Shown here one piece after another: positions 1 to 64,000 of a stretch of DNA of 64,000 nucleotides. The position numbers and the translations under genes are program-made. The notes under the pieces are model-generated. The model was not told the DNA's origin and searched no databases. It saw only the letters and a list, made by a program, of their open reading frames with translations. The stretch is taken from NCBI GenBank assembly GCA_963702425.1, contig CAVPCQ010000016.1, positions 128,001 to 192,000 of the forward strand, given 5' to 3'. Position 1 is the first letter of the stretch, and each line of letters opens with the position of its first letter. The stretch comes from an uncultured Acidobacteriota bacterium. Lineage in GTDB: Bacteria; Acidobacteriota; Polarisedimenticolia; J045.

Positions 1-941
1 GTGTTGGAGAGCGCCAGGTCCGGGCGGATCTGCCAGTCGTTGATCACCTCGAGCCGCGGCTGGAAGTAGTGGTCGACTTCCCCGGGCTTGAGGAAGTTCA
101 CCCTGCGGTCGACCGCCGCATCGCCCGTCACCGCGCCGTCGAGGTACTCCTTCGGGACGCCGAGGTACGCCAGTTGCAGGTCCTCCGGCCCGCCGTAGAG
201 GTGGATCCGCGTCAGCGAGCGCTCGCCGAAGTGCTCGACCGCCAGGAACGCCATCGCGTGGCGCGTCCAGGCGTCGTCGCGGTAGCCCGCGCTGGTGATC
301 CGCGACGCGCGGGCCAGCCAGGCCCACTCCGTGCCGAGCGGGCCGCCGTACTCGAGCGCCACGCGGTCGGTCCCGAACGAGCCGGCGCCCAGCAGCACCT
401 GCCCCTGCCCGGCGCGCGACAGGTGCGCGGTCTGCATGTTCACCGAGCCGCCGACCGCCGGCGAGCCGTACTGCGTCATCCCCGGGCCGCGCTTGACTTG
501 CAGCGCGTCGAGCGACCCGGCCAGGCCCGCGTAGTCGACGAAGTAGACCTGCTGCGCCTCCGGCGTGTTGAGCGGCACGCCGTTGACCGTCACCGCGATC
601 CGCCGCTGGTCGAAGCCGCGCAGGCTGAAGTAGCTGTAGCCGACCCCGTTGCCGGCGTCGCTGTAGGCGTAGCCGTTGGGCAGCTCGGCCAGCAGCATCG
701 CCGTGTCCTGCGCGCGGTCGAGCGCCTCGATCTGCTGCCTGTCCAGCTCGGAGAAGGAGATCGCGTCGCGCCGCGCCTCGGCGCGGGTCGCGGTCACCGT
801 GACCTCCTCGACGATCTCCGGCGGCTTCGGCGCGGGCGCGTCGGACGACGCCGGCGGCGACGACGCGGTCCCGTCCGGGTCCGCGCCGAACGCGGCCGGG
901 ATCGCGGCCAGAAGGGCGAGCAACACGAGGGAGCGAGCCAC
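1..941 (-). CDS. TonB-dependent outer-membrane receptor, probably for thiamine (truncated at window edge)
   Basis: Not in the ORF track because it has no stop in the window. Manual translation from GTG at 941 (GGAGG upstream) gives a signal peptide, EEVTVTATR TonB-box-like segment and plug motifs YSDAGNGVGYSYFSLRGFDQRRIAVTVNGVPLN and LQVKRGPG. Lies directly below a TPP riboswitch. Confidence 0.85.
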   Translation of the reverse strand, partial: MARSLVLLALLAAIPAAFGADPDGTASSPPASSDAPAPKPPEIVEEVTVTATRAEARRDAISFSELDRQQIEALDRAQDTAMLLAELPNGYAYSDAGNGVGYSYFSLRGFDQRRIAVTVNGVPLNTPEAQQVYFVDYAGLAGSLDALQVKRGPGMTQYGSPAVGGSVNMQTAHLSRAGQGQVLLGAGSFGTDRVALEYGGPLGTEWAWLARASRITSAGYRDDAWTRHAMAFLAVEHFGERSLTRIHLYGGPEDLQLAYLGVPKEYLDGAVTGDAAVDRRVNFLKPGEVDHYFQPRLEVINDWQIRPDLALSN

Positions 942-1011
942 GACGCCTCCCACCGGGCCCGCGCAGGAGGAAGACGGCTCGCAGGGATCGAGGGGATCGC
1001 GGCGGCACGTC

Positions 1012-1090
1012 CCGTTTCCCTACGCTGGTATGACCCAGATCAGGTTCTAGGGTGTTCTCTCAGCCCGGTTGTCTCCCGGGCACCCCTAAC
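1012..1090 (-). promoter_or_regulatory. TPP (thi-box) riboswitch
   Basis: Minus strand reads AGGGGTGC...GGCTGAGA...ACCCTAGAACCTGATCTGGGTCATACCAGCGTAGGGAA, the canonical TPP aptamer consensus. Confidence 0.95.
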
Positions 1091-1164
1091 GGAACGGCTC
1101 GACCTTACGCCTCCGGCGCGGGGCGGGCAAGCGCCGACCGGCCGGGAGGCGCCCCGCTGGCGGC

Positions 1165-1701
1165 TCAGGGCTGGTCCGGGTAGGCCTCGGCGTACATCTT
1201 CTGGTTCTCGCGGATCGTGCGCCGCGCTTCGGCCGGGTTGAGGAAGTCGTGGACCACGACCTCCTTCTCCTCGAGCTGCTTGTAGTCCTCGAAGAAGCGC
1301 CGCAGCTCGCGCAGCTTGTGGCTGGGGAGCTGCTCCAGCGAGTGGATCTCCGCGACCTCGGGGTCGTCGACGTGGACCGCGATGATCTTGTCGTCGAGCT
1401 TCCCCTGGTCGGTCATGCGCATCATCCCGATCGGCCGGGCCCGCATGATCGCGCGCGGCACCACTTCTTCCTGGCCGAGGACGAGGATGTCGAGCGGGTC
1501 GCCGTCGTCGCAGTAGGTCCGCGGGATGAAGCCGTAGTTGGCCGGGTAGTGGACCGCGCTGAACAGGACGCGGTCGACCTTCAAGAGGCCGCTCGTCTTG
1601 TCCAGCTCGTACTTGACCTTGGAGCCCTTCGAGATCTCGATCACCGCGTTGACGATCTCGGGGCAGTGCTCGCCGATCGGGACCTCGTGCCAGGGGTTCA
1701 T
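1165..1701 (-). CDS. ppa: Inorganic pyrophosphatase, family I
   Basis: MNPWHEV...KYELDK...[27 protein letters not shown]; ATG at 1701 overlaps the upstream stop (ATGA). The 688-aa track ORF is over-extended. Confidence 0.95.
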
Positions 1702-2849
1702 GTCGTTTTCACCCAGCGGCCGTCGCGCATCAGGGGCACGATCGCGCCGCCCTTCATGTGGAGGTCCACCGCCCGGACGGCGACGTCGGGCTGGACCTCC
1801 GGAATGTAGACCCGGTCGATGTGGACGACCTTCTCCGGCGCGCTGAACTGCGTCGGGCCGGTCACGCCGCCGAAGTGATCGCTGCGCCCGAACGCGACGT
1901 GCAGCCCGAGCTTCTCGTCGAGCAGCAGCTCCCCCACCGGCGCGATCCCGTAGTCGGCGAGGATCCCGAGCCCCAGCTCCGCGACGTTGCGATAGCCCGG
2001 CTCGCGCTCCATCTCCGCCCACTCGGCCCGCGCCACCGGCCCGTCGCCGAGCACCGCGACCACCCGGTTCCCGGCGATCCGGTAGGCGAAGATCTCGCCG
2101 CCGAGCTGCAGCGGCAGCATCCCCTCGCTGCGGGAGGGGTCGCCCTCGATCTCCCCCTCGTAGGGGACGATGTAGGTCTCGCCCGACGGCAGGTTCCCGG
2201 CGACCCCGGGCTCGGCGATCATCCCGCCGCTGGCGTGCGCGGAGCGGTGCCGCAGGTCGAGGTAGAGCCGGTGGTCCTCCTCCAGCGCCGTGGTCGCGAT
2301 CTCCGCCCCCTCCGCCGCGTCCAGCTCCTCCTTGAGCGCGCGGCAGCGGGAGTGGATCTCCATCCAGTCGAGGCGCAGCGCCGGGACCATCGCGTCGGAG
2401 AAGCCGGGCATCGTCGCCGCCCGGAAGCGATGCGCCTTCGCGGCCAGCTTGAGCGGCGCGGTGGCCGAGAACTCGGTCGGCGCGATCAGGATCTGGTGCC
2501 CGCGGTACAGCTCCTCGAACGCCGTTCCCGCGCCGGACAGCTCGTCGGCGCGCTGCGGCAGCGCGCCGCCCGCGTGCACCTGCGCGCCCGCCGGCAGGTC
2601 GGCGTTGTTGCGGCGCACGTTCCGGTAGTGGACGAGCGACACGCGGGCGAGTCCCAGCTCGCCCTTCGCGGCGTCGAGCTTCGCCGCCCAGCCGGCGGCC
2701 ATCGCGCGGCGGGCGGCCCAGGCGGCGTTGTCGGGCGTGTGCTCGTCGGGCAGATCGACCAGCACGGCGAGGCCGCGGTCGTCGGGGTGGCGCTGGAAGA
2801 CGCGCCGGACGAGGTGGACCAGCTCGAGTTCGGTCAGTGGCGCGGACAT
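1698..2849 (-). CDS. Aminopeptidase T / M29-like metallopeptidase
   Basis: Motifs [43 protein letters not shown]; start ATG 2849 (alternative 2870). Confidence 0.75.
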
Positions 2850-2952
2850 GGGCGCTCCCGTGGGGCTCATCGTAGCGCAGCGGCGGCCCGCCGTCGCGGG
2901 GCGCTCCGGCCCGGCGCGCGGTGCTATCGTCGCCCGCGAAAGGACCGTCCCG

Positions 2953-4570
2953 ATGCCCTCCGAACCCGTCCGCCCGCACCAGACCGAGGCCGAGATCGCG
3001 CGCCTGGCGCTCGACTTCCTCCAGCGCGTCGTCGCCGTCGACAGCCAGAGCGACGAGCACTCCGGCACGATCCCCAGCACCGAGGGGCAGCGCGAGCTGT
3101 CCCGCGCGGTGGGCGAGTTCTTCACGCAGGAGGGCTGCCGGGTCGAGATCGACCGGAACGCCAACGTGATCGCCGAGCTGGCCGGCCGCGGCGCTCCGGC
3201 CGGCGAGCCGCCGGTGGCGCTGATGGTCCACCTCGACACCACGCGGGGCACGCGCGCCGTACCGCGGCTCGCCGTGCTGCCGCGCTGGGACGGACGACCG
3301 ATCCCCTACCCCGCGAACCCCGGGCTGCTAGGTCGGCGTCGAGACCTACCCGGCGACCGCCGCGTTCGTCGGGCAGGACCTCGTCCACGGGCCGGGCGAC
3401 AATCCGTTCGGCCTGGACGACAAGCTCGGGCTGACGCACCTGATGAGCCTCGCCCGGCTGCTGCGGGGCAACTCCGGGATCCCTCACCCGCCGCTGCTCT
3501 TCATCGCCCGACCGGACGAGGAGATCGGGCGGATGGCGGCGGTCGAGGGGCTGGCCGCGGAGCTGGCGCGGCGCGGCGTCCCCTACGGCTACACGATCGA
3601 CGGGATCGTGCCGTTCGAGGTCAACGTCGAGAACTTCCACGCCTCGCAGGCGACGGTCACGTTCCCGCGGCTGCCCGTCGCGGGCGATGGCCTGCCACAG
3701 GAAATCGCGGTCGCGATCGGCGGCGTCAACACCCACGGCTGCACCGCCAAGGCCGAGGGGTACCGCGCCGCGACGCGCTTCGCGTCGCAGGTCGCAGGGG
3801 CGCTCGAAGAGGGCGGCCTGTCGCCGGCGCGGATCCTGCCGGCACGCTTCGTCACCGACGCCGCGCGCGAGTGTGACGCCGAGCTCGCGTTCCGCACCGA
3901 CGGATCGGCCGCGGCGGCGGACGCGCTCCGCCGCGCGGTCGAGGCGGCGATCGACCCACACCGCCTGCGCGGCGCGTCGTGGCGGATCGGCGAGGCGCGT
4001 CCGGCGACGGGGCCGGGCCCGATCGACGGCGCCGCGGCGGAGATGCTGCGCTTCGTGCGCGCGTTCCTGACGAGCACCCCCGGCTTCGTGCTCCCGGCCG
4101 AGGCCTCGGAGGGGCGCGAAGGCTACTCGAACCCGTTCCGGTCGGTGCCACTCGAGGCCGGCGGCGCGACCCTCGATGTCCGTCTGCGCGATTTCGACCG
4201 CGACGGCGTTGACGTGCCGCGAGCAGCACGTGGCCGCGGTGGCCATCGATTTCCCCGGCGCGCGCGTGGCGGTCCGGCAGCAGTACGTCAACATGGGTCC
4301 GCGGCTCGCCCCCATGCCCACCTCGTGGACTGGCCGCGCGAGGCGGCCGCCGCGCTGGGCCTCGCGGCGCCGGTGCTGCCGATCCGCGGCGGGACCGGCG
4401 TCGACCCCTTCCTCGATCGCGGAATCCCGGTCGCGAACCTGGGCACCGGCTACTTCGCCCCCGAAAGCGAGAAGGAGTTCACGACGCTGCAGCTGATGGC
4501 CCGCCACGCGCTGTGGCTGACGCTCCTCGTCCAGCGACTTCGGCACGCCCCGGACGACCGCGGAGCTTGA
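2953..4570 (+). CDS. Peptidase T-like M20 metallopeptidase (three apparent frameshifts)
   Basis: PSTEGQ, HLDT, GLDDKLG, PDEEIG, YTIDG, PIRGGTG motifs distributed over shifting frames; indels near 3330, 4210 and 4315. Confidence 0.75.
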
Positions 4571-4625
4571 CCGGGCGCACGATCGGCGCGACCCTGATGG
4601 CGATCGCTTTCCAGGGAGCAGCGTG

Positions 4626-4853
4626 ATGGTCCGACCGAAGGTCTCCACCCCGCCCGCACGCGGGACCGCGCCGGACGTCCGCTACCGCGCGGTCCGGCTC
4701 GACGCCGGGCGGCTGATGCCGATCGAGGTCCGCCTCGGCCGGCGCCTGCTGCGCACGATCCCCGCCGACAGCGACGAGGGGCTGGCGCTGCTCGCCTCGG
4801 GCAAGGTCGAGATCATCCTGTTTCGCGACTGGGAGCGCGGCCGGGAACACTGA
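4626..4853 (+). CDS. Small hypothetical protein (~75 aa)
   Basis: GGGAG upstream of GTG-ATG, host-like codon usage, fills the gap between two genes. Confidence 0.5.
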   Translation: MVRPKVSTPPARGTAPDVRYRAVRLDAGRLMPIEVRLGRRLLRTIPADSDEGLALLASGKVEIILFRDWERGREH

Positions 4854-4884
4854 TCCGCGCGCTACGCAGGGCGGGTCGCTCGGC

Positions 4885-5574
4885 TCAGCTTCCGGCTTTG
4901 CCGAAGCGGTAGGCGACCCCGATCTCGATCTGCCACGGATCGATGTTGATCTCTCCGATCCCTTTCAGCGAGCCTGTGGCTTCCCGGAACTCCGCCTCGG
5001 CCTGCACGAAGCGAACCGCCCCCGAGATCGCCCACGGGCCGCCCAGACCGACGTCGAGCCCAGCGCCCAGGCCGTAGATGAAGTGATCGTCGAGCTTGGC
5101 GCCGTACATGCTGTCGTACCAGACGTACCCGAGGAGCGGGCCGGCATACAGGTCGAACCGCCCCGGAGGAAGCAGGTGGACGTCGAAGACCCCGAACAGC
5201 GGGACGAACACGGTCTCGTCCGAGGCCTCGCTGACGGTGTCGGAGATCGTCGTCGCGGTCGCCGGGTCGAACACGCGGGCATGCTCGTACCGGGTGAACT
5301 CCTCCGTGACGGCGGAGAGATGGGCGGTGTACCCGAACCAGCGGCCGAAGCGCTGGGCGAACTCGAGCCCCGCGCCCGCCATGCCTTGCGCCTGGTAGGC
5401 GGCGTGCCTCTCCCCCGTGATCCCGCCCACCCCCTCGGTCTTGATTCGCGCATCGAGCTGCGCGCTGGGGCTGAAGGCCACGTAGAGGGTGCGGCCGGTG
5501 CTTTGGGCGAGCACACCCGGGCCGGCAGCGCCGAGAAGCAGCGCGAGGAGCATGCCGGCCGGGCCGATTCTCAT
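4885..5574 (-). CDS. OmpW-like outer-membrane beta-barrel protein
   Basis: Signal peptide, alternating amphipathic strands, C-terminal INIDPWQIEIGVAYRF typical of OmpW-type barrels. Confidence 0.75.
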   Translation of the reverse strand: MRIGPAGMLLALLLGAAGPGVLAQSTGRTLYVAFSPSAQLDARIKTEGVGGITGERHAAYQAQGMAGAGLEFAQRFGRWFGYTAHLSAVTEEFTRYEHARVFDPATATTISDTVSEASDETVFVPLFGVFDVHLLPPGRFDLYAGPLLGYVWYDSMYGAKLDDHFIYGLGAGLDVGLGGPWAISGAVRFVQAEAEFREATGSLKGIGEINIDPWQIEIGVAYRFGKAGS

Positions 5575-5777
5575 CGAGGTCCGCTCCGAACGGGGTCAGC
5601 CGCGGATCGTAGCAGATTGCGGTCATTTCAAGCCGCCTCGCGCGCCATCTGATTGATCGATCGTCGTACGGATCCTCGCCAGGGAGACTGACTGGGTTGT
5701 TTGGCAGCCCGGCTGGAACGGCGCTCCGATCACCAGGCGAAGCGAGGGCACGCCTCCTCCGAAGCGGACGCGCGGGG

Positions 5778-7219
5778 TCAGCGCTCGGCGGCGAGGATCG
5801 CGGCCAGCCGCTCGGCAGCGTTGTCGCCGAGCCGCTCCGCCTCGTGCGCGAGCAGCCAGCTCCGCGCCCCGGCCAGGTCGGCGAATTCTCCGTCGAGCTG
5901 CGCGTCGTAGCCCCGCGCCAGCAGCGTGCCGATCGCCGGCCCCGGCGGAAGCCCCAGCTCGATCAGGTGCCGGCCGAGCAGCACCGGCGCGGGGGCCGCC
6001 GCGGCGACGTCCTCGCACCGCGCCGCCTCGAGCAGCGCGACGACGTGCGGCGGGACGACCGCGGGCAGCGGCGGGCGCCCCATCGCGTCGGCGGTCATCA
6101 CCACCGCCAGCCCCTCGATGTTCTCGGGCGCGAGCCGCCGCGCCAGCCGCCGGATCGCGCGCGGCGTCATCTCCTGCATCCCGACCAGGTGCTCGCGCAC
6201 GAGCGGCGCGACGCGGCGGACGATCGCTTCGGGCGCCCCGATCCGCTCGAAGAAGCGCTCGGCGCGCAGCACGCCGGCCGCTTCGTGACCCGGCGAGACG
6301 ATCCGCTGGACCCCGCGCTTGACCTCGCGCTGCGTCGTCTCCGGCTTGCCGAAGTCGTGGGCCAGCACCGCCAGCGCGTAGACGACGCGCGACTCGCGGT
6401 CGGCGTCGCGCCAGCCCGGCAGCTCGACCAGCCGGTCGAGGCAGTGGCCGGTGTGGACGAAGACGTCCCCCTCGGGGTGCCACTCCGGATCCTGCGGCGT
6501 TTCGGCCAGCGCGGCGATCTCCGGGAAGAGGACCAGCCAGCCGCTGTCGGCGAGAAAGCGCAGGCCGCGCGAGGGGACGGCGCTCTGGGCCGCCCACTTG
6601 AACCACTCCTCGCGCACCCGCTCTTTCGACAGCTCGTCGAACGTGCCGACCATCTCGCGGCAGAGCGCCACCGTCTCGGGCGCGACCGCGAGGTCGAAGC
6701 GCGCCACGAACTGCATCGCCCGGAGCACGCGCAGCGGATCCTCGACGAAGGCCGGCCCGACGTGCCGCAGCACGCGCCGCTCGAGGTCGCTCGAGCCCGC
6801 CGAAGAAGTCGAGCAGCTCGCCCGGTGCGCAGGTCGAGCATCAGCGCGTTGATCGTGAAATCGCGCCGGGCGGCCGCGTCGCACGGCGCCATGTCCGGAT
6901 CGAACTCGACCTCGAACCCGCGGTGCCCGATCCCGATCTTCGAGTCGCGCCGCGGGATCGAGAGGTCGTAGGACGAGCCGGACGGAAGCGTCCACTTGAC
7001 GATCCCGAACGAGCGCCCGACCAGGTCGACCCGGCCCGCGGCCGACAGGCGCTGCGCCAGCTCGTCGAGCGAGACGCCGAAGACCTCGACGTCGACGTCC
7101 TTGGAGTCGATCCCGAGCAGGCGGTCGCGCAGATACCCGCCGACGACGTAGGCCCGCTCGAGCCCCGGCGTCGCCGCGAGGGCCACCGCGAGGTCGTCGG
7201 GCAGCGGGATCCGCACCAT
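5778..7219 (-). CDS. cca: CCA tRNA nucleotidyltransferase / poly(A) polymerase family with HD domain (frameshifted near 6800-6825)
   Basis: VVGGYLRD, DVDVEV, RRDFTINAL in one frame; EDPLRVLRAMQF, SKERVREEW, HPEGDVFVH, AHDFGKP in another. Confidence 0.85.
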
Positions 7220-7237
7220 GCGCGGAGTCTAGCGCGG

Positions 7238-9511
7238 TCAGCGGCGCGCCGGCTCCGCCTGCGGAACGCGCGCCGTCGTCTCGTTGCCGGCGGCGTCGAC
7301 GACGGTCACGACCAGCGCGCGGCCCTCCATGGGCGCGTCGACGGCGCCCTCGAACGTCTCGACGTCGCCGTCCACGACGCCGTCCGCGGCGCCCAAGATC
7401 CGCTCCGCGCCCGGCGCGGCCGCGACTTCGCAGCCGGCGAGCCGGCCGCCCGGGTCGCGCGCGGCGATCCGCAACCCCACCTGGTCGCCCGGCAGCGGCG
7501 TCCGGTCGATCGACTCGATCACCGGCGCGGTGTGGTCGATCCGCACCGCGTCCGACACGAGCGTCCCGCTCAGTTCGGCGCCGACGGCGTTGTCGGGCGC
7601 GTCGCTGGCGGTGACCCGGAAGCGGTAGATGCCGTCCGCGAGCCGTCGCGAGTCGAAGCTGAAGAACCCCTGCTCGAGATCTTCCGCCAGGACGATCCAG
7701 TCGCGGCAGGGGACGCCGCCATCCGTGCAGTACTCCAGCCGGTAGGCGAGCGCGTCGTCGTCGGGATCCTTGGCCTGCCAGGTCACCGTCAGCGCCTCGG
7801 ATTCATAGGCGCGCTTGCTGCGCGGCGTGCTCCCCTGCTCGCCGAGCGCTTTCTGCGCGTCGGGACCACGCGGCGGCGGCACGACCGGGGCGTCGCCGGC
7901 GGCGACCGCCGACGGCGGCATCGCGCGCACCGCGACCCCCTGCGGCAGCGCGTCGACGCTCTCGACGCGCGGCGCGCGATTCGCCGCCTGGTAACGCGCC
8001 TCGGCGCGCATCGCCAGCGGAGCCGCGAGCGCGGCACCCGCCGCAGCGCCGGCCTCGATCCGCACCTGCAGGAAGCGCGCATCGGGCACGCCGGCCGCCA
8101 CGCCGGCCGCCCCGGGTGCGCCGGCGGCCCCCGGCACCGCGGTCCACTCGCTCCAGCCCGGGCCGGGCTCCGCGCTGTTGCCGGAGCGCGCCAGCACGCG
8201 CACCGGCGCGGCGCCGGCGACGACCGCGACACGGCCGAAGCGCGCGCTGCGCCGCGCGTCGAGCACGTCCGACGTCCAGCGCGCCGTCGTCGCGCGCCCG
8301 GGCCCGTAGAGCACCACCGCCGCCGGGTTGCTCGCCGCGGCGAGCACGCGCTCGCCGTCGCCGTCGAGCGCCGTCACCGCGCCGTTCTCCGGCAGCTCCG
8401 CCCACCAGCCCTCGCGACCCGCGGCGTCGAACCACCAGATCCGCGCCGGCCCCGCGGTCCCCATCAGCACGCCACCGTCGGGGCGCGCGAGCAGCGCGAG
8501 CGGCGTCTCCTTGCCGTCCGACCAGAGCGAGCGCGGCGCGCGGCCGGAGGCGATCAGCACCAGCTCGCCGCCGCCGGCCGGCATCTCCGGTGCGCGCGGC
8601 GACTCGCCCGCCGCCGGCTCCTTCGGCTTGCTGCTCTCTTCCTCGCCGGCCGCGCGCGCGCGCACGCTGATCGTCGTCGCGGGTGCCTCGCCGCCCTCGA
8701 CCTTGCGCGCGCGCTCCCCGGTACCGCCGCCCTCGGCGCGACCCGTCGCCCCGGCGAACGCCGCCCAGAGCTGTCCCTCGGGGCCGGCCGCGATCGCCGA
8801 GACCTCGGGCCGCTCGGAGTCCCAGACGACGAAGCCGCCCCCCTTGCCGTCGAGCCGCACCAGCAGCCCCGAGCCGGCGGTACCGGCATAGAGCGTACCG
8901 TCCGGCGCGAGCGCGAGCCGTCGCACGTGCGGTTCGCGCGTCTCCCACAGCGTCGTCACCTGGCGCGTCGCGTGCGCGACGCGCAGCACGCGGCCGGGCA
9001 TCCCGGTCGCCAGCGCGATGTCGCCCCCCGGCAGCACGGCGAGATCCCAGATGTAGACCGCGTCCGGCCGCGCCAGCTCCTCGAACGCACCCTTCGCCCG
9101 ATCGAAGCGATAGACCGCGCCGCGTGGACCGGTCGCCAGATAGATCTCCCCTTGCTCGCCGCGCGCGAGCGCGAAGACGTCGGGATCGGCCGGCAGCCCC
9201 GGCAGGCGCTGCGCGTCGGTGCCGGCCGCGAGTCGCCAGAGACCCATCGCCTCGCCCGACCCGGCGAGCGCTTCGTCGCCGGCCAGCAGCGCATCCCACA
9301 GCACCGGCGCCTCGGGGCGACCGAGCGTCGTCGCAGCCGGACCGGCCACCAGCGCCCCGCTCGGGGCCAGCGACATGCCTTCGAAGGTCCCCGCGCGCAG
9401 CGTCTTCCCCTCGCGCACCCAGACCTCGGTCTCGACCGCCTGCGCCGCCGGACCGGCCAGTGCGAGCCCCGCGGCGAACAGGGCGCCTCTCTTGGCCAGG
9501 GACAGACTCAT
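7238..9511 (-). CDS. Large exported beta-propeller-like protein with C-terminal Ig/FN3-like domains
   Basis: ATG 9511 overlaps the S55 stop; signal peptide, repeated blades (LYAGTAGSG, IYLATGPRG, YIWDLAV), WQAKDPDDDAL and DGIYRFRVTASD beta-sandwich motifs. Confidence 0.7.
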   Translation of the reverse strand: MSLSLAKRGALFAAGLALAGPAAQAVETEVWVREGKTLRAGTFEGMSLAPSGALVAGPAATTLGRPEAPVLWDALLAGDEALAGSGEAMGLWRLAAGTDAQRLPGLPADPDVFALARGEQGEIYLATGPRGAVYRFDRAKGAFEELARPDAVYIWDLAVLPGGDIALATGMPGRVLRVAHATRQVTTLWETREPHVRRLALAPDGTLYAGTAGSGLLVRLDGKGGGFVVWDSERPEVSAIAAGPEGQLWAAFAGATGRAEGGGTGERARKVEGGEAPATTISVRARAAGEEESSKPKEPAAGESPRAPEMPAGGGELVLIASGRAPRSLWSDGKETPLALLARPDGGVLMGTAGPARIWWFDAAGREGWWAELPENGAVTALDGDGERVLAAASNPAAVVLYGPGRATTARWTSDVLDARRSARFGRVAVVAGAAPVRVLARSGNSAEPGPGWSEWTAVPGAAGAPGAAGVAAGVPDARFLQVRIEAGAAAGAALAAPLAMRAEARYQAANRAPRVESVDALPQGVAVRAMPPSAVAAGDAPVVPPPRGPDAQKALGEQGSTPRSKRAYESEALTVTWQAKDPDDDALAYRLEYCTDGGVPCRDWIVLAEDLEQGFFSFDSRRLADGIYRFRVTASDAPDNAVGAELSGTLVSDAVRIDHTAPVIESIDRTPLPGDQVGLRIAARDPGGRLAGCEVAAAPGAERILGAADGVVDGDVETFEGAVDAPMEGRALVVTVVDAAGNETTARVPQAEPARR

Positions 9512-11298
9512 CGCATCGACTCCAGGGGGAGGATCTCGATCGGCACGCGCGCGATCGCCGTCACCGCGCGCTCGAGCGGCGCGCTCGCGCGGGCCACCGT
9601 CACGGCACGCACGCGCCCGGCATCGCCGGCCGCGGGGCGGGAGCGCAGCAGGAGCTGGGCCGTGCCCGGAAGCGCCGGGTACTCGCGGCCGTCCGCCACC
9701 AGCCCTTCCGCCGGCAGCGCGAGCGCGATCTCGACCGCGTCGTCGGCGAGCGACGTCTCGAAGGAGGCGAGGTAGTCGGCCGCGTCGCGGGCGGTGCGGC
9801 GCCGCGCCTCGGCCACGCCGCCCAGCTCGCCCGCCAGCGTGCGCGGCGAGCCGGCGAGCAGGACGTAGCGTCCCGGGAGCGCCGACTCGGGAACGCGCAG
9901 CGAGAGCGTCTCCCGCCGCTGGCTGCCGCGCGGCCCGTCGAACTCCAGCGCGACCCGCAGCGTCTCCCCCGGCCGCGCGACGAGCCGGTCGGGCAGCGCG
10001 CGCGTGAGCTTGTAGACCCCTTCGGGATCGACGCTCGTCACCGTCAGCTCGATCCGCGTCACCGCGGGCAGCGCCATCGGCGGCCGCATCAGCGCCACCA
10101 GCTTGCGCCCCAACTCGGCGCCGATCGCCTGCTCGTCGCCGGCCATCGCGCCGGGGCCGGTCGCCTCGAACGGCAGCCGGCGTCCATCGGCAAGCACGAT
10201 CTCGCCCTGCGCGCGCAGCACCTCCTCGCGTTCGCGCCCCAGTTCCTGGCCCAGCGCGATCCGCAGCGCGAGGTCGGCCAGGGGCGGCGCGATCATCGGG
10301 TCCTTCGCCACGCTGAACGAGCGGATCAGCGGCGCCTCGCCGGTGCGGCTGCGCTGAATCGCGAGCGACACCGGCAGCCCCTCGGGCACCGGGCCGATCG
10401 TGCCGGCCACGGCCGTCAGCCGGTCCTGGGTCATCGTCCCGGCGGGGCGGCCGACGTTGGAAATCTTGAACGAGCTGAGCAGCGACGGCACCGTCCAGGC
10501 GATCGTCGCCGGCGCGAAGGGGATCTCGGCGCGGCCCGTGCCCATGAACGGGTGACCGAAGGCGAGGATCTTCTCGCCGTCTCGCCAGGTGACCGTCCCG
10601 GTCGCGGCGAGCTGCACGTCGCCCCAGACCAGCAGCCCCGCGACCGCGTCGCCCGGCTCGAGCGCGGGCGGCGGCCCCGCCTCGGACGACAGCGCGGGCG
10701 CCACGCCGCTCGGCACGACCTGCACCGGCCGCGCCAGGCCCAGCGAGCGCAGCAGCTCGTCGCTCCCGTCGAACAGCGCCGGGTCGAGCCCGCGCGCGGC
10801 GAGCGCCAGCGGCACCGGCGCGAGCCCCGACGCGCGCGCCGAGGCGCCGAGCGTCCAGGGCGAGAGCCCGGCCGGGTAGCGCTCCAGCGCCAGCATCGTC
10901 TCGATCGGCGTGATCCCGCAGAGCGGCTCCTTCGAGAAACCGCCGATCGAGTAGGACAACGCGCCGACGAGCTTCCCGTCGACCGTGACCGGGCTCCCCG
11001 ACATCCCGGCCGCCACGCCGGTCCAGGTCCCGAGCTCGCCGCGCAGCCGGCAGAGGATCATGTCCACCCCCGGACCGATCCCGTCGTCCAGCACGCCGAG
11101 CAGCTCGATCTCGAGCGTTTCGCGCTGCGTGCCGCGCAGGACCGTCGAGAGCGTGCCGACCATCCCCGGCCGGACCTCGTCGAGCGGCAGCGTCGCCGGC
11201 GGGGCCGGCGGGGGCGCCGCGGCTGCCACCCCGGCCGCCGCCGCCAGCAGTCCGGCCGCGACGAGCGCGCCGGGGGCGAGTCGGGCGGGAAAAACCAT
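9508..11298 (-). CDS. SpoIVB-like peptidase S55 family exported protein
   Basis: LPLDEVRPGMVG, GVAAGMSGSPV..DGKLVGALSY, GITPIETML, ILAFGHPF; signal peptide after ATG 11298; TATAAT on the minus strand at 11352-11357. Confidence 0.85.
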   Translation of the reverse strand: MVFPARLAPGALVAAGLLAAAAGVAAAAPPPAPPATLPLDEVRPGMVGTLSTVLRGTQRETLEIELLGVLDDGIGPGVDMILCRLRGELGTWTGVAAGMSGSPVTVDGKLVGALSYSIGGFSKEPLCGITPIETMLALERYPAGLSPWTLGASARASGLAPVPLALAARGLDPALFDGSDELLRSLGLARPVQVVPSGVAPALSSEAGPPPALEPGDAVAGLLVWGDVQLAATGTVTWRDGEKILAFGHPFMGTGRAEIPFAPATIAWTVPSLLSSFKISNVGRPAGTMTQDRLTAVAGTIGPVPEGLPVSLAIQRSRTGEAPLIRSFSVAKDPMIAPPLADLALRIALGQELGREREEVLRAQGEIVLADGRRLPFEATGPGAMAGDEQAIGAELGRKLVALMRPPMALPAVTRIELTVTSVDPEGVYKLTRALPDRLVARPGETLRVALEFDGPRGSQRRETLSLRVPESALPGRYVLLAGSPRTLAGELGGVAEARRRTARDAADYLASFETSLADDAVEIALALPAEGLVADGREYPALPGTAQLLLRSRPAAGDAGRVRAVTVARASAPLERAVTAIARVPIEILPLESMR

Positions 11299-11563
11299 CC
11301 GGGATGGAGTCGATCGCACGCCGGGCCTCCGGGCGCTGGTGAAGGGCGGCGATTATACGGGCCGCCCCCCGGACGCGCCGACCGGCGCCCCGTTTCGCCA
11401 ACCCGGACGAAACCGACCCAGTTCGAGCTGATTCTTCCCGGTACGGCGGACTGGCCCGGCTTCGTCCGAACGGCCCGAACCGGGCGCGGAATCCGTTTGA
11501 CTACGCCGGGGCCGGAACCAAGCGTTGACCTCGGAGGGACTTTCGAGTCCAGGAGGAACGACG

Positions 11564-11905
11564 ATGGGAACCCACCCGAGAACCCGCGTGGCGGTGTTGC
11601 TCGTCGCGGCCGTGGCCGCGTGCTCGGGAGTGACCCTCGCTCTGCCCTCCGCCGCGCCGGCGGCCTCGCCGCCGGCCGCCCCCGCCAGCCCCCGGATCGC
11701 CCCGCTCGAGTTCGCGCTGTGGGTCGCCTCGGGAGCCGTTTTCGCCGGCGAGTTGGCGGTCGGCGCCGCGACGCCGACGGCCGGACCACCGGCCGCGAGC
11801 CTCCCCGGCCCGATCGACGGTGGAAAGCAGATCTCCGAGCCGAGCCCGATCCCCGAGTGGGGAACGGGCGGAGACGATCCCTCGGGGCCCTGGCCGGTCG
11901 CCTGA
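11564..11905 (+). CDS. Small Pro/Ala-rich exported protein (113 aa)
   Basis: Strong RBS AGGAGG at 11551-11556 before ATG 11564; N-terminal hydrophobic signal; no recognisable domain. Confidence 0.6.
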   Translation: MGTHPRTRVAVLLVAAVAACSGVTLALPSAAPAASPPAAPASPRIAPLEFALWVASGAVFAGELAVGAATPTAGPPAASLPGPIDGGKQISEPSPIPEWGTGGDDPSGPWPVA

Positions 11906-11929
11906 CGGGCGCACCGCGCCGGGCCGGTG

Positions 11930-11946
11930 CGTCGCGATCTGAGACG
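11930..11946. promoter_or_regulatory. Near-palindromic putative bEBP operator upstream of activator 1
   Basis: CGTCGC-GATCT-GAGACG, one mismatch from the perfect CGTCTC-N5-GAGACG at 16844-16860; a TAGACT -10-like hexamer follows at 11959-11964. Confidence 0.5.
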
Positions 11947-11981
11947 GTCCGGGGCTGCTAGACTGCGCGCACGGGATCCCC

Positions 11982-16856
<4,875 letters not shown>

Positions 16857-16937
16857 GACGGTTCTGCAGTCGGAGCGGTCCGGCCGCCACTCAGCCAACT
16901 CGTTGGCCAAGAGCCGCTTGGGTCGATCGGCACAGCG

Positions 16938-16953
16938 CGGCACGCGAGTTGCT
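16938..16953 (+). promoter_or_regulatory. Sigma-54 (-24/-12) promoter
   Basis: CGGCACGCGAGTTGCT matches (T/C)GGCAC-N5-TTGC(A/T) with exact GG-N10-GC spacing. Confidence 0.75.
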
Positions 16954-16963
16954 CTACCCGCTC

Positions 16964-17165
16964 TCACCTCCCGGCCGCGGAACGGGGATCGAAAGGCCCG
17001 GACCGCTGCCGACCCCACAACGGCCCTCCGGGGCCGGAACGCTCGCCGGTCCCAGTCAGTCCGACAGGGCTCGACGCACCCAGGGGACCGGCGAAACCCC
17101 GCCGCGGGGCGGGCCGTGCGATCCGCCGCCATCCTGTGCCGGACGCACGGCCGCCCCGCCCTTTT
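16964..17165 (+). ncRNA. Candidate sigma-54-dependent structured small RNA
   Basis: Begins at the predicted +1 of the promoter; no ATG/TTG and no GTG before the terminal hairpin; stems CGGCCC/GGGCCG and CGCCGGTCCC/GGGACCGGCG; ends in hairpin plus TTTT. Confidence 0.4.
17106..17165 (+). terminator. Intrinsic terminator-like hairpin (may also serve the convergent gene)
   Basis: GGGGCGGGCCGTGCG ... CGCACGGCCGCCCC followed by GCCCTTTT. Confidence 0.55.
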
Positions 17166-17205
17166 GTCGACGGACGATGCCGGACCGGCAGCGCCGGCGC
17201 GCCCC

Positions 17206-18483
17206 TCAGCCGTGCGCTCGCCCCAGCACGAGCGCACGCAGTTCCCGCGCCTCCGCCACGCCGTTCCCGCCTGCGGTCCGCCGCCCGTCGGCGCGCGCCG
17301 CCTCCCACCCGGGAACGAGCGCCGCGTCGAAGCGCGGCTCGAAGCGGCGCGCCAGTTCGACCGCCAGCGCCGCACGCGTCGCCGGCGCGCGCCCCGGCGC
17401 GAGCACACCCGCGAGGAAGAGCGCCCCCTGCGCCAGCGCGGCCATCAGGTTCAGCCGCGCGAGGAAGATCGCGTTGGCCTCCGGAACGAAGGTCGCGCCG
17501 CGCGCCTCGGCCGCCGCAAGCGCTCCGTCCACGGGGGTCGCGAGGGCCCGCGTGCCGGCCAGCCAACGGACGAACCGGGCGCGCTCGTGGGGCCCGAAGA
17601 CAACCGGGAAGAGGTCCGCCAACCAGCGTGCGCGTCCCGCGCGCGTGCCTCGCGGGTCGATCCCGACCCCCTGTGCCAGCGCGTCGATCAGGCCGTGCAC
17701 GAACAGCGGCACGTCCAGGTCGGGAGCCGGCGAATCCTCGCGCGCCCAGCGCCGCACGACGCGCGAGAACGCGGGGACGCGGCACCCCGGCGCGGCGCGC
17801 CGGCGCTCCAGGGTCCCCTTCCCCGCGCGCCGCCAGCCCGTGCCGGCCGCGTCGCCGTCGAGGTCGTGAAAGACGCGGACCAGCGCCTCGCCGCCGATTC
17901 CGTGCCGCGAGAGAGCGTGCGGCAGGTGCGGGGCGGCGAGGTGCGCTTCGCCGAAGACGACGATCACCGTACCCTGCGGTCCGAGCGTCTCGGCCAGCGC
18001 GGCGATCCGCTCGGCGGCGACGCGGTCGCGGCGCGCCAGGCTCTCGACCCCGCCGCGCGGCGGCAGGTCGAGCCCGAGCGCCGGCACGCCGTGCGCGCGG
18101 GCGCACCGCAGCAGCCGCGCCGATGCGGCCCACGGATAGCCCCATTCCTCTTCGTAACGAATCAGCCGCCGCAGTTCGGCCGCGCCGACGCCGCCGGAGA
18201 GGTAGCGATCGAGCGCGGCCTGGTCGCGCGCGTGGACCATCTCGAGTCCGAGCGCGAGCGGCCGCGCCGCGAGCCGGTGGACCAGCGCGACCGCGGTCTC
18301 GAGCGCCGAGGGGAGCGCGTGAAACTCGCCGAGCAGCACGACCCGCGCGCGGCGCACGGTCGCCAGCGCCTCGGCCGCGCGGCCGCGCGCGAATCGCAGG
18401 CCGCGGACTTCGCGGTGGAAGCGGCGGACGTAGGGGGATCCGGCGACCGGATCGAGGTCGACGGGCAGGTCGGAGGCGCTCAG
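17206..18483 (-). CDS. ChaN / haem-cofactor-binding-like family protein (start uncertain)
   Basis: [49 protein letters not shown]; only a CTG overlapping the tatA stop is available as a natural start. Confidence 0.6.
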
Positions 18484-18677
18484 CGCGGGCTGTCCTTGCG
18501 TGAATCGTCGGCGGGTCCGTTGGTGGAGTCGCCCGAGGCCCCGTCCTTCATCGAGTTGCGGAAGTTCTTGATCCCCTCCCCGAGGCCGCGTCCCAACGCC
18601 GGGAGCTTCGACACGCCGAAGAGCAGGACGACGATCACGAGAATCAGCAGCAGTTCGGGGAAGCCGAGATTGGGCAT
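18480..18677 (-). CDS. tatA: Twin-arginine translocase TatA/E subunit
   Basis: [40 protein letters not shown]; GAGGAG RBS. Confidence 0.95.
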
Positions 18678-18736
18678 GAGCCGTCTCCTCCCTTTCATTA
18701 TGGGGCAAGCGGGGTGGATCCGCCCTGCCGCTCGGC

Positions 18737-20674
18737 TCAGCGCGGGGGCCGGACCTTCCGCTCGTTGCCGATCCGCTGGGTCACGGCCTCGGCATCGAGC
18801 TTCTCGAGCAGTGGAATGGCGTACTTCCGGCTGATCCCGAACAGCTCCTTGAAGGTCGCGACGTCGATCGTCGCGCGGCCGGCCGCCGCTTCGTCACGCA
18901 GGGTCCGCACCACCCGCTCCCACGCGCCGCCGCCGAGCCAGAGGCTCTCCTTGAGCTTGATCGCCTCGCCCCGGCGGGCGGCGAAGGCGAGCAACTGCCG
19001 CGCAGCGGGGCCGCCGCCGAGCCGGGCCAGGAGATCGGCCTCCGGCAGCGCCTCGAAGGCGGCCGCATCCAGCGCGCTCTTGACCGAGGCAAGCCGCTCG
19101 GCCTGCTCCCCTTCGGGCACGGCCCGGTGGCTCGCGAGGCGGACCGCGTCGGGTCGCACCGCAATCGCGCCGCGGGCCTCGAGCCGCGCCAGCAGGCCGC
19201 GAAACTGCTCGGCGCTCCACCCCGGCGCCATGGCGCCGCGCAGCCGCTCGGGAGCCGGGCCGTCCTCGAGCGGCCGGTCGGCATGAGCCCGGGCCAGTTC
19301 CTCGGTGATCCGCGAGAAGAGCGTCTCGCGCGCCGGCACCGAGACGACCCGGTCCCCCTCGAGCAGCACCACCCGAGCCGCCGCGGCCGGGGCCTGCTCC
19401 AGCTCCGCCGCAGCCGCCCGGGCCGCCGCGCGGGTCAGCCCCAGGCGCACCGCGCGCTCGGCCAGATCGACGCCCTCGGGGCCGGCATCGTGCGTGGCGC
19501 GCGCCAGCCGCCCGGCCGGTGTGGCGCGCGCCAGTTCCTCCGTGCGCTGCGGCCACGCCGGATCGTCCCGCCGCCGACGTGGCGGATCGAGGTCGACCAC
19601 GATCCCGCCGCCCAGCGTCGTCACCGGGCTGTAACGGCGCAGGATGAAGCGATCGCCGGGGAGGGCGGCGAGCGGCGCTTCCAGGCGGATCTGCGCTGCG
19701 CCGCGCGCCCCCGGCGCGAGCGGCCGTTCGCGCGGCAACCGCAGGCGCCCCAGCACCTCGGCCGTCCCGTGGTGCACCCGCACGCGCTGCTCGTCCTCCA
19801 GCGGCGCGGGCGCGTCCGCGGTCACCTCGACCAGTGCGTCGAAGACCAGGGTGACCGGCCCGAGCCCGGGCGGAACCAGCACCATCCCGCGCTGGAGCCG
19901 CTCGCGGTCGACCCCCTGGAGGTTCACCGCGACCCGCCGCTGCGGGCCGGCGACCTCGACCGCCGCGCCGTGGACTTGCAGCCCGCGGATCTTCCCGGTC
20001 GGGCCGCCGGGCACCGCTTCGAGCGGTTCGCCGACACTCAGCGCGGCCCCCTGCAGCGTCCCGGTGACGATCGTGCCGAAGCCGCGCGCGGCGAAGACGC
20101 GATCGACCGGGAGTCGCGCCCACGGCCCCGCGGCGCGCTCGGGGAGCCGCGCGGCGACGGCCACGAGCGCCTCGCGCAGCGCGTCGAGCCCGCGGCCGGT
20201 GATGCCGCTCACCGGGATCACCGGGGCCCCCTCGAGGAAGCTCCCCGCCACCAGCTCGCGGACCTCCTCCGCGACCAGCTCGAGCATCCCCTCCTCGACC
20301 AGGTCGCTGCGCGTGATCGCCACCAGTCCCCCCGGGATCCCGAGCAGCCGGCAGATCGCGAGGTGCTCCCTCGTCTGCGGCATCACCGACTCGTCGGCGG
20401 CCACGACGAGCAGCACGAGATCGATCCCGGTCGCGCCCGCGAGCATGTTGTGCACGAAGCGCTCGTGCCCCGGCACGTCGACGAACGAGACCACGACCTC
20501 GCCGATCCGCGCCGGCGCGAAACCGAGATCGATCGTGATCCCGCGCTCCTTCTCCTCCGGCAGGCGGTCGGGATCGATCCCCGTCAGCGCGCGGACGAGC
20601 GTCGACTTGCCGTGATCGATGTGACCGGCGGTGCCGACGACGACGTGGCGCAGGGTTTCGGTGGCGTCGCTCAC
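18737..20674 (-). CDS. selB: Selenocysteine-specific elongation factor
   Basis: [38 protein letters not shown]-terminal winged helix [15 protein letters not shown]. Confidence 0.95.
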
Positions 20675-20685
20675 GGCCGGAGGGC

Positions 20686-22740
20686 TCAGTGGTGCGTCGG
20701 CCCGCTGGGGCGGCGTCCGGCGCGCCACGCCGCGCGCGGCTCGGGACGCTCCTCCGACAGCGGGAAGGGCGGCGCCGTAGCCGCGAGCTCCTTCACCAGC
20801 CGGAGCACCTCCGCGACGCGGAACGGCTTGGCGATCACCGGCCGCGGCGCGGGCCCTTCCAGCTCCGCCCGCCGTGGGTCGCCGGTGCTGAAGAGCACGC
20901 GATCGGCGAGGTGCGGCGCGCGGCGGCGCAGCTGCTCGTAAAGCTCGAGCCCGGACAGCCGCGGCATGCGCAGATCGGAGACGATCACGTCGGCCCCACG
21001 CTCGAGCAGCCAGGCGAGCGCCGCCTCGGGGTCCTCCATCGCCCGCGCCTGGGCGCCGGCCTCGCGCAGCGCGGCGACGAGCACGGCGCCGACCGCGCTC
21101 TCGTCGTCGACGACCAGCACCGAGAGGCCGTCGAGCCGCGGCAGCAGCGGCGGGACCGTGTCGGGCGGCTCCTCGAGCGCCCGCCGCACGAGCCCCGGCG
21201 CGCCGGCCGGCAGGCGGACGCCGGCCACCGGCCGGTCGACCGATTGCGGCAGCGTCAGGATGAAGCGCGCGCCGCGCCCCGGCGCGGAGTCGACGTCGAG
21301 CGTGCCGCCGTGCTCAGCCACCGCGCCGCAGACGACTGCGAGCCCGAGACCGGTCCCCTTCCCCTCCGGCTTGGTCGTGAAGAACGGGTCGAAGATCCGG
21401 CCCATGTGCTCGGGCGCGATCCCGGGCCCGGTGTCGCCGACGACCAGCCGGGCGCCGCCCGGGGCGGGACCGATCTCGATCTCGATCTCGCGCCGGCCCG
21501 GATGCCCCTCGAGCGCGTGCAGCGCATTGGTCAGCAGGTTGAGCAGCACCTGGAGGATCTCGTCCGGCGCGACCTCGACCGCGGGCGTGTCCGGATCGAC
21601 GTGCAGCACCGCCTCGACGTGCTCCGTGCGCAGGGTCGCCGCCATCGTGGACAGCGCGCGATCGGCGATCCCCGCCAGCGCCACCGGCGAACGCCGGTGC
21701 CCGCCGGGACGCGCGACGCTCATCAGCTCCGACACCAGCCGGTGGCAGCGCTGCGCCTCCTCCTCGATGATCGAGAGCCACGCCCCGCGCTCCACCGACT
21801 CGGGGTCGCGCCGCAGGAGCTGCGCGAAGCCGATCACGGTCGTCAGCGGGTTGTTGATCTCGTGCGCCAGGTTGGACGCCAGCTGCCCGGCCGTCGAGAG
21901 CCGCTCGGCCCGCGCCAGCAGCGACTGCCGCGCCCGCTCGTCGGTCACGTCGCCGATCAGCAGCACGACTCCCCGCTCGTCCGCGCCGGGAAGCGCCGCG
22001 CCCGGTACGGCGCGGACGGCGAGCGTACGGCCGTCGCCGGGCAGGAGCAGCTCGGCCGACGCGCGTCCTCGCGCTCGAACCTCCAGCAGGAGTGGCGCGA
22101 GCGGCAGCGACGCGATGTGCGCCAGCGGGGCCCCCTCCACCGGCCCGGCCCCGAGCGGGGCCAGCAGCTCCGCAGCGTGCCTGTTCGAGAGCCGCACGCA
22201 CCCGTCGGGATCGAGCAGGACGAGTCCCTCGGGAATCCCCTCGATCACGCTTTCCAGCCGCTCGAACTGCTCGCGGCCCGGGGCCGCCCGGCCCGGCCGC
22301 CGTCCGAGCCCGTCGAGCGCACCCGCCAGCAGTTCTGCCGGCTCGGCGAGTGCGACCAGGTCGTCGATCACGAAGGGGACCTCGGCCCGCGCGAGCACCA
22401 GGACCCCGGCCCCCGACGTCGACAGCGGCAGGACGAGCTGCTCGCGCTGCCCGAGCGACCAGAGCAGGTCGTCCTTCGCGTCGCTCCGCCCGTCGGCCAG
22501 CGAGAGGGCGACGGGCTCGCGCCGGAGCGGCCCCAGCGGAACCGGCGGCGCGGCGAGCGGGACCCACTGCGTCTGATGGCGCCGGCGCACCACCTCGAGC
22601 CGCGCTGCCGACGGATCGCTCAGCGCCACCAGGTCGGCGGCCGGGTCGCAGGCCGCACACCACGCCGCGAAGACCTCCTCGCGGCCGTCGGCGGCGAAGA
22701 GTGCGAGCGCGAGGTCGGCGATCGTCGAGAAACGCCCCAT
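20686..22740 (-). CDS. Hybrid sensor histidine kinase (PAS - HisKA - HATPase - receiver)
   Basis: LAHEINNPL, QVLLNLLTNA, DTGPGI, FDPFFTTK..GKGTGLGL, VLVVDDE, SDLRMP. Confidence 0.9.
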   Translation of the reverse strand: MGRFSTIADLALALFAADGREEVFAAWCAACDPAADLVALSDPSAARLEVVRRRHQTQWVPLAAPPVPLGPLRREPVALSLADGRSDAKDDLLWSLGQREQLVLPLSTSGAGVLVLARAEVPFVIDDLVALAEPAELLAGALDGLGRRPGRAAPGREQFERLESVIEGIPEGLVLLDPDGCVRLSNRHAAELLAPLGAGPVEGAPLAHIASLPLAPLLLEVRARGRASAELLLPGDGRTLAVRAVPGAALPGADERGVVLLIGDVTDERARQSLLARAERLSTAGQLASNLAHEINNPLTTVIGFAQLLRRDPESVERGAWLSIIEEEAQRCHRLVSELMSVARPGGHRRSPVALAGIADRALSTMAATLRTEHVEAVLHVDPDTPAVEVAPDEILQVLLNLLTNALHALEGHPGRREIEIEIGPAPGGARLVVGDTGPGIAPEHMGRIFDPFFTTKPEGKGTGLGLAVVCGAVAEHGGTLDVDSAPGRGARFILTLPQSVDRPVAGVRLPAGAPGLVRRALEEPPDTVPPLLPRLDGLSVLVVDDESAVGAVLVAALREAGAQARAMEDPEAALAWLLERGADVIVSDLRMPRLSGLELYEQLRRRAPHLADRVLFSTGDPRRAELEGPAPRPVIAKPFRVAEVLRLVKELAATAPPFPLSEERPEPRAAWRAGRRPSGPTHH

Positions 22741-22854
22741 GTCTCCCCGGCACGCGGTGCGCGCCGGGCCGATTCTAACCCCGGCACCCCGCGAACTGGG
22801 GCGGACCGTCACGGGTTCGTGCGAGGAGCAGCGACCGGGCGCGGGCGCGCCGCG

Positions 22855-23802
22855 TCAGGAGCGGCGCTTGGTGCCCTTGGATCGGACGGGCTGGGCCGCC
22901 GCCGGACGGGGCCGGTTGAAGATCCGGCGCAGGCGCTGCTTGGCCTGGGTCTCGATCTGCCGGACGCGCTCGCGGCTGACCCCCATCTTCTCGCCGATCT
23001 CCTTGAGCGTCAGGATCGGGCAGCCCTCGAGGCCGAAGCGGTGCCTGATCACCACCTGCTCCTGGTCGGACAGGTACTGCAGCGCCTGCGTCACCAGCGT
23101 CGTCCCCTCGCGCTTGAGGAGGTTCTCCTCCGGGCTCTCATCGTCGGGATCGGTCAGGAAGTCGGAGACCGGCGTCTTCTTGTCCTTGCCGACGGTGTCG
23201 TCGATCGAGGTCTCCCGGGAGTGCACCTGCAGCACCTGGTCGACCTTCTTGATCGAGACGTCCATCCGGTCGCTGATCTCCTGCCGCTCCGGCGAACGGC
23301 CCAGCTCCTTGCGCAGCGTGCGCTCGGTGTCGCGGACCTCGCGGACCTTCTTCATCTGGTAGGTCGGAACGCGGACCAGGTTGACCTGCTCCGCCAGCGC
23401 CTTGAGGATCGACTTGCGGATCCACCAGATGGCGTAGGTGATGAACTTCGTCCCCTTGGCGGGGTCGTAGCGCTTGGCGGCCTCGATCAGCCCGAGGTTC
23501 CCCTCGTTGAGCAGGTCCTCGAGCGGGAGGCCGAGGTTGCGGTACTCGCTCGCGACCTTGACCACGAACGAGAGGTTCGACGCCACGAGGTGATCGAAGG
23601 CGTCGGAGTCGCCGGCCTGCACCCGTCGCGCGAGCTGCTGTTCCTGCTCCTTGGTGAGCAGGGGGTACTCGCGGATCTCGGTGAAGTAGCGCGACAGGAT
23701 CGTCCGGTCGGATGAGCCCCCGTCCGACGACCGCTCCCCGGGCTTGCGGGATGGGGAGACTGCGCGCGCGGGGCTGGGCCCGCGATCAGAACTGCTCGCC
23801 AC
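22855..23802 (-). CDS. Alternative RpoD/RpoS-like sigma-70 family sigma factor
   Basis: YFTEIREYPLLT, SNLSFVVKVA, DLLNEGNLGLIEAA, KFITYAIWWIR, TLKEIG..MGVSRERVRQIE; lacks region 1.1; GTG start after GGAG. Confidence 0.9.
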   Translation of the reverse strand: MASSSDRGPSPARAVSPSRKPGERSSDGGSSDRTILSRYFTEIREYPLLTKEQEQQLARRVQAGDSDAFDHLVASNLSFVVKVASEYRNLGLPLEDLLNEGNLGLIEAAKRYDPAKGTKFITYAIWWIRKSILKALAEQVNLVRVPTYQMKKVREVRDTERTLRKELGRSPERQEISDRMDVSIKKVDQVLQVHSRETSIDDTVGKDKKTPVSDFLTDPDDESPEENLLKREGTTLVTQALQYLSDQEQVVIRHRFGLEGCPILTLKEIGEKMGVSRERVRQIETQAKQRLRRIFNRPRPAAAQPVRSKGTKRRS

Positions 23803-24033
23803 GTGACCTGCTCCGCCACGGTCCGGGTCTACCGGACCATTGGCCAGATCGAGCACCCGTCTCCCCGTGGCGGAAGCTCCGCCTTACCCGTGATCCTCAT
23901 CCGTCGGACAGCCTCGGTGCCAACTGGATCCGAACGGCGTGCGGGTAAGACGCTGGCGAGGGCGAATATGACGGCTGGATCGGCGGGCGTCAACAGAGGT
24001 TCTGTGACAGCCCCGAAACACCCGGTTTACGGT

Positions 24034-24795
24034 TCAGTTCGTCCACCGGTCGTCGTCGCGATCCCCGCGCACGACGCGGAAAGGCGGCCGCGAGGGGTCC
24101 CGCCCGCCCCCCCCGGTCCAGCCCCCGAATCCGCCCCCGAAACCGCGGCTCATCCCGCGCTTGAACAGCCACGCGGCCAGCGCCCCGACGGCCAGGCCGC
24201 CGAGGTGCGCCAGGTGCGCCACGGGGTCGCGCGGGTTGGACGAGACGCTGCCGAGGACCGTCACGACGGCGTAGACGATCACGACGACCTTGGCGCTCAG
24301 CGGGAACGGGATCGGGAAGACGAACAGCTGGCGGTTCGGAAAGAGGACCGCGAAGGCCGCCGACACGCCGAGCACGCCGGCCGACGCCCCGATCACCGGC
24401 GACGAGATGCCGCGCAGCAGGCCGACCGCGGCGTAGAGCAGGCCACCGCCGACCACGCAGTAGGCGAAGAAGCGCAGAAAGCGCGGGGTCCCGAACATCC
24501 GCTCGACGTCCCCGCCGAACATCCAGAGGCCGAGCATGTTGAACAGCAGGTGCCAGACCCCGCCGTGCAGCAGCGCGTAGGTCGCGAGGGTCCAGAGTGG
24601 GTATGGCGGCTGCAGCAGCATCGGCGGCCAGAGCGCGACGTAGCCCAGGATCCCGTCGGCCCGCACGACCGTCTCCAGCACGAACTGGATCGCGTACGAA
24701 ACGCCGAGGACCCAGAGCAGGATCTTCACGCCCGGCGTGACGGGGGGGAAGGCGAGCGTGACGGACGTCCCCTGCGGACCACGGTAGTAGGACAT
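24034..24795 (-). CDS. Rhomboid family intramembrane serine protease
   Basis: HLLFNM, GASAG (catalytic Ser), AHLAHLGG. Confidence 0.92.
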   Translation of the reverse strand: MSYYRGPQGTSVTLAFPPVTPGVKILLWVLGVSYAIQFVLETVVRADGILGYVALWPPMLLQPPYPLWTLATYALLHGGVWHLLFNMLGLWMFGGDVERMFGTPRFLRFFAYCVVGGGLLYAAVGLLRGISSPVIGASAGVLGVSAAFAVLFPNRQLFVFPIPFPLSAKVVVIVYAVVTVLGSVSSNPRDPVAHLAHLGGLAVGALAAWLFKRGMSRGFGGGFGGWTGGGGRDPSRPPFRVVRGDRDDDRWTN

Positions 24796-24829
24796 GGGCG
24801 AGGCAGTATACCTTCCGGGACCGGGCCGG

Positions 24830-25498
24830 CTATCGCCGCGGAGCGCGAACGGGAGGAGGAGCGGGTTCGGGAGCGGGATCGCGTTCGAGTTCGATGATCC
24901 CCTCGGACAGCTTCACGTGGAGCCACACGCCGCCGGCGGGGAAGGTCCCCTGTGCGTCGGCCGGCTTCCCGTCCGCCGTGCAGCCCGACCGGCCGGTGAG
25001 CCCGCACGCGAAGGTCTCCTTCTTCCCTCCCACCTCGAGCACCCAGCGCCAGGCCCGCATCCCGCGCTGGTTGACCACCTCGGCGGTCAGGTGGTGCGGA
25101 CCGTCGTCGAGCAGCGTCATCAGGTCGAACCACTCCGCGCGCAGCTGGGCCGGCGGCGCGATCTCCTCGCCGTCGAGCAGCAGCCGGACCGCGTCGTCGG
25201 CCTCGGCCACCTTGACCCGCGCGACGAGCGGCGGGGGCGGCGCGTCGCCGAACTCGATCCGTCGCACCTCGCGACGCTGGACCGTGCGGCGCGCGCCCTC
25301 GACCTCCACCACCAGCACGAAGGCATCCAGCGAAACGACGCGGCCGGCGAGTTCGCTGCCATCGGCCAGCGTGACGCGATCGGCAGCCTCGCGCGGCTCC
25401 GCGGCCAGGGACGCGTGCGCCGTGAGCGTGAGCGCGACCGCCAGGCCGAGCGCCAGCGCCGCGCCGAGGATCGGCGTCCGATTGCGTGAGCGGGACAT
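24830..25498 (-). CDS. Exported hypothetical protein
   Basis: Signal peptide, DRVTLADGSELAGRVV small beta domain, two cysteines near the C-terminus. Confidence 0.6.
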   Translation of the reverse strand: MSRSRNRTPILGAALALGLAVALTLTAHASLAAEPREAADRVTLADGSELAGRVVSLDAFVLVVEVEGARRTVQRREVRRIEFGDAPPPPLVARVKVAEADDAVRLLLDGEEIAPPAQLRAEWFDLMTLLDDGPHHLTAEVVNQRGMRAWRWVLEVGGKKETFACGLTGRSGCTADGKPADAQGTFPAGGVWLHVKLSEGIIELERDPAPEPAPPPVRAPRR

Positions 25499-25569
25499 CG
25501 CGCGCCTCCTTTTCGTCCACGCGCGGCCCGGCGGCGCTAGCCTGCCTCGGCCCGCGGAGGAGGATCATC

Positions 25570-26898
<1,329 letters not shown>

Positions 26899-28549
26899 CC
26901 ACGCCGGCGGCGAGCCGCACCAGGAGAAGCGACAGGACCGCGGCGAAGACCGTCCAGCCGGCCACCAGCGCGAGCGTCAGCCGGGTGCTGTCCAGGACGA
27001 TCAGGCCGAGCGCACCGAGCAGGACCGGAGGAACGGCGGCGAGCGCCGCCAGCAGCATTCCGAGCAGGCTGGCGGCCGGGCTGGGATTGCTCGCCGATCC
27101 GATCCGGCCGAGGTCCACCGCCTTCGGGAAGAGTGCGGAGAGCAGCGCGGCGAGCGGCGCGAAAACGAGGTACGCGGAGAGGCCCACCAGCAGGGACGCG
27201 ATCCAGAGCCAGGGTGACGGGTCGGGCGCGAAGATCGCGGCCACCGCCAGGTAGATCAGCGTCGAACCGCCGAAGAAGATCCCCAGGCCCGCCGCGTTCC
27301 CGACGACGATGTCGCGCCCCGAGATCGGGGAGAGCAACTGCAGCGTCAGCCCGGCCCCGTCGGCGGCAAACTGGTTGAGCTGCAGGTTCTGCATCGAGAG
27401 CAGCGCGAGGAGCGCCGCGCCGGCGGCCAGAATCGGCCCCGTGTGCGGACCGAGGCTCGAAGCCAGGCCGCCTTCCGTGAGGCGGGTCATCGCCACGGCC
27501 GCGATCAGCATCCCGACCGGCGTGTAGAAGAGCGCCATCTTCCCCTGGATCGTCCGCAGGCTCAGCTTTCATCTTGGCCGAGGCCACCGCGGAGGCCGCC
27601 GCGCCGATCCCGGGGATCTTCAACGTGGCGGCGCGCGTCGACGCGCGCGCGCGGCGCGACGGGCCGGACTGCGGCGAATCGAGCAGGCGCCGGTACGCGG
27701 ACCAGGAGATCCCGTAGAGCCCCGCCGTGATCAGGGCCAGCGCCCCGAGCGAGAGGGCGCGGGAGGATGCGAGAGCGGGGCCCGGCTGGATGGCCCGCGT
27801 GTAGAACACCGTGGGCGCGAAGCGCGTGATGTCGATCGTCGGCTCCCCGCGCTTGCGCCCGTCGCGTTCGGCGTCGTGGCGCACGCCGAGCAGCGCCGGC
27901 ACGAAGCCGATCATCGACAGCGACACGAGGATCAGCAGCGACGCGAGCTCGCCGCGGCGGCGGTTGCGGTACAGCAGGGCCAGCACGTGCGAGACGCAGG
28001 ACCCCAGCGCGAGGTAGAAGGCGAGCAGCACGATCCCCGCGACGAGAGCGACCACGGCCGACCCGATCGCGCCCGCCGCGGCGAGGCCGGCCGGCAGCAG
28101 GAGGACCACCGGGACGACGAGCGCGATCCAGGGATCCATCACCCCGGCGACGAGGTCGAGCAGGTGCAGCAGCGGGCGCGGGATCGGCAGCAGCAGGAGG
28201 CGCGTGAGGCTGAGGTCCTTGCGGCTGATCGATCGGACCATCGGGGCCACCAGGACCACGATCGTGATCGTCGCCAGGAAGGCGCCCAGCACGATCGGGA
28301 TCATGCGGGCCGTGTCGGCATCGGCACCGCCGCCCCCGCCCGAGCAGGTAGCCGGCGACGAACGCGAGCGCGCCCAGGCCGATCAGCCCGGGAACGAAGA
28401 GGACTCGCGAGGACGATCGGGACGATCGCCGACAGCGCGCGCGCGCCGCGCTCGAGCGCATCGCGGCGCCGCGTCCCCCGGAAGGAGTTCAGGAACTCGC
28501 GCCAGCGCAGCCAGGCGAACGCGCGGAGCAGCGGGATCACGGCGCCGGC

Positions 28550-29317
28550 TCAGGCCTGGAGCCACGCGAGGGCCGGCTTCTGCAGCTCCCCCGCGCCGAC
28601 CAGCCCGAGGAAGATCTCCTCCAGCGTCCGGCCCCCGGACGCACCGGCGCGCAGCTCCGCGACCGGGCCCTCGGCGATCAGGCGGCCCTTGTGGATCACG
28701 CCGATCCAGTCCGAGAGCCGCTCGACGATCTCGAGGATGTGCGAGGTCAGGAAGATCGTGCCGCCCCCCTTCACGAAGCCGAGCAGCAGGTCCTTGATCT
28801 GCCGCGACGCGATCGCGTCGATCCCCTCGAACGGCTCGTCGAGGAAGAGCAGGCGCGGCGCCGGGAGCAGGGCGACCGACAGCGCGAGCTTCTTCTTCAT
28901 GCCGTGCGAGTAGTCGGCGACCATCGCGCCGGCGTCCCCGGCGAGGTCCATCACCTGCAGCAGCTCCTCGCTGCGCGCGCGGATCGTCTCGCGGTCGAGC
29001 CCGTGCACCTGGCCGACGAACGAGAGCGTCTCCGCCCCCGAGAGGCGCTCGAAGAGGGCCAGGTCCTCGGGCATGACCCCGACCCGGCGCTTCACCCCGA
29101 CGGGATCCGCCAGCGGATCGATCCCGAGGATCCGCATCGTGCCGGCCGTCGGCCGCAGCAGGCCGGTGAGGCACTTGATCGTCGTCGACTTGCCCGCGCC
29201 GTTCGGGCCGAGGAAGCCGTAGAGCGACCCCTTCGGCACGGCGAGGTCGATCCCGTCCACGGCGACGAGGTCACCGAAGGAGCGACGCAGGCCCTTCGTT
29301 TCGATGGCGATGTCCAT
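28550..29317 (-). CDS. ABC transporter ATP-binding protein
   Basis: GPNGAGKST, YSHGMKKK, LFLDEPF, TSH. Confidence 0.95.
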   Translation of the reverse strand: MDIAIETKGLRRSFGDLVAVDGIDLAVPKGSLYGFLGPNGAGKSTTIKCLTGLLRPTAGTMRILGIDPLADPVGVKRRVGVMPEDLALFERLSGAETLSFVGQVHGLDRETIRARSEELLQVMDLAGDAGAMVADYSHGMKKKLALSVALLPAPRLLFLDEPFEGIDAIASRQIKDLLLGFVKGGGTIFLTSHILEIVERLSDWIGVIHKGRLIAEGPVAELRAGASGGRTLEEIFLGLVGAGELQKPALAWLQA

Positions 29318-29328
29318 GGGCCGGGATT

Positions 29329-30424
29329 CTAGCGCCGCCGCCCCGCCCCCGGCAGCGCCAGCGGGTGCGCCGCCGCGGCCTCGATCGCGATCGCGATCAG
29401 CCGCTCGAGCAGCTCACCGTAGGCCACCCCCGAAGCCGCCCACAGCCGCGGGTACATCGAGATCGGCGTGAACCCCGGGAGCGTGTTCACCTCGTTGAGC
29501 ACGAAGCGGCCGGTCTCGCGCGACAGCAGGAAATCGACGCGCGCCAGCCCGGCCAGGTCCAGTTCGCGGAACGCCCGCACCGCATGGTCTCGCAGCGCGT
29601 CCGCCAGCGGCGGGTCGAGCGGCGCGGGGATCAGCAGCTGCGAGTCGGGATCGTTGTACTTCGCGTCGTAGTCGTAGAACTCGGCGCCGGGGAGGATCTC
29701 GCCGACGACCGAGGCCTCCGGCCGCCACAGCCCGAGCACCGCGACCTCGACCTCGCGTGCCGCCGGGATCGCCTCCTCGATCACGACCTTCGGGTCGACG
29801 GCGCGCGCCGCGGCGACGGCCGCCGGCAGCTCCGCCGCGCCGCGCGACCTTCGTGATCCCGACCGACGACCCGGCGCGCGCCGGCTTGACGAAGACCGGC
29901 CAGCCCAGCGCCTCGGCGGCCGCCAGCAGGCGCGGCGCGTCGTCGGCCTCCGGCCCCTCGAAGACCGCGTCCCGCACGACCGGGATCCCGGCCTGCGCCA
30001 GCACGCGCCGCGTGCGGTCCTTGTCCATCGCCAGCGACGAGCCGAGCACGCCGGCCCCGACGCACGGGATCCCGGCCAGCGTCAGCACCCCCTGCAGCGT
30101 CCCGTCCTCGCCCCCCGAGCCGTGCACGATCGGGAACACGGCGTCGAGCGGCGGCGTCAGCGCGCGGCCGGTCGCCTCCTCGCGCAGCGCCCGGTCGCCG
30201 CGGTGCGACGGCCAGCGCACGACCGTCCCGGCCCCGCGGTCGAGGCCGCCGTCGAGCAGCTCCTCGCCGCCGACCCGCGGCCGCCCCTCGCGGTCGACGC
30301 CGACCAGCACGATCTCGTTCCGCGCGCGGTCGAGGTTGTCGAAGATCCCGCGCGCCGAAACCAGCGAGACCTCGTGCTCGACCGAGCGCCCCCCGAAGAC
30401 CAGCGCCACGACCCGTCGGCTCAT
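29329..30424 (-). CDS. ddl: D-alanine--D-alanine ligase (frameshift near 29840)
   Basis: VFGGRSVEHEVSLVSA, HGSGGEDG, MDK, FVKPARAGSSVG, then EFYDYDAKY and NEVNTLPGFT..SMYP in the second frame. Confidence 0.92.
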
Positions 30425-31728
30425 CGCGTCGCCTCCCCCGCGCCGTCGAGCGCGCGGCGCAGCTCGTCCAGCACACCCTCCGCCGCGCGCAGCGTGACCT
30501 GGAGCACCCCGCCGGGTCCCTCGTCGACGCGCTCGATCGTCCCCACCCGGTCGGCCCGCGCCAGCAGGTCGCCGCGCTCGGGCGGCAGCGTCAGCGTCGC
30601 GCTGGCTTCGCGCCCGAGCAGCCGGTCGGCGATCGACAGCACCAGGTCGTGCACGCCGTGACCGGTGCGGGCCGAGACGACGTGCGCCTCGGGCCGCCGC
30701 TCGGCCAGCCAGGCGCACTCTTCGGGCCCCAGGCGATCGGACTTGTTGAAGACCAGCAGGCGCGGCAGGTCGGCCGCGGCGGTCTCCTTCAGCACCGCCT
30801 CGGCGATCTCCATCTGCTCCAGGCCCGACGGGTGCGAAGCGTCGACGACCAGCAGCAGCAGGTCGGCCTCGGCCGCTTCGTCGAAGGTCGTGCGGAACGA
30901 GGCGACGAGGTGATGCGGCAGCTTGCGGATGAAGCCGACGGTGTCCTTCAGCAGGAATGCGCCGCGCTTGCCCAGCTCGACCTTGCGCACGGTCGGGTCG
31001 AGCGTCGCAAACAGCCGATCCTCCACGAAGACCCCGGCCGAGACGATCGCGTTGAACAGCGACGACTTGCCGACGTTGGTGTAGCCGACGAACGCCGCCT
31101 GCGGCGTCGTGGCCCGCCCGTGGCGCCGGACCTCGCGCGCCTTGCCGACCCGCTCGATGTCGCGGCGCAGGTGGTCGATCCGATGGCGGATCATCCGCCG
31201 GTCCAGCTCGATCTGCTTCTCGCCCTCGCCCTTCGTCCCGCCCGGGCCGCCGCCGACCTGCCGCGAGAGGTGCGCCCAGCGGCCGGCCAGGCGCGGCAGC
31301 AGGTACTGGAGCTGCGCCATCTCGACCTGCGTCTTCGCCTCGCGGCTGCGCGCGCGCGCGGCGAAGATGTCGATGATCAGCCCGGCGCGGTCGACGACCG
31401 GCAGCTCGAGCACCTTCTCGAGGTTCTTCACCTGCGCCGGCGTGAGGTCCTCGTCGATGATCACCAGCGAGGCACCGCTGCCGCGGGCGACGACGCCCAG
31501 GTCCGCCGCCTGCCCCTTCCCCATCAGCGTCGCCGGCGACGGGGCGCGCAGCGGGAGGATCGCGCGGCCGGCCTCGCGGAAGCCGGCGGTGTCGGCCAGC
31601 GCGGCCAGCTCGTCGAGGTGTTCCTCGACCGTCACGGACGAGGCCTTCGGCCAGACCAGCCCGACGAGGTAGGCGCTGCCGCGATCGCCGGCGTTCGCGC
31701 CGGGGACGGGCCGCGGCTCGGAATTCAT
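30421..31728 (-). CDS. hflX: GTPase HflX
   Basis: IIDIFAARARSREAKTQVE, GYTNVGKSS, DRLFATLDPT, DTVGFI, NKSD. Confidence 0.95.
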   Translation of the reverse strand: MNSEPRPVPGANAGDRGSAYLVGLVWPKASSVTVEEHLDELAALADTAGFREAGRAILPLRAPSPATLMGKGQAADLGVVARGSGASLVIIDEDLTPAQVKNLEKVLELPVVDRAGLIIDIFAARARSREAKTQVEMAQLQYLLPRLAGRWAHLSRQVGGGPGGTKGEGEKQIELDRRMIRHRIDHLRRDIERVGKAREVRRHGRATTPQAAFVGYTNVGKSSLFNAIVSAGVFVEDRLFATLDPTVRKVELGKRGAFLLKDTVGFIRKLPHHLVASFRTTFDEAAEADLLLLVVDASHPSGLEQMEIAEAVLKETAAADLPRLLVFNKSDRLGPEECAWLAERRPEAHVVSARTGHGVHDLVLSIADRLLGREASATLTLPPERGDLLARADRVGTIERVDEGPGGVLQVTLRAAEGVLDELRRALDGAGEATR

Positions 31729-32228
31729 CGGCCGGAGGGCCCCCCGAGCCAACCGGCGACCGCCGTCGCATCGGGCACGCCGTCGGACGCGTGGAGCACC
31801 GCGCCCTTGCTGTCGACGACGACGTGCCACGGAAGGACCGCGACCTCGAAGGCCTTCTCGAGCTTGCCGTCGGCATCGAAGACCAGCGCACCGCCCATCC
31901 CGGCGCCGCGCGCCCAGCGCACGAACTCCTCCTGCGTTTGCCGCTTGCCGGTGCCGACGACCACGACCCGCATCCCCTGCCGCGCGAAGCGGCCGGCCAG
32001 CTCGCGGACCGCAATCAGGTCCTCCTCGCACGGGGACCCGCACCAGCGGGCCACGAAGACGACGTAGGTGATCCCCGGTCGGCCGGACAGCGCGACCTCC
32101 TTGCCGTCGACCGTCTTCAACGACGGGGGCGGCTGGGCCGCGGCCGGAGTGCCGGCCAGGAGTGCCAGCGCGGCCAGCACGGCCAGCACGGCCGCGGTGA
32201 GGGCGGGGACGCGGTCGCGCGCGCTCAC
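31725..32228 (-). CDS. TlpA/ResA-like exported thioredoxin-fold protein
   Basis: GTG start overlapping the ccdA stop; signal peptide; FVARWCGSPCEE; LPWHVVVDSKG cis-Pro loop. Confidence 0.75.
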   Translation of the reverse strand: MSARDRVPALTAAVLAVLAALALLAGTPAAAQPPPSLKTVDGKEVALSGRPGITYVVFVARWCGSPCEEDLIAVRELAGRFARQGMRVVVVGTGKRQTQEEFVRWARGAGMGGALVFDADGKLEKAFEVAVLPWHVVVDSKGAVLHASDGVPDATAVAGWLGGPSGR

Positions 32229-32986
32229 AGGAACTGCCACGCCTTGGTGAAGAACCAGATCCCGATCGCCAGCATCACCGCACCGGTGAGCTTCTTGAGC
32301 GTCACCATCCAATGCCCGGGCCGCGGCAGCGAGGCGGCGAGTCCCGAGCTGACGCCGAGCAGCAGGAACAGCACGCCGAGGCCGAGGCTGAAGACCAGCA
32401 TCGCGATCGTCCCGAAGACGACGCGGCCCTCCCGCGCGACCATCGCCGCCAGCGGGAAGACGATCGGCGCCGCGCACGGAGCAGCGACGATCGCCGAGGT
32501 CGCCCCCATCAGCAACGCGCCGAGGCTCCCCTCGCGCGGCCCGGAGCCGAGCCGTTGCAGCAGGAAGGTCGGCACCCGGATCTCGAACAACCCGAGCAGC
32601 GAGAGCCCGAACACGGCCAGCACGGCGGCCACGATCGCGTAGCCCCAGAAGCTCTGCGTCAGGCTGCCGAAGGTCCGGCCGGCCAGGATCGCCGCCAGGC
32701 CGAGCGCGGTGTAGACGACCGCCATCCCGAGGACGTAGAGCAGCGAGCGCCCCAGCACGCGGCTTCGGCGCGACTCCTGGCTGGCGCCGGCGGCAACGGC
32801 AGCGGACTCCGCGCCGCCCATGTACGCGACCACGATCGGGATCATCGGGTAGACGCACGGGGTCAGGGACGTCAGCACGCCGGCGGCGAAGAAGATCAGC
32901 AGCGCGAACGGGTCCGAGGCGCCGCTCAGGCTCTGCGCCAGCCGATCCGACAGGCCGCCGATCCAGCTCTCGAACGTCTGCAGCAC
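32225..32986 (-). CDS. ccdA: Cytochrome c biogenesis protein CcdA / DsbD transmembrane domain
   Basis: AGVLTSLTPCVYPMIP and IVAAPCAAP, PRPGHWM. Confidence 0.88.
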   Translation of the reverse strand: MLQTFESWIGGLSDRLAQSLSGASDPFALLIFFAAGVLTSLTPCVYPMIPIVVAYMGGAESAAVAAGASQESRRSRVLGRSLLYVLGMAVVYTALGLAAILAGRTFGSLTQSFWGYAIVAAVLAVFGLSLLGLFEIRVPTFLLQRLGSGPREGSLGALLMGATSAIVAAPCAAPIVFPLAAMVAREGRVVFGTIAMLVFSLGLGVLFLLLGVSSGLAASLPRPGHWMVTLKKLTGAVMLAIGIWFFTKAWQFL

Positions 32987-32989
32987 GCG

Positions 32990-33319
32990 CTACGCCCCCA
33001 GGATCCGGTCGAGCATCTTCATCCACGCGTCGCGCGGCTGGTTGCCGACCGCCTGGTCGACGATCTGGCCGTCCTTGAAGAGCATCACGGTCGGGACCGA
33101 CATGACGCGGAAGCGGACCGCGGTCTGGCGGGCGTTGTCGACGTCGACGCCGACGAACTTCACCTTCCCCGCGTAGTCCTTCGACAGCGACTCCAGCGTC
33201 GGGGAGAGCATCTTGCACGGGCCGCACCAGGTGGCCGAGAAGTCGACCAGCACCGGCGTCGGGGACTGCAGTACTTCCTTCTCGAAGCTGTCGTCGCTCA
33301 CCTGCGGCAGGTTCGCCAT
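32990..33319 (-). CDS. trxA: Thioredoxin
   Basis: PVLVDFSATWCGPCKML, VMSVPTVMLFKDG; AAAGGAG RBS. Confidence 0.95.
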   Translation of the reverse strand: MANLPQVSDDSFEKEVLQSPTPVLVDFSATWCGPCKMLSPTLESLSKDYAGKVKFVGVDVDNARQTAVRFRVMSVPTVMLFKDGQIVDQAVGNQPRDAWMKMLDRILGA

Positions 33320-33508
33320 GGGATCGTCGGCTCCTTTCGTTCGGGGATCGCTTGCGGACAACCTCGGGATGATACACCGCGGCCCGCGGCCCGGCCCGCC
33401 GGTTCCCCGAACCCCCCGCCGTCCGCGGCCGTCTCGGTTGCCCCGCCGTCGTCCGGAACCGACCTTCTGGAGAGAGCCGGGCGCGAGCCCCGGCTTCGTG
33501 GAGCGCTC

Positions 33509-34198
33509 ATGCCGGTTTCCCGTTGTCCGCAGTGCGGCGCCGCGCGCGACGTCGAGAAGCCGGATTCGCTGGCCCGCTGCAGTTCCTGCGGTGCGCTGCT
33601 GGCCGACGGCGCGGCGAGCGGCACGCTCGTCGCCCGCGCGCGGTTCGCACCACACGAGGCGCGCCTGAAGGTCGCGCGCGCCCTCTCGGCCCGCGGTCGC
33701 GCCTGGCTGCCCGGCTCGCCGGAGCTGGTCCTCTTCCCGTTCACCCCGACCGGCGATCCGCGGCAGCCTTTCCGCCCCCTGGCCGCCCTGCCGCCGCTGC
33801 TGGGTGGCGGCTGGCGGCCCGCCGGGGCCGATCTCGCGCGCGATCCGCACGCCGGCCCCGCGGCCGGGGAGCCGGCCCGCGAGACGGGGCCGCGAGCCGT
33901 CGCCTCGTGCGCGGTCGCGGCGCCGGCGCTGATCGTGCAGTACCCGCTCTACCGGGTGCCTCTCGAACACGGCGACTTCGCCTCCGCCGCGTGGTGCGAC
34001 GGGGTCGATGGCCGCGTCGTGCTGCCTCCCGAGCTGGCGGCGCCCGAACCGCCGACCGGCGAGCTGCGCCTCGGGCGCTGGGTCGCGCTGGCGGCGGGGA
34101 TCGGCCTGGCCGGCGGGATGCTCCTGCCGTTCCCGGCGTCGGCCGTCGCGGTGTCGGTCGGCGGCGCGGTCCTCTGGTGGGCCGCCGGGCGCCGGTGA
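33509..34198 (+). CDS. Zinc-ribbon membrane protein
   Basis: CPQCG...CSSCG at the N-terminus, two C-terminal TM helices. Confidence 0.65.
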   Translation: MPVSRCPQCGAARDVEKPDSLARCSSCGALLADGAASGTLVARARFAPHEARLKVARALSARGRAWLPGSPELVLFPFTPTGDPRQPFRPLAALPPLLGGGWRPAGADLARDPHAGPAAGEPARETGPRAVASCAVAAPALIVQYPLYRVPLEHGDFASAAWCDGVDGRVVLPPELAAPEPPTGELRLGRWVALAAGIGLAGGMLLPFPASAVAVSVGGAVLWWAAGRR

Positions 34199-35238
34199 GC
34201 GATCCCGCCCCTTCCCCCGCCCTCTCCTGCCCCCGCTGCGGCGGCTCGCCCGACCCGGAGGGGGGCCCCGGGTTGCTCGCACGCTGCCCCTCCTGCGGGG
34301 TGCTCGGCCGGATCGAAGGGGACGAGGCGCGCGGACAGGTCGTCGTGCCGGCCAGGCTGGCCGCGGGCGACGCGCTGGACCGCCTGGCGGCTGTGCTCTC
34401 CGAGCGCGGGCTCGGCGAGCTCGCGGTCGAGCGGCACGAGCTGGTCTACGTCCCGTACTGGCGGATCGAGACCACGCTGGCGGGGCGTATCGAAGGCGAG
34501 CGCCGCGTCGTGGTCGAGGAGATCAAGCAGGTCTTCGACGAGCAGGGGGCGCGCCGGCCGATCGTGCGCCGGCGCGACGACGGCATCGAACAGGTCGTGA
34601 AGGAGGTCCAGGAGCTGCACGTCGCGCTGGTCTCGGCCTGTCCGCTCGAGGAGTTCGGGCTGCCGGCGCTCGACCGGAAGCGCCAGATGGCGGGCGAGCT
34701 GGGCCTGCGGCGGCGGGCCGATCTGCTGGGCCCGCTCGTCGTGTTCACCCCCGCGCTGCGCGAGACGGCGACGGTGCTCGATCCGATCGTCGGCCGCGAG
34801 CGCGCGCAGGACGAGGCCCGCGCGATCGTCGCGCACCGCGCCGAGGGGCTGGCCACGGGGCTGCTCCCCGGTGCGGAGGTCGACATCGAGCGGCTGGGCG
34901 AGGACGCGACACTGCTCTTCTACCCGGTGCGGCTCGTCTGGTTCCGCGCGGCCGGCCGCCCGGGGCAGGCTGCGTTCGACGCCTCGACCGGCACGCTGGT
35001 CTCGCTGCGCACGGCCGAACCGTTGGCCGCGGGCCTGCACCGCCGCGCACTCGGGCTGGCGGCGCTCGCAGCGGGGTTCGTGGTCGGCGGCCTGCTGCGG
35101 GTCGCGGCGCTCCCGCCGCCGATCCTGGACGGGGGCGGGATCAGCGCGGGGATCGCCTTCGTCGCGCTGGCCCTCGGGGCGGGTGCGTCGTGGGTCCTCA
35201 TGCGCGTCGTGCGCCAACTCGCCGCGGAGGCGCCGTGA
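34195..35238 (+). CDS. Zinc-ribbon membrane protein
   Basis: GTGA overlap; CPRCG...CPSCG, LVYVPYW, LLFYPV, two C-terminal TM helices. Confidence 0.7.
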   Translation: MSDPAPSPALSCPRCGGSPDPEGGPGLLARCPSCGVLGRIEGDEARGQVVVPARLAAGDALDRLAAVLSERGLGELAVERHELVYVPYWRIETTLAGRIEGERRVVVEEIKQVFDEQGARRPIVRRRDDGIEQVVKEVQELHVALVSACPLEEFGLPALDRKRQMAGELGLRRRADLLGPLVVFTPALRETATVLDPIVGRERAQDEARAIVAHRAEGLATGLLPGAEVDIERLGEDATLLFYPVRLVWFRAAGRPGQAAFDASTGTLVSLRTAEPLAAGLHRRALGLAALAAGFVVGGLLRVAALPPPILDGGGISAGIAFVALALGAGASWVLMRVVRQLAAEAP

Positions 35239-35753
35239 GCGCGCCGCGCTTCCTTCCGCTGGCCTGCCCGCGCTGCTCGGACGACCTCGCGGGGCGCGCG
35301 GTGGACCGGGTCGCGTTCTGCCGGGCCTGCGGCCGCGCTTACCGGGTCGATGGCGGCGCCCTCGCGGACCTGCCGGCCCGCCGCGTGACGCTCGCGCCGC
35401 CAGGCGACGGGGCGTTGCTCGCGCTGCCGTTCTGGCTGCTCGGTCCGGTCGCGATCCCGGCCTTCCTGGGCGCACGGCCGCTGACGCTGGCTCGGATCGC
35501 GACGCGGGCGCTGTCGGCGTGGCCGACCGCGGAGGGGGTCGAATCGCCGCTCCCCTTCGGCGCGCGTGTGCCGCCCGGCTCGGCGCCTCAAGTCTGCCGG
35601 TTGGCGCGGCTCGCGGCCCCCTCCGCCGGCGCGCCGCTCTCGCTCCTGGCGGTCCCGGCACGCGTCGAGGGGGGCCGGTTCCTGCTCCCCGGCGACGCCG
35701 GCACGCTCTACCCCGACGATCTCCACGAAGGCCGCCTCCTCGCGCAGCCGTAG
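35235..35753 (+). CDS. Zinc-ribbon hypothetical protein
   Basis: GTGA overlap; CPRC...CRACG, LPFW. Confidence 0.65.
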   Translation: MSAPRFLPLACPRCSDDLAGRAVDRVAFCRACGRAYRVDGGALADLPARRVTLAPPGDGALLALPFWLLGPVAIPAFLGARPLTLARIATRALSAWPTAEGVESPLPFGARVPPGSAPQVCRLARLAAPSAGAPLSLLAVPARVEGGRFLLPGDAGTLYPDDLHEGRLLAQP

Positions 35754-36050
35754 GGCCGGCCTCCGTGCCGGCCCGCTCCTCGCATTCGTGCTTCTCGCGC
35801 AGCCGTAGGGGCCGGCCTCCGTGCCGGCCCGCTCCTCGCATTCGTGCTTCTCGCGCAGCCGTAGGGGCCGGCCTCCGTGCCGGCCCGCTCCTCGCATTCG
35901 TGCTTCTCGCGCAGCCGTAGGGGCCGGCCTCCGTGCCGGCCCGCTCCTCGCATTCGTGCTTCTCGCGCAGCCGTAGGGGCCGGCCTCCGTGCCGGCCCCT
36001 ACGGTTCGTTGCCGCGCGCGCTTCGGGCCGGCACAGAGGCCGGCCCCTAC
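35739..36050. repeat. GTAG-type REP array: five tandem 55-56-bp units plus one inverted REP
   Basis: Units start at 35739, 35794, 35850, 35906, 35962; each has GTAG followed by palindrome GGGCCGGC-CTCCGT-GCCGGCCC; inverted copy at 36024-36050. Confidence 0.9.
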
Positions 36051-36083
36051 CGGCATCCCGGTGCGCGCGCTACGCTGGCGTGC

Positions 36084-37530
36084 GTGAAGACCGCCGACCG
36101 ACCGGGAACCGTGCTGCACCTCGACCCGTTCAGCGGGGCCGCGGGGGACATGTTCCTCGGCCTGCTGCTGGACCTGGGTCTCGACCCCGCCCTGCTCGCC
36201 GCCCTTCCCGCACGCCTCGGCCTGTCGGGGGTCGAGGTGCGGACCGAGCGCGCCGCCCGTGGGCCGTTCGACGCCGCGCGGGTGCGGGTCGTGGTGCGCG
36301 GGCAGGAGGAAGAGCCGGCTGAACCGGCCGACGACCTGCTCAACGGCGACGGCCCCCCGCACGTTCACGCGGACCACGGCGATCACGATCACCGCCACGG
36401 CGAAGCCGTGCGTCAGCACGGCGAAGCCGGGCACCGCACGGCGAAGCCGGGCCCGCCACGGCGAAGCCGTGCATCAGCACGGCGAAGCCGGGCCCCGCCA
36501 CGGCGAAGCCGTGCGTCAGCACGGCGAAGCCGGGCACCACGCCGGCCGCCAGCTGGCCGGGATGCTCGCCGCGTTCGAGCGCGCCGCGCTGCCGCCGCGA
36601 GCCCTGGCGCGCGCGCGCCGCGCCGCCGGCCTGCTCTACGCCGCCGAAGGGAAGGTGCACGGCCTCCCGGCCGAGGAGGTCCACCTGCACGAGGCCGGCG
36701 CCGACGACGCGCTGGTCGACATCGCGGGGACCTGCCTGGGGCTCGAGGAGCTGGGGATCGATCGCGTCACCTGTTCCGCCCCGGTCCCGCTCGGCGGAGG
36801 CGCGATCCGCTGCGCGCACGGCGTGCTGCCGGTCCCGGTGCCGGCCGTGGTCGAGCTGCTGCGCGGGGTCCCGGTCGCGGGCGGCCCGATCGCGAAGGAA
36901 CTCGTCACGCCGACCGGCGCGGCGCTGCTGGTCGCGATCGTCGATGCCTTCGGCCCGCTCCCGCCGCTGACGATCGTGCGCGTCGGCCACGGGGCCGGCG
37001 GCCGCGACGACGCGGCGCTGCCGAACGTGCTGCGCGGCCTGCTGGGCGCGGCGCTGGAAGAGGTCGCGCGGACGCGGCAGGTCGCGGTGCTGGAGACGGC
37101 GCTCGACGACATCCTGCCGCAGGATGTCCCGGTGCTGATCGAGCGGCTGCTCGCGGCCGGCGCGCGCGACGCGATGGTCGCCCCGGTCCAGATGAAGAAG
37201 GGGCGCCCCGGGTTCCACCTGACCGTGCTCTGCGACCCGGGCGAGGAGCGCCGGCTGGCCGGCATCCTGCTGCACGACACGCCGACGCTCGGCGTGCGGA
37301 TGCGGATCGAGCGCCGCGTCGAGTGGGACCGCGACGTCGTCGCGGTCGAGACGCCGTGGGGCCCCGTCCGCGTCAAGCGCGCCATGGACACGCGCGGCCG
37401 CGTGCTGCGCGCCCAGCCCGAGTTCGAGGACTGCCGCCGCGCCGCCGACGCCGCCGGCGTCACGCCCGACGCCGTGCGCCGCGCGGCGCAGGCCGCCCTG
37501 GGCGAGCCACCGGCCGAGGACCCGAAATGA
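36084..37530 (+). CDS. larC: Nickel pincer cofactor biosynthesis protein LarC (frameshift in His-rich repeat)
   Basis: DPFSGAAGDMFLG, His-rich region, AEGKVHG..VHLHEAG..D, CAHGVLPVPVPA, ELVTPTGAA, MKKGRPG, TLGVR, QPEFEDC. Confidence 0.9.
36396..36540 (+). repeat. Seven 20-21-bp tandem units encoding HGEAxxx inside larC
   Basis: CACGGCGAAGCC at 36396, 36417, 36437, 36457, 36478, 36499, 36520. Confidence 0.9.
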
Positions 37531-39611
37531 CCGCCCGTCGCTCCTTCTACGTCACGACCCCGATCTACTACGTCAACGACCTGCCGCACATCGGCCACAC
37601 CTACACCACGGTCGTCGCCGACGCGCTGGCGCGCTTCCACCGCCTGGCGGGCGACGAGGTCTACTTCCTGACCGGGACCGACGAGCACGGGCAGAAGATC
37701 GAGCGCGCGGCGGCGAAGCGCGGGATCGCGCCGCTGGCGCTGGCCGACGAGGTGGTGCTCAACTACCGGCAGCTCTGGCCGGCGCTGGCGATCAGTCACG
37801 ACGACTTCATCCGCACCACGGAAGCGCGGCACAAGGCCGGGGTCTACGAGCTGTTCCGCAGGATCCGCGAGAAGAGCCCCGACGCGATCTACAAGGGCAC
37901 TTATCGCGGCCTCTACTGCACCGGCTGCGAGGCGTTCTACACCCCCGCGCAGCTGGTCGACGGAAAGTGCCCCGAACAGGGCCATCCGGTCGAGGAGGTC
38001 GAGGAATCGTCCTGGTTCTTCCGGCTCTCGGCCTACCAGGACCGGCTGCTCGCGCTGTACGACCGGCAGCCCGGGTTCGTGCTGCCCGAGACGCGGCGCA
38101 ACGAGGTCCGCGCCTTCGTGGCCTCCGGGCTGCGCGACCTCTCGATCTCGCGCAGCAGGGACAAGGTCGGCTGGGGGATCCCCTTCCCCGGCGACCCCGA
38201 GCACGTCGTCTACGTCTGGTTCGACGCGCTGACCAACTACCTCTCGGCGCTCGGCTACGGCTCCGACGACCCGCGCAAGGTCGCGCGCTACTGGCACAAC
38301 GAGCCGGGGCACACGGCGCTGCACCTGGTGGGCAAGGACATCCTGCGCTTCCACGCGGTCTACTGGCCGGCCTTCCTGATGGCCGCCGGCGAGGAGCTGC
38401 CGCGCACGGTCTTCGGCCACGGCTGGTGGCTGAAGGACGACGCCAAGATGAGCAAGACGACCGGCAACATCGCGCGGCCCGGTCCGCTGCTCGAGACCTT
38501 CGGGGCCGATGCGCTGCGCTGGTTCCTGCTGCGGGAGATCCCGCTCGGGCTCGACGGCTCGTACTCCGACGAGGCGGTGCTGGAGCGGACCAACTCCGAC
38601 CTGGCCAACAACGTCGGCAACCTCTACTCGCGGGTGCTGGCGCTGATCGAGAAGAACGAAGCGGGCGTCGTCCCCGCCGCGGACGGCGCGCCGGCCGACG
38701 CGGTGCTCGACGGTCTGGCCGCCGCGGCGCGCGCGGCCTACCGCGCGGGGTTCGAGACCCACGACCCGTCGGCCGCGCTGCGCGCGGTGACCGAGTGGGC
38801 CGACGCGCTGAACAAGTACTTGGTGCGCCACGAGCCGTGGAAGCGGCCCGGGCGCGAGGCGCTGACCGCGGGGGTGCTGGGCGTCGCCGCGCAGCAGCTC
38901 GCGCAGATCGCGCTGCGGCTGCACCCGGCGATGCCGGTCGCCGCCGCCCGGCTGTGGCGGATGCTCGGCCTGGGCGAGGACCCGGCGCGCGAGATCGCGC
39001 CCGGCGTCGACCTGCTGGAGCTGGAGACGCTCCCCGTCGCCGGCCGCCGCATTGGCGCCGGCGAGGCCGTCTTCCCGCGCCTCGACCGCAAGGCCATCTT
39101 CGGCGACGTCGCTCCCGCTGCTGCGCCCCCCGTGGCCTCCTCCGGCGCGCCCACTGTAGGGGCCGGCCTCCGTGCCGGCCCGCCCACTGTAGGGGCCGGC
39201 CTCCGTGCCGGCCCGCAAGAGGCATCGACCGTGTCCGACACGCCACCCCCCGCCCCCGCCTCGCCCCCTTCTCCGCTGCCCGACGGCCTGATCGCGATCG
39301 ACGAGTTCTCGAAAGTCCAGCTGCGCTGCGCGAAAGTCCTGGTCTGCGAGCGCCACCCGAACGCCGAGAAGCTCCTTCGCCTCGAAGTGGACCTCGGTGG
39401 CGAGACGCGGCAGCTCGTCGCCGGCATCGCCTCGGCCTACCGGCCGGAGGACCTGGTCGGCCGAACGATCATCGTCGTCGCCAACCTCAAGCCGGCCAAG
39501 CTCCGCGGCCTCGAGTCGCAGGGGATGCTGCTCGCGGCGACCGGCCCGGACGGCGTGCCGCACGTGCTGGGGCCGGACGGCGAGGTACCGCCCGGGTCCA
39601 AAGTGTCCTAG
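37527..39611 (+). CDS. metG: Methionine--tRNA ligase with C-terminal tRNA-binding domain
   Basis: FYVTTPIYYVN..PHIGH, LTGTDEHGQK, YVWFDAL, KMSKT, VANLKPAKLRGLESQGMLLAA; ATGA overlap with larC. Confidence 0.97.
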   Translation: MTARRSFYVTTPIYYVNDLPHIGHTYTTVVADALARFHRLAGDEVYFLTGTDEHGQKIERAAAKRGIAPLALADEVVLNYRQLWPALAISHDDFIRTTEARHKAGVYELFRRIREKSPDAIYKGTYRGLYCTGCEAFYTPAQLVDGKCPEQGHPVEEVEESSWFFRLSAYQDRLLALYDRQPGFVLPETRRNEVRAFVASGLRDLSISRSRDKVGWGIPFPGDPEHVVYVWFDALTNYLSALGYGSDDPRKVARYWHNEPGHTALHLVGKDILRFHAVYWPAFLMAAGEELPRTVFGHGWWLKDDAKMSKTTGNIARPGPLLETFGADALRWFLLREIPLGLDGSYSDEAVLERTNSDLANNVGNLYSRVLALIEKNEAGVVPAADGAPADAVLDGLAAAARAAYRAGFETHDPSAALRAVTEWADALNKYLVRHEPWKRPGREALTAGVLGVAAQQLAQIALRLHPAMPVAAARLWRMLGLGEDPAREIAPGVDLLELETLPVAGRRIGAGEAVFPRLDRKAIFGDVAPAAAPPVASSGAPTVGAGLRAGPPTVGAGLRAGPQEASTVSDTPPPAPASPPSPLPDGLIAIDEFSKVQLRCAKVLVCERHPNAEKLLRLEVDLGGETRQLVAGIASAYRPEDLVGRTIIVVANLKPAKLRGLESQGMLLAATGPDGVPHVLGPDGEVPPGSKVS
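39150..39214 (+). repeat. Two REP copies inserted in frame in metG (33-bp period)
   Basis: CCCACT-GTAGGGGCCGGCCTCCGTGCCGGCCCG twice, same REP as at 35739-36050; encodes PTVGAGLRAGP x2. Confidence 0.9.
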
Positions 39612-39674
39612 TGCCGTCTTTGCCGCGCCCCGGGGGCTTGTGTTCCGGCCCTGGCCGCGGTACCAGAGGGGGCC

Positions 39675-42600
39675 ATGCCCGAGAAAGAGCCCCGCCGCGG
39701 CGCCTCCCGCGCCGAGATCGAGAGCGCGTTGCGGCGCGCGGGCGGCAACCGCGCCGAGGCGGCGCGCGCCCTCGGGGTCGGCCGGGCCACTCTCTACCGT
39801 TGGATCGAGGCCGAGGCGATCGAAGGCACCGACGGCTCGAGCCTGATCGGTGGTCGCTACGAGTTGCTGCGCCCGCTCGGCAGCGGCGGCCAGGCGACGG
39901 TCTTCCTGGTGCGCGACCGCGCGGCCGCCGGACGCGGCGAGCCGTCCGAGCGCGCACTCAAGCTGCTGCACGCCGAGGTCGGCGAACCGGAAGAGGTCGA
40001 GCGGTTGCGCGGCGAGTTCCGCGCGCTGGCCGGCCTGCGCCACCCGGGATTGGTGCGCGTCTTCGACTTCGGCGTGGACGACGCCAGCGGGCGGCCGTTC
40101 CTGGTGATGGAGGTCGTGCCGGGCACGCCGTTCGTCGCGGCCGCCGCCGGGCGCTCGACCCGGTGGGTCCTGGCCGCGCTCGCCGCCGCGCTGCGCGCGG
40201 TCGCGCACCTGCACCGCCGCGGGATCGTGCACCGCGACCTGAAGTCCGAGAACGTGCTCGTCGCGCCGGGAAGCGATCCGGGACGCCCGGGCCGCGCGAC
40301 GGTGATGGACCTCGGCCTGTCGGAGGCGCTGGCCGGGCCGCAGCAGGGCGCCGGCGGCACACTGCTCTACGCCGCGCCGGAGTTGCTCGCCGGCGAGCGC
40401 GCCTCCGCCCGCAGCGACGTCTTCGCACTCGGGGTGACGCTCGAGCGCGCGCTCGACGAACGGCGCGACGACCGGCCGCCCGGTCTCGACGCGTTCCTCG
40501 CGCGGATGACCGCGGCCGACCCGGCGGCGCGCTTCGCCGATGCCGCGGTGGCGCTCGAGGAGCTGGAGCGGATCGCAGGTCCACTGCCCGACGCCGCCGG
40601 TCCGGCCGACGGGACCGCGGTCGCCTTCGTCGGCCGCGCGGCCGAACTGGCCGAAGCGCTGGCGCGCCTCGATCCGGCACGCGACGCGGCAACGCCGCCG
40701 TTGCTGCTGATCACCGGCGAAGGGGGCGCGGGCAAGTCGCGCCTGCTCGAGGCCGTGCTCGACGAGCTGCGCGCCCGCGGGACCGCGGTCGCGCGCGGCA
40801 CCTGCCGCCCGGGCGGCGAGCACAGCCTCGATCCGCTGGTCGAACTGCTGGCCGAGGTGCTCGGCGGCGCCGACGGAACCGGGACGGCGCCGGCCGACGA
40901 GCTGGTGCGCCGGCACCGCGCCGCGCTGGCCGCGGTCGCGCCGGCGCTCGTCGCCCCCGCGGCGGACGAGCCCCCGCCCGACCGTCGGACCGCGATCGCC
41001 GCGCTGGCCGAGCTGGCGGTCGAGTCGGCACGCGCGCGGCCGCTGGTGCTGGCGGTCGAGGACCTGCACGACGCCGACCCGTTCGTGCTCGACCTCGTCG
41101 CCGCGATCGCCCGCCGCGCGCGCGGCACCGCGCTGCGCGTCGCGGCCACCGCCCGGCCCGACGAGGATCGACCCGCGTTCGCCGCCGCGGCCCGCGCGCT
41201 GGAGGCCGAGGGGCTGTTCGCGGCGCTGCTGCTCGGCCCGCTCTCGCGCGCCGAGGTTGCAGCGCTGGCCGCCGAGGTCGTCGGGCCGGCACGCGCCGCG
41301 CTGCTGGCCGAGCGGGTCCACGGGCTGACCTCCGGGAACGCGTTCTTCGCCGAGACGGTGCTGCGCGATCTCGCCGAGCGGGTCGGCGGCGACGGCGACG
41401 AGCTGCGCCTGCCGACCAGTCGCCAGGAAGCGCTGGCCGAGAATGTCGCGCGCAGCGGCCCGGCCGGGATCGCGCTGCTCGAAGCGCTCGCCGTCGCCGG
41501 CGCGCCGGAGACCGACGTCGACCTGCGCGCCGTCGTCAGTGGCGCTGGGGGCGGCGAAGCCGCAGGCGTCGCCGCCGCGGACGCCGTCCCGGCGCTGCTC
41601 GCACGCCGGATGCTCGTGCGCCGCGACGACGGGCGGCTCGACCTGGCGCACGCGACGCTGCGCGAGGCGCTGCTCGAGGCGGCGGGCGCGGAGCGCCGGC
41701 GCGCGCTGCACCGCGCCTGGGCCGCGCTCGCCGCAGACGACTCGGCGCGGATCGTCGAGCGTGCCGGACACCTGCTGGCGGCCGCGGACGGCGCGGGCCA
41801 TGCGGACGCGCTGCTCGCGGCCGCCGACACGCTCGAGCGCTCGTGGCGGCCGGGGGCGGCGATCCCGTTCCTCGAAGCGGTGCTCGCGGCGTCGCTCGAG
41901 ACTGCGGTCAGCGCGGCGTCGCTCGATGCCGCGCCCCGCACCGCGCGCGAGCGGCTCGCGCTCTACGCACGGCTCGAGCGGGCCTGGCACGCGATCCGCA
42001 ACGACGTCCGCGCGATCGACCTCTGTCGCGCCTGGGCCGACGCCGCGCGGGCGCTCGGCGACGCGGCCTCGGAATCGCGGGCGCTCGGAATGCTCGCGGC
42101 ACGGCTGCGCGGCCTCGCCCGCTTCGACGAGGCGCGGGCCGCGGCCGAGAGCGCGGTTGCGCTGGCGAAAGGCAGCGGCGACCCGGCGGCGCTCGCGCTG
42201 GCGCTGAAGATCCTGGCCAGCGTGCAGCTCACGGCCTGGGATCACGACGCCGCCCTGGCAACGATGGAGCAGGCGCTGGCGCTCTTCCGCGAGACGGAGG
42301 ACCCAGGGCGCGCGGGCAGCGCCGAACGTGCCGGCGGCGCCGAGCGCTCCCGCGACGTCGCGACCTGTCTCAACGACATCGCGTTGCTGCGCGCGCTCGG
42401 CGGCCGGACACAGGCCGCGCTCGAGGCACTGGACGAGGCGCGGGCGATCTTCCGCGGGCTCGACGACCGCGTCTGGGCGGCGAACCTCCACGTCAACGAG
42501 GCGCTGGTGCGGACCTTCCTCGGCGACCTGGCGGGGGCGGCGGCGCGCCTCGACGAGACGCTGGCCGAGATCCCGGCGCTCGGCGCCGCGGTGCCGCTCG

Positions 42601-44943
42601 AGCTGGCGCTCGAGAACCTCGGCCTCGTGCAGCTCCGGCTCGGGCGCTACGAGGCGGCGCTGGCGACCGGCCGCCGGCTGCTCGACGAGGCGACCCGCTT
42701 CGACCGCCGGGCCTACCGCGTCTCCGGGCTGCTGATCGCCGGCGAGGCGCTGTTCTGGACCGACGAGCGCGACGCCGCGCGCGAGCACGACCGGCTCGCG
42801 CTCTCGCTGGCCGAGGCGCTGGGCGAAGCAGCGCAGCTTCAGTTCGCACGGCTCGCCGTCGCGCGCGACCGGCGCGCCGACCGCGCCCTCGACGCCGCGC
42901 GCGAGGCAGCCGACGCCGCGCTGGCCGACTCCGAGCGCACCGGAAACCTCAGGATCCGCGCACTGGCGGCGCTCGAGCGGGCACGGATCGCGCTCGACGA
43001 AGAGGACGCCCCGGGCGCGCTGGCCTGGCTCGACCGGGCCGAAGTCGCGCTGGCGGTTCCGCGCGAGGACGGCCCGGCCACGCGTGCCGCGCTGCTCTAC
43101 GAGCGCGCCCGCGCGCGCCGACTGGCGCGCCAGCCGGACCTGGCGCGGGCCGACGCCGAGGAGGCGATCGGCCTGGCGCGGCGCTCCGGGATGACCGAGC
43201 TGGAACTGCGCGCGCTGGCCGTGCTGGCCGGTCTGTTCGCCGAGCGCGGCGACCAGCCGGCGGCGGACGAGGCGCTGGCCCACGCGGTGGCGCTGGCCGA
43301 CGCGCTGGCCGGCGGGATCGCCGACCCGGCGCGGCGCGCGCGCTTCCTCGGCCGGCCCGACCTGCTCGCCCTGCGCGACGCGGCGGTCCGCCGGGGCGCG
43401 CTGCAGCCCGCCGGACGCGCCGCCGCCCCGGCCGGCCGGGCACGCGGCCTCGACCCGCTGGCCGCGCTCTACGAAGTCGCGCAAGCGGTGGCCGACGAGG
43501 GCGACCTCGACCCGCTCTTCCGCCGGATCGTGGCCCTCGCGGTCGAGCAGGCGGGCGCGGAGCGCGGCCTGCTGCTGCTGCGCCGCGCGGACGGCGGCGC
43601 GCTGGAGCCGGTCGCGGCCGAGGGGGTGGAGGACCGGACCGCGCACGACGCGGTGCAGATCTCGAAGAGCGTGCTGGCCCGCGCCGACGAGGGGCACGCG
43701 ATCCTGGCCCGTGACGCGCGCTCGCATCCCGACCTGTCGGAAGCGCAGTCGGTGGCGCTGTTCGACATCCGCTCGGTGATGTGCGTTCCGCTGCGCCTCG
43801 GGCGCGAAGTGCTGGGCACGCTGTACGTCGACACCCGCGGCGCGCACGCCGCGTTCTCGGAAGCCGATCTGCGCTTTCTCGAGGCGCTGGCCGCGCAGGC
43901 GGCGGTCGCGCTGGGCTACGGGCGGCTGGTCGGCCGGTTGTCGCGCGAGCGCGAGGCGCTACGCCAGGCAGCCGACGCGGCGCGCGGTTTCGGCGAGCTG
44001 ATCGGCCGCTCGGCGGCGATGCGCCGCGTCTTCGAGACCCTGGCCAAGGTCGCGCCGACCTCGCTGCCGGTGATCGTCACCGGGGAGTCGGGGACCGGCA
44101 AGGAGCTGGTCGCACGCGCGCTGCACGAGTCCTCTCCGCGTCGCGCCCACCCGTTCCTGACCGAGAACTGCGCGACGATTCCTGAGACGCTGCTGGAGAG
44201 CGTCCTGTTCGGCCACGCGCGCGGCGCGTTCACCGGGGCGGACGCACCGCGCCGTGGCCTGTTCGAGCTGGCGGACGGCGGAACCCTGGTGCTGGACGAG
44301 ATCGGCGACATGAGCCCGGGGCTGCAGGCCAAGCTGCTGCGCGTGCTGCAGGACCGCGCCTTCCGGCCGCTCGGCAGCGAGCGGCTGGTGCGCGCCGACG
44401 TGCGGGTCGTCGGCGCGACCCACCGCGATCTCGAGTCGCTGATGCGGGACGGCGTTTTCCGGCAGGACCTCTACTTCCGGCTCAACGGAATCACGATCGA
44501 GATCCCGCCGCTGCGCGAGCGCCGCGAGGACGTCCCGCTGCTGGCGCATCACTTCCTGGAACGCGAGGCCCGGGCGGCCGGCCTTCCCGCTCCTCCCACG
44601 CTGGAGCCGTCGGCCCTTCGCGCGCTGGCCGCGCTCGACTGGCCGGGCAACGTGCGCCAGCTCGAGCACACGATGCGGCGTCTCCTGATCTTCGCCGAGG
44701 GGGGCCGGATCACGCGCGAGACCCTGGCCGCGGACCCGGAGCTGGCGGCGGCCGCAGGGCTGAAGGCGGGGGCGGCGGGCGGAGCGAGGGCGGCCGCGGG
44801 ATCCGCGCCGGTGCCCCCGATCCGAGCAGGCGGTCCGGGAGGCGCTCGCCCGCACGGGTGGAAACCGCAAGGAGGCGGCGCGGACGCTGGGCCTGTCGCG
44901 CGCGACCTTCTACCGCCGGCTGGGGGAGCTGGGGATCCGCTGA
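39675..44943 (+). CDS. Giant sigma-54 activator 2: Fis HTH - Ser/Thr kinase - STAND-like ATPase - TPR-like repeats - GAF - AAA+ - Fis HTH (frameshift near 44820)
   Basis: N-terminal GGNRAEAARALGVGRATLYRW; LGSGGQATV, HRDLKSEN, DLG, APE; GEGGAGKSRL, LAVEDLH; SVMCVPL..LYVDTR; GESGTGKE, GAFTGA, WPGNVRQLE; an alternative frame from ~44824 gives EQAVREALARTGGNRKEAARTLGLSRATFYRRLGELGIR with TGA at 44941-44943. Confidence 0.88.
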
Positions 44944-45084
44944 GGGAGTGTCTCCAGGCGTGTGGTCCACGCGGCGAGTTGCGGGTCCGGGACGGTCCGC
45001 GTTCCGGCCGAGCCCGGGTTCGAGTTCACGCTGAGCGTGGTGCCGCTTCCCGATGGGCCGTGAGGGGAGCCCTTCCTTCACCTT

Positions 45085-45250
45085 CCCGTGAGACACCCTC
45101 CGTGTCTCACGGGGCGCGGACACGCCCTTCGGCCCCCTTCTCCGTGAGACACCGCAACCCCTTGCAAAGACACGATTTGCTGGATGAGACACCTCATCTC
45201 CCCCGTGTCTCATGGACACGGCCTCCCGAGTGTCTCATCCCCATAAGACA
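45085..45250. promoter_or_regulatory. Enhancer (UAS) array of TGAGACAC / GTGTCTCA boxes
   Basis: Exact boxes at 45089, 45102, 45145, 45185, 45205, 45230, including the 12-bp inverted repeat CCCGTGAGACAC-N5-GTGTCTCACGGG; degenerate copies at 44948, 45166, 45214, 45244. Confidence 0.8.
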
Positions 45251-45255
45251 AGCAA

Positions 45256-45268
45256 TATCAACCACTTG
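45256..45268 (+). promoter_or_regulatory. IHF binding site
   Basis: TATCAACCACTTG is an exact WATCAANNNNTTR match located between the enhancer array and the promoter. Confidence 0.7.
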
Positions 45269-45284
45269 ACGCCGCCGCTCCGCA

Positions 45285-45300
45285 TGGCCCGCCTCTTGCA
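45285..45300 (+). promoter_or_regulatory. Sigma-54 (-24/-12) promoter
   Basis: TGGCCCGCCTCTTGCA, GG-N10-GC; predicted +1 near 45311, RBS AAAGGAGG 45313-45320, ATG 45328. Confidence 0.85.
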
Positions 45301-45327
45301 GTAGTGCTTTTCAAAGGAGGAAGGACC

Positions 45328-47277
45328 ATGAAACCCGCACGCTGTTTCCTGGCACTCGCACTGGTGCTGGCGCTCGTCCCGCTCGCGCTTGCCGGGGGCA
45401 AGCCGACTGCGGTGCTTGCGCGCGACCTGGGCGCGGCGTTCGACGCGGCGAAGACCCCGGCCGGCACGCCGGTCGTGATCCAGCTCCGCGACGGCGCGAA
45501 ACTTGGCGGTCCGCTCGCGGCGCTCGCGGCGTCGGGCCGCACGGTCGGCCACGGCGCGCTCGTCGCCGCGCTCGATCGGGCGACGCTCGACCGCCTGGCG
45601 GCCGACCCCGCGGTGCTCTCGCTTTCGCCCGACCGCGAGATCCGCGCCAACCTCGACGTCGGCCGCCCGGCGGTCAACGGCGACATCGCCTACACCACGA
45701 CCGGTGCGACCGGCCGCGGCGTGACCGTGGCGCTGATCGACTCCGGACTCGCGCCGGGCATCGCGGTCCCCGAGTCGCGCGTCTTGGCGCGCGTCGACTT
45801 CGTCGATCCGAAGGGCAAGGCGCGCGACGGCTTCGGCCACGGCACCCACATCGCCGGGATCATCGGCGGGCGGGACGGCGTGGCGCCGGAGACCAACTTC
45901 GTCGTGCTGCGCGTGCTCGACGACCAGGGGGCCGGCCGGCTCTCGTCGGTGATCTCGGCGGTCGACTGGGCGATCGCCAACAAGGCCGCGTACGGGATCG
46001 AAGTCGTCAACCTGTCGCTGGGCTACACGCCGCAGATGTCGTTCCGGTTCGACCCGCTGAACGTCGCGGTGCGCCGGGCCTGGGACGCCGGGCTGACGGT
46101 CGTCGCCTCGGCCGGCAACCGCGGCCGCGATGGCCGCCTGACGATCAACGCACCGGGCAACGACCCGCTGGTGATCACCGTCGGCGCGATGAACGACTTC
46201 AACACCGTGGCCCGCGGGGACGACTCGGTGACCACGTTCTCCGGCCGCGGCCCGTCGCTGGGCGACCTGGTCGTGAAGCCGGACGTCGTCGCGCCGGGCA
46301 ACCGGATCGTCGGGGCGATGGCTCCCAACTGCTCGCTGGCGACGAACTACCCCGACAAGGTCGTGGACAACAATCTCGAACTGTCCGGCACGAGCATGGC
46401 GGCCGGCTTCGCCACGGCGACCGCCGCGCTGCTGCTCGAGCGCTACCCCGACGCCAGCAACGACGCGATCAAGTCGATCCTGATGCGCTCGGCGGAAAAG
46501 GTGCCGGGCGACGTCTTCGCGCGCGGCGCGGGCTACCTCGACGCGCTGAAGGCGCTCCAACTGGCGGCTACGATGGCGACGCCGCGCGACTTCAACTCGG
46601 CCTCCCCGCTCGTGGCGCGCACGCCGAAGGGCGTGGCCTTCTACACCCTGAACGGCAAGACCCACCGCCCGGTGCTGCTGGCCAACGTCGGTGCGACTTA
46701 CGGCAAGGGCGCGACCTATGGCGACCCGCAGTTCTGGCACGACGCGGAGCTGTGGGGCGAGCGGGCCGCGGCCTATGCCGACGGCGTGATCTGGGCCGAC
46801 GGCGTGATCTGGGGCGACGGCGTGATCTGGGGCGACGGCGTGATCTGGGGCGACGGCGTGATCTGGGGCGACGGCGTGATCTGGGGCGACGGCGTGATCT
46901 GGGGCGACGGCGTGATCTGGGCCGACGGCGTGATCTGGGGCGACGGCGTGATCTGGGGCGACGGCGTGATCTGGGGCGACGGCGTGATCTGGGGCGACGG
47001 CGTGATCTGGGCTGACGGCGTGATCTGGGGCGACGGCGTGATCTGGGGTGACGGCGTGATCTGGGGCGACGGATTGCTCTGGGGCGACGGCGTGATCTGG
47101 GGTGACGGCGTGATCTGGGGCGACGGCGTCATCTGGGCCGACGGCGTGATCTGGGGTGACGGTGTGATCTGGGGTGACGGCGTGATCTGGGCCGACGGTG
47201 TGATCTGGGGCGATGGCGTGATCTGGGGCGACGGCGTGATCTGGGGTGACTCGCTCACGGGCGCCGTAGCCGACTGA
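45328..47277 (+). CDS. Secreted S8 subtilisin-like serine protease with C-terminal (DGVIWG)26 tail
   Basis: Signal peptide, prodomain, LIDSG, GHGTHIAG, SAGNRG, SGTSMAA (complete triad and oxyanion Asn), then the hexapeptide repeat. Confidence 0.93.
   Translation: MKPARCFLALALVLALVPLALAGGKPTAVLARDLGAAFDAAKTPAGTPVVIQLRDGAKLGGPLAALAASGRTVGHGALVAALDRATLDRLAADPAVLSLSPDREIRANLDVGRPAVNGDIAYTTTGATGRGVTVALIDSGLAPGIAVPESRVLARVDFVDPKGKARDGFGHGTHIAGIIGGRDGVAPETNFVVLRVLDDQGAGRLSSVISAVDWAIANKAAYGIEVVNLSLGYTPQMSFRFDPLNVAVRRAWDAGLTVVASAGNRGRDGRLTINAPGNDPLVITVGAMNDFNTVARGDDSVTTFSGRGPSLGDLVVKPDVVAPGNRIVGAMAPNCSLATNYPDKVVDNNLELSGTSMAAGFATATAALLLERYPDASNDAIKSILMRSAEKVPGDVFARGAGYLDALKALQLAATMATPRDFNSASPLVARTPKGVAFYTLNGKTHRPVLLANVGATYGKGATYGDPQFWHDAELWGERAAAYADGVIWADGVIWGDGVIWGDGVIWGDGVIWGDGVIWGDGVIWGDGVIWADGVIWGDGVIWGDGVIWGDGVIWGDGVIWADGVIWGDGVIWGDGVIWGDGLLWGDGVIWGDGVIWGDGVIWADGVIWGDGVIWGDGVIWADGVIWGDGVIWGDGVIWGDSLTGAVAD
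46780..47247 (+). repeat. 26 tandem 18-bp units GACGGCGTGATCTGGG(G/C)C encoding DGVIW(G/A)
   Basis: Counted directly: 20 DGVIWG, 5 DGVIWA, 1 DGLLWG; 26 x 18 = 468 bp. Confidence 0.97.
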
Positions 47278-47301
47278 GTTCTTCATGGGTTGACGGAACG
47301 G

Positions 47302-47378
47302 TTCCGCGGGGCCCCGTCTTCTCCCCCCGCCCCGCGGAATCGCCGAGGCCGGAATCGTCCCCCCACGGACCTCGGTTT
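47302..47378. terminator. Tandem hairpins between the convergent protease and xth genes
   Basis: TTCCGCGGGGC...GCCCCGCGGAA and CCGAGG...CCTCGG-TTTC. Confidence 0.45.
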
Positions 47379-47433
47379 CATCCCGCGCAGGGGTCGGGCG
47401 GTCCCTTGGACCCGACCCCTGCGCGATCTTTCT

Positions 47434-48213
47434 CTAGGATGGGCGCGCGTCCAGGTCGACGAAGACCGGCGCATGGTCCGAAGGCTTATCGCCTCGGCGC
47501 GGCTCGACGTCGATCTCCGCGGCCGCGGCCCGCACGGCGACGGGTCCGGTCGCGAGCACCAGGTCGATCCGCGCGCCGAGGTTGCGCCGGAAGGCGTTCA
47601 TCCGGTAGTCCCACCAGGAGTAGCGCTTCGGGGCGTCGTCGCAGCGCCGATAGACGTCCGCCAGCCCCCAGTCGAGCAGGCGTTTGAGCCGGACCCGCTC
47701 CTCGTCGGTGAACAGGATCGAGAAGCGGAACTCCTGCGGGTCGTAGACGTCGCGCTCCTCGGGGATGAGGTTGAAGTCGCCGAGCAGCACGAGCGGCTGG
47801 TCCGGGCGGTGGGCCGTTTCGAGGTGGCGCGCGAGGTCGTCGAGCCAGCGCAGCTTGTAGGAGTACTTGTCGGTCCCGACCTCCTGACCGTTCGGCACGT
47901 AGAGGTTGAGGAAGCGGATCCCGCCGACGGTAGCGGCCACGGCGCGGGCCGCGGGGTCCCAGGCCAGCTCGGGGAGGCCGACCGCCGGGTCCTCGAGCGG
48001 GGCCCGCGCCAGCAGCGCGACACCGTTGTAGGTCTTCTGCCCGAGGACGACGGCCTCGTAGCCGGCCGCGCGCAACGCGTCGCGCGGGAAGTCGGCGTCC
48101 GTGAGCTTCAGCTCCTGGAGCCCGATCACGTCGGGCCGGCGGGCCGCGAGCCAGTCGAGGACCGCCGGCAGCCGGACCTTGAGCGAGTTGACGTTCCAGG
48201 TGGCGATGCGCAT
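47434..48213 (-). CDS. xth: Exodeoxyribonuclease III
   Basis: MRIATWNVNSL, LQELK, YNGVA, NLYVPNG, GDFN, YSWWDYR, RIDLVL, SDHAP. Confidence 0.95.
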   Translation of the reverse strand: MRIATWNVNSLKVRLPAVLDWLAARRPDVIGLQELKLTDADFPRDALRAAGYEAVVLGQKTYNGVALLARAPLEDPAVGLPELAWDPAARAVAATVGGIRFLNLYVPNGQEVGTDKYSYKLRWLDDLARHLETAHRPDQPLVLLGDFNLIPEERDVYDPQEFRFSILFTDEERVRLKRLLDWGLADVYRRCDDAPKRYSWWDYRMNAFRRNLGARIDLVLATGPVAVRAAAAEIDVEPRRGDKPSDHAPVFVDLDARPS

Positions 48214-48369
48214 CGCGGCTCCGGGCCCGCGGCGCGGCCGCGGGGCGGCAGTGTAGCGCAGGCGCGCGGTGGCGATCCCGCGGCAGGGAGGGCGGTGCGA
48301 CCGGCTCGGGAGTTCTTGCTTGACGGTTCGCACGCGAGCTTCCTACACTCCGTTCCGGAGCCCCTGGCC

Positions 48370-48933
48370 ATGAGCACCCCCGGACACAGCCGCGCACCGA
48401 TGACCGCCGCCGACTACCTTGCGATGGCGGACGACGGGCGGCGCTACCAGCTGTTCGATGGGGAACTCGCAGAGATGACACCGGGACCTTCGGTGCGGCA
48501 CCAGCTGATCGTGATGAAGCTCGCGGCCTGGCTGCACGGTCACGCGGAGGCCCGCGGCCTCGGCAGGATCATCCCCTCCCCCGTCGACGTCATCCTCGGC
48601 CCACGGACGGTCGTCCAGCCGGACCTCCTGTTCATCGCGGCCGCGCACGCGGCGGCTCTCGACATGGACCGCGTGCGGATCGCGCCGGACCTCGTCGTCG
48701 AGATCCTCTCGCCCTGGACCCGTGGCGACGACCTCGGGCGCAAGGCGGACCTCTACGCCGCGGCCGGCGTCGCGCACTACTGGATCGTGGACCCCGAGGC
48801 CCGTTCGATCGCCGAGTGGATTCTCGAGGGCGGACGATTCGTGGAGCGCGCCCGTGCGTCGTCCGGCGGGCGGTTGCGGCCCGCGCTTTTCCCGGGGCTC
48901 GAGCTGGATCTCGACACCCTCTTCCGGGCCTGA
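48370..48933 (+). CDS. Uma2 family endonuclease-like protein
   Basis: RYQLFDGEL, P...HQ, VQPDLLFI, APDLVVEILSP, K..LYAAAGVAHYWIVDP. Confidence 0.9.
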   Translation: MSTPGHSRAPMTAADYLAMADDGRRYQLFDGELAEMTPGPSVRHQLIVMKLAAWLHGHAEARGLGRIIPSPVDVILGPRTVVQPDLLFIAAAHAAALDMDRVRIAPDLVVEILSPWTRGDDLGRKADLYAAAGVAHYWIVDPEARSIAEWILEGGRFVERARASSGGRLRPALFPGLELDLDTLFRA

Positions 48934-48937
48934 TCCG

Positions 48938-49270
48938 ATGAACCGCTACATGATCTGGTTCGACATCGACGACACCTCCGAAGACCTCGCCTTCGTCGAG
49001 GCGCTCGACGCGTTCCTCGACGACCTCCGGGAACGCGACATGATCGGGGGCTGGCGGCTCTCGCGGCGCAAGCTCGGCTTCGGTCCGCCGGAGCTGGGCG
49101 AGTTCCAGCTCGAGATCGAGACCGAGGACCTGGCCCAGCTCGAGCGGGCCTTCCGCGAGGTCTCGCGGCGGGAGGGGGAAACGGAGGAGCGCCACGTCGC
49201 GGTCTTCTCGCGGGTCCGCAACATGAAGACCGGGCTCTACCGCGACTTCCCGGACCCCTGGCGACGCTGA
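48938..49270 (+). CDS. Small conserved hypothetical protein (resembles DUF6614 family)
   Basis: MNRYMIWFD...WRLSRRKLGFGP..LGEF...LYRDFPD; starts 5 bp after the Uma2 stop. Confidence 0.7.
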   Translation: MNRYMIWFDIDDTSEDLAFVEALDAFLDDLRERDMIGGWRLSRRKLGFGPPELGEFQLEIETEDLAQLERAFREVSRREGETEERHVAVFSRVRNMKTGLYRDFPDPWRR

Positions 49271-49273
49271 AGC

Positions 49274-49336
49274 GGGGACAGCAACCGTTAGCCGGTAAGC
49301 CGCTCGAATCGGGGACAGCTACTGTTAGCCGGTAAG
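49274..49336 (+). repeat. Left flank of transposase: two 37-bp-period GGGGACAG repeats
   Basis: GGGGACAGCAACCGTTAGCCGGTAAG at 49274 and GGGGACAGCTACTGTTAGCCGGTAAG at 49311. Confidence 0.85.
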
Positions 49337-50047
49337 GCGCCACCCCGGCATCGACCGCGGCTCGTACGTTCCCGCTGCGCCATCGGCGTCTATCGCGTGG
49401 TGGCCGCGCCTGCCGGGATGGAGCGGACGCCCATGGCGGCGCTCCAGCCACTCGAGCATCTGGGGCCCTACGGATGGGCGCCCGGTGCTCGTGTTCAGCC
49501 GAAGGCGCTCGAGAGCCGCCTCGTCGATCCCCTCGCCAAGCCACGTCGCCCAGTCACGGATCGATCCCGGAAACGGGCGCGACGCGGCGAGCAGGTCGCT
49601 CGTCGCCCCAAGGGCATGAGTCCGCGCGCTGGACCAGGGATAGTCGGTCGCGAGCAGTGCGAGGTCCGCGCGGACGGGGTTCAGTTCGACGTACCGGACT
49701 GCCTCCCAGAGGTGCTGGTCGTCGAGTAGGGTCGAATAGAAGCGGTTCGCCCAGAGGTGCCCCGTCCACCCGTTCTGCTCGTTCACGAGACGGGAGAAGG
49801 CCCGGTGTGCATTCCCGATCGCCAGCGCCATCGCGTCCGCCCGCCGCGGCATGACGACGAGATGAACGTGATTCGGCATCAGGCAGTAGGCCCAGACGTC
49901 GAGCGCAAAGCGCTCGGCGTAGGCCTTGAGCAGGGCGAGGTAGCGACCCCGATCGGCGTCCGACGCGAAGATCTCGGCGCGGCGGTTCCCTCGGTGAGTA
50001 ACGTGGTACGGGAATCCCTGCTGCACGAGACGCGCCATGCGTGCCAT
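49325..50047 (-). mobile_element. RAYT-like / Y1 HUH tyrosine transposase
   Basis: PYHVTHRGNRR..IF..D.DR, AYCLMPNHVHL (HUH), GHLWANRF, RYVELNPVRA, YPWSS. Confidence 0.9.
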
Positions 50048-50180
50048 CTGCCCTCCGCCCTGCGTGTGTTTCGCGGACTCAATCTGCCACGCGGGGGAAG
50101 GGGCGCTTGCCGACGACCGGGAGACACTTCCCGGGGCGTGGAATGGAGGCCCTGCGGAACCGGTGCGCCCCCGAGAACCG

Positions 50181-50280
50181 CTTACCGGCTTGCGGTTGCT
50201 GTCCCCGATTTGACCGACTTACCGGCTTACGGTTGCTGTCCCCGATTTGACCGGCTTACCGGCTTACGGTTGCTGTCCCC
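50181..50280 (-). repeat. Right flank of transposase: three 37-bp-period repeats, inverted relative to the left flank
   Basis: CTTACCGGCTT(A/G)CGGTTGCTGTCCCC at 50181, 50218, 50255 with GATTTGACCG(A/G) linkers. Confidence 0.88.
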
Positions 50281-51114
50281 GGAGACGATGCGGTCCCGGC
50301 CATGGCGATCGGGGTGCACGCGGAACTCGCACCGTCCCGCCGCGACGAACTCCGCTCCGACGAGCACGGTCTGGGACGGTGCGCACTCCACGAGGACCGG
50401 CGCGCCGGACGCGAGACGCGGCGCGACCTCTCGTACGAACGCTCGAATGACGGCCAGCCCGTCCCCCACCACGACCAGCGCGGTGCGCGGATCGTGTTCA
50501 CGGACCTCGGGCTCGAGCGCGTCGAACTCGTCTTCGCGGACGTACGGCAGATTGGCGACCGCGAGGTCGAAGCGCGGCCCATCGGCGAGCGCGCCGCAGA
50601 GATCACTGCGCACCAGGCCGACGTGCTCCACCAGCCCGCAGCGCGCCCGGTTCTCCCGCGCGAGCGAGAGCGCCGCTTCCTCCCGCTCGACCGCCACGAC
50701 CCGCGCCCGCGGCCGCGCCGCCGCGATCGCCAGCGCGAGGCAACCGCCACCCGTCCCGGCATCCAGCACCAGCGCCGCGCGGTCCTCCGGCAGCCGGGCG
50801 ATCGCCAGCAGCGCCAGGTCCTCGGTCTCCGGGCGCGGGACGAGGGCGCGGCGATCGGTGACCAGGTCCAGCCCGAGGAACGGCCAGTGCCCGACGACGT
50901 GCTGCAGCGGCTCGCGCGCTTCGCGCCGGGCCACGAGCACCGCGAAGCGCGCCGCCTCCGCCGGCGCCAGGGCTTCTCCGCCGCGCGCGAAGAGCGCCCC
51001 GCGCGACAGCCCCAGCACCTCCCCCAGCAGGACCTCGGCCTCGAAGGCCGCGTTCTCGATCCCGGCGGCGGAGAGGCGGGAGCGCGCGTCGGCGAGCGCC
51101 TCGCGCAGCGACAC
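50227..51114 (-). CDS. prmC: Release factor glutamine methyltransferase
   Basis: REPLQHVVG, ALVPRPETE, LDAGTGGG, ANLPYV, EHDPRTAL; directly downstream of prfA; start GTG 51114 or CTG 51138. Confidence 0.9.
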   Translation of the reverse strand: MSLREALADARSRLSAAGIENAAFEAEVLLGEVLGLSRGALFARGGEALAPAEAARFAVLVARREAREPLQHVVGHWPFLGLDLVTDRRALVPRPETEDLALLAIARLPEDRAALVLDAGTGGGCLALAIAAARPRARVVAVEREEAALSLARENRARCGLVEHVGLVRSDLCGALADGPRFDLAVANLPYVREDEFDALEPEVREHDPRTALVVVGDGLAVIRAFVREVAPRLASGAPVLVECAPSQTVLVGAEFVAAGRCEFRVHPDRHGRDRIVSGDSNRKPVSRSNRGQQP

Positions 51115-51134
51115 GGGGCGGCGGGGCGTCCCGC

Positions 51135-52229
<1,095 letters not shown>

Positions 52230-52280
52230 GGAGCTGTGGCCTCCCGGGGCGTCGCCCGGCAGGGAGGGGCGGCGCCGGTT

Positions 52281-52514
52281 CTACTTCCCGGTGCGGCGCT
52301 TCTCGGCCATCTTCTCCTGCTTGCCGTAGCGCTTCTGGAACCGCTCGACGCGGCCGGCGCTGTCGATGAGCTTCTGCTTCCCGGTGAAGAACGGGTGGCA
52401 GGCGGAGCACATGTCCACGCGCATCTCTTTCTTGGTGCTGAACGTCGTGAACGTGTTGCCGCAGGAGCAGACGACCTGGACCTCGTGGTATTCGGGGTGG
52501 ATTCCGGGCTTCAT
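52281..52514 (-). CDS. rpmE: 50S ribosomal protein L31 (Zn-binding type)
   Basis: MKPGIHPEY...CSCGN...[21 protein letters not shown]. Confidence 0.97.
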
Positions 52515-52612
52515 CGCGGGTGTCCCTTCTCGCCCGACCAAGTCCGGTCGAAAGCCCGGTCTTGGCGGCGCGCAGCCGGCGGATAGTAGGCGCTTTCCCC
52601 GGGGGCCGCCAC

Positions 52613-52655
52613 CCCCGGCTCCCGGGTGGCCTGGCGGGCCACCCGGGAGCCGGGG
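52613..52655. terminator. Perfect 19-bp GC stem-loop downstream of rho
   Basis: CCCCGGCTCCCGGGTGGCC-TGGCG-GGCCACCCGGGAGCCGGGG; no U-tract on the coding strand, so function is uncertain. Confidence 0.45.
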
Positions 52656-52744
52656 CTTCGCCCTCTTGCCCGGCGCCGGCCGACGGGCTCTGTCCGGCGC
52701 TCGTCGTGCCGGAGTGACCCCGACCGGCGGGGTCGAGCGACGGA

Positions 52745-53992
52745 TCAGGCGGCCATCTGGTCGAGGAAGTCGGCGTTGCTGGTGCTCTTCCGCAGCCGGT
52801 CGAGCAGCAGCTCCATCGCCTCCACGGTGCTCATCTGGTCCAGCACCTTGCGCAGCACCCAGACCCGACGCAGCTGGTCCGGGGACATCAGCAGCTCCTC
52901 CTTCCGGGTCCCGGAGAGGTTGGCGTTCATCGCCGGGAAGACCCGCCGGTCCGAGAGGTCCCGGTCGAGGTGGATCTCCATGTTCCCCGTCCCCTTGAAC
53001 TCCTCGAAGATCACCTCGTCCATCCGCGAGCCGGTGTCGATCAGCGCGGTCGCGAGGATCGTCAGGGAGCCCCCCTCCTCGACCTTGCGCGCGGTCCCGA
53101 AGAACTTCTTCGGCTTGGAGAGCGCCGCCGCGTCGATGCCTCCCGACAGGATCTTGCCGGTGGTCGGCTGGACCGCGTTGTAGGCCCGGGCGAGGCGCGT
53201 GATCGAGTCGAGCAGGATCACCACGTCTTCGCCGAACTCGACCATCCGCTTGGCCCGCTCGAGCACGATCTCGGCGACCTGGACGTGGCGACTGGCGGGC
53301 TCGTCGAAGGTCGAGGCGATCACTTCTCCCCGGACCGTGCGCTGCATGTCGGTCACTTCCTCCGGGCGCTCGTCGATCAGCAGCACCAGCAGCTTCACGT
53401 CCGGGTGGTTCTCGGCGATGGCGTGCGCGATGGCCTGCAGGAACATCGTCTTGCCGGTGCGCGGCGGGGCGACGATCAGGCCGCGCTGCCCCTTGCCGAC
53501 CGGCGACAGGAGGTCGATCACGCGCCCGGTCAGGTTGTCGCGGGTCGTCTCCATCCGGAGCGGCGCGTCGGGGTGCCACGGCGTCAGCTCCTCGAACTTC
53601 TTCGTGCGCACGGCCTCGGCCGCGGGGCGCCCCTGGATCGTCTCGAGCTCCTGCAGCGCGAAGAACTTCTCGCCGCGCCGCGGGTGGCGCAGCGGCCCCG
53701 TGATCAGGTCCCCGGTGCCGATGCTGAAGCGGCGGATGATCCCGGGCGACACGTAGATGTCGTCCGGCCCCGGCAGGTAGCTGTGCTCGGGCGAGCGCAG
53801 GAAGCCGTAGCCGTCGGGAAGCAGTTCGAGCACGCCGAACGCGACGACGCGCTCGCCCTTCCGTACCTGCTCGACCAGGATCCGGTGGACCAGCTCCTGG
53901 CGCCGCATCAAGGACAGCCCTTCGATCGACAATGACTTTGCGAGCCGGGTCAACTGGCCCGCACGCATGTTCTTCAGGTCGTGGAGGTTCAT
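52745..53992 (-). CDS. rho: Transcription termination factor Rho
   Basis: [54 protein letters not shown]. Confidence 0.98.
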
Positions 53993-54594
53993 GCGTCCTT
54001 CCCGGCGGGGCGCGCGAGCGCCTCGTCGACGATCTTCGACAGCTCCTTCATCCCGGCCCCGGAGTGGGCAGAGGTCGACACGACGGGAACCCAGGGCGGG
54101 AGCTCGAGCTCGCGCCGGGTCTCGGCCGCCGCCTGCGCGGCGCGTGATCCGGAGACCTTGTCAGCCTTCGTCAGCACCACGGCGAACGGTACCTCGCGCT
54201 CCGCCAGGAACGCGGCGAGCGCGTGATCGAGCGGCTGGGGCGGGTGCCGGCTGTCGACGAGCTGCAGCGCGAGGCGGAGCGGCTCGCGCCGCTCGAGGTA
54301 GCTCGCGAGGAGCTGGTCCCACGCCTCGCGCGCACCGGCCGACACTCGCGCGTAGCCGAAGCCAGGCACGTCGACGACGTAGGCGCGATCGTCCACCAGG
54401 TAGAAGAAGATCTCCCGCGTCCGGCCGGGCGCCTTGCTGACGCGCGCGATCCCCTTGCGCCCGACCAGCCGATTGATCAGGCTCGACTTCCCGACGTTCG
54501 AGCGGCCGAGCAGCACCACCTCCGGCCGCCCATCGCGAGGGAAGTCCTCCGGGCGCGCCGCGGCGCGCACCATCTCGACGCTCTTCGGTCTCAC
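53989..54594 (-). CDS. engB: Ribosome biogenesis GTPase YihA/EngB
   Basis: [33 protein letters not shown]. Confidence 0.95.
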
Positions 54595-54790
54595 CGCCCT
54601 GCCTTCATCGGGTGCGCGGGCCACTGTGCCGGGCCCGCCGCCCTCATCGTGCTGCCGGGGTCGCGGGGCGAGCCGAAGCTGGCCCGCGACGGGGTCGACG
54701 CCCCGGTCGTGCCGGGGCACCCTCGCGCAGAAGACTATCCCAGGTCGCGCCGCCGCGCAGCCCGGCCGGCACTCGCTCGAGCGAGATGCC

Positions 54791-55633
54791 TCAGAACAGG
54801 TACTTGATCAGCAGGACCTCGTTCCCCTTCTCGCTGTAGATCAGCTCGTCGACCGTGCGACTGGCCAGGAGCAACCCGAAACCGCCCGGCCGCAGCCCCT
54901 GCTCGGCGCGCACGTCGGCGTGGTGCAACGGGTCCTCGGGCGGGTTCGAGACCGCAGCGTGGGGCAGCGCCTCGCGGTCGAAGCCGGGCCCCGGGTCGCG
55001 CACGTAGTAGACGATCGTGCGGCGCGTCCGGATTGCCGCGACCTCGATCACCTTGTCGGGATCCAGCTTGGCCCCGTGCTCGATCGCGTTGAACAGGATC
55101 TCGCGGAACGCCGCCATCAGGTTGTCGCGCTCCGGGTCCGGGAGATCGTCGCGCATCTCGGCCAGGAACTGGATCAGCCGCTCGCCCGTGACGCGGCGCG
55201 CGGTCAGGCGCAGCGCGATCCAGTCGGCGTTGGCGGAGGTGACTTCAATCGCCGTGCGCCAGCTCTCGTCGGCAGCCTCGATGGCCTGCCTCACCATCTC
55301 CGCGATGCGCGGAGCCTCGAACGGAGCGGTGAAGCAGGCGAAGACCCGCGCCCGGAGCGCTTCGATCACGTCCTCCGGACGCGCCGTGGCGGCCAGCAGG
55401 ATGACCGGGACGCCGGGCCGCGCGGCGCGCAACTCGGCCAGCAGCGCGATGTCCTCGTGGATCGTGCGTTCGGGGTCGGTGACGACGGCATCGTAGGACT
55501 TGCGGCGCAGCCGCTGCAGGGCATCTGCCGAGCCGTGGGCCAGTTCGAAGACGCAGCCCGGCAGGGACGCCTGCCGGACGACTTCCTCCGCGAGCGCGGG
55601 GTCGGTCCGGATGAACAGGATCCTCGCTGCCAT
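54791..55633 (-). CDS. Degenerate receiver domain fused to RsbW-like anti-sigma/HATPase domain
   Basis: N-terminal REC-like fold lacking the DD pair and conserved Lys; AFREILFNAIEHG, VRDPGPGFD, GGFGLLL, YSEKGNEV. Confidence 0.8.
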   Translation of the reverse strand: MAARILFIRTDPALAEEVVRQASLPGCVFELAHGSADALQRLRRKSYDAVVTDPERTIHEDIALLAELRAARPGVPVILLAATARPEDVIEALRARVFACFTAPFEAPRIAEMVRQAIEAADESWRTAIEVTSANADWIALRLTARRVTGERLIQFLAEMRDDLPDPERDNLMAAFREILFNAIEHGAKLDPDKVIEVAAIRTRRTIVYYVRDPGPGFDREALPHAAVSNPPEDPLHHADVRAEQGLRPGGFGLLLASRTVDELIYSEKGNEVLLIKYLF

Positions 55634-55664
55634 CGGGCCCTCGCTCCGCGCTCGCCGTCCGTTC

Positions 55665-57617
<1,953 letters not shown>

Positions 57618-57817
57618 GCTGGACCTCCTCTCGGCTTCCTTCCCACTCCGGGACGGGCACGAGCGGCCGCAGCCGACATCCCGCGGCGACTCGGGCTGCG
57701 CCGGATCATACGAAAATTGTGCGCAAGGGCGGAAGATCGCCGGGCGAGATTTCTCCGATCCGCTGCGTTTACAAGCCGGTTACTAGAAACGGCTGAGTGT
57801 GGGCGGATTCGCCCCGC

Positions 57818-60199
<2,382 letters not shown>

Positions 60200-60247
60200 C
60201 GCGCTCCGTCGCCCGGCGCCCGCCGGGGCGCCGTGGCCGGAAAGACG

Positions 60248-61504
<1,257 letters not shown>

Positions 61505-61520
61505 GTCTACTCCCCGGCCG

Positions 61521-62114
61521 TCAGCGAGGACGCCGTTCGATGACCTGGTCGATCAGTCCGTACTCCGCGGACTCGGCGGCGGAGAGGAAATGATCCCGGT
61601 CGGTGTCCTTCTCGATCCGGTCCATCGTGGCGCCGGTGTGACGGACCAGAATGTCGTTGATGATCACCTTCAGGCGGTCGATCTCCGCCGCCTGGATCTT
61701 GATGTCGGTCGCCTGGCCGCCGAGCCCGAAGGCGAGCGGCTGGTGGATCATGATCCGCGAGTGCGGTAGCGCGGAGCGCTTCCCTTTGGCACCGGCCGCG
61801 AGCAGCACCGCCGCCATGGAAGCGGCCTGCCCGACGCACATCGTGTTCACGTCGGCCTTGACGAACTGCATCGTGTCGTAGATCGCGAGCCCCGCAGTCA
61901 CCGAGCCGCCCGGCGAGTTGATGTAGATGAAGATGTCGCGGTCGGGATCCTCGGCTTCGAGAAAGAGCAGCTGGGCAATCACGAGATTGCTTACGAAGTC
62001 GTCGATCCCGCTGCCGATGAAGATGATGTGGTCCTTGAGCAGCCGGGAGAAGATGTCCCAGTAGCGCTCGCCGCGCGGGGTCTGTTCGACCACCGTCGGC
62101 CAGGGGACCGTCAT
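61521..62114 (-). CDS. clpP: ATP-dependent Clp protease proteolytic subunit
   Basis: [32 protein letters not shown]; start ATG 62114 (alternative 62165). Confidence 0.97.
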
Positions 62115-62193
62115 ACCCCGAACCGCTGCCTGCTCCCGGGCCGTTTCGAACACCCGCTCGATCATCCGCTATCCTCTGGGAAGGGCTTACCCC

Positions 62194-63486
62194 TCAGGAA
62201 ATCTTAGCTTGCGAGTAGAGCCAGTCAAGGCTCCGGCGGCGCAGGAGATCGCGCTCGAGCCCCTCGAGGTTTCCCGCCTTGGCAAGACGGGTTCGCGCGT
62301 CGGCCACCGGCACGCCCGTCTCCCGGGCCAGCAACTCGATCTCGCGGTCGAGCTCGCCCGGCTCGATCGTCATCCCTTCCTTCTTCACGATCGCGTCCAG
62401 CAGCAGCCGCGCGCGCACCGACCCCTCTGCCGCGCCACGCTCCCGCTCGAGGACCTTGTTCCAGTCGAGCTGGACCTTGTCGGGATCGATTCCGCGCATC
62501 GCCAGCCCGCGGCCGAGGTCCTCCAGGCGGTCCTTCAGCTCCTGGCGCACCAGCGACTCGGGCGCCTCGAACGGGTGCAGCGAGAGCAGGTCCTCGAGCA
62601 GCCGCTGGCGCGCCACGGCGTCGGCCTCGCCGCCCTTCACGCGGTGGATCGCTTCGCGGATCTTCCCCCGCAGGTCCTCGACCGACTCGGCACCGGCGGC
62701 CTTGGCGAAATCGTCGTCGAGCGGCGGGATCTCCGGCTTGCGGATCTCGTTGACCTTCCCCTTGTAGTAGATCGTCTTCCCCTTGAGCTGGTCGCTCGGG
62801 TGATCGTCGGGGTAGCTGACGGAGAATGCGAAATCGTCCCCCGCGTGCAGGTCCTGGAGCTTCTGGTCGAACTCCGGCAGGTTCCCCTCTTCGCCCAGGC
62901 GGACCACGCGCGGCTTGCGCTCGATCACCGGCGCCTGGCCCAGTTCGGCGCCTTCCATGTCCACCGCCAGGTAGTCGCCCATCAGGCTGCCGCGGTCGGT
63001 CACCGGAACGAGCTTCCCCTGCCGCTCCCGGAAAGCTTTGAGTTCCGCTTCCAGCTCCTCTTCGGTCACCTCGACCGCGGGCCGGGCGATCGTCCGGCCG
63101 ACGTAGTCGTGCGGCTCGATCGTCGGCGCGACGTCCACCGCCAGCGCGAAAGCGTACGGCTCGTGTTCCTTCGCTGGCTCGATGTGATCGTGCCCATCAG
63201 CGAGTTCGACCGTCACACCGCCTTCCACCGGGTCGAGCCCCTCGCGCCGGACCGCCTCGCGCGCGAAGGCCTCGAGCAACCGCTCCGCCGCCTCGTGGCC
63301 CAGCTCGCCGCCCAGCCGCTGCCGCACGACTTCGAGCGGGGCCTTCCCGGGTCGGAAGCCGGGGAGCAGCACCCGCTTCCGGTGCTCCCGGAGCAGGTCC
63401 TGGAAGGTCGCCGCCACGTCCGCGGCGGGCACCTCCACCTGGAGTCGGCGGCGGGTCGGGGAGAGCTCGGTCAGTTCGGTCTTCAT
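62194..63486 (-). CDS. tig: Trigger factor
   Basis: LPGFRPGKAP signature, FKBP-like middle domain, position upstream of clpP. Confidence 0.95.
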   Translation of the reverse strand: MKTELTELSPTRRRLQVEVPAADVAATFQDLLREHRKRVLLPGFRPGKAPLEVVRQRLGGELGHEAAERLLEAFAREAVRREGLDPVEGGVTVELADGHDHIEPAKEHEPYAFALAVDVAPTIEPHDYVGRTIARPAVEVTEEELEAELKAFRERQGKLVPVTDRGSLMGDYLAVDMEGAELGQAPVIERKPRVVRLGEEGNLPEFDQKLQDLHAGDDFAFSVSYPDDHPSDQLKGKTIYYKGKVNEIRKPEIPPLDDDFAKAAGAESVEDLRGKIREAIHRVKGGEADAVARQRLLEDLLSLHPFEAPESLVRQELKDRLEDLGRGLAMRGIDPDKVQLDWNKVLERERGAAEGSVRARLLLDAIVKKEGMTIEPGELDREIELLARETGVPVADARTRLAKAGNLEGLERDLLRRRSLDWLYSQAKIS

Positions 63487-63502
63487 GCCTGTCCTCTGGC
63501 GC

Positions 63503-63587
63503 TGGTGCGAAAGGGGGGATTCGAACCCCCACGGCCGAAGCCACGAGATCCTAAGTCTCGCGCGTCTACCAGTTCCGCCACTTTCGC
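63503..63587 (-). tRNA. tRNA-Leu (anticodon TAG)
   Basis: GCGAAAGTGGCGGAACTGGTAGACGCGCGAGACT-TAG-GATCTCG...GTTCGAATCC...CGCACCA; long variable arm. Confidence 0.95.
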
Positions 63588-63728
63588 ACGGATCGGGGCG
63601 GCGGACGAACCATGGTCTGGATGATAAGGCGAAAGGCGTGACGCGGCGCCCGGGGATCCGGGCGCGGCGCCGGGCGCGTGGTTCGGCAGGCGCGTCGAAC
63701 CTGGCGCGCGCAGCCGTGAGAAGGGTGT

Positions 63729-63804
63729 TGGTGAGCCGCCAGGGACTTGAACCCCGAACCCGCAGATTAAGAGTCTGCTGCTCTGCCAGTTGAGCTAGCG
63801 GCCC
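63729..63804 (-). tRNA. tRNA-Lys (anticodon CTT)
   Basis: GGGCCGCTAGCTCAACTGGCAGAGCAGCAGACT-CTT-AATCTGC...GTTCAAGTCC...CACCA. Confidence 0.95.
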
Positions 63805-63911
63805 ACCCGAGCGTTGCTGAGGCCGGAATCGGTCTCCCCTCCGGCGAGCGGGGGATTATACGCGACCAACCCCCGACGGCAACCAACTATGGTTCCACGT
63901 CGCGGGAAGAT

Positions 63912-63988
63912 TGGGGTGGGCGACGGGGCTCGAACCCGTGACAACCAGATCCACAGTCTGGGGCTCTACCAACTGAGCTACGCCCACC
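63912..63988 (-). tRNA. tRNA-His (anticodon GTG)
   Basis: G-1 present, CCAGACT-GTG-GATCTGG anticodon arm, C73 discriminator, encoded CCA. Confidence 0.95.
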
Positions 63989-64000
63989 ACGTCGTTCCAT

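Follow-up and report, generated by a model that had tools for sequence, protein, structure and literature searches.

A predicted sigma-54-dependent non-coding RNA gene behind the gene of a giant enhancer-binding protein in an uncultured Acidobacteriota bacterium

Introduction

What does a giant sigma-54 activator control when the promoter directly behind its own gene is followed by a convergent gene? This question is raised by a locus in the window analyzed here, that is, the whole 64,000-nucleotide stretch of DNA from an uncultured Acidobacteriota bacterium, in which an activator gene ends within a palindrome and is followed by a sigma-54 promoter and approximately 200 nucleotides that close with a hairpin. 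An earlier note on this DNA had interpreted the arrangement as a sigma-54-dependent non-coding RNA under the control of the adjacent activator. The comparative evidence presented below, namely sequence conservation, internal indels, the completeness of the predicted activator, and recurrence of the layout at 16 of 16 orthologous loci, supports this interpretation, and we consider it likely that the block is a stand-alone non-coding RNA gene of approximately 202 nt, which would be transcribed from its own sigma-54 promoter and switched on by the neighboring giant activator within the circuit proposed here. Hardly any work exists on small RNAs of Acidobacteriota, and a full-text literature search that combined sigma-54, small RNA, and Acidobacteria found nothing related.

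Results and discussion

The activator gene and its genomic setting

The giant sigma-54 activator of 1624 amino acids is encoded at positions 11982–16856 on the plus strand. Pfam analysis of its translation identified the domains Pkinase (Ser/Thr kinase), GAF, Sigma54_activat (AAA+), and HTH_8, together with weak AAA_16/TPR matches in the long middle region, and the motifs GESGSGKE (Walker A), GAFTGA, and LFLDEIGDM (Walker B) are present. Judged by its Walker A, GAFTGA, and Walker B motifs and its HTH_8 domain, the predicted protein is a complete enhancer-binding protein. Its orthologues share 84–92% identity within the genus and 44–52% in the family, and a protein search of genomes yielded full-length orthologues in 12 further family genomes beyond the genus. 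With the C-terminal third of the activator, searches for related loci returned only generic NtrC-type matches, and with its middle region they returned none. The genome of 5.1 Mb (71% GC) encodes rpoN (sigma-54), hfq, and csrA, as well as four HU/IHF-family genes.

The next gene had been described as convergent, and it lies indeed on the minus strand at positions 17206–18708, where Pfam and the codon-GC signature identify a ChaN/haem-binding-like gene (Cofac_haem_bdg, PF04187); it is no target of the sigma-54 promoter. Several other features were recorded in the window. The gene for the selenocysteine elongation factor SelB is located two genes away (18737–20728, minus strand), and the named records closest to it agree with a placement in Acidobacteriota; a TPP riboswitch (1000–1097, minus strand, 70.6 bits) and three tRNA genes (63506–63987, minus strand) reach their Rfam gathering scores. 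A second large sigma-54 activator, a paralogue that the earlier note had called activator 2, is found at approximately 42609–44807 on the plus strand (open frame of 1885 amino acids) and is 44% identical to the first activator over residues 861–1569 of the latter.

The palindrome and the sigma-54 promoter

The perfect palindrome CGTCTC-N5-GAGACG reported earlier on the stop codon of the activator gene was read directly at positions 16844–16860, with its arms at 16844–16849 and 16855–16860, N5 at 16850–16854, and the stop codon TGA (16854–16856) inside it. Both arms and a flanking G are invariant in all five genomes of the genus, and one spacer base is variable. Only two perfect copies occur in the 5.1-Mb genome, each located 93–95 nt upstream of a sigma-54 promoter. 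Among the 12 relaxed palindromes of the genome, a sigma-54 promoter-like site within 70–150 nt was found for these two perfect copies only, compared with approximately 0.14 such cases expected according to an estimate from the genome's promoter density. From this conservation and co-occurrence, we infer that the palindrome is an upstream activating sequence to which the activator binds.

The sigma-54 promoter GGCAC-N5-TTGCT is located at positions 16939–16953 on the plus strand and reads cGGCAC-GCGAG-TTGCT. The GG of its -24 element (16939–40) and the GC of its -12 element (16951–52) predict a transcription start (+1) near position 16964. The near-consensus CGGCAC-N5-TTGCT of the earlier description was therefore recovered, and a lack of conservation in relatives, which would have spoken against the promoter, was not observed, as it is conserved in all five genus genomes. 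Across the genus, 13–14 of its 15 bases (87–93%) are identical, against 30–50% in the flanks. Matches to GGCAC-N5-TTGC[AT] number 23 in the whole genome.

The poorly conserved spacer between the palindrome and the promoter contains an IHF-like core, CAA-N4-TTG, which reads CAAC-TC-GTTG at positions 16896–16905. The IHF-like element that had been reported is thus present, although its coordinates were off by one base, and it is a doubtful candidate for a binding site, as the exact core occurs in only two of the five genus genomes and is replaced by TCAA-N4-(A/C)TG in the other three.

A conserved block with the character of a non-coding RNA gene

Downstream of the promoter, conservation, fold, and indels delimit a predicted non-coding RNA gene of approximately 202 nt on the plus strand, from +1 to the end of a T-run (16964–17165). 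The palindrome, the promoter, and the 202-nt block are all kept in the five genus genomes. In genus alignments, the block is 89–94% identical to the reference genome, compared with 35–46% for the spacer, 30–50% for the segment from -12 to +1, and 39–70% downstream of the T-run; the conservation profile begins at the -24/-12 elements, falls before +1, returns at the predicted +1, and ends at the T-run. The block also evolves more slowly than the synonymous sites of the activator gene, whose four-fold degenerate sites are 68–82% identical in the genus (91–96% at codon positions 1 and 2). When 61 related genomes were searched at the DNA level, strong matches (E ≤ 1e-74) were confined to the other four species of the genus; short matches of 20–49 nt in 18 non-genus genomes (E = 6e-4 to 9e-3), as well as a few further short matches elsewhere in the genus genomes, were treated as chance similarities of GC-rich DNA.

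Metagenomic contigs were consistent with these boundaries. Contigs from four metagenome runs, which may represent the same species as the genus genomes, gave the same conservation picture. Three diverged contigs from two runs align up to position 16861 and again from 16935 or 16964–16965, with a spacer of diverged sequence and about equal length in between, and two contigs turn into unrelated sequence directly after position 17165. Scans of metagenome contigs with two invariant stretches of the RNA yielded zero and then seven matches, none of which was homologous according to the covariance model of the genus RNA (model R1, see below).

The block ends in a predicted terminator (17104–17165, plus strand), a long GC-rich hairpin at approximately 17104–17159 in the predicted fold followed by TTTT at 17162–17165, which agrees with the terminal hairpin and TTTT reported earlier; the T-run extends to T5–T6 in relatives. 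A simple terminator scan gave no sites between the activator stop codon and the block, nor at the hairpin, whose long branched stem-loop falls outside the pattern of the tool. The plus strand of 16964–17170 folds with a z-score of -3.9, and none of 200 shuffled sequences folded as well, whereas the minus strand had a z-score of -1.5. The predicted fold comprises four stem-loop elements, the last of them being the terminator hairpin, and leaves the 5' end unpaired. Within the genus, one of 65 pairs is compensatory and shuffled alignments score equally, as five close sequences provide no power to detect covariation; one helix shows U-A, C-G, and U-G at a single pair, which is consistent with the fold and no more. 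The structural part of the earlier description, several GC stems, is therefore borne out by the stability of the plus-strand fold, but not by covariation of the stems inside the genus.

Two properties of the block argue that it is non-coding. The five genomes differ by three internal 1-nt indels, which shift any reading frame, and the 26 variable sites are split 10/10/6 over the codon positions in every frame, without codon periodicity. The statement that approximately 200 nt lack a start codon holds for ATG and TTG, which are absent from the block, but not for GTG, which occurs twice inside the terminator stem. No stop codon interrupts any of the three plus-strand frames within the block, one frame opens with a GTG at position 17136, and long open frames run on antisense through the convergent gene. 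A check for a hidden small open reading frame had been called for, and the indels, the distribution of substitutions, and the absence of ATG and TTG argue against one.

The Rfam covariance models (release 15) contain no family that reached its gathering score for the RNA block in a scan of the region and the window, and 701 nt around the block gave only chance-level matches (E = 2.3–9.3). Nine of the 12 non-genus orthologous loci described below (L120–L131; 64476 bases) gave nothing at E ≤ 0.1. The families in question include the Pxr, CrcZ, Qrr, and CsrB/Rsm types, if contained in the release.

These observations allow two other explanations of the block to be weighed. The activator mRNA could extend through the block, which would then be its 3' untranslated tail and terminator, or the convergent gene could share the block as a terminator. 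In either case, the promoter match would be fortuitous or of minor importance. Read-through from the activator gene is plausible, since no terminator was found between its stop codon and the block, and the terminator hairpin forms part of the block; read-through is also described for crcZ in an excerpt of PMC8871633. However, a tail of this kind leaves unaccounted for the conservation of the -24/-12 elements within a diverged spacer in five of five genus genomes and their presence at 16 of 16 family loci, the return of conservation exactly at the predicted +1, and the 140 nt upstream of the hairpin, which are as conserved as the hairpin itself. In addition, only the plus strand has a T-run behind the hairpin, and the minus strand shows no remarkable fold. 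We regard this explanation as very improbable. The promoter could alternatively drive a small protein-coding gene with an unusual start codon, an idea that draws on the three stop-free plus-strand frames, the GTG frame at 17136, and the ease with which small open reading frames are hidden in high-GC genomes. Against it stand the three frame-shifting indels, the lack of a third-position excess among substitutions (10/10/6), and the absence not only of ATG and TTG but also of any Shine-Dalgarno-like purine run before the two GTG codons, which lie in the terminator stem; moreover, the open frames extend in antisense across the convergent gene, which is what GC-rich shadow frames do. A small protein of this type appears hardly credible to us. 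The promoter, the palindrome, the RNA boundaries, the non-coding character, and the co-occurrence with the activator are supported by sequence comparison, and transcription of the block as a separate RNA is predicted.

The layout is maintained at orthologous loci of the family

We examined 16 orthologous loci (L116–L131), comprising the four genus loci with a whole activator gene and 12 other loci of the family. Each of the 16 has a sigma-54 promoter and, at the activator stop codon or behind it, a palindrome that fits N-R-TCTC-N5-GAGA-Y-N; each also carries a predicted RNA, although the RNAs differ by genus. The distances between palindrome and promoter fall into classes of 94–95, 106–107, and 115–119 nt, and these steps of approximately one helical turn suggest a need for the activator to be positioned on one side of the DNA helix. 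By its codon-GC signature, the gene that follows was judged convergent at 12 of 15 loci; two were ambiguous, and at one the contig was too short.

Two covariance models were used to compare the RNAs. Model R1, which represents the genus RNA, found one copy in each of the five genus genomes and no match in 18 other genomes of the family. Model R2, built from seven sequences of other genera, found one RNA per genome in 12 genomes, immediately behind the activator gene where contigs permitted this to be seen, and recovered the RNAs of five genomes outside its building set, in three genera. The six family genomes that lack an activator orthologue gave no match with R2, nor did 96 genomes from other families of the class in a stricter run, in which one weak family match was also lost. 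In the R2 alignment of 12 sequences, 95.5% of cells are paired, compared with 39–49% in slid controls, and 18 of 30 pairs covary, with none of 500 shuffles reaching the observed scores; such pairing scores are favored by the fitting of the alignment to the model. One of the covarying helices carries a C/U-rich loop (CUCCCUCC and variants).

Model R2 recognized the genus RNA in none of the five genus genomes and, at the four genus loci that include the activator, yielded nothing with E ≤ 10; with filters off, it produced local hairpin matches only (9.5 and 6.7 bits) in the window. As R2 misses the genus RNA, the covariation observed in the family supports the design of the locus rather than the fold predicted for this genus. 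The covariation analysis of regions downstream of orthologous activators, which had been suggested as a check, was accordingly positive for the other genera but does not extend to the genus RNA itself. Judged by locus comparison, the genus RNA is the positional equivalent of the family RNA, with sequence homology undemonstrated by R1 or R2. The two RNAs share their position after an orthologous activator gene, the palindrome type, the sigma-54 promoter, an exposed C/U-rich motif of the CCUCC type, and a terminal GC hairpin; they differ in that the C/U-rich motif lies in the loop of a covarying helix in the family RNA and at the 5' end in the genus RNA.

A second palindrome precedes the gene for a secreted protein

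The genome scan located the second perfect palindrome on genome contig C6 (349191–349768, corresponding to L146:2691–3272), where it lies 94 nt before a promoter GGCAC-N5-TTGCT. Behind this promoter come a strong ribosome-binding site and the gene for a protein of 144 amino acids. The protein has a signal-peptide-like start; it matched no Pfam family, and the Atlas search assigned it to unnamed Acidobacteriota clusters only. The ribosome-binding site is unusually strong (AGGAGGGAG). Homologues of this second site were compared at 20 loci, one per genome in 20 genomes, taken from 43 matches listed. A sigma-54 promoter was present at 19 of the 20 loci, and a palindrome was found 94–108 nt before the promoter at 11 of them, namely in all four genus genomes that have the gene and in seven genomes of three other genera. 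Conservation of this palindrome-promoter pair indicates that the activator very probably has at least two targets, the second promoter being driven by the same protein and the regulon thus comprising two or more outputs.

Comparison with known systems

The closest known parallels concern the layout of the locus. In Pseudomonadaceae, crcZ is described as a separate unit directly downstream of the CbrB gene with its own sigma-54 promoter activated by CbrB, and this synteny is kept throughout the group (PMC8871633, in excerpt); CrcY/CrcX are RNAs of the same type. The locus studied here shares with CrcZ/CbrB, as portrayed in the same excerpt, the position of an RNA gene with its own sigma-54 promoter directly behind the gene of an enhancer-binding protein (PMC8871633). 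It differs in that CbrB is a two-component response regulator, whereas the protein described here is a 1624-aa kinase/GAF one-component protein, and in that CrcZ titrates Hfq/Crc, whereas no repeated protein-binding motif was seen in the present RNA. In Myxococcus and relatives, according to part of the account in PMC5568312, pxr has a sigma-54 promoter and an enhancer site in front of it and lies between nla19, the gene of a sigma-54-dependent regulator, and the gene that follows; its RNA forms several stem-loops and has diverged rapidly from genus to genus. All these features, i.e., the location behind a regulator gene, the promoter and enhancer site, the several stem-loops, and the quick divergence between genera, recur here (PMC5568312, same part). 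Pxr is, however, only approximately 108 nt long, has three stem-loops, and belongs to Myxococcota, whereas the RNA of approximately 202 nt reported here belongs to Acidobacteriota and has no Rfam match. For DVU0653 and DVU0679 of Desulfovibrio vulgaris Hildenborough, the listed target in the relevant section of PMC4641369 is a sigma-54-dependent ncRNA downstream of the regulator's own gene. These two enhancer-binding proteins therefore resemble the present activator in that their target ncRNA is encoded behind their own gene (PMC4641369, that section), but they are two-component response regulators of another phylum, and the comparison is one of descriptions.

The design is thus already known from CrcZ/CbrB, Pxr/Nla19, and the Desulfovibrio ncRNAs, and the RNA gene itself is new. 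Qrr1, which is encoded beside luxO, is a further parallel of an RNA located next to its activator.

The locus offers a clean RNA gene that is not represented in Rfam, with a predicted promoter, enhancer site, and ends, and an enhancer motif specific enough for a two-member regulon to be read from the sequence alone. It also helps to identify what a kinase/GAF enhancer-binding protein of very large size controls. In a natural series of 17 genomes, the activator has retained its site and promoter, whereas the body of the RNA has been remodeled around a C/U-rich motif that is exposed; the series is useful for studies of small RNA evolution.

Proposed circuit and mode of action

In the circuit that we propose, the giant Ser/Thr-kinase/GAF activator would bind the palindrome on its own stop codon, approximately 95 nt before the -24 element, and would open the sigma-54 promoter at 16939–16953. 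The RNA would be transcribed from approximately position 16964 and end at the hairpin and T-run, and the activator would also drive the distant promoter of the 144-aa secreted protein. The 5' end of the RNA (CACCUCCC) may then pair with the ribosome-binding sites of target mRNAs and block their translation, possibly with the help of Hfq.

The candidate seed is the unpaired 5' end of the RNA, UCACCUCCCG (16964–16973, plus strand), which was delimited by conservation, fold, and 16S comparison. Eight of its bases match the 16S rRNA 3' tail of this genome exactly and hence resemble an anti-Shine-Dalgarno sequence, the match comprising the first bases of the RNA, UCACCUCC. Bases 2–11 are invariant in all five genus genomes, and the CCUCC near the 5' end has a predicted unpaired probability of 0.95–1.0. 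Motifs of the CCUCC type are also predicted to be unpaired (p = 0.88–1.0) in 12 of 15 family RNAs. CCUC is not enriched by count. An invariant, unpaired, 16S-like 5' end favors a base-pairing regulator that covers ribosome-binding sites, and we tentatively adopt the reading that the RNA acts in trans, pairing with mRNA ribosome-binding sites and blocking translation; this is plausible rather than probable. The idea is weak on specificity, as 8-mers complementary to the 5' end precede 26–99 plausible gene starts in the genome and the seed search consequently names no target.

The assembly contains two 16S rRNA 3' ends (C11:~281517 and C20:~87381) that differ slightly in the bases upstream and have distinct spacers downstream. 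As the contamination rating of the assembly is 5.85%, one of these ends may belong to another organism.

Pairing with mRNAs has to be weighed against two other modes of action. The sigma-54-driven RNA could serve as a protein sponge that sequesters CsrA/Rsm-type proteins or Hfq, like CsrB/RsmZ or CrcZ. Both csrA and hfq are present in the genome, and CrcZ, the best-known RNA with the same gene layout, is a sponge according to an excerpt of PMC8871633. The sponge idea also draws on the GGA motifs of the earlier note and on an extension with 19–22 GGA, compared with 8–10 expected, in RNAs of a sister genus. The several GGA motifs are indeed present in the reference RNA, but their number, six compared with 3.2 expected (p = 0.08), does not exceed expectation, and across the genus RNAs there are 4–6 against about 3.1 expected (p = 0.08–0.39). 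As GGA is not enriched, a reading of the genus RNA as a CsrA-binding RNA through these motifs is not supported. Furthermore, the RNA contains no array of repeated motifs, and its most conserved accessible element is C/U-rich, which to our knowledge is not a known CsrA motif. A sponge is thus an unlikely function of this RNA.

The other possibility is that the RNA does not act on a few specific targets at all but competes generally with ribosomes for strong ribosome-binding sites, including AGGAGGGAG of the co-induced secreted protein. The cytoplasmic activator would then run a minimal circuit with two outputs, the secreted protein and this RNA. Such competition would produce an incoherent feed-forward pulse and a broad shift in translation, and it would allow the RNA body to be remodeled freely between genera provided that the exposed CCUCC stays. 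We give this mode little credence, and pairing with ribosome-binding sites of selected mRNAs is retained as the tentatively preferred reading.

The equivalent RNAs of three genomes of one sister genus (L126, L127, and L131) are considerably longer than the genus RNA, at approximately 375–400 nt. Within approximately 230 nt after the promoter, they carry a purine-rich 5' extension with 19–22 GGA motifs against 8–10 expected (p < 0.001), and in this respect they resemble CsrA-binding RNAs.

Follow-up and report, generated by a model that had tools for sequence, protein, structure and literature searches.

The locus described here, from an uncultured bacterium of the Acidobacteriota, raises the question of whether a giant regulatory protein controls the secreted protease encoded beside it. 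The analysis covered a 64-kb window, the whole stretch of DNA that holds the locus. The original prediction described an activator of about 1750 residues, followed by an enhancer array, an IHF site and a sigma-54 promoter that leads into a single protease gene. Judged from sequence, a dedicated sigma-54 activator and its target is the best reading of this arrangement, with a probability of about 75%.

Domain architecture of the activator

The activator gene contains the following features.

39675..44943, + strand: giant activator gene, start ATG 39675; 1,755 residues given one base dropped at 44814-44819
39708..39800, + strand: N-terminal Fis-type HTH_8, residues 12-42, Pfam E 4e-8, in frame
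39858..40448, + strand: Hanks-type Ser/Thr kinase domain, residues 62-258, Pkinase E 4e-26
40626..41120, + strand: STAND P-loop NTPase (AAA_16), residues 318-482, E 2e-22
41860..42735, + strand: TPR array of the LGN/Pins/kinesin-light-chain type, roughly residues 730-1020, TPR_12 (Pfam)
43503..43913, + strand: GAF domain, residues 1277-1413, Pfam
43998..44735, + strand: sigma-54 interaction AAA+ domain and lid, residues 1442-1687
44814..44819, + strand: frameshift site, CCCCCG, within a G+C-rich linker that varies; one extra base compared to relatives
44833..44943, + strand: C-terminal Fis-type HTH_8 and stop codon, E 3e-12; frame +1 relative to the gene body, in frame in relatives

Pfam matches place the domains in the order HTH_8, Ser/Thr kinase, STAND NTPase, TPR, GAF, AAA+ and HTH_8. 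The kinase, STAND, TPR, GAF and AAA+ parts had been recognized before, whereas the N-terminal HTH_8 had been missed. The catalytic Lys, HRD-N, DFG-type and APE motifs of a Hanks-type kinase are all present, as ALK (Lys 96), HRDLKSEN (186-193), DLG (212-214) and APE (234-236). In aligned orthologs ALK, HRDLKxxN and APE are found in 7/7 and D-L-G in 6/7, with DLW in P0007. About 26 residues of the kinase C-lobe are missing in the window's genus, according to the ortholog alignment.

The STAND NTPase has a Walker A motif (GEGGAGKS, 348-355) and a Walker B-like motif (VEDLH, 461-465). It is followed by a helical sensor array, the arrangement that characterizes the STAND class. The Pfam family nSTAND6 also gives a match to the activator (E 6e-5), which falls short of its cut-off. 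The TPR profile matches PDB chains with E 1e-16, and TPR_MalT matches are found in orthologs.

The AAA+ domain has intact catalytic motifs. Sigma54_activat (PF00158) matches residues 1442-1609 with E 1e-67 and AAA_lid_14 matches residues 1614-1687. As in enhancer-binding proteins, the domain contains Walker A (GESGTGKE, residues 1470-1477, 44082-44105), the GAFTGA loop (residues 1517-1522, 44223-44240) and Walker B (DE, residues 1541-1542, 44292-44306).

The N-terminal HTH is present in 12 of the 13 full-length proteins of the ortholog group, the exception being P0123, which begins with the kinase. All four paralog-type proteins and the window's own paralog lack this HTH. By these comparisons, the N-terminal Fis-type HTH is a mark of the activator's ortholog group.

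Frame of the activator gene

The earlier length of about 1750 residues requires the removal of one base near 44814-44819, because the C-terminal HTH_8 is encoded in frame +1 (44764-44943, stop TGA 44941-44943) and frame 0, that of the gene body, reads through to 45269 in the ORF analysis. As assembled, the protein has 1,864 residues, the C-terminal HTH is off frame and the activator is therefore not intact as had been described. A frameshift before this HTH may impair the activator in the source strain.

If the frameshift is real in that strain, the C-terminal DNA-binding domain would be replaced by an out-of-frame tail of ~150 residues, and the module would be decaying or relying on the N-terminal HTH alone. 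The assembled frame 0 and the position of the HTH_8 in frame +1 are what this reading expects. In addition, the adjoining Uma2 gene is largely deleted compared to G004, so the locus has changed recently. However, we consider a real frameshift unlikely. The extra base is located at a C5 run inside a length-variable linker. The activator is in frame in two genomes of the same genus (G004 and G001) and in one metagenome contig that is ~94% identical. This contig (run X1, 556 nt, public sediment metagenome) differs from the window at 17 of 307 aligned bases. It is shorter by exactly one base, at 44819, which restores the frame. HTH codons past the shift are undamaged, and the boxes, promoter and protease are all intact. 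The assembly of G003, also of this genus, has the activator gene in several frames, so indel errors do occur in these assemblies. Orthologs are 1,724-1,752 residues long, and P0003-P0008 each have two HTH_8 stretches.

Predicted control region between the two genes

The region between the two genes contains the following features.

44960..45063, + strand: remnant (3' end) of a Uma2-family gene, intact in G004 (191 residues) between activator and protease
45086..45240, no strand assigned: putative enhancer array, six exact TGAGACAC boxes and GGACAC/AGACAC half-boxes
45256..45268, + strand: putative IHF-type bending site TATCAACCACTTG, exact consensus
45285..45300, + strand: predicted sigma-54 (-24/-12) promoter TGGCCCGCCTCTTGCA, 11 of 12 specified positions; expected transcription start near 45311
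45314..45320, + strand: ribosome-binding site AAGGAGG, protease ATG at 45328

All of the predicted control elements were recovered. The box TGAGACAC occurs six times in the window, all in 45089-45237 (+ strand 45089, 45145 and 45185; - strand 45102, 45205 and 45230). This number is not expected by chance, as shuffles of the window contain 0.77 copies on average and 0/100 reach six. The 5.1-Mb genome has 22 copies compared to ~70 expected from base composition, and the array is its only cluster of at least two copies within 150 bp. Part of the array is a palindrome, CCCGTGAGACAC-N5-GTGTCTCACGGG, at 45085-45113. Within the genus 48/48 box columns are invariant, compared to 89/182 (49%) of the other intergenic columns.

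The IHF consensus WATCAANNNNTTR is matched only once in the window, at 45256-45268, and in none of 100 shuffles. Four DNABII genes are found in the genome. All four of these HU/IHF-family genes score below the cut-offs for IHF alpha and beta; the highest score is 98.7 bits against 119.95.

Counting both strands, 41 promoter sites in 10.2 Mb match at 11 of 12 positions, so that 0.0018 would be expected in any 450 nt. Besides this -24/-12 promoter at the target, the genome contains sigma-54 itself (rpoN, G000:C6:152698-153171, 206 bits).

The protease and its Trp-repeat tail

The promoter precedes the following features.

45328..47277, + strand: secreted S8 (subtilase) protease gene, 649 residues; predicted signal peptide, pro-region and catalytic domain
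46779..47250, + strand: Trp-repeat tail, tandem hexapeptides DG(V/L)(I/L)W(G/A), 18-nt period, 26.2 copies
47437..48333, - strand: convergent Exo_endo_phos gene outside the module, a marker for the end of the protease transcription unit

The predicted signal peptide covers approximately residues 1-22 (...LALA/GG) and is followed by the pro-region. Peptidase_S8 (PF00082) matches residues 129-402 with E 3e-43, in agreement with the predicted S8 family. The triad D138, H171 and S356 is in the subtilisin order and invariant in 8/8 aligned orthologs. The 26 DGVIWG repeats counted earlier correspond to 26 occurrences of DG[VL][IL]W. The Trp-hexapeptide tail is found here on subtilases only (6/6 tail loci), and the genome contains five further proteases of the same type.

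The 26 hexapeptides of the tail probably form a left-handed beta-helix-like rod. All 15 PDB chains that the tail profile matches at E <= 1 have the left-handed beta-helix fold, but the E values are only 0.008-0.6. Hexapep is found in 19-36% of the members of Atlas look-alikes of the tail; Pfam Hexapep itself gave no match to the tail. AlphaFold2 models of the tail have pLDDT values of 45 and 31, neither being confident. Like LpxD, LpxA-like proteins, maltose O-acetyltransferase and gamma-carbonic anhydrase, which have the left-handed beta-helix, the tail repeats strictly every 6 residues and has Gly and aliphatic positions. Unlike them, it has a Trp in every repeat, and it is attached to a subtilase instead of an acyltransferase.

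Conservation of the activator-protease pair

A genome search for a conserved neighbourhood had been set beforehand as a test of the prediction. The two genes are adjacent in 11 genomes (G000, G003, G004, G006, G007, G008, G009, G012, G016, G018 and G064). All belong to one Acidobacteriota family and represent 7 of its 12 genera, although related genomes are not independent and such counts overstate the support. Their order is tandem in eight genomes and divergent in three. A more distant tandem pair is present in G020, from another family. The activator has a match in 21 family genomes, in 10 of which contig ends block the adjacency test. No same-contig counter-example to the pairing was seen. 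In G015 the two genes are on different short contigs. The best activator match in G017 (C209) has no boxes, promoter or protease in 5.8 kb downstream, so only a divergent or unlinked layout is possible there. In favor of co-occurrence, G014, which is 99% complete, has neither activator nor protease at the thresholds used. Insertions between the pair include Uma2 in G004 and about 2.8 kb in G003.

Across genera, the activator and protease are the only conserved genes; downstream genes are conserved only within the genus. Together with the two orientations and the convergent next gene, this supports the claim that the activator is paired with a single protease gene.

The proposed layout of enhancer, IHF-type site and sigma-54 promoter is also conserved. 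All 14 of the protease upstream regions examined keep the TGAGAC boxes, a CAA-N4-TTR site and a -24/-12 element that matches 9-11 of 12 positions and lies 42-152 nt before the coding start. TTGA replaces TTGC at -12 in three genera. Within the 172-220 nt that precede the promoter, each region has 3-10 GAGAC/GTCTC cores. These add up to 95 cores in 3,008 nt, and their density of 6.9 per 220 nt is ~15-fold higher than the 0.45 in the rest of the loci.

Proposed mechanism

The Fis-type HTH domain or domains of the activator most likely bind the TGAGAC(AC) array, which lies 75-225 bp before the protease start site. When the sensory part is permissive, the AAA+ domains would assemble into an active ring. 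Candidate controls are nucleotide- and ligand-driven oligomerization of the STAND-TPR part, the kinase and release from GAF repression. The DNA would be bent at the CAA-N4-TTG site by one of the genome's four proteins of the HU/IHF family, so that the ring reaches the sigma-54 RNA polymerase waiting at TGGCCC-N5-TTGCA. Hydrolysis of ATP would then open the promoter to give a monocistronic subtilase mRNA, and the subtilase would be exported via its Sec signal peptide. The sequences show the domains, the motifs and their occurrence beyond chance, rpoN, and the conserved gene pair, boxes and promoter. From these we infer which protein binds the boxes, what signal activates it, what each HTH and the kinase do, that the genes are expressed, and how the tail folds and functions.

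The box array could instead serve another regulator, with the giant activator acting elsewhere or on many promoters and the adjacency reflecting shared history instead of control. The genome has ~33 sigma-54 activator genes, and binding of the boxes by the activator is itself a prediction. Furthermore, no activator gene lies near the sigma-54 promoters of two paralogous Trp-tail proteases, so control in trans does exist in this organism. This alternative is nonetheless improbable. The pair survives inversion of its order, intervening insertions and divergence into seven genera. The boxes are always between or beside the two genes, and the exact 8-mer clusters nowhere else in the genome. Sigma-54 activators are commonly encoded beside their own target promoter. 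These points favor the dedicated pair.

Comparison with known systems

The module is a variant of a known regulatory design. NifA, NorR and FhlA, which are GAF-type enhancer-binding proteins, have the same order of GAF, AAA+ (GAFTGA) and Fis-type HTH, and like the predicted arrangement here they use upstream sites that act on a -24/-12 promoter. The best NCBIfam match of residues 1262-1698 is NifA (E 3e-107). Assignment as the NifA equivalog was rejected, with 359.5 bits against a cut-off of 528.85. The giant activator differs from these proteins in ~1,270 additional N-terminal residues (HTH_8, Ser/Thr kinase, STAND NTPase and TPR array) and in having a secreted protease as its predicted target.

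Sigma-54 activators are gated by receiver, PAS, GAF or V4R domains or by partner proteins. The STAND regulators MalT and AfsR act on sigma-70 polymerase. Like MalT, AfsR and GutR, the activator has a P-loop STAND NTPase and, after it, helical or TPR sensor repeats by which a DNA-binding output is gated. These regulators recruit sigma-70 polymerase via LuxR- or SARP-type domains, whereas in the giant activator a second ATPase, the AAA+ ring, would be the output and would remodel sigma-54 polymerase. In sequence, the STAND part distantly matches STANDs linked to LuxR/GerE, SARP and cyclase domains. In a PDB profile search, none of the solved STAND regulators matched at E <= 0.001.

PknK of Mycobacterium tuberculosis, a kinase fused to a MalT-like STAND region, resembles the activator in having an N-terminal Hanks kinase followed by an AAA_16/STAND and helical region. 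To our knowledge, PknK has no sigma-54 AAA+ module and no GAF domain. A literature search found no paper on a kinase-STAND-sigma-54 activator fusion.

The control region has the same order of activator-site array, IHF-type site and -24/-12 element as nifH, glnHp2 and Pu, which are textbook UAS/IHF/sigma-54 promoters, and the distances are similar. It differs in that the TGAGAC(AC) box matches that of no activator known to us, and in the sub-cut-off IHF scores of the DNABII genes.

The original prediction called the sensor NLR-like, which raises the possibility of an immune or defence sensor with a protease as effector. The STAND-TPR architecture is indeed present, and one paper counts many anti-phage receptors among STAND families; it also lists the transcription regulators MalT, GutR and AfsR as non-immune STANDs (PMC13581612). 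PADLOC matched no defence system in the module, only the generic kinase (PD-T4-6), RtcR-type AAA+ and subtilase/IetS domains. The output would be transcription of an enzyme that is secreted with a signal peptide and so cannot stop infection inside the cell, and the genome has its five further proteases of this type. An immune role is therefore very improbable. Nothing points to immunity, and 'NLR-like' describes the architecture only.

Taken together, the features allow a tentative reading, possible but well below even odds, in which one polypeptide couples a STAND (NLR-type) switch directly to a sigma-54 AAA+ motor. Ligand-driven oligomerization of the STAND-TPR part would build the ring on about nine half-sites, with two HTHs per subunit, and the kinase would be a second gate, based on phosphorylation. 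The induced protease may itself release the ligand, an oligopeptide, since the TPR array belongs to the LGN/kinesin-light-chain type, which binds peptides. If so, the module would form a substrate-sensing positive loop for extracellular proteolysis.

The module unites the logic of sigma-54 activators, the logic of STAND proteins and a eukaryote-type kinase in one chain, with a clean single-promoter read-out. It offers a tractable system to study how one oligomerizing ATPase governs the assembly of another. The Trp-hexapeptide tail is a previously undescribed addition to the subtilases, an enzyme family that has been studied very well. The pair also provides a route to the signals by which abundant uncultured Acidobacteriota release proteases into sediment and soil.

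The intergenic region between the activator and protease genes

The genes for the giant sigma-54 activator and the S8 subtilase are separated by 384 nt. The elements of the locus are listed by window position.

Features of the activator-protease locus
39675..44943 (+), giant sigma-54 activator gene
~44960-45063, 3' remnant of a Uma2-family gene
45086..45240, TGAGAC-type boxes (predicted enhancer)
45256-45268, IHF consensus
45285-45300, sigma-54 promoter
near 45311, predicted transcript start
45328..47277 (+), S8 subtilase (protease) gene
47437-48333 (convergent), Exo_endo_phos gene
~48409-48933, Uma2-family gene copy

The original prediction placed an enhancer, an IHF site, a sigma-54 promoter and a strong RBS in this region, and sequence elements matching all four were recovered. 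Six TGAGACAC boxes are located at the predicted places, and the 64-kb window contains no other copies. Shuffled windows contain 0.77 copies on average, and none of 100 shuffles reaches six. The genome contains 22 copies versus approximately 70 expected from its composition, and the intergenic array is its only cluster (at least two copies within 150 bp). The extended forms of the boxes fall into two groups, CCGTGAGACAC in the three distal copies and ATGAGACAC in the three proximal copies; the contrast between the box types is CGTGAGACAC versus ATGAGACAC. The array also contains one perfect 12-nt palindrome with a 5-nt spacer and additional GGACAC half-boxes. The IHF consensus (TATCAACCACTTG) is exact; it is the only match in the window and was not found in 100 shuffles. 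The promoter, TGGCCCGCCTCTTGCA, agrees with 11 of the 12 specified positions. Sites scoring this high occur 41 times in the genome on both strands, and the expectation is 0.0018 per 450 nt. AAGGAGG is followed by the protease ATG at 45328. No Rfam family matched 44800-45500 (E ≤ 1).

The source genome (G000) is a metagenome-assembled genome of 5.1 Mb with 71% G+C, in which the window is located on contig C16. The nearest database relatives of the window are labelled uncultured Acidobacteriota. An rpoN gene was found in G000, as were four genes of the HU/IHF family, none of which reaches the cut-offs for IHF alpha or beta.

The Uma2 remnant lies in the 120 nt directly 3' of the activator, and the gene is intact between the pair in the related genome G004. 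Genes of this family (putative restriction endonuclease) come and go at the locus. The intact copy is at 5540-6115 (-) in locus L021, and a further copy in the window is located beyond the convergent gene.

Conservation of the gene pair

A class-wide search covered 119 genomes. The STAND-TPR part of the activator (E ≤ 1e-30) is found in 20 of 22 further genomes from the window's own family, and the protease (E ≤ 1e-40) in 20 of the same 22. G014, which is 99% complete, yielded neither protein at these thresholds. In other families the STAND-TPR part is matched in one of 96 genomes, weakly (G030, unpublished). The proposed check of adjacency was carried out, and the orthologous activator and protease are side by side in 11 genomes, representing seven of the 12 genera in the family; these genomes are relatives, and the counts are therefore not independent trials.

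Genomes in which the activator and protease genes are adjacent (on one contig; for G064, on two abutting contigs)
Tandem pair: G000, G003, G004, G008, G009, G012, G018, G064
Divergent pair: G006, G007, G016

In G003, about 2.8 kb lies between the two genes. Ten further genomes with an activator match are uninformative on adjacency, their contigs ending at or inside the genes. The proteases of G005 and G015 are each located on a short contig of their own with boxes and promoter, and the 1.3 kb downstream of the G015 activator contains no protease. The G017 protease contig also has boxes and promoter. The best activator match in G017 is followed by 5.8 kb without boxes, promoter or protease, and a tandem arrangement is therefore excluded there, leaving a divergent or unlinked one. 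In G020, from another family, a more distant activator lacking the N-terminal HTH is followed by such a protease. Genes 3' of the protease are common to the window's genus only. Of the 53 loci returned by a related-locus search of genome contigs, six were true relatives, each from an Acidobacteriota MAG, and the rest were generic STANDs; because of this, the neighborhood counts were taken from the genome search.

The upstream elements were compared in 14 protease upstream regions. All 14 contain a -24/-12 element that matches 9-11 of 12 positions and is located 42-152 nt ahead of the coding start, and a CAA-N4-TT(G/A) core that starts about 25-55 nt upstream of this element. GAGAC/GTCTC cores number 3-10 in each region, within the 172-220 nt that precede the promoter. 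Summed over 3,008 nt there are 95 such cores, a density of 6.9 per 220 nt versus 0.45 elsewhere in the same loci. In the window's genus all 48 box columns are invariant, as against 89 of 182 columns (49%) in the rest of the intergenic region.

GC is usual at -12. The -12 element reads TTGA, not TTGC, in G009, G018 and G008 (L024, L025 and L035, from two genera; TGGCAAGGAACTTGAT, TGGCAAGGGAATTGAT and TGGCATGCCGATTGAA). In the genera with the divergent layout (L022 and L023, from G007 and G016), a conserved stretch of about 100 nt (…ctacaggagggcgaacgcagcgcccggacaggacatccgaggcggc…) connects the promoter and the start codon, and may be an added regulatory leader. The leader in the window's genus is only about 17 nt.

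Domains and reading frame of the activator

The activator follows metG, which ends at 39611. Its ORF starts with the ATG at 39675, and GGAGG is located ahead of it.

Pfam domains of the activator
aa 12-42, HTH_8
aa 62-258, Pkinase
aa 318-482, AAA_16
between AAA_16 and GAF, TPR_12
aa 1277-1413, GAF
aa 1442-1609, Sigma54_activat (E 1e-67)
aa 1614-1687, AAA_lid_14

The kinase retains the catalytic motifs ALK, HRDLKSEN, DLG and APE. The Walker A motif of the STAND module is GEGGAGKS, and the AAA+ module contains Walker A, GAFTGA and Walker B. The helical region resembles PDB structures of peptide-binding TPR proteins (LGN/Pins/kinesin-light-chain type; E 1e-16); its profile matched no solved STAND regulator there (E ≤ 0.001).

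The domain list of the original prediction was incomplete, as it omitted the N-terminal HTH_8. All six close orthologs scanned have two HTH_8 stretches. When 1.84 billion representative proteins were searched with a profile, about 19 clusters with E below 1e-130 formed the ortholog group, beyond which the matches fall steeply to generic STAND-TPR proteins. Nine further members of the group were scanned, and seven were informative and full-length. The kinase begins near residue 56-60 and is preceded by the N-terminal HTH in six of these seven. Among group members, P0123 begins at the kinase, and P0128 matched neither kinase nor HTH at the threshold applied. Four paralog-type kinase-STAND-sigma-54 proteins were also scanned; all begin with the kinase, and their sole HTH is C-terminal. 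The window paralog at 11982-16856 has the same kinase start and C-terminal HTH only.

This paralog has 1,624 aa, with Pkinase, GAF, Sigma54_activat and one HTH_8. A sigma-54 promoter, CGGCACGCGAGTTGCT, is located 3' of it at 16940-16955 and matches 11 of 12 positions.

The activator had been predicted to have an intact GAFTGA AAA+ domain, and this was recovered. The gene as a whole is not intact as assembled, with the C-terminal Fis-type HTH (E 3e-12) out of frame. The HTH and its stop codon at 44941-44943 are in frame +1, and frame 0 continues to 45269. DNA alignment with two genomes of the same genus, both in frame, mapped the frameshift to a G+C-rich linker of variable length. A 556-nt contig from the sediment metagenome run X1 is exactly one base short at 44819, beside the C5 run at 44814-44818. 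This contig is from a relative (17 differences in 307 aligned bases; depth 6.8). Dropping one base at the C5 run yields a protein of 1,755 aa; the orthologs have 1,724-1,752 aa. On the basis of this one contig, a homopolymer error in the assembly is estimated to be roughly four times more probable than a genuine lesion in the gene. No public run contains half of the sampled words of the window, and the best share 0.32 and 0.25.

Several variations were observed near or within the gene. The C-lobe of the kinase is about 26 residues shorter in the window's genus than in other genera (aa ~255-262, window ~40440-40460), and every catalytic motif remains. The kinase in this genus may be limited to autophosphorylation or play a scaffold role. 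The same-genus activator of G003 (L036, G003:C18:60204-64467) was matched in several reading frames, which suggests multiple assembly indels or a decayed gene. In metG, a low-complexity PTVGAGLRAGP is found twice ahead of the C-terminal tRNA-binding domain (39100-39300).

The protease and its Trp tail

The protease has 649 aa and is composed of a predicted Sec-type signal peptide without a lipobox, a pro-region and Peptidase_S8 (E 3e-43). The catalytic residues D138, H171 and S356 are invariant in eight of eight orthologs. As predicted, the C-terminus carries 26 tandem DG(V/L)(I/L)W(G/A) hexapeptides, encoded by a DNA repeat with an 18-nt period (26.2 copies, 92% matches). The repeat is common to several genera with about 5 to about 30 copies, and reads DQILWG in one genus. 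The protease is predicted to be transcribed alone, since the next gene is convergent; a simple terminator scan downstream of it found 0 sites.

A 169-nt contig from the sediment metatranscriptome run X20 covers 45314-45475 (17 differences, depth 2) and starts 3 nt away from the +1 predicted here. It was not counted as evidence of expression, because its source is a relative, transcript starts cannot be read from contigs and the library may contain DNA.

Pfam searches with three tails (E ≤ 10) returned nothing relevant, and NCBIfam gave no match for the tail. In the PDB, a profile built from five tails matched 15 chains (cut-off E ≤ 1; E-values 0.008-0.6), every one a left-handed beta-helix hexapeptide protein, including LpxD, acetyltransferases, gamma-carbonic anhydrases and eIF2B-epsilon. 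Look-alikes of the tail in the Atlas are Acidobacteriota fragments, and Hexapep is found in 19-36% of members. Judged from these profile matches, a beta-helix-like rod would be the most likely fold, at slightly better than even odds, and is a lead rather than a result. Two AlphaFold2 models were set aside, one of the protease from an eight-sequence alignment (mean pLDDT 45.4) and one of the tail only (pLDDT 31.2, no secondary structure).

The Trp tail is found at six loci in G000, in each case after an S8 domain. The paralogous proteases (one on C1, two each on C25 and C28) were ruled out as members of the module, because they have no TGAGAC boxes and no activator gene near them on their contigs. 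Two of them, G000:C25 ~18033-18090 (-) and G000:C28 ~52078-52135 (-), have near-identical upstream regions with sigma-54-type promoters 54 nt before the start (GGGCACGCGCCTTGCT and CGGCACACGCCTTGCT). Sigma-54 control of this type of protease therefore recurs in G000.

A proposed mechanism

The simplest reading of these sequence features is a dedicated activator-target pair of the classical enhancer, bend and sigma-54 type. What sets it apart is the input side: ahead of the AAA+ motor, the activator carries a kinase, a STAND NTPase with its TPR array, and GAF, and it has an extra N-terminal HTH. MalT and AfsR, whose STAND modules oligomerize on ligand and ATP, provide an analogy for the STAND-TPR module. 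NifA and NorR, in which GAF represses the AAA+ domain, provide one for the GAF domain. By these analogies, STAND-TPR oligomerization and relief of GAF repression would jointly permit the ring to assemble on the boxes, and the kinase could be an added phosphorylation gate. More speculatively, the peptide type of the TPR and the protease output suggest that imported peptides may be the ligand.

The module had been called 'NLR-like'. The term fits the architecture only, and a defense-system reading was rejected: PADLOC returned generic domain hits only, and the product is exported. A recent STAND survey (PMC13581612) includes transcription regulators in its list of non-immune members.

Neither a kinase-STAND-sigma-54 fusion nor a Trp-hexapeptide tail on a subtilase turned up in full-text literature searches. 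The 2008 myxobacterial kinome study of Perez et al. may list kinase and sigma-54 architectures. A 2011 survey of sigma-54 activators names receiver, PAS and GAF domains as inputs (PMC3162934). What is new here is the protease-linked activator subfamily with two HTH domains, its putative TGAGAC enhancer, the Trp-hexapeptide tail and the breadth over which the activator-protease pair is conserved.
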